NCBI RefSeq assembly: GCF_006345805.1
Contig: NW_021835660.1
Coordinates: 1 to 26,076 of the forward strand
Direction: 5' to 3'
Length of the DNA: 26,076 bases
From: Octopus sinensis
Lineage: Eukaryota
Positions 1-26,076 of this stretch are shown piece after piece. Position 1 is the first letter of the stretch. The number at the start of each line of letters is the position of its first letter. The notes below the pieces were generated by a model. It ran no database searches. It saw nothing but the letters and a program-made list of their open reading frames with translations, and had not been told where the DNA came from. A program made the position numbers and the translations under genes.

Positions 1-512
1 TGCATAACTTGTGATCGTGGCTCTCTGCGTGGCTGAGGGCATGTCTGAGAGGGCCATTATGAACAGTAGTGTTCCCAGAACAGTGCCCTGCGGAACACTG
101 CTCACTATTTGCGTGTTAATGGAAGTGACCCCATTGGCTACTACCACCTGAATTCTATCTTTCAGAAAGTCATGAAGCCATTCTCCCAGTTTTCCAACTA
201 TGTTGAGATCACGCAGTTTGTGACATATCATTCCATGATCGACTTTATTAAAGGCCTTTGCAAAGTCGAGATATATCACTTCCACATTTGAGTGGTTGAG
301 CAGCCGTTTCAGCACCCAGTCATAGTGTTATAGGAGCTGAGTTAAACAGCTTCTCCCTGGTCGGAAACCATGTTGGGAGTCGGGCAGCAAGTCATTTTCT
401 TCAAGGAAGGTGATCAGCTTCCTTCTGACTATTCGTTCCATGACCTTGCTGATGTGTGAGGTCAGAGAGATAGGTCTATAGTTCTTGGCTTCCGCTCTGC
501 TACCTCCTTTGA
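1..512 (-). mobile_element. CR1/L2-type LINE reverse transcriptase fragment, 5'-truncated, runs off the window start
   Basis: Manual minus-strand translation: KGGSRAEAKNYRPISLTSHISKVMERIV...QHGFRPGRSCLTQLL*...VIYLDFAKAFNKVDH...SSVPQGTVLGTLLF...TSYA. These are the NYRPISL, QHGFR, LDFxKAFD and PQG RT motifs. One in-frame stop at 328-330. Confidence 0.9.
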
Positions 513-739
513 TCTACTATTTGGACATTCGTTGTGTTAAATGTGCTATAATTCGAAGTAATCTTATTTTCGTTTTGTGAAATTTAGTGATGTATATAAA
601 AACTTGCTATACTGGCCTGAATCCTATGAAGCTTGGCTGTCGGATGAAGTAAAGCCAAGTGATTGATCTAGAGACAACAAAAACTGAATTCATGTTACGG
701 GTTTATTTTTTAGTTGTTTTTAAACATTTTACTTAACAG

Positions 740-873
740 CAGTCGAAGTGTTAGAGAAACACATGAAGAAAGATAGGACAAACTCCAATCTCAGAGACAA
801 CGAAATGCCGTGGAGACACAAGAGTAACAAGAAGCAAGACGTCAGTTTGAAACAACCAGGAAAGTCTGCCTGA
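740..873 (+). other. Candidate terminal coding exon of an unknown gene (speculative)
   Basis: Pyrimidine-rich acceptor ttttacttaacAG(cAG) at 738-742, then an open frame VEVLEKHMKKDRTNSNLRDNEMPWRHKSNKKQDVSLKQPGKSA* in unique, purine-rich sequence. No homology recognised. Confidence 0.2.
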
Positions 874-1344
874 GGGAAGAAGTCAAGTTGGAAGATAGAT
901 GACAATCGGTGCCTTATGAATAGATTTGCGTACAGTACAGACGGAGCGAAGACCACGTGATCGCTAGTATTAGTATAAACATCATAAACTCTATACAATC
1001 GAAGTCAGGAAATTGTGTTGCTGCTTAAGCATTGTTCCAAAATATTACTTTTAAGTAATACTTTTCATTAAAAGTATTAATTAATGTTCTAAAAATCTAT
1101 GAGTGTGTATGGGAATATTCATTCTGTATGCCCCTGTGCCGTTGCATAGATATCGATTTATGTACTCTCATAGACACACTGATATACACAGAATAATATA
1201 GTCATGTATATTATATATATATATTCTCACATATAGATCAGCACACACACACATATTAAAACATAAATCAATAAAACCTATTAATTAAACATTTCAAAAA
1301 TAAGTTGTATTGATATGTTTTAATGTGTGCCTGTCTATATAAAT

Positions 1345-1620
1345 ATATAAGCATATATATATTATAATATCTATATAAGCATATATATATATATATATAT
1401 ATATTATAATATATATATATATATAATATATATATTTATATGTATATATATGCTATATATATGCGTATATATATATGTATGTATGTATATTATGAGTATA
1501 TATATGCGTATATATATATATGTATGTATGTATATATATGCGTATATATATGCGTATATATACATACATACGCATATATGCATATGCATACATGTATGCA
1601 CATATGTATACCTAAATATA
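1345..1620. repeat. Compound (TA)n/(TATG)n/(TATGCG) microsatellite
   Basis: Low-complexity run seen directly. It explains the spurious YI-rich ORFs. Confidence 0.95.
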
Positions 1621-1678
1621 TATGGGGCGAGTCAAAATCTACTTAGAAACATGTGTGTGTGTGTACTGTTCTATATAT

Positions 1679-1875
1679 GCGCGGCCGCAAGTTGGTAAGA
1701 AGCGCTACACTCTGGTCACTGCTGAGAAATCCGTCAGGGGGTAGAAAATATTTTATGTGTACATATGTGCGTTTGATCGCGCGGCCGTCAGTTCGTAAAC
1801 AGCCCTACACAATGGTCACTGCTGTAAGATCCGTCGGGCGGCAGAAAAATATTTTATGTGTGCGTGTGTTCGTCT
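1679..1875. repeat. Diverged two-copy direct repeat with a 100-bp period
   Basis: gcgcggccg starts at 1679 and 1779. Both units share ctacac, tggtcactgctg, atccgtc and agaaaa(a)tattttatgtgt. Confidence 0.85.
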
Positions 1876-2061
1876 AATCATGCCTTGTCAAAGAAGCCCC
1901 CCGTCGTCAAAACATATAATACACCTAATATTCTTTAAATAGTCAGAACTTTAGTCTCGGTCACAAAGAACATCTAAGCACCCCGTGCTCTCACCCACCG
2001 GAATGACCGCTGCCTGACCCGTTAAAATCTTCAACGCACCCACCACCCGTTTTCAACATAC

Positions 2062-2167
2062 ATTGATAAACAGTTTGGCCATGGGCTCTTAGGAGCCTCG
2101 TTCGATTTGTTTGGCTCCGCCTCTTTCTGTTTTTGTTTTTTTTTTCCAACGGATTTCCTATTTCTTC
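2062..2167 (-). other. Candidate internal exon (106 nt) of an unknown gene (speculative)
   Basis: Minus-strand acceptor tgtctttctcttCAG|G at 2168-2170 and donor AT|GTATGT at 2056-2061. Two of three frames are open, e.g. RNRKSVGKKKQKQKEAEPNKSNEAPKSPWPNCLS. Confidence 0.3.
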
Positions 2168-2635
2168 CTGAAGAGAAAGACACAATATGGTCTCCTTATT
2201 CAATCGGAATTTGGTAAATTGTGCCTTTCGAAACACGTGTAGAATGCAATAAAACGATTTCTGTTCATCTTCGTTCGTTCAACTCCATTTCTTCATTCAC
2301 TAATAATATTAAAATTCAATTATCCGCACCAACGCACGGTTGCAACACCATATGGTTGTACCTCCAACCATGCTGTCTTCTGCTGTGATTTTTGCTACCA
2401 AGGTATCGGTTAAACTTTTGATTAATCTGCAACAAGATTATTCATCTTTCTATTTCACAAAATATATATATATATATATATACATACATACGTTAGGAAC
2501 GTATTAGTGTACAAAATAGAGCTCATTGTTCCTTAGAATTACACATAGCCAGGAGTATTGACTAAATAGCTGTCTAAACGTACTCCTTTCTGTTGACTCT
2601 ATTCAATTTATATATATAAATATGTGGTGTGTACG

Positions 2636-2638
<3 letters not shown>

Positions 2639-2703
<65 letters not shown>
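2639..2703. repeat. (TA)n microsatellite
   Basis: Pure dinucleotide run. Confidence 0.97.
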
Positions 2704-2710
<7 letters not shown>

Positions 2711-2859
2711 GACACGAACTCACATAAAGAATCTTGCAAACCAAATCCTAAAACGAAATAATATATATTATATATGTATGTGTGTAGGTATGATTGTATG
2801 TACGAATAGTTGTTTATGTATATATGTGTATAGAGTGTTTCAAGTGTCCTTATTAGTCG

Positions 2860-3170
2860 AAAGACACCTGTTGTTATTCTTTTGTTATTTGTATTTGTAA
2901 TCGTGTAACATTTTCCCTGTTTTCTCGTCTTTTTGTCGGTGCTATACCCATTCGCTTGCTTTCTTCCAAACATTTAATGCTCTTGGCTTAGATTTTTTGG
3001 GTCAAGTGTAACAGGCCGAAACTGTAATGATAGTTGGAAGCTTGACTGATGAATAGAAGGCTATGAATGAGCCCTCCTCATTTTCCTGTCCGTCATTATA
3101 TCGTCTATCTGTCCGTATGTTTTTATTGTCGTCCGTTACGTTCTTATTCCTTTTTCTGGATTTATATATA
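2860..3170 (+). mobile_element. Probable Penelope-like terminal fragment with a degenerate hammerhead-like motif
   Basis: T-rich tract ending in TA repeats. CTGATGA at 3046-3052, stem ATAG/CTAT with AAGG loop, then GAA at 3065-3067. Stems I and III are non-canonical. Confidence 0.45.
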
Positions 3171-3181
3171 CATATATTGTA

Positions 3182-3317
3182 TATTGAGAAAAAGGAGGCA
3201 GTCGGAATTTTGGATAATTCGTCAACATTTTGTGATTTTGCATTGACGAGTTCGTAAATGAACTAAAGCGCTAATAAAACATTATCCAAAGTTCTGACTG
3301 CCTCCTTTTTCTCAATA
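3182..3317. mobile_element. 136-bp MITE-like element with 37-bp inverted termini, homologous to the PLE pseudo-LTR ends of 4525-7604
   Basis: 3182-3218 and 3281-3317 match at 35/37. The interior holds TTGACGA-GTTC-gtaaat-GAAC-TAAA-GCGCT-A, a degenerate hammerhead also seen at 7514-7545. Confidence 0.8.
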
Positions 3318-3344
3318 TGGTTGACCAGTAACTCCAAAACTTTT

Positions 3345-3351
<7 letters not shown>

Positions 3352-3392
<41 letters not shown>

Positions 3393-3413
3393 ACTCACTC
3401 TCTCTCTCTCTCT
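3352..3413. repeat. (TC)n/(ACTC)n microsatellite
   Basis: Seen directly. Confidence 0.95.
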
Positions 3414-3551
3414 GTTTATTTCCTTGTGTTCCTTTCAGTTGAAGAGCGTAGGTTCGAAACGGAAAAGACTTTCTCATCCTCCCGAAAGTCAAACTAATAC
3501 ACCAGTTTGTTGTTTATACACCTGTCTTCGTTATTGTTTTTTGTAAATTTC

Positions 3552-3556
<5 letters not shown>
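3414..3556 (+). mobile_element. Penelope-like 3' terminal fragment with a degenerate hammerhead-like motif
   Basis: CAGTTGA-A-GAGC-gtag-GTTC-GAAAC at 3436-3460 parallels the motif at 6516-6547. The fragment ends directly in (TA)n at 3557. Confidence 0.55.
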
Positions 3557-3599
<43 letters not shown>

Positions 3600-4691
3600 T
3601 TCTATATACATACACATACACACACATGTGTGTTTGAGATAGAGAGAGAAGAGAGAGAGAAAATTGCGGGGTGTTTTTTTTAGCAAAATGCCAGCGTCTT
3701 TCAGGACAAAATCTTTGGAAGCTGTTCGCATGCTTTACTGCCTCAGACTCCCACTCCGTTTGTTGTTTTACTTTTCTTTCCTCAAGCGTGACCGACAGGC
3801 CACACACATTGCGTTTTATTACATATAATGTTGTTGTTGATGCAGTAGTAGTAGTAGGAAGAGGAGGAGGAGGAGGGGAGGCGGAGGAGGAGTTGCAGCA
3901 ACATTATAAGCAATAAATAAAAGGATGAGGGAATGGAATTTTTTACAAGAAGCAATAGATAATAGTTTATTAAACAAAACTAATAAACAAAATCGAGAAA
4001 GAGGGCATAACAGTGTTATAGATGATATGTGTGTGAAACGGTAGAGCCACTGCCTCCCACACGTACATATGGCCCTGTCTGTATAGAGGAAGGAAGGAGA
4101 CACAAAGAAATGGAAGGTGTTGGAGAAAAATAGATGATTAATATGAAAATGACGCTTAGCTAAATTCACAATCGTTCTTTTTTGTTTTTAATTACAAGAT
4201 TACAGACTGGAGACGCACTTCTTAAAGTTACTCTCTCTATTATAATTACACATTTTTTAAACATTTAAATAAATTGTTGTGCAGTTGTTTCTCGTATGCG
4301 AAGTTTTGTTTTATGTGTAATGAATTTATGAAAACGTCAGAGAGATTTAAGAGATTTAAGTAGCTGGTTAAACTCTCCTATCGTCTCTTATATATATATA
4401 TATATATATTATGAATGTTGTGTGTGTGTGTGTGTGTGTGGTGTGTGTGTGTGTGGGTGTGTGGAGAGAGAGAGAGAAGAGTGTGGTGTGTGTGTGTTTG
4501 TTAGATGTGATGTACAGAATTGAATATTTAGAAAAAGTTGTCAGAATTTTGGAAAAAAAATCCTATCTCTTTATTATTATTAGCGCTTTCGTTCCTCTCT
4601 AGTACTTATAAAAAAAAAACAGATTTTGGGGGTTTTGTTTAGAAGAGTACGTTGTTTCTGTTTTTTAGGGGTGAGGTTCCAAGTCAGTGGA

Positions 4692-4708
4692 GATGGATAG
4701 ATAGAAAT

Positions 4709-4746
<38 letters not shown>

Positions 4747-4775
4747 GGGCAGATAGATAGACAGACATACAGATG
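4692..4775. repeat. (GATA)n microsatellite expanded in the left arm only
   Basis: The paralogous right arm (~7355-7395) has only a short interrupted version. Confidence 0.9.
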
Positions 4776-4885
4776 GGTAGAGAGAAAGAGAGAGAAGGGA
4801 TATCCACATTCCTATTCACCATTCATTCATTTATTTTTTCCTTTACCATTGTATTGGAATGGGTTTAATGCTAGTGACCACTTTA

Positions 4886-6153
4886 GATTTCTTTATTGGC
4901 CACGCAAGGCTAAACATAGAAGGGACAAAATACAAAGTAGAGTTTTTCTTTTCGGGAAGAAGAGATGGAGGAAAGGGGGGGGCGAATTCCGATCAAAGGG
5001 GATCGTGAAAAATAGTGGGGCCGATCAATAGGGATCATGTATCACAAAAATGTCAATGTAAAAAGGGAAAACAAATTAGGTTTGTCCGTGGATGGAAAAG
5101 TCTACGGAAAAGACCACGGGAACCTTGGGCAATAGTGTCATGCAAAAAGAAAACACATTACAGTAAGTGGGTCTCTTTTTTCCTTTCGTTTTTTTCTTTT
5201 GGTTCATAGGATTATGCTCAAGCTGGTTCCGTCATTCACACGTGCCATCCTTGATACATTCACCCATCTTTTTTTGAAGCATTCACTAGACAAAACTTTC
5301 TTCTCTACTCTCACTTTCGTCTTGAAGTGATACTTGAAGAAGTTGATGAGAGATTGACTAGCGAGGAAAGTTTTTGTTTCTAGACCTTTCAGACGCATCC
5401 ACCATACACATTCTTTCGTCATAGCCACAAGTACGATGAAAATGGCTCTTACTTCCCGTTTCAAGGAAGGCGGCGCGACAATATTCACGATAGACTCGGT
5501 TGATAAACCGACTCGTCCTACACGTGGCAGCAGTCGTTCGACATAGGCCTAGAGGTCGGAAATGGTTGGACACTGCACGAGTGCATGCAGGACGGTTTCG
5601 TCGTTCTGACCGCATCTCGGAGTGATCAGCCCCGTGTTTCTCGAGCCATGCCTGTAGAGCTTATCCCGAACGAGTAGTGCTTCTCGATAGCACTGCCAAG
5701 CCAGGGATCTCTGGAAGTTGTCCATAGGTCCCGGCCCGAAATTCGTCTTGAACAGGCGGGTCAGGTATTCCTCGTCGACGCCCAGGTTCGCCCTGACATC
5801 GTCGTCGTACCTCCCCTCCACTAATCCTCTATAGAATGCTTTGGTTGTGTTAAAGTCGCTCAAGGTCGACCCGGGACGGCATAGTTGCTCGAGAGCAACG
5901 GGACACTCGCGGTGCCATTCGCCCTTCCTCGGCCTCTTCTTGATCCACGACTGCAGCTAGGTCATGGTGACGAGCTGCGGGAAAGCGCTCCGCACAAACG
6001 GCGACCACACCTGTTCACCGTCGTCTACGTAGAGCTGGAGATGTCGCAGTCTCAGCGCGTGTCTGTGCATCATCAACCACGGCATGCCCAATCCTCCTTT
6101 TAACGGGTGTTGACAGCAAATGGATCGCCTGACCATCGGAACGCATCCTTTGG
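4886..6153 (-). mobile_element. 5'-truncated L1/Tx1-clade LINE: ORF2 C-terminus with CCHC-type zinc-finger region plus 3' UTR; 8-bp TSD CCACTTTA
   Basis: Reading KGCVPMVRRSICCQHPLKGGLGMPWL...SLAWQCYREAL...PRCGQNDETVLHALVQCPTI...KRWVNVSRMARVNDGTSLSIIL* (stop at 5204-5206), with internal stops and a frameshift. AATAAA lies near the 3' end. CCACTTTA occurs at 4878-4885 and 6154-6161. Confidence 0.9.
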
Positions 6154-6423
6154 CCACTTTAAAAAATAAAATAAACAGGTTTGGTTTGGTCATCACTGAA
6201 AGTAGTTTTGCTTTCTTTCTAACTCTCTTCTTTTTCCTTTTCCCTTTTTCTTTCCTTTTTCCTTCCTTTGAGTTATATTTAGAATATGCCCCTTAAAAAT
6301 ATTCATTTTTGGAAAGAATTTTTTAATAAAGTGTAGTTCTGCATAAAAATACATTAGTATAATATTTGCAAATTAACAATTTGAAAAATCAATCAGTAAA
6401 TAAAACGAATATATATATGTATA

Positions 6424-6627
6424 TAGTTAATCCAAACATGAAAACACAACAACGCGAGGACGTGGAACAAATATAGTATTATTGGACGCTCAGGAAAGAA
6501 GGAAAGAAGGGGGGGTTAACGTTTCGAGCGGAGCTCTTCGTCAGAAACATAGGAAAAGGAAAGAAGGGAAGACGGAGGAAAAAAAATCGCCAACGGTACA
6601 CACGCGGTCACATTTTGAATGTGACTA
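6424..6627 (-). mobile_element. Penelope-like 3' terminal fragment nested in TA/CA repeats
   Basis: Contains the minimal hammerhead at 6516-6547. Flanked on both sides by (TA)n-rich runs. Confidence 0.7.
6516..6547 (-). ncRNA. Minimal type I hammerhead ribozyme (extra A after A9, weak stem I)
   Basis: UUU-CUGACGA-A-GAGC-UCC-GCUC-GAA-ACGU-U-AA. Palindromic stem III ACGU, GUU triplet, stem I only 2 bp. Confidence 0.6.
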
Positions 6628-6648
6628 TATATATATATATATATATAT

Positions 6649-6703
<55 letters not shown>

Positions 6704-6724
6704 TACATACATACATACATACAT
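6628..6724. repeat. Compound (TA)n/(CA)n/(TACA)n microsatellite
   Basis: Seen directly. Confidence 0.95.
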
Positions 6725-7745
6725 ATGCCTAAAGCTAGAACATTCCAATGCTACGCATATATATATCTGAACATTTGTAGAGATGAGCCACATTCGGAAT
6801 AGCGAATTCAAATTCTCCACTTTACCTTCAAACATTCAATTTTAGGGAGGATTCCTTGATGAGGTGTGTGGTTGGGAATACGTCCATGTTTATACTGTGT
6901 AACTGTGACCAATTCCATGGTTTTGCGTTAGAGAACATTAGTATAACACTTACAAAAGGTACTGACTCAGCTTTTCTTTCAAACATTAACTTTGGAGAGA
7001 ACTTTTTGATGAATTGTAGTTCCATTGCTTTTCGGTATTGCGGATTGTATGTTCATGCAGAACCACACTTTATCAAAAAAAAATTACCTCCAAAAATGAA
7101 TGTTTGGAAGGAGTATATACTAAACATAACTCAAAGAGGAGGAAAAAGAAGAAAAAAAGGAGAGAAAGGGAAAAAGGAAAAATGTGATAGAAAAAAAGCA
7201 AAAAAGTCTTTCAGTGATGACCAAACCACGCCTGTTTTTTTTTTTTAAGTGGTCACCATCTTTAAACTAGTTCCAATACAATGGTAAAGGAAAAAGTAAA
7301 TGAATGAATGAGGAATAGGAAGGTGGATACCCCTTCTCTCTCTTTCCCTCTGCCCATCAGCCTATCAACCTACCTATATTTCTATCTATCCATCTCCATT
7401 GTCTTGGAACTTCACCCCGAAACAAAAAGAAATTATGTTTTCTTCCAGCCCCCCCCCCCCAAAGCATGTTTTATATAAATGAAGAAGCTGTTTGTACATT
7501 CACAAGATTGTATTTGACGAGTTCTAGAGAGGAACGAAAACGCTAATAATAAGGAAGAAATAAAAGGATTTTTTCCAAAATTTTGACGACTTTTTTTCTC
7601 AATATATATAGATAGATAGATAGATGTAAACACCTATGCCACACCAAGGACCAACCCCAGAGCTGGGTCTACTGTTTGAATTGGATTTGGTACTTGGATA
7701 TTACAGTATCCTAAAAACACTTGATATCTTCAATGTTGTTCACCT

Positions 7746-7898
7746 CTGTGTGAGCCCTAAATTATCGTACCTGTGTGAGCCCTAAATTATCGTACCTGTG
7801 TGAGCCCTAAATTATCGTACCTGTGTGAGCCCTAAATTATCGTACCTGTGTGAGCCCTAAATTATCGTACCTGTGTGAGCCCTAAATTATCGCACCTG
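7746..7898. repeat. Minisatellite, 6 x 25 bp (ctgtgtgagccctaaattatcgtac)
   Basis: Units start at 7746, 7771, 7796, 7821, 7846 and 7871. They are identical except for one T>C in the last unit, with no spacers. Confidence 0.97.
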
Positions 7899-8011
7899 AC
7901 CGTTTCTGGCCTCCCACATGTTGATATGCCCCTATTCCAATGAAGCTCTCTAACTAAATTACATTATAATGCGTGTGCGTGTGTGTGTGTGTGTGTGTGC
8001 GTGTGTGTGTG

Positions 8012-9242
8012 TAAGGTTAGAAAGAAAGTCCCCTTTTGAAGGCAATTTTCAATGCTAATGGTAAAATAAGCATTCATTTTTACATTCTAATATTTTTGCT
8101 TTCTTTCTTTGCAAACTGCTTTATACTATAATGGTTAAATTCATATGGATTTTATTTTTGAAAATGAGTTTGGTTGAAACCTGTATCAGACAATGCCTTT
8201 TTGAATTTGAAAGTGATTCTTCAGGAAAAGAAGGGGCAAAAAAAAAAAATCTTCTTATCTATGTAAATGAAGCTTTTAGCTTCTGAGCATGCCAACGAGG
8301 ATTTGAACAGTTTTCATTGACATGTATTACTTTCAAAAACTCCCTTCGATCGGAAAAACCAACTTTTGTCAATACTGAACTTCTAAAACCTGTAATTGAG
8401 CAAAATCCAGTCAGCAGAAGGTTCCGTGGGTTCGATTCAAGTGAGAATTCGATCATAAAACATTTCCATGAAATAGGAAAAAGTGTCTAAATTTGGTTAG
8501 TGGGTCTCTTGTCTTACTGCTTCTCAGCTTAATCAAAGACTCGTTTTCTGCCCGTCATTAAAAAACCAGGCTTACTACTGAACCTTTTCTGGACAGAATC
8601 ACCACAAGTAACAAAGTGTGTTCTCTATAATCGTATCTAACGAATTCTAAATGGTTACCACCCAGTGTAAAAGGAGAGTTCACCCCCAAACTAGAACGAC
8701 ATCCGAAAAAGATTGTTTCGTGTTTCATGGGATTTGAAAGGTGTCATCTATCATGAAGTGATAAACAAAAACGAAACAGTTTGGCTAAGAATTGTCAATT
8801 GGAGGCATGGCACAAAAATTCTCAGAAAAGGCCCTTCTCGTTGGTCATTCGTTAAGCCACGTTGCTTATACACGATAATGCAGGACCACATATTGCCCAA
8901 GTCAATCAAGAAAAGATTATGGCCCTAAATATGAATATTCTGACCGATCCTCCTTGCTCTTTTCATCTTGCTCCATCTGATTATCATCTTTTCAGATCAT
9001 TTTGCATCAATATTTAAAGGTTCAAAAGTTAATTAATTGTGAAGAAGTTAAAAATGATATTAAGTATGTTTTTTACTTCGATACCTGAATAGTTTTATGT
9101 CCGAGGCGTCAACAATTTCCCAAATGGTATTATACTGGTAATGAGGTGAATATTATCATGTACAAATATATCAATTAACGCCGAAGAAGTATTTGTTTCT
9201 TTTTCTTCAAATGCGACAGGACCTTCTTTCCAAACTAAAATA
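8012..9242 (+). mobile_element. Full-length decayed mariner (DD34D) transposon with residual TIRs
   Basis: Frameshifted motifs MSLVETCIRQCL (ATG at 8164), RS..P, KFG*WV, EPFLDRITT, HPKK, WDLKGVIYHE, LLIHDNAGPH (8871) and LAPSDYHLFRS (8968-9000). Termini aaggttagaaagaaagtccc and the reverse complement tagtttggaaagaaggtcct. About 1.23 kb. Confidence 0.88.
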
Positions 9243-9315
9243 TATTCTTTATATCTGATTTACTATTTCAATTAAAAATTTCGAAAAACATTTAACATTT
9301 ATCCGTAGATCCTAT

Positions 9316-9480
9316 TACCACCCCCACTATCACCACCGCCAACACTACATCATCAATACCACCACCAACACCACCACTATCATCGTCGTTCTCATCATCT
9401 CCAATTTCATCACCACCACTAGCACCTTCATCGTCATCATCCTCATCATCAGTACAATCAGCATGAACATCATCATTATT
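9316..9480. repeat. Degenerate (CAC/CAT)n trinucleotide repeat
   Basis: Seen directly. Confidence 0.85.
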
Positions 9481-9892
9481 TAACGCTGTGAATTACTTTG
9501 GATAGAGGATGACTAAAGATTTATTAAACCTGATCAAGTGGACAAAAACTCTTAAAGATATTGATTAATTAAAGCCTAAATTAGTCATGGAATGACGTGA
9601 TTAGTTCTAAAAGGAGCAATTATTCATTAATTCAATCTTTGGCAAACACAGTGCTCCCCTCAGAACACGTTCCTCTCTTATCAAAAGTTATTGTATCTAC
9701 TGTTCCCTCGAGATTTTACTTTCTTACAAGTAAATATAGGTTTCCCTAATTATTGCTCTTTCAAATCTGAGTGGGGATTTTATTTGTTTTTGATTTTTCT
9801 TCGATGTTTTTTTATGCTTGAAGCTTCTTTTTTTATTTATTAATTTTTACCTGCAATTATTTCGACATACGTACCTGCTTACAGACATAAAA

Positions 9893-10055
<163 letters not shown>

Positions 10056-10091
10056 TATAATAAGAAAAAAAGCAACAAGAATGGATCAATA

Positions 10092-10180
10092 TTTCGGTAC
10101 AATTGTTTCGTACGAAGACAGCTTTATTAAGGCTGCAAATATTGCAGTAAATATAAGTGACCCGTACTCATCAGCCGAAA
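10092..10180 (-). ncRNA. Type I hammerhead ribozyme with 48-nt stem II insert
   Basis: Exact reverse complement of the 10984-11072 motif. All core nucleotides are intact. Confidence 0.85.
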
Positions 10181-10983
10181 AAACATCTGAGTTCTCCAAA
10201 CATCTAAGGGGGTAATGTTACACTCCTGAAACATCAGGGATAGTTCTATAAAAATAAGATTTAGGTAACAAACGGACTTCTAAAAGTTCTTTTAGTGTTG
10301 CACAGTCATATAACGGGTTTTTAAAAAGTATTTTAAAAAACCTCTTGGTTTCCCAGAAAATGAAAATGTAAATCCATCCATATTGAAGTAAGTTAGATTT
10401 CTGGAGATATGGGGAGATGTATCATACTCACAGAAGATGCATTTATCCATAATTAGTCCATAATAAAGTGTGTTTCCTGATGTGTGATGATATACTGGTT
10501 ACATTTCTGAGAATTTCTCCAAACTGCTATGTTAGAATTAAATTTGTTGCAGGAGACTTAGTGAAGCGTAGAGACAATCCCTCACATAGGGTATATTGGG
10601 GTAACTGAGAGGGGAGGGGGATGTAAATGTCCAACTACGCAGAATAGTTTATTTCAGTGGAGACGAACTGACTGATTCAGAATTTGCAAGAATCTAAGAG
10701 CTTTAAGGAGGAATGCTAATCTTGACCAAATACCGTCGTTAATTGCTATATAAAGAGGATATGGGAAGGTAAAGAAGGGTCAAAGGTTGTCACTATAGGA
10801 AAAAAACATTAACAGATTTCAGTGCAATACTAGAAAGGAGGTCATTTAATTTATTTCTTTGTGCAACACTAAAAGAACTTTTAGAAGTCCGTTTGTTACC
10901 TAAATCTTATTTTTATAGAACTATCCCTGATGTTTCAGGAGTGTAAAATCACCCCCTTAGATGTTTGGAGAACTCAGATGTTT

Positions 10984-11072
10984 TTTCGGCTGATGAGTAC
11001 GGGTCACTTATATTTACTGCAATATTTGCAGCCTTAATAAAGCTGTCTTCGTACGAAACAATTGTACCGAAA
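10984..11072 (+). ncRNA. Type I hammerhead ribozyme with 48-nt stem II insert
   Basis: Stem I UUUCGG (10984-10989) / CCGAAA (11067-11072). Core CUGAUGA (10990-10996). Stem II GUACG (10997-11001) / CGUAC (11050-11054). GAA (11055-11057). Palindrome ACAAUUGU (11058-11065). Predicted cleavage after A11066 (GUA). Confidence 0.85.
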
Positions 11073-11578
11073 TATTGATCCATTCTTGTTGCTTTTTTCT
11101 TATTTATAATCACCCCGCATTATCTTATGGTTAACGCCATATAGATTTCTGGTGCATCTAAGTTAAGTACCGCATTCATGTGAATTCAACAGAACTCACT
11201 TGAATCTTAATTGCTTTTACTGTATATATGTATGTATATATATATGTATGTATAACTATATATGCATATGTATATAATATATTCATACAGGTATATGCAT
11301 ACATAGTACATTACATACATCCATGCATACGCGCGCATACATATATATATACATGCACGTCTGCACACACGATATTACTAGTACTACTACTCCCAGCACC
11401 ACAAGGACATTGAAAACAATCAAAAATGCGATCATTCTGGGTATTCAGCAATTTTTCTTCATGTCTTTTTTTATGATTGCATCCTCAGCATTTAGTTACA
11501 TATATACAGTACACAGACATACAGACACACACACATATACATACTTACATACATGTGTGGTATGTGTATATATATATA

Positions 11579-11618
<40 letters not shown>

Positions 11619-12249
11619 CTATGCATATGCATATAGTATTAGCATACGCATATATGCACATAAATATATCAAGTATTATATAGTTAGGTAGGCAGGCATG
11701 GTTGTATATAAATGAAAGAAAGAAAGAACATTCACATAAACAATCGAAATTCTTTAAAATATACATTATGGCTGCATCCACCTACTTACAGTTGTTTACA
11801 GATGTGTATGTGTGTGTGCTTATGTATGCATATATATATATAATATATATATAATATATACTTATGTAATATATATATATATACACACATATAATGTGTA
11901 TATTACATATAATGTAATATATATTTATTTATTTACCTATATACATATGTGCGTGTGCATGTATATTTATATCATGTATTATTATATACGCGTGTATAAT
12001 GTTGATACCTACATATACACAAAAACACACACACAAATGAAGACCCTGTTTCGTTCATTTTTACTACTACTACTACTACTCCCTTTTCTTCTACAGAACA
12101 CTTGTACCTTGCAATGTCACCATAACTATATGAATCTAAAGTCGTAACTCTTCCAAGATATAAAACAATGAAATCCTAAGAAACGCGGTCTCAGCTAAAA
12201 TGTCATTCTATGCAACATAATCTTCTTTACCATTATTTTCCTTGCCCTT

Positions 12250-12270
12250 GTTCTTCTTCTTCTTCTTCTT

Positions 12271-12334
<64 letters not shown>
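12250..12334. repeat. Compound (TTC)n-(TTA)n microsatellite
   Basis: Seen directly. Confidence 0.97.
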
Positions 12335-12335
<1 letters not shown>

Positions 12336-12358
12336 AGACGTCGCACAGTATAAAATAT

Positions 12359-12606
12359 TCAACACATCACTATGATGCTCTCCCACTACTTCTGCTCGTG
12401 ATCAGAGATGCACATAACGTCAGCCATTAAGGGACATGCTCAACTGGTTATGGTCAAACAACTGACAGGCAAATCTGTGGTATTGAGCAGAATATTTGCT
12501 GTAGCCCATCTTTTATACCAAGACAAAACATGTACATGGTAACACTTCCAATGAGTTAAGATCAGAAGCCATGAGAACCAGTGTCTGGTATTGCATCAGG
12601 GCATTT
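12359..12606 (-). mobile_element. Partial copy of the (TAA)n-bounded non-coding retroelement family (also at 18774-19155 and 19165-19655)
   Basis: High identity to 18915-19150. Abuts (ATT)n at 12605-12647. Confidence 0.85.
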
Positions 12607-12613
12607 ATTATTA

Positions 12614-12646
<33 letters not shown>

Positions 12647-12648
<2 letters not shown>

Positions 12649-12835
12649 GCTGGCAGAATTATGAGAGCGTTGGAAAAACTGTTTTATGTTACTTGTTCTA
12701 GTTCTTTACATTCCGAGTTCAAATTCCGTTAATGCCATCTTTACCTTTCATCCTTTCGGAGGTCTATAAAATAAAGTACATGCCATGTACTGGGGTCAAT
12801 ATCATTAAATTTTTCCCTCCCCTCAAAATTGCCGA
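12647..12835 (+). mobile_element. Diverged SINE (ggcggcgagctggcagaatcg family)
   Basis: ctggcagaat...gagttcaaattcc...cctttcatcctttcgg...aagtac, similar to 18212-18610 and 21430-21535. Confidence 0.7.
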
Positions 12836-12857
12836 TATTGTGCCCAAATTAGAAAAC

Positions 12858-13300
12858 ATTATCATAATCATTATTAAAATTATTACATGATATTTTAAAT
12901 TAGCTGCATCAATTAGTACAGAAGTTTGGTGAAAACATGTCTCCTCAACCCTCAAGAAGCCATCTTAGGATTCTTGCAGAATACAAGACTGCATTTTTCT
13001 GCCGCTCGACAAATGCGAGTTTGAATTCCAGCATTGTTCCGTTTTCCCTGTAGCAGTAGCAGTATGGCTGTTGTGCTAAGTGCACTTACATCCCTTTCTT
13101 TTATCGTATTTCGGTAGGCACGCTTCTGTAATAGCATTCAGTCACATTCCTATAGTTGTTTTGGGACCATCTTCTCTTAAACTTTGCATAACGACTAGCC
13201 CATCCAACTGTATAGTGAAACACTTGCCGGATAAGAGATTCTGCTTGGAGATCCGGCCTCATAAACACAGTTGAGGTACCATTTGTCGTATTGAGGTGTT
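12858..13300 (-). mobile_element. Old RLE-type LINE C-terminal fragment
   Basis: Frameshifted translation ...RPDL...VSALSTT...GIQTRI...QKNAVLYSARILRWLLEG*, resembling the GALG...LQKxALLGTARILR end of R4/Dong-like ORFs. Degenerate (AAT)n tail at ~12858-12890. Confidence 0.55.
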
Positions 13301-13387
13301 ACATATACCGATGCTTATCAAAACTATCAACTCTCGGTTGTTGCCAACCAAAGTTCCAGAGACTTTCATTCTTTACTATTTACAATA

Positions 13388-13627
13388 CTCTTTTACTCTT
13401 ACTTGATTCAGTCATGTGACTGCAGCCGTGCTGAAGCACCGCCTTTAGTCGAGCAAATCGGCCCGAGGACTTATTCTTTGTAAGCCTAGTACTTATCCTA
13501 TCGGTCTCTTTTTCCGAACCGCTAAGTTACGGGGACGTAAACACACCAGCATCTGTTGTCAAGCGATATTGGGGGGGGACAAACACAGGCACACAAACAT
13601 ATACACACATACATACATACATATATA

Positions 13628-13686
<59 letters not shown>

Positions 13687-13810
13687 TACACCACAGGTTT
13701 CTTTCAGTTTCCGTCTACCAAATCCACTCACATGACTTTGGTCGGCCCGAGGCTATAGTAGAAGACACTTGCCCAAGGTGCCACGCAGTGGGACTGAACC
13801 CGGAACCATA
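13388..13810 (-). mobile_element. tRNA-related SINE with internal (CA)/(TA) microsatellite, 5' end clipped
   Basis: Minus strand begins tggttccgggttcagtcccactgcgtggcaccttgggcaagtgtcttctactatagcctcggg and ends in gactgaatcaagtaagagtaaaagag. Homologous to 24885-25290. Confidence 0.85.
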
Positions 13811-14829
13811 TACAATAAAGCTTTCATTCGGTTTCGTAGTAATCCACTAAAATGTCCCCTTTCTCAGTTGGGTCATTAATAACAAGGATGGCCTGTTATC
13901 ACCATTGTTGCTGTTGTTGATGTTACTTAACCTTAGCTTAGTGCTGTGTAGCTGGCCCCTAATCAAAGGCGTTTCATTTTCAGATATCGGAAAGGATTAC
14001 TTTTCCTTCATGTGTCTCTCCTAATTTTAAAGACGTCGATGTGTGATTGTGATGCTCACTTAGGCTCCTAATTCTAACAGATCGAAAGACTACATTGAGG
14101 ATCCATCGATAAATGTTTTGCCTTTGTTGTTGCATAACCCAAGTCTGAGTTGATAGAATCTACATTTAGTTTGTTGCCATTCCGTTCGTTCTCTCAGACA
14201 TAATTGAACAACTCCATTATTCATCCTCTTTCGAGTATTTGTTTCCTTCTGTTTATTATTACATCATGCAATGTAATCTTCTTATTTTTAAGACATACGG
14301 TGTGATTTCAAAGAACATTGCTACTATTTCTAGCAAGTTGTACGACCACGTAAAGAGTTCCGCGTTGATTCATCTTTTCTTTTGGGGATTCTTCTTGAAA
14401 ACGTCAAACCATTTCCTTTATATATTTTTTTTTCCTTTTTTTTTTTTTGGCTTTTCTTTTCGGAACAGCATCCTTGTCTGTTTTATTTAATCAAATGTTG
14501 TGCCTTTCCAAGAAAACTTTGCATTCATCACATTTCGGCGATTCTAGAACGAATGAAAACCAATTCCATTATTCACAACGACAACGACGGCTACGAGATC
14601 TCCAAGTCAGATATTATCTGTTTGATGAATAGCTGCAGCGGGAAAAACAGAAGCTGATTTAATTCAAATCGGAAAAGTTCTGGCAGAGAACAATGGAAGA
14701 TTTCAGGTGCCAGCGATATAGCGTATTGATTCCTCAATAAAAGGCGGCTCGGCGGAGCGACGGTGGGGAGTTCAAAGTGTCAGTGTCGATGTCAGATACA
14801 GAACAGTGCTTAACTAAAGGCTTTATACT

Positions 14830-14900
14830 ATTTTAGTTAGAAACATCAAGGTTCTGAGTTCGAATTCATCTGTGGTCGATATTGTCTTTCAACTCACCCA
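14830..14900 (+). mobile_element. SINE fragment
   Basis: gttctgagttcgaattc...ggtcgatattgtctttca, a B-box-like segment shared with other SINE copies. Confidence 0.55.
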
Positions 14901-15039
14901 CTCGCTTTCTTGATATTAACCAATAAAGAAACCGCTATATTACTGCTTTTAAACCTTTTGGGGGATTCAACATCGTCTTTCAGTGAATAGTGTATTACAG
15001 AGGCCCTCTTCGCATGTTTTGCAAAACTAAAAAAATAAA

Positions 15040-15300
15040 ACTCTATGTGGCTCAGAAGCTCACTTTGCTGCCACGTGGTTTCAGATTCAGTCCCACTGTC
15101 CAGCACCATCGGCATATAAACCTGGACTGACGAATATCTTGCGAATGAATCCGGTAAACGAAACTTGTCCTATATAGCTACATCAAACTCCATTCTTCAC
15201 CAAGTGCCACATATTGAAGGAGACCCTCATTAATAACTGTAGCAAAACGGCAGTGCATCAGCATGGTCGCAGCTCTGAGCTGAAACTACAGAGAAAAAAA
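15040..15300 (+). mobile_element. Diverged tRNA-related SINE
   Basis: Head ctatgtggctcagaagctcactttg...gattcagtcccactg and tail cagcatggtcgcagctc...gctgaaac. Confidence 0.6.
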
Positions 15301-15519
15301 CATAATTTCACTAGAAGCGATAAATAACCGGACTCAAACCGAGCTGTGTTTCTATTTTGAAATATTCATTCTTTGCATATTTTTTCGAATTACAAAATGA
15401 AACCTTAAGACAAAACACTAGTCCTTATGTTCTTTTATTCAAAACAACCTCTATAAACATAAGGATACGCATTTTTTTTTCAAGTTTCATTTCATATTTC
15501 AGGTGATGGCCGATAAGAT

Positions 15520-15760
15520 ACATATGCGTCTGTGTGTTTGTGTTTTTCATCTCCCCACCGCTTGAAAACTACTGTTTGTTTATTTATGTTTCCGTAACTT
15601 ATAGAGTGTTCATGAAAAGAAATCCATGGAACAAGCACTCGACGTCAAAAACAAATCCATAATTACTGCGGTCGATTTGTTCAACTAAAACTCTTCAAGG
15701 TGGTGCTCCATTATGGCCGCAGTTCAATGACTGAAATAAATAAATGAGATAAAATAGATT
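15520..15760 (+). mobile_element. SINE 3' half (same family as 13388-13810)
   Basis: ccccaccgcttga...ccgtaactta...ggtcgatttgttc...aaggtggtgctcc...atggccgcagttcaatgactgaaa. Confidence 0.7.
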
Positions 15761-16007
15761 TATCTTAAATAGATTTACTTGAAATAAATAAATACAATAC
15801 GATAAAAGATAGGTGCTAATTTTGAGCTGTTGTTTATAGATATTTGCATAGAATGGCCCCTATGTTAAAACTTTTTATGAGCATTACTAAAGAAGAGGAA
15901 TACTTAGATAACGAAATTTTATTGGACATTAGTTCATCATTAGATGTTTCTGCTCACTGAAAGCACATCTAACTCTGATATACTCATTTTCTAAGACCAA
16001 ACAAAAT

Positions 16008-16150
16008 CGGTGAGTTGGCTGAGTTGCGAGTGACGAAAATGTTGCCTTAGTGGTATTTGTTTTGGCTCTTCATTTCCCGAGTTCAAATCCCGATGAGATC
16101 AACTATGTCTTTCATCCTTTCCACTGTGATAAAGTACAATAAACTACCAA
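16008..16150 (+). mobile_element. Diverged SINE (ggcggcgagctgg family)
   Basis: ggtgagttggc...gagttcaaatcccg...tctttcatcctttc...aagtac. Confidence 0.65.
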
Positions 16151-16313
16151 AAACCGTTAAATTCACTTCAACAATTAAACGTAATTTACCAAAATATTTT
16201 CGTCGCTTTGAGACCGCAACCTGTTCACTGACAAAATTCCGTTCTGTTACGTATTAAAGAAATAAATGCAGATCTGGATAATTTAATCTTAGAACTCGCT
16301 GAAATGACCAGAT

Positions 16314-16378
16314 TATATAGTCGAAGATGCACAGATTATATAGTCAAGGATTATATAGTGTGCATCCTCGACTATATA
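16314..16378. repeat. Small hairpin: 20-bp arms (1 mismatch) and a 25-nt loop built from gattatatagt copies
   Basis: tatatagtcgaagatgcaca / tgtgcatcctcgactatata. Confidence 0.85.
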
Positions 16379-16402
16379 CATGTATACACACACACACACA
16401 TA

Positions 16403-16675
16403 TTATCTTTTATTTGCTTCAGTCACTAGCCAGCAGCCATTCTGGGGCACCACTTTGAAAGGGGTTTTTATTTTCTATGTATCACTTGCCAAGCCACTGA
16501 GGTTAAGTTAGGGGGACGTCAACAAACCAATACCAGTTGTCGAGCAGTGGAGTAAGGAAAACAAAAGCACACTCACACATGAACACCTATACTCTTGCAC
16601 ACACACACACACACGCACACACACATGCACACACACACACACACACATATATCCGTCGGGTTTCTACAGCGATTT
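16403..16675 (-). mobile_element. Diverged SINE 3' half
   Basis: tcttttatttgcttcagtca...ggggcaccactttgaa...aagttagggggacgtcaacaaacc...gttgtcgagcagtgg. Confidence 0.65.
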
Positions 16676-17085
16676 TGCTTTTCATATTAACTCAGATAGC
16701 ATTGGTCTATCCAGTGCTATAGAGGAACACAATTGGAAAAGGTGCCGCGAAACTAACAAAAAAGGGCGGAATGATTGTATCTGGATTGACGGGTGCATGA
16801 TCTGTGCGATCTGCACGAACATATAGCTCGACTTAATCTACAATAGCGAAGATTTTACACACGATATTCACAAACCTCGGGACTAAAGAAACGAAACGAA
16901 CTTAGAAGTAAAAAAAAACCCTAATTTAACGGAAAAAGCATATAGCAAAACCTTGACATATTTTTGTAATTGTAGAGATTTTGTGGTTTCCTTTTTGTCT
17001 ACACGTTCTCCCACAATCAAAGTTAGTCATCAACGGAATAATGACGATAATTACCCATTCAGCATTACAGTGAACCACGAAGAAT

Positions 17086-17087
<2 letters not shown>

Positions 17088-17128
<41 letters not shown>
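17088..17128. repeat. (AAT)n microsatellite
   Basis: Seen directly. Confidence 0.95.
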
Positions 17129-17130
<2 letters not shown>

Positions 17131-17314
17131 GAGCTTTAAATATAAAAAAATTTAGTTCGAAATGGATTTTCAATAATTTCGATCTATATTTTAGATGGTT
17201 AACACAATATATTTATGTCTATGTGTATCTGAGTGTTGGTGTAGATACCTAGATATAGTTACCTGCCTTGCCATGTATGTATGTGTGTATGTATGTATGC
17301 ATGTATGTATGTAT

Positions 17315-17669
17315 AAAGGACTGTGTCAAGTCCTCATTAAAGGCCTGTGATATGCGGACACTGACTGGGAGGAGAATGCCTGTCATCGCCACAGATGGAG
17401 GAAGCAGGTTAAGGAGGGGATCAACACTTTTGAGAGAGCACGTATCCAGCATGAAGAACTTAAGCGAGCTGCGCGAAAGCACGCGGCTCGTATAGTGAAT
17501 GGGGAAAACTTGGTCTGCAATGTGTGCAGTGGTGTATGCTTGTCAAGAGCAGGGCTCATTAGCCACCAACGGAGCCGCAAATGCAAAATATAAGTTAGTC
17601 CTAGGGCACACAATGTTCCTGAACGTCGGCAATGGTCTTCCTCGGTCACGAGTGGACGGCCATCATCAT
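17315..17669 (+). mobile_element. RTE (BovB-like) LINE 3' end, 5'-truncated, embedded in (TATG)n
   Basis: Translation KDCVKSSLKACD / DWEENACHRHRWRKQVKEGINTFE...VCNVCSGVCLSRAGLISHQRSRKCKI*, with a terminal C2H2-like finger. Tail gccatcatcat joins (GTAT)n. Confidence 0.88.
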
Positions 17670-17771
17670 GTATGTATGTATGTATGTATGAATATTCACA
17701 GTAAATCATCAGTTAACGAAATTACTGTTTCATATTTTCTTAGGCTTAGCTCGTAGAAACTTCATCATACT

Positions 17772-17797
17772 TCTCTCTCTCTATCTCTCTCTATCTC

Positions 17798-17879
<82 letters not shown>

Positions 17880-17910
17880 ATCTATCTATCTATCGGTCTG
17901 TCTGTCTGTC
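17772..17910. repeat. (CT)n/(CTAT)n/(CTGT)n compound microsatellite
   Basis: Seen directly. Confidence 0.95.
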
Positions 17911-18095
17911 CAGTGCTGTGCAGTAAACGAGTGCATGTGAATTAAATCGTATAAAATATGGCTGCACTATTAATGCAGCCTGGGTTACCCCTTTCCTTTT
18001 TTATGTGAGTTTTGTTAGTCTGGCCGAATTTATTTATTTATTCATCATCATTATTATTATCGTTAGTAGTTGTGGTGATTATAGTAGTGGTAGTG

Positions 18096-18133
<38 letters not shown>

Positions 18134-18211
18134 TGCAGCAGCAGCACGCTCTGTCTCGTGTTTTGTAATATAACATCCGCACTAGTTTCTTCTTCTTTAT
18201 TTATTCATTTG

Positions 18212-18615
18212 GGCGGCGAGCTTGCTGAGTCGTTAGAGCATCTGTAAAAATGAATTGCAATATTTGCTTCAGCTCTTTACGTTCTGAGTTCAACTCACGC
18301 CAACGTCAGTTTGCTTTTCATTCTTCCAGAGACAATAAAGTAACAGTGATGTACCTAGATCGTTGAGGTCGACTTTCTTTTACCCTTCAAAATTGCTGGC
18401 CTCAAGGCTGCAAGATGAGAGAATCGTTAGCACACCTGGAAAAATGAGAGAATCGTTAGCACACCTGGAAAAATGCTTAGCGGCATTTCCTCCATCATTA
18501 CGTTCTCAGTTCATATTCCACCCAGGTCGATTTTGCCTTTCAGCCTTTTGGGTTCGATAAAATAAGTACAAATTCAGCCCATCCCCCCAAATCTCAGGTC
18601 TTCTGCCTTTTGTAG
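18212..18615 (+). mobile_element. Two tandem SINEs; the second has an exact 29-bp internal duplication
   Basis: ggcggcgagcttgctgagtcgttag head at 18212. atgagagaatcgttagcacacctggaaaa occurs at 18415-18443 and 18444-18472. Confidence 0.8.
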
Positions 18616-18616
18616 A

Positions 18617-18617
<1 letters not shown>

Positions 18618-18649
<32 letters not shown>

Positions 18650-18773
18650 TATTATTATTATTATCATTATCATTATTATTATTGTTGTTGTTGTTGTTAT
18701 CATCATCATCATCATTATTATCACCATCATCAGCATTATTATTATTATTATTACTATTATTATTATTATTATT
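18618..18773. repeat. Compound (AAT)n/(ATT)n/(GTT)n/(CAT)n microsatellite
   Basis: Seen directly. Confidence 0.95.
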
Positions 18774-19655
18774 GAGTGAGAGAGCAGTGCATGCCACTAA
18801 AGTAACACTGGGGCACAAATATACGAAGCCCAGTATAAGGGTTGTTTAAGAATGTTGAACGAAGCACCCATGTTTCCAGAGGTGAATTATTCAAACCCCA
18901 AAGAATCCCTCTCAACACATGGCTATGATGCTCTCTCCATATTTCTGCTCGTGGTCAGAGATGCACATATCGTCAGCCATCGAGGGACATGCTCAACTAG
19001 TTAAGATCAAACAACTAACAAGTAAATCTGTGGCATTGAGCAGAATATTTGATGTAGCTCTTCTTTTATACCATACAAAACATGTACATGAATACACTTC
19101 CAATCAGTTAATATAAGAAGCCATGAGAGTTAGTGCCTGGTACTGCATCTGGGTAATTATTATTGAGTAACAGAGTACTGCATGCCATCAAAGTGACATT
19201 GAGGAATAAATATACGAGGCCCAATATACACATCATGACTACCCATCTGATAAGGGTATATCAGGCACATGCATCACAACCATATATGCATGACATGGTG
19301 ATCTCATATCAAGATAAACAGCGCAAGGCCTTGTAGGTGGTGACCCAGTTAGAATTTACTTCAGGCTGAGTAGCCCAACCTGCTCGAAAGGTTCCTGAAT
19401 AAGGGTTGTTTAAGGATGTTGAACTAAACACCCATGTTTCCAGAGGTGAATTATTCAGACCCTAAAGGCTATGATGCTCCCCTATCCATGGTTATGATGC
19501 TCCTCTACTACATATGCACATATCGGTAGCCAAGAGATATGCTCGACTGGTTAAGGTCAAACACCTGGCAAGCAAATCTGTGGTATTGAGCAGAATATTT
19601 GCTGTAGCCCATCTTTTATACCAAGGCAAAACGATGTACATGATAACATTTCCAA
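18774..19655 (-). mobile_element. Two head-to-tail copies of a non-coding retroelement, each ending in (TAA)n
   Basis: Copy 1 (18774-19155) has an internal deletion at ~18835. A short ttattatt linker lies at 19156-19164. Copy 2 spans 19165-19655. Both start gagt(g/a)a(g/c)agag...catgcca on the plus strand. Confidence 0.85.
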
Positions 19656-20213
19656 GATTTTTACTCACTGTTCCCAGAGCTCCGACAATTATTGGCACTA
19701 GTTTCCACCTTTTTCAGCGACCACAACTGCTTAACCTCCCAAGCTAACCTGTTATATCTATCGGCTTTTCTTTCTTCCTTATCGCATGCCTTGTTGTCAG
19801 CTGGGCATGTTATATCTATGATCCAGCATCGTTTGCTTTCTTTCTCAATTAATACTACGTCTTGTTTCCTATTCTCTATGTCATGGTCGCACTGAATCAT
19901 AAAATCCCATAGGTTCTCTGCATTATCATTTTCAATGATGCCTTCGGATTCATGTTCGTACAACTTTTTTGTTCAGTTAAGTCCGAATTTGTTGCAAAGT
20001 GTCCAATGGACAATTCTTGTTATATTGTCATAACGTCACTTATATTCTTTTTGGGCTAGTGGTGTACATCGACTGCTAATATGCCATATGGTTTAACCAT
20101 TTTGTCCACAAATTCTGCACTTATCACTTTCTGGTGTGTTGTCTATTCTGTATTTGAAGTAATTCGTTCTTAATGCTTGCTCTTGCGCAGCACAGATAAG
20201 AGCCTCCGTATTG

Positions 20214-20214
<1 letters not shown>
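19650..20214 (-). mobile_element. R4/Dong-like (RLE-clade) LINE fragment: CCHC knuckle plus restriction-like endonuclease
   Basis: TEALICAAQEQALRTNY...DKCRICGQNG*TIWHISSRC and LWDFMIQCDH.IENRKQDVVLIEK...IIDITCPAD...DRYNRLAWEVKQLW...PIIVGALGTVSKNL. The 5' break abuts (ATT)n at 20215-20246. Confidence 0.9.
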
Positions 20215-20247
<33 letters not shown>

Positions 20248-21169
20248 GATATATCTTTATTTCTATTATTACTGCTATTATATACAACGACTACACACAG
20301 TGAATTTCGACAATGCACTCTTGTAGCATCATATTCGTGTCTTTAGAGCAGAGTTTTTTTCCACAAAAGAATACAGTCACGACTTCTTAGCAAGCCATTC
20401 CACTGTTTTTCGCCATTTTTCAAAGCTTTCTACATCAAAAATTATATTTTCGTTTGTCATTTTTGCATTATGTTCTTTACATTTTACAAATATTTTTTTT
20501 CTTACTTTAATTAGTAAAATGATATTTGAAGACGAAAACTAAATATTTTTAGTCTTCCATCATTTTGTGATTTTGTCAAATGTCTTGAATGTTTTACTGC
20601 TTTGTGTTTCTGTGCGTGTGTTGTACATGCATGTACACACACACACGCACACACACACACACGCACACACACGCACACACATGAATCCATGATTTTAAGC
20701 ATATATGTGTATGTATGTGTGTATATATATATGTATATATACATTCATACATATATATATACACATATGCTTGTATGTGTGTGTGTATGTGAGTGTATTC
20801 ATATATCTGCAAAGATGCATATATATATAGTGTTATATATATATATATATATCACATATGTAAAAATGTATTTATACATACGTATACATATTTAGATGCG
20901 TATACATATATGCATACATATGTGTACATAACAAAATATTTTCATGTATGTGTGCATATATATATATAATGATATGTATATGGATGCGTATTTATTGTAC
21001 ATATATATTTACAAATAAATCTATATCAACATATCTATAATTTACAACTATATACATACGTTAAAAAACATATATACACATATACATTATAAAACGTTAT
21101 ACTTATATATCTGTGTGTGTAAGAATGCTTATGCATGCATATGTGTACATTAACATACACGTACGTACG

Positions 21170-21265
21170 TCTATGTATGTATGTATGTATGTATGTATGT
21201 ATGTATGTATGTATGTATGTATGTATGTATGTAGGTATGTATGTATGTATGTGTGTGTGTATGTA
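21170..21265. repeat. (TATG)n microsatellite
   Basis: Seen directly. Confidence 0.97.
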
Positions 21266-21427
21266 TCTGCGTATGTCTATGCTCACATTTCGAAATTGGA
21301 AAAATTAATGGAACCTCAATATTTTAGAATTTAAGGCATCCAAGATAGCTTTTCACATAATATAGAATATTTTTAACAATGGCAAATTTTGCTGTAAGTA
21401 TGAAATATATACAATATCTTATTATTT

Positions 21428-21535
21428 AAGGCGGCGAGCTGGCAGAATCGTTAGCACACCGGGCAGAATGCTCAGCGGTATTTCGTCTGCCGCTACGTTC
21501 TGAGTTCATACTCCGCTAAGGTCTACTTTTATTCG
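21428..21535 (+). mobile_element. SINE 5' half
   Basis: aaggcggcgagctggcagaatcgttagcacaccggg...tacgttctgagttcatactccg. Confidence 0.8.
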
Positions 21536-21609
21536 TCATTTGCATAGCATTCTAACTCCACTTTAACACGTCTGGTAAAAACGTGTGACCCACTGGTAAG
21601 TGTGTCGTA

Positions 21610-21730
21610 TTTCCGACCGCTATGAATCTTGGCTACAGTTCCCGGACAGGGTGGGACGCTGTGTTCGCAGGTAACATACTTCATTTAACGCTGCTCCAGT
21701 TCCATCAGCTGTAAATAAGTAAATGGTGGA
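21610..21730 (+). mobile_element. Probable SINE fragment of a second family
   Basis: cagttcccggac...cgctgtgttc...acatacttcatttaacgctgctccag...aaataagtaa, a layout typical of tRNA-SINE bodies. Confidence 0.4.
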
Positions 21731-21789
21731 CTTTGTATTGTTGGAAAACATATATAGTCTCCTTGGAATCTTACTTCAGATTCATGGAA

Positions 21790-22026
21790 CTCACTCCTAT
21801 AACTTCATAAGGATATTTACACTCTCTAAGATATTTGGAAAACCTATATGTGATTTAGCTGATGAATACTTGACATTATATTTGCTGTAATATTTGCAGC
21901 TTGAAATAAAATGTTAATAGTATGAAACAATTGTACTAATCTACTGATCCATTCTTGTTGCTTTTTTCTTGGTTATAATCACCCCACATAATTTTATGGT
22001 TAATACCATAAAGAATTCTGGTGCAT
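21790..22026 (+). mobile_element. Solo, diverged PLE pseudo-LTR related to 10860-11158
   Basis: Aligns by eye with 10930-11158 (tgatccattcttgttgcttttttctt, ataatcacccc, ttctggtgca). Ends in (TA)n. Confidence 0.8.
21852..21941 (+). ncRNA. Type I hammerhead ribozyme with 48-nt stem II insert, covarying copy
   Basis: Stem I UUAG/CUAA. Core CUGAUGA (21859-21865). Stem II AUACU (21866-21870) / AGUAU (21919-21923). GAA. Palindrome ACAAUUGU (21927-21934). GUA triplet. Confidence 0.82.
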
Positions 22027-22165
22027 ATAATATATATATATATATATTATATAATACAAACATGCCATAAAACGTCGTTTTATGTTCATTCTAACTTGTA
22101 AAGGCTTATATTTTTTTATTAATTGACATTTTTATGTTTCAAGTTATATATGTGACTGTTTAATT

Positions 22166-23150
22166 ATGCCATGTACAAAAGAAGCCTTGGCACTCTCTGA
22201 ATTTCAGAAAGGCTGCATTGTGAGTCATTCTGAAGGTGACATAAAATCGCAGAAAACCTTGGGATCCCGATTTCTACAGTTAATAGAGTGATTGTGAAAT
22301 TCACCAGAGTGGGGAAAGAGTCCACATCACCGCGTCCAGATAAACCAGGGCCCGCTGACAGGACCCTTCTCTTTAAGAGAAGTGTAGAGGATAATCCTCA
22401 TTGCAAGGCCTCTGACAGAGCAGAACAAATTGATGTCAGTCTCAGAACAGCTGTTCGGTATCTCCATAAACTTGATTACTATGGGAGAGCAGCAAGAAGA
22501 AAGCCACTTCTTCGACCAGCCAACATCAAGCGGAGAAAGGATTTGGCCAGTGAGATGGTGGAGAGTCCACAAGCATTTTGGAACACTGTCATATTCTCTG
22601 ACGATTCCAGGTTTGCTGCTTTTCCTGAGAGTAGTCGAGCGTGGGTCTGGATACTGAGATCAAAATTTGATGCGAAAAGATTGCAGCCAACAATCCGTGA
22701 TGGCCTGGGAAGCAATTTGGAGAGATGGTTGATCAGAGCTGGTGGAGTGTGATGGAAACATAAACTCAGACACATATGAGTCCATATTGCAGAAAGGACT
22801 CCTTTCAAACTTCTCCACTGGTGAAATGATTAATGAAAATTCTTTAAATATTGAAGAGGGAGCTTTTTGTCACACGGCTAGAACAACCCTAGATTTGTTG
22901 TATGAAAATAGCATTAAAAATCTTCCTTGGCCAAGCCAGTCACCAGATATGAACCCTATTAAGCTCCTCTGAGACATAACGGACAGGAGACTTCATAAAA
23001 GGAACAAGAAAGCACCTTCAAAGCCAAATCTTTTGAGATTACTGCATGAAACTTGGCAAGAAATTCCGCAAGAGAACATTCGTCATCTGTCAATAACATG
23101 CCAATAAGATCCTTGCATTGAAAAATACAAAGGGCATGTCTACTAAATAA
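22166..23150 (+). pseudogene. Tc1-family (DD34E) transposase, frameshifted
   Basis: LSEFQKGCIV / IAENLGIPISTVNRVIVKF...GRAARRKPLL...FWNTVIFSDDSRF...WPSQSPDMNPI...KGMSTK*. A possible right TIR lies at ~23212-23245; no left TIR is recognisable. Confidence 0.9.
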
Positions 23151-23291
23151 TAAATATTCACATTATAATTTGATTGTATAATTTCAGATTTAAATAAATG
23201 TTAATGATTATAAGGGTGTCTATTTACTCCTGTTATGTGTGTGTGTCAATGTTTAAATGCATATATCTGTTTATGTATGTGTATATATATG

Positions 23292-23328
<37 letters not shown>

Positions 23329-23438
23329 TTAAAATTGAAATGAGGGTGAAAAATTGAATATTAATTTGATAACATCAATATAACACCAGTGGTCTAGCAT
23401 ATTAAAAAAACTGAGGTCAGTAAATAGTATTACATACA

Positions 23439-23572
23439 TATAAGAGGGAATTACCACTAGTGGAAACCCTATGCTAGAAGAAGATCCGCTATGGTCTTAC
23501 ACTAATTCTTAGTGGTAAGACCATAGCGGATCTTCTTCTAGCATAAGGCTTCCACATAGTGGTAAATTCCCT

Positions 23573-23578
<6 letters not shown>
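23439..23578. repeat. 140-bp near-perfect palindrome (about 68-bp arms, 3-nt loop) flanked by TA
   Basis: tataagagggaatt...ggtcttacactaa-ttc-ttagtggtaagacc...aattccctcttata, with only a few mismatches or bulges. Confidence 0.92.
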
Positions 23579-23608
<30 letters not shown>

Positions 23609-23738
23609 CTGTGAAGTGTGTGTGTGTGTCATCATACATGTAGCATGTGTAGTTTTTTCGACAATATCAACAGCCTATATTTTGGAACAAGGAATAATTT
23701 ATAGTTTACTGTCTGCTAGTCCTCAATAACAACTGTCT

Positions 23739-24030
23739 TCATAAGATTTATGTCATGATACGACTCATCATTATATCCATGTCATGTCCTAAGTTTTATC
23801 ATAAGAGTCATCATTAAATCTATGCCATGCCATAAGGCTTGTCATAAGATCAATATTATATCATAAAGTTCATCATAAAATCAATGATTTGTCATAAGAT
23901 TCATCATAAAATTCATGCCAAGTCATGAGATTCATCAAAAGATTTATAGCGTCATAAAATTCCTCTTGAGATTCATCATAAGATTCATGCCGCGTCATAA
24001 GTTTTATCATAAAATTTATGTCATGACAAG
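23739..24030. repeat. Degenerate minisatellite built on tcataagatt(c)a / gtcat motifs
   Basis: About 20 recurrences of tcataa/tcatga at ~12-17 bp spacing. Confidence 0.8.
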
Positions 24031-24669
24031 TAATAGGATTGGGCTGAACTTAAAATAAAATAAGATATTCTTGTTTGTCCTTCGCTGTTTATAAAGAAAT
24101 CAACAATATCATTTGATATTGAAACCCAAACAGGAAAGGAATGATTATAAGAACCAAAAATAAAACCGGTCAAAATAGATTGTTTTCGCCACAGAAGGCT
24201 ATCAAACTTTGTACTGACAGCTTTTCGTTAGTAGCTGACAACCTCAAGAATAAAAATCTTCTGCCGAAAATGAAAGCTTTTCCATTCACTTTTAGGCGTC
24301 GCAAGACTTTTTTTTAATTTTAATTTTTGACTAATAATATAATTCTGACAGATGTTTACGTAGATTATGATTAATATCAATATTTAATAAGCTTCTTATA
24401 TCCAATAAACAGAGTGGAAAGTGGGTCGAACCTCATACTTGAGCAAAATGTTTACCAGTTCAATATTGATCAGTGGTTAATATTTGATGCCTTGCGAGTG
24501 ATTTACAAATCTCTTTGGTGACATGGTTTCTGTCTTCTTATCATTTGTTCTTATCATTCTCAGTCTAAGCGTGTGTCCCAATGGTTAGGACGTACCACCA
24601 CGATGGTAATGTCGTGGATTCAACTCTTGGTCCAGACACACATGTAATAACTGGAGGTTAGAGAGCTTC

Positions 24670-24722
24670 ACTACCAGGAATTGATCCCACGACCTTACGA
24701 TCATGAGCCAAACACCTCTAAA
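24670..24722 (-). mobile_element. tRNA-like SINE head
   Basis: Minus strand gaggtgtttggctcatgatcgtaaggtcgtgggatcaattcctgg, with an anticodon-arm-like segment and B-box-like end but no full cloverleaf. Confidence 0.5.
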
Positions 24723-24746
24723 TTCTAGGCTCCGTAAGACTATACA

Positions 24747-24793
<47 letters not shown>

Positions 24794-24884
24794 ATATATG
24801 TGCACTCATTCGTGGTACCTTACAAAGCATCTAAACAAAATTTGTACATTCATCTCTTAACATTCGCATTAACCTTCAAGTACA

Positions 24885-25067
24885 GATATGGCTGTGAGGT
24901 TAAGGAATTCGTTTTGAAAACGCGTATTCAGTACCACTTTCGGGTTCAGTCCCGCTGCGCAGTACCTTAGTCAAGAATTTTCTACCGTACACCAAGAGCA
25001 GATCAGTGCCTAATGAGTGAGTTTGAAAGACGGAAACAGAGTAGAAGCCCGCATTTTATACACCTCT

Positions 25068-25105
<38 letters not shown>

Positions 25106-25290
25106 TGTATGTTAGTACATCCAACACCCTGACAACTTGTGTTGGTTTGTTTGCATCCTCGTAACTTACCAGTTCGGCAAAGTATACAATAGAATAAGAA
25201 CCAGAATGAAAATAAAGGACAGAGGTCGAGTCAAAGTGGTGTCACAGCATGGTCGGTCGCTGTTCAATGACTGAAACAAGCAAAAGATTT
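24885..25290 (+). mobile_element. Near full-length tRNA-related SINE with internal (GT)n
   Basis: atatggctgtgaggttaag...gggttcagtcccgctgcgc...gacggaaac...cgtaactta...cagcatggtcg...aatgactgaaacaag. Confidence 0.8.
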
Positions 25291-25496
25291 ATCATATATG
25301 TGTATATATATATATACGCAGAAGAATTTGTATGCAATACACACTATATATTATATATGTGTGTGTTAAGAGAGAGAAAGAGTATGTGTGTGTATTTGTG
25401 TGCTTGTGTGTGTGGGGGGGGGGATTAAATGACAAGGAAACTGCGCGAAAATATCTGAACTTTCCCAAGTGTAAAGGTTTTAATGTCACACAGGAA

Positions 25497-25588
25497 AAGA
25501 GAGAGAGAGAGAGAGACAGTCAGACAGAGAGCTAGATAGACAGACAGACAGAAAGGGAGTGGTTGAGGGAGAGAGAAACAGGCAAAGA

Positions 25589-25642
<54 letters not shown>

Positions 25643-25684
25643 GACTAAGAGAGAGAGAGAAACAAAAAGAGAGGGTAAGAGAGG
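25497..25684. repeat. (GA)n/(GACA)n purine-rich microsatellite
   Basis: Seen directly. Confidence 0.95.
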
Positions 25685-26076
25685 TGAATTTCTGGCATAG
25701 AAGTCTGGAAGTCTGGAATTTCTTTAATTAAAGATCATATTTTGCCAATTCCACATTTTCTTGTCACCACATCTGTCATCGTATAAAGAGTTGTTCTTTG
25801 TAAAATGGATCTCTGTCACTCTCGACGATGACTGTTGTCATATTTTGATCAACGGTTTGGCTTAGTGTCATTGAATTAACGTCTAAAATGGCTGAGAATT
25901 TCACAGGACAAGAGTACTTTTAACATAAATTTTAAGGAGGATCAGAGTAACACAATGCCCCACCCTTTGAATTACAGTAGGATCCCAAAGAGTTTAACTC
26001 TACCTAATAGCACACAGAAAAAATTCGGTTAACTCGAGTCTGTTGTAAAAGATATTTACCCAAAATACCCAAGGTG

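What the first reader, a model, noticed from the sequence alone, without database searches (positions are those of the whole stretch)
10984..11072. Unusual hammerhead: minimal palindromic stem III combined with a 48-nt structured stem II insert
Every core nucleotide is canonical, with a 6-bp stem I, a 5-bp stem II and an 8-nt palindrome ACAAUUGU before the GUA site. This matches the dimer-forming type I architecture known from Penelope-like elements. Those ribozymes usually have a short stem II loop; here it is 48 nt with an internal hairpin (CUGCAA-UAU-UUGCAG). Length-limited motif searches would likely miss it. The insert could supply tertiary contacts or a protein-binding or regulatory module. 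I cannot confirm novelty without a database search.
Basis: partly seen in the sequence, partly recalled or inferred. Interest (0 to 1): 0.88.

Follow-up and report, generated by a model that had tools for sequence, protein, structure and literature searches.

The report
Long-stem-II hammerhead ribozymes in octopus repeats
The flagged sequence is very probably a real self-cleaving hammerhead ribozyme motif with an unusually long second stem, and it is one of four such motifs from two repeat families in this 26-kb Octopus sinensis contig; it is a new-looking variant of a well-known ribozyme that standard database models miss, not a new kind of element.

Summary
Positions 10984-11072 (+) hold a type I hammerhead with a canonical core, a 6-bp stem I and a 5-bp stem II base (plus 2 G-U pairs) that closes a 48-nt hairpin rod. 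Stem III is the palindrome ACAAUUGU, and cleavage is predicted after A11066.

It is not alone:
- An identical copy lies on the minus strand (10180..10092), in the other arm of a 251-nt inverted repeat.
- A copy that is 79% identical lies at 21855-21939. It carries four compensatory pair changes in stems I and II and has an untouched core.
- A motif of an unrelated repeat lies at 2165-2244 with the same design: a 55-nt stem II and the palindrome ACACGUGU.

Simulated windows gave no such motif (0 of 400 and 0 of 3000). Rfam finds none of the four, although it picks up a compact hammerhead in a control locus.

The head-to-head copy pair and the TA-rich microsatellites at the 3' side of the three family-1 copies fit published Penelope-like element (PLE) insertion anatomy. 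However, no PLE gene and no tandem array are present, and no further copies could be retrieved. Cleavage activity and any function of the insert remain untested.

Verdict: real, a new variant of a known kind, of moderate interest.

The parts
10984..11072 (+). HHR-R, the flagged type I hammerhead. Stem I is 10984-89/11067-72, CUGAUGA is 10990-96, stem II base is 10997-11001/11050-54, GAAA is 11055-58, stem III is C11059/G11064 with loop AAUU, then U11065 and A11066. Predicted cleavage is between 11066 and 11067.
11002..11049 (+). 48-nt extension of helix II. Together with the 5-bp base it folds into one imperfect hairpin rod, with the inner hairpin at 11017-11031.
   Evidence: minimum free energy -13.8 kcal/mol, z = -2.4; the same rod forms in copy 3 (z = -3.7)
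11058..11065 (+). ACAAUUGU, the self-complementary helix III segment. In a monomer it gives 2 bp plus a 4-nt loop. Between two ribozymes it gives an 8-bp duplex.
   Evidence: two-strand fold -46.8 kcal/mol against 2 x -19.0; the second family keeps a palindrome, ACACGUGU
10092..10180 (-). HHR-L, a copy of the hammerhead identical in sequence, on the minus strand. A17 is 10098 and predicted cleavage is between 10098 and 10097.
   Evidence: 130.8 bits, the same score as HHR-R
10054..10304 (-). Left arm of the inverted repeat. It is a copy of the repeat unit on the minus strand and corresponds to 10860-11108.
   Evidence: I1: 258 nt, 96% complementary; 251 nt, 98.4%
10860..11220 (+). Right copy of the repeat unit. 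It is shared with the left arm up to 11108 and with copy 3 up to 11161. The true 3' end lies somewhere between 11161 and the microsatellite at 11221.
10305..10859 (.). 555-nt spacer between the arms. It is unique within the window and shows no coding signal. It is either the upstream part of the right copy or unrelated target DNA.
21820..22030 (+). Third, diverged copy of the repeat unit, 79% identical to 10950-11161. It is followed by (TA)n.
   Evidence: (D19)
21855..21939 (+). HHR-3, the hammerhead of the diverged copy. The core is intact, stem I has 4 bp, stem II starts with A-U, and the spacing between CUGAUGA and GAAA is 58 nt. Predicted cleavage is between 21935 and 21936.
   Evidence: 101.9 bits
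2165..2244 (+). HHR-4, a hammerhead of the same design in an unrelated repeat. CUGAAGA is 2168-74. Stem II base GAAAG/CUUUC is 2175-79/2225-29, followed by an A.C mismatch and then 6 bp (CACAAU/AUUGUG). GAAA is 2230-33, the palindrome ACACGUGU is 2233-40 and A17 is 2241. Stem I has only 3 bp.
9947..10053 (.). (AC)n then (TA)n microsatellite, abutting the 3' end of the left (minus-strand) copy.
11221..11282 (.). TA/TATG microsatellite after the right copy.
22029..22052 (.). (TA)n run directly after copy 3.

Best explanation
These are genuine type I hammerhead ribozyme motifs carried by dispersed, non-coding repeats of the Octopus sinensis genome. They most likely sit in terminal fragments of Penelope-like retroelements (PLEs) or of their non-autonomous derivatives.

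Shown here:
- The hammerhead core is canonical in all four motifs.
- Helices I and II are kept by compensatory changes.
- Helix II is a 55-58-nt imperfect hairpin rod in two unrelated families.
- Helix III is a self-complementary 8-mer in all four.
- Two copies form a head-to-head inverted pair.
- The three family-1 copies abut TA-rich microsatellites on their 3' side.

Inferred:
- In an RNA that carries the motif, the core folds between helices I, II and III and cuts after A17 (GUA|), leaving a 2',3'-cyclic phosphate and a 5'-OH.
- Because helix III is only 2 bp plus a tetraloop, efficient cleavage probably needs two sense motifs. These would pair through the palindrome into an 8-bp helix III, as in newt, viroid and PLE hammerheads.
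- The small irregularity that follows the first 5 bp of helix II in all three distinct sequences may stand in for the usual loop 2.
- At this locus the copies look like relics. No second sense copy is nearby. A transcript through both arms would lock the ribozyme into a roughly 250-bp hairpin.
For: Anatomy.

Chance: 0 hits in 400 and in 3000 simulated windows, against 2 and 4 real hits.

Covariation between copies R and 3: 95.7% of cells are paired, against 24-51% when the partners are slid. There are 4 pairs with changes on both sides, 2 in stem I and 2 in stem II.

Conservation profile: all 19 positions of the two core segments are identical, while the stem strands are 33-67% identical and the unit as a whole is 79% identical.

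Second family: it has the same design with different stem sequences, and its palindrome is kept through a central AU-to-CG change.

Helix II folds as one rod in all three distinct sequences, with z = -2.4, -3.7 and -1.9.

The two-strand fold is 8.8 kcal/mol better than two monomers, with an intermolecular helix III.

Locus architecture: inverted repeat and flanking microsatellites.

Literature: PLE insertions are 5'-truncated. They often have an inverted 5'-truncated copy directly adjacent. They prefer (TA)n targets and carry the hammerhead near the 3' end (PMC8557442). Their 3' ends vary because reverse transcription starts at internal sites (PMC11167929). Small palindromic helix III is typical of metazoan and some PLE hammerheads (PMC4209133). 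Cephalopods carry PLEs and Rfam-type hammerheads (PMC6962438).
Against: - No reverse transcriptase or GIY-YIG endonuclease remnant of PLE type lies near any copy or anywhere in the window (Pfam; tblastn with Poseidon_Ac).
- There is no tandem or pLTR arrangement.
- No further family members could be retrieved, so covariation rests on two distinct sequences plus one analogous motif.
- In a 161-nt context a competing fold is 4.7 kcal/mol more stable than the hammerhead fold.
- HHR-3 has A10.1-U11.1 and a 4-bp stem I, and HHR-4 has a 3-bp stem I.
- No recognisable loop-loop tertiary contact is present.
- Published PLE hammerheads cleave poorly in vitro and are dispensable for insertion in vitro.
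- Cleavage was not tested.
Confidence: 0.7

Rival explanations
1. The unit is a short non-autonomous element in its own right, either a solo monomer of a non-LTR retrozyme or a SINE-like repeat of roughly 300-370 nt with a fixed 5' end at TGTGCAACAC. Two independent full-length copies landed 555 nt apart in opposite orientation. In tandem or multimeric copies elsewhere in the genome, the hammerhead would process transcripts into unit-length linear and circular RNAs.
For: Both arms begin at the same unit position, 10860 and 10304. The unit is non-coding. Retrozyme units are 150-400 bp, AT-rich and carry type I hammerheads with a helix III of 2 bp plus a tetraloop (PMC7229834; PMC7761336). Monomers are common, and retrozymes are proposed to be PLE derivatives (bioRxiv 10.64898/2026.07.22.740005).
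Against: There is no tandem array or partial second unit. Self-alignment of the unit is not significant: 85 of 300 shuffles score as high. The 98.4% identity of the arms and their head-to-head layout are what the one-event PLE model predicts. There is no tRNA-like head. The 3' ends differ between copies (11108, 11161 and up to 11220).
Confidence: 0.25
2. The long helix II is a functional module rather than a passive extension. It would be a protein- or ligand-binding or regulatory hairpin that gates folding of the ribozyme, or the carrier of the tertiary contact to helix I. This can hold together with either explanation of the repeat.
For: The rod is kept in three distinct sequences of two families at almost the same length (58, 58 and 55 nt) and with better-than-shuffled stability. 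The inner hairpin is nearly invariant between copies R and 3. All three have 5 regular pairs and then an irregularity.
Against: There is no sequence similarity between the two families' rods. Nothing in Rfam matches the insert. There are no data on binding or activity. A plain long helix can also arise neutrally.
Confidence: 0.15
3. The motifs are decayed or fortuitous hammerhead look-alikes with no catalytic activity. The relevant feature of the locus would then be the 251-nt inverted repeat itself, a foldback or hairpin-RNA source.
For: A transcript through both arms pairs all 89 nt of HHR-R with the left arm. The stems are weak in HHR-3 and HHR-4. Competing folds exist.
Against: Chance expectation is below 0.001 per window. 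The core is perfectly conserved across 21% divergence, with compensatory stem changes. The same design appears in an unrelated repeat that has no inverted partner.
Confidence: 0.07

Closest known systems
Canonical metazoan type I hammerheads of satellite DNA and non-LTR retrozymes (newt, Schistosoma Sm-alpha, coral, mussel, axolotl); Rfam RF00163 Hammerhead_1
   Same: Type I topology. Identical core. 6-bp helix I in HHR-R. Helix III of 2 bp capped by a palindromic tetraloop, which permits a double-hammerhead. AT-rich non-coding repeat context (PMC4209133; PMC7229834).
   Different: Helix II is a 55-58-nt rod here, against 4 bp plus a 6-nt loop in the Rfam consensus (seen). The conserved loop 1/loop 2 nucleotides are absent. 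There is no tandem array in the window. RF00163 does not score any copy.
Hammerheads of Penelope-like elements (min-HHRs and the small-palindromic-helix-III variants of Drosophila, rotifers, shrimps and mosquitos; Cervera & de la Pena 2014). Lunse et al. 2017 is cited from the reference list only, because the paper was not held.
   Same: Dispersed copies. Palindromic positions 15.2-16.2 and loop 3. Expected action as a dimer. Helix II longer than canonical. Locus anatomy, with an inverted adjacent copy and (TA)n flanks, as described for PLE insertions (PMC8557442).
   Different: Published PLE motifs have a helix II of 6-8 bp closed by a short loop. They usually have an unpaired nucleotide between A9 and 10.1 and a helix I of 4-5 bp. 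Here there is no such bulge, helix I has 6 bp in HHR-R, and helix II is 7-8 times longer. No PLE ORF is nearby.
'HHR_half_core' cases in Naiad PLEs (Craig et al. 2021, PMC8557442)
   Same: CUGANGA and GAAA halves lie 35-50 nt apart in 3' UTRs of a PLE clade that targets (TA)n and survives only as remnants in cephalopods.
   Different: The spacing here is 55-58 nt. No Naiad ORF is present.
Discontinuous hammerhead of mammalian Clec2 3' UTRs
   Same: It shows that a hammerhead helix can tolerate a very large insertion (150-1500 nt) and still be a hammerhead (PMC6155905).
   Different: It is type III, the insertion is in helix I, and it is a single-copy gene element rather than a repeat.

Membership tests
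Hammerhead ribozyme (class) | Conserved core: C3 U4 G5 A6 N7 G8 A9, G12 A13 A14, the A15.1-U16.1 pair, and H17 (not G) at the cleavage site | tested here: met
   All four motifs have it: CUGAUGA or CUGAAGA, then GAAA, A...U, and A17.
Hammerhead ribozyme (class) | Three helices around the core, supported by covariation | tested here: met
   There are 23 pairs with 95.7% of cells paired, and 4 compensatory pairs in helices I and II. Slid controls give 24-51%. Only two distinct sequences were compared, plus an analogous second family.
Hammerhead ribozyme (class) | Site-specific self-cleavage that gives a 2',3'-cyclic phosphate and a 5'-OH | not testable with these tools
   This needs in vitro transcription and cleavage assays, or mapping of RNA ends.
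Rfam hammerhead families (RF00163, RF00008, RF02275-7, RF03152) | Score at or above the family gathering threshold | tested here: not met
   There was no hit at gathering score in the whole window and no hammerhead hit at E<=10 around any copy. A control compact hammerhead in L006 scored 21.5 bits, E=0.017. The likely cause is the cost of the long helix II insertion; this is an inference.
Type I hammerhead | Helix I open-ended, helices II and III closed by loops | tested here: met
Canonical metazoan type I hammerhead (definition in PMC4209133) | Helix I of 6 bp and helix III of 1-2 bp with a 2-4 nt palindromic loop | tested here: met
   HHR-R and HHR-L have 6 bp, and a helix III of 2 bp plus AAUU. 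HHR-3 and HHR-4 have shorter helix I (4 and 3 bp).
Canonical metazoan type I hammerhead (definition in PMC4209133) | Helix II of about 4 bp closed by loop 2, which contacts loop 1 | tested here: not met
   Helix II is a 55-58-nt rod, and no canonical loop 2 is present.
PLE min-HHR (PMC4209133) | Helix II of 7-8 bp, an unpaired nucleotide between A9 and 10.1, helix I of 4-5 bp, and no helix III loop | tested here: not met
   There is no bulge after A9, helix II is much longer, and a 4-nt helix III loop is present. A motif of exactly this published type was seen in L010:12975-13014 for comparison.
Penelope-like element insertion | ORF with a PLE-type reverse transcriptase and a GIY-YIG endonuclease | tested here: not met
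   Pfam found only LINE-type RVT_1/zf-RVT and a Tc1 HTH domain elsewhere in the window. The spacer gave nothing. tblastn with Poseidon_Ac gave no hit better than E=1.7 in the window. Short 5'-truncated copies would not be expected to keep the ORF.
Penelope-like element insertion | Partial tandem (pLTR) and/or an inverted 5'-truncated copy directly adjacent; bias for (TA)n targets; variable 3' 'tail' | tested here: inconclusive
   A head-to-head inverted pair is present. TA-rich microsatellites abut all three copies. The 3' ends differ (11108, 11161, up to 11220). There is no direct tandem. It cannot be shown that the 555-nt spacer belongs to the right copy.
Penelope-like element insertion | Sequence similarity of the unit to the pLTR of a full-length PLE of the same genome | not testable with these tools
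   No searchable octopus genome was available. The PLE homolog search returned 4581 hits, and the 120 listed include no cephalopod.
Non-LTR retrozyme | Tandem repeats of 150-400 bp, each with a type I hammerhead | tested here: not met
   There is no tandem copy or partial second unit in the window. Solo monomers are nevertheless a known state of such families.
Non-LTR retrozyme | Expression as unit-length linear and circular RNAs | not testable with these tools
   This needs RNA data.

The most novel reading that the evidence does not exclude
Hammerheads with a 55-58-nt helix II and a palindromic helix III form a distinct, recurrent architectural class in cephalopod (and perhaps other invertebrate) retroelements. 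Rfam models and the usual RNAmotif descriptors do not see this class. It may include the 'missing' ribozymes of PLE lineages reported to lack canonical hammerheads, namely the Naiads, for which core halves 35-50 nt apart were noted but dismissed. If so, surveys undercount hammerheads, and the claim that some PLE clades do without them would need re-testing.
Probability: 0.15. Interest if true: 0.6.

Novelty: new variant of a known kind. Interest (0 to 1): 0.4.

Why it matters
Hammerheads are catalogued mostly with covariance models and descriptors that cap the length of helix II. Here that helix is seven to eight times longer than usual, and two unrelated repeat families in one 26-kb contig share the design. 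That suggests a blind spot rather than a one-off.

If the class is common, three things follow. Counts of ribozymes in animal genomes are too low. The association between Penelope-like elements or retrozymes and hammerheads may be broader than reported. The rod also offers a natural test of how a hammerhead achieves its helix I-helix II docking without a loop 2.

If it is rare, the finding is simply a correctly spotted and slightly odd member of a well-known ribozyme class, sitting in dead repeat copies.

Tried and rejected
1. Rfam at gathering score and in permissive mode gave no hammerhead hit. The only local hits were mir-297/mir-466-like matches in the TG/TA microsatellite, far below threshold.

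2. I tried several routes to more family members.
- Two exact-pattern scans of the metagenome collection and one of the viral contigs gave only four chance matches.
- A protein search with the antisense open frame of the unit, meant to catch spurious ORFs on octopus contigs, gave nothing.
- Exact-product look-ups of three window ORFs gave nothing.
- About 100 kb of O. bimaculoides and other presumably cephalopod loci, fetched through Tc1 transposase relatives, held no copy and no long-helix-II motif.

3. I tried to link the unit to a PLE.
- Pfam on window ORF fragments and on the spacer gave nothing relevant.
- tblastn with the published Poseidon_Ac protein gave nothing. A weak GIY-YIG-like match in L005 is interrupted by stops, and I rejected it.
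- A homolog search with that protein listed no octopus entries among the best 120 of 4581.
- A Tenebrio PLE locus fetched as a yardstick showed no motif with my descriptor.

4. A 9-nt direct repeat (AATCACCCC) on both sides of the ribozyme suggested a partial tandem unit. The self-alignment is not significant, so I rejected this.

5. A tRNA-derived SINE head is ruled out: no tRNA-like sequence was found.

6. A literature search for the exact motif strings returned only unrelated primer matches. The supplement of Craig et al. 2021 with the 'HHR_half_core' sequences, and the Lunse 2017 and Arkhipova 2017 papers, were not held.

7. I considered reading the locus as a DNA copy of an ambisense viroid-like RNA, because each strand encodes one hammerhead. 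I set it aside because the known PLE inverted-insertion anatomy explains the layout more simply, and because neither strand has two same-sense sites that could release a unit.

Full report
**What is there.**
The window is an AT-rich (36% G+C), microsatellite-rich, ORF-poor eukaryotic sequence. A Tc1-like ORF at 22240-22749 is 98% identical to 'uncharacterized protein LOC115231321 [Octopus sinensis]', whose longest contig is 26,076 bp, the length of the window. The window is therefore very likely a whole contig of the Octopus sinensis assembly.

**The flagged motif.**
At 10984-11072 (+) the sequence reads UUUCGG / CUGAUGA / GUACG-[48 nt]-CGUAC / GAAA / C-AAUU-G / U-A / CCGAAA. In hammerhead numbering this gives:
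- C3-A9 and G12-A14 intact;
- G10.1-C11.1 at the base of helix II;
- A15.1-U16.1 and C15.2-G16.2 in helix III, with the loop AAUU;
- A17 as the cleavage nucleotide (11066);
- a 6-bp helix I.

All details in the finding are correct. The only quibble is that the palindrome ACAAUUGU (11058-11065) overlaps the GU of the GUA triplet rather than lying before it.

**Not chance.**
A descriptor scan (helix I >=5 bp, helix II >=4 bp, helix III hairpin, UH) found two hits in the window and none in 400 simulated windows with the same dinucleotide composition. A relaxed descriptor required 30-120 nt between CUGANGA and GAAA, helix II >=5 bp, a perfect 8-nt palindrome starting at A15.1, UH, and helix I >=3 bp. 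It found four hits, against none in 3000 simulations.

- An identical hammerhead lies on the minus strand at 10180..10092.
- It sits in the left arm of an inverted repeat: 10054-10304 against 10860-11108, 251 nt, 98.4% identical, with 555 nt between the arms.
- A third copy of the same repeat unit lies at 21820-22030, 79% identical to 10950-11161. Its hammerhead is at 21855-21939.
- A covariance model built from these three found no other significant copy in the window. It did give a weak hit at 2158-2254.
- On inspection that hit is a fourth hammerhead, in a repeat with no sequence similarity to the first family. It reads UUC / CUGAAGA / GAAAG-[45 nt]-CUUUC / GAAA / C-ACGU-G / U-A / GAA.

**Comparative evidence.**
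Between copy R and copy 3, all 19 positions of the two core segments (CUGAUGA, and GAAA through A17) are identical. The strands of helices I and II are only 33-67% identical. On the hammerhead structure, 95.7% of cells are standard pairs, against 24-51% when partners are slid by 1-3 columns. Four pairs change on both sides: G-C to A-U and C-G to U-A in helix I, and G-C to A-U and G-C to U-A in helix II.

With 79% overall identity, 19 untouched core positions would be expected about 1% of the time under uniform decay. This is my arithmetic. The block just downstream of the ribozyme is also well conserved (92%), so the rate is not uniform.

The second family keeps every architectural feature with different letters. 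Its helix III palindrome is preserved by a central AU-to-CG change (ACAAUUGU versus ACACGUGU). A hairpin loop has no need to be self-complementary, so this argues that the palindrome is selected for pairing between two ribozymes. A two-strand fold places the 8-bp helix III between molecules and is 8.8 kcal/mol better than two monomers.

**The long helix II.**
In all three distinct sequences the 55-58 nt between CUGANGA and GAAA fold into a single imperfect hairpin rod:

| Motif | Minimum free energy (kcal/mol) | z against shuffles |
|---|---|---|
| HHR-R | -13.8 | -2.4 |
| HHR-3 | -15.7 | -3.7 |
| HHR-4 | -12.3 | -1.9 |

Each starts with five regular pairs, followed by an irregularity: two G-U pairs and a bulge in R, a 2-nt bulge in copy 3, and an A.C mismatch in HHR-4. 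The helix then continues. Whether that irregularity replaces the usual loop 2 as the docking point for helix I is an inference only.

Published metazoan type I hammerheads have a 4-bp helix II, and PLE variants have 6-8 bp (PMC4209133). Craig et al. 2021 searched with spacers of 7-17 nt and merely flagged eight 'half-core' cases with the halves 35-50 nt apart (PMC8557442).

No Rfam family reaches threshold anywhere in the window, and no hammerhead model appears even at E<=10 around any of the four motifs. With the same permissive settings, RF00163 picks up a compact hammerhead in control locus L006 (21.5 bits, E=0.017). I found no paper in the held library that describes such a helix II in an animal type I hammerhead. 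Two key papers were not held, so prior description cannot be excluded.

**What carries it.**
The unit is non-coding. It has no tRNA-like head, is not tandemly repeated, and has no reverse transcriptase or GIY-YIG remnant near it. What can be seen:
- two nearly identical copies lie head to head;
- each of the three family-1 copies runs into a TA-rich microsatellite on its 3' side;
- the copies end at different unit positions (11108, 11161, up to 11220);
- the ribozyme lies 40-150 nt from those ends.

This matches the published anatomy of Penelope-like element insertions. They are strongly 5'-truncated. They often have an inverted 5'-truncated copy directly adjacent, which produces inverted repeats. 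They prefer (TA)n targets and carry the hammerhead near the 3' end (PMC8557442). Their 3' ends vary because reverse transcription initiates at internal sites (PMC11167929).

Under that model the right copy would run from 10305 to about 11220, and the left copy would be the adjacent inverted fragment. That removes the need for two insertions truncated at the same point. The alternative is that the unit is a short non-autonomous element with a fixed 5' end (a retrozyme monomer or SINE-like repeat) that inserted twice. The two readings are close relatives, since animal retrozymes are now argued to derive from PLE pLTRs.

I could not decide between them. No octopus genome was searchable, and every route to more copies failed.

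**How it most likely works.**
By inference from the class, the motif cuts after A17 by internal transesterification. Helix III is only 2 bp plus a tetraloop, and the palindrome is conserved. Efficient cleavage therefore probably needs two sense motifs paired through helix III, as shown for newt, viroid and PLE hammerheads.

At this locus that partner is missing. The neighbouring copy is antisense, and a transcript through both arms would pair all 89 nt of HHR-R with the left arm. In a 161-nt context a competing fold is 4.7 kcal/mol more stable than the hammerhead fold. The copies here are best seen as relics of once-active source elements. What hammerheads do for PLEs is itself unresolved: they cleave weakly in vitro and are not needed for insertion in vitro.

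**Verdict.**
The element is a new architectural variant of a known ribozyme class in a known kind of genomic context. It is not a new kind of system. Interest is moderate. The main value is the hint, from two unrelated families in 26 kb, that long-helix-II hammerheads are a systematic blind spot of current searches.

Noticed in passing
L006:4838-4884 (+) (ENA ERZ22157276, contig ctg13698l): A compact 47-nt type I hammerhead: helix I 5 bp, helix II 5 bp with a 3-nt loop, helix III 4 bp, GUC site. It lies in a contig fetched through a Tc1 transposase relative. Rfam Hammerhead_1 gives 21.5 bits, E=0.017, which is below the gathering score of 34.
   Followed up: partly
L010:12975-13014 (+) (ENA ERZ26859072): A motif of the published PLE 'min-HHR' type: an unpaired nucleotide after A9, a 7-bp helix II, AAUU directly after GAA, and a 4-bp helix I. 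It lies in a locus with several RVT_1 genes.
   Followed up: no
window 22240-22969 (+): A Tc1/mariner transposase remnant (HTH_Tnp_Tc3_2). It is annotated in NCBI as 'uncharacterized protein LOC115231321 [Octopus sinensis]' and starts about 200 nt downstream of hammerhead copy 3.
   Followed up: partly
window 1-513 (-) and 5552-5956 (-): LINE-type reverse transcriptase fragments (RVT_1, frameshifted) at the contig start, and a weak zf-RVT match (22.9 bits, below the Pfam cut-off of 27.5). Neither is PLE-type.
   Followed up: partly
window 7721-7920: A tandem array of about six 25-nt units (CTGTGTGAGCCCTAAATTATCGTAC), nearly perfect.
   Followed up: no
window 12359-12520, 18912-19073, 19462-19623; also 12687-12757, 16051-16121, 18479-18549: Two further dispersed repeat families. 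The second contains GAGTTCAAATCCCG-like strings that resemble a tRNA B box, which suggests tRNA-derived SINEs. ARAGORN finds no tRNA in the window.
   Followed up: no
window 1679-1879: A tandem duplication of about 100 nt (79% identical), upstream of HHR-4. HHR-4 lies between TA-rich microsatellites at about 1340-1625 and 2460-2490.
   Followed up: no
window 11073-11161 and 21942-22030: The roughly 90 nt just downstream of the predicted cleavage site are the best-conserved part of the repeat unit outside the core (86-92% identity, including a 27-nt identical block, TGATCCATTCTTGTTGCTTTTTTCTT plus the preceding base). The reason is unknown. It could be the 5' end of the processed RNA or a site recognised for reverse transcription.
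   Followed up: partly
window 4691-4883, 7247-7395, 17770-17879, 25494-25700: Long GATA/GAGA-type microsatellites account for most of the 'inverted repeats' in the repeat scan. The mir-297/mir-466-like Rfam matches at 11233-11354 are TG/TA microsatellite noise far below threshold.
   Followed up: no
protein P0095: A Penelope-like RT protein, 62% identical to the Anolis Poseidon element, is deposited as 'hypothetical protein, partial [Escherichia coli]' on a 2.6-kb contig. This is most likely animal DNA contamination of a bacterial assembly.
   Followed up: no
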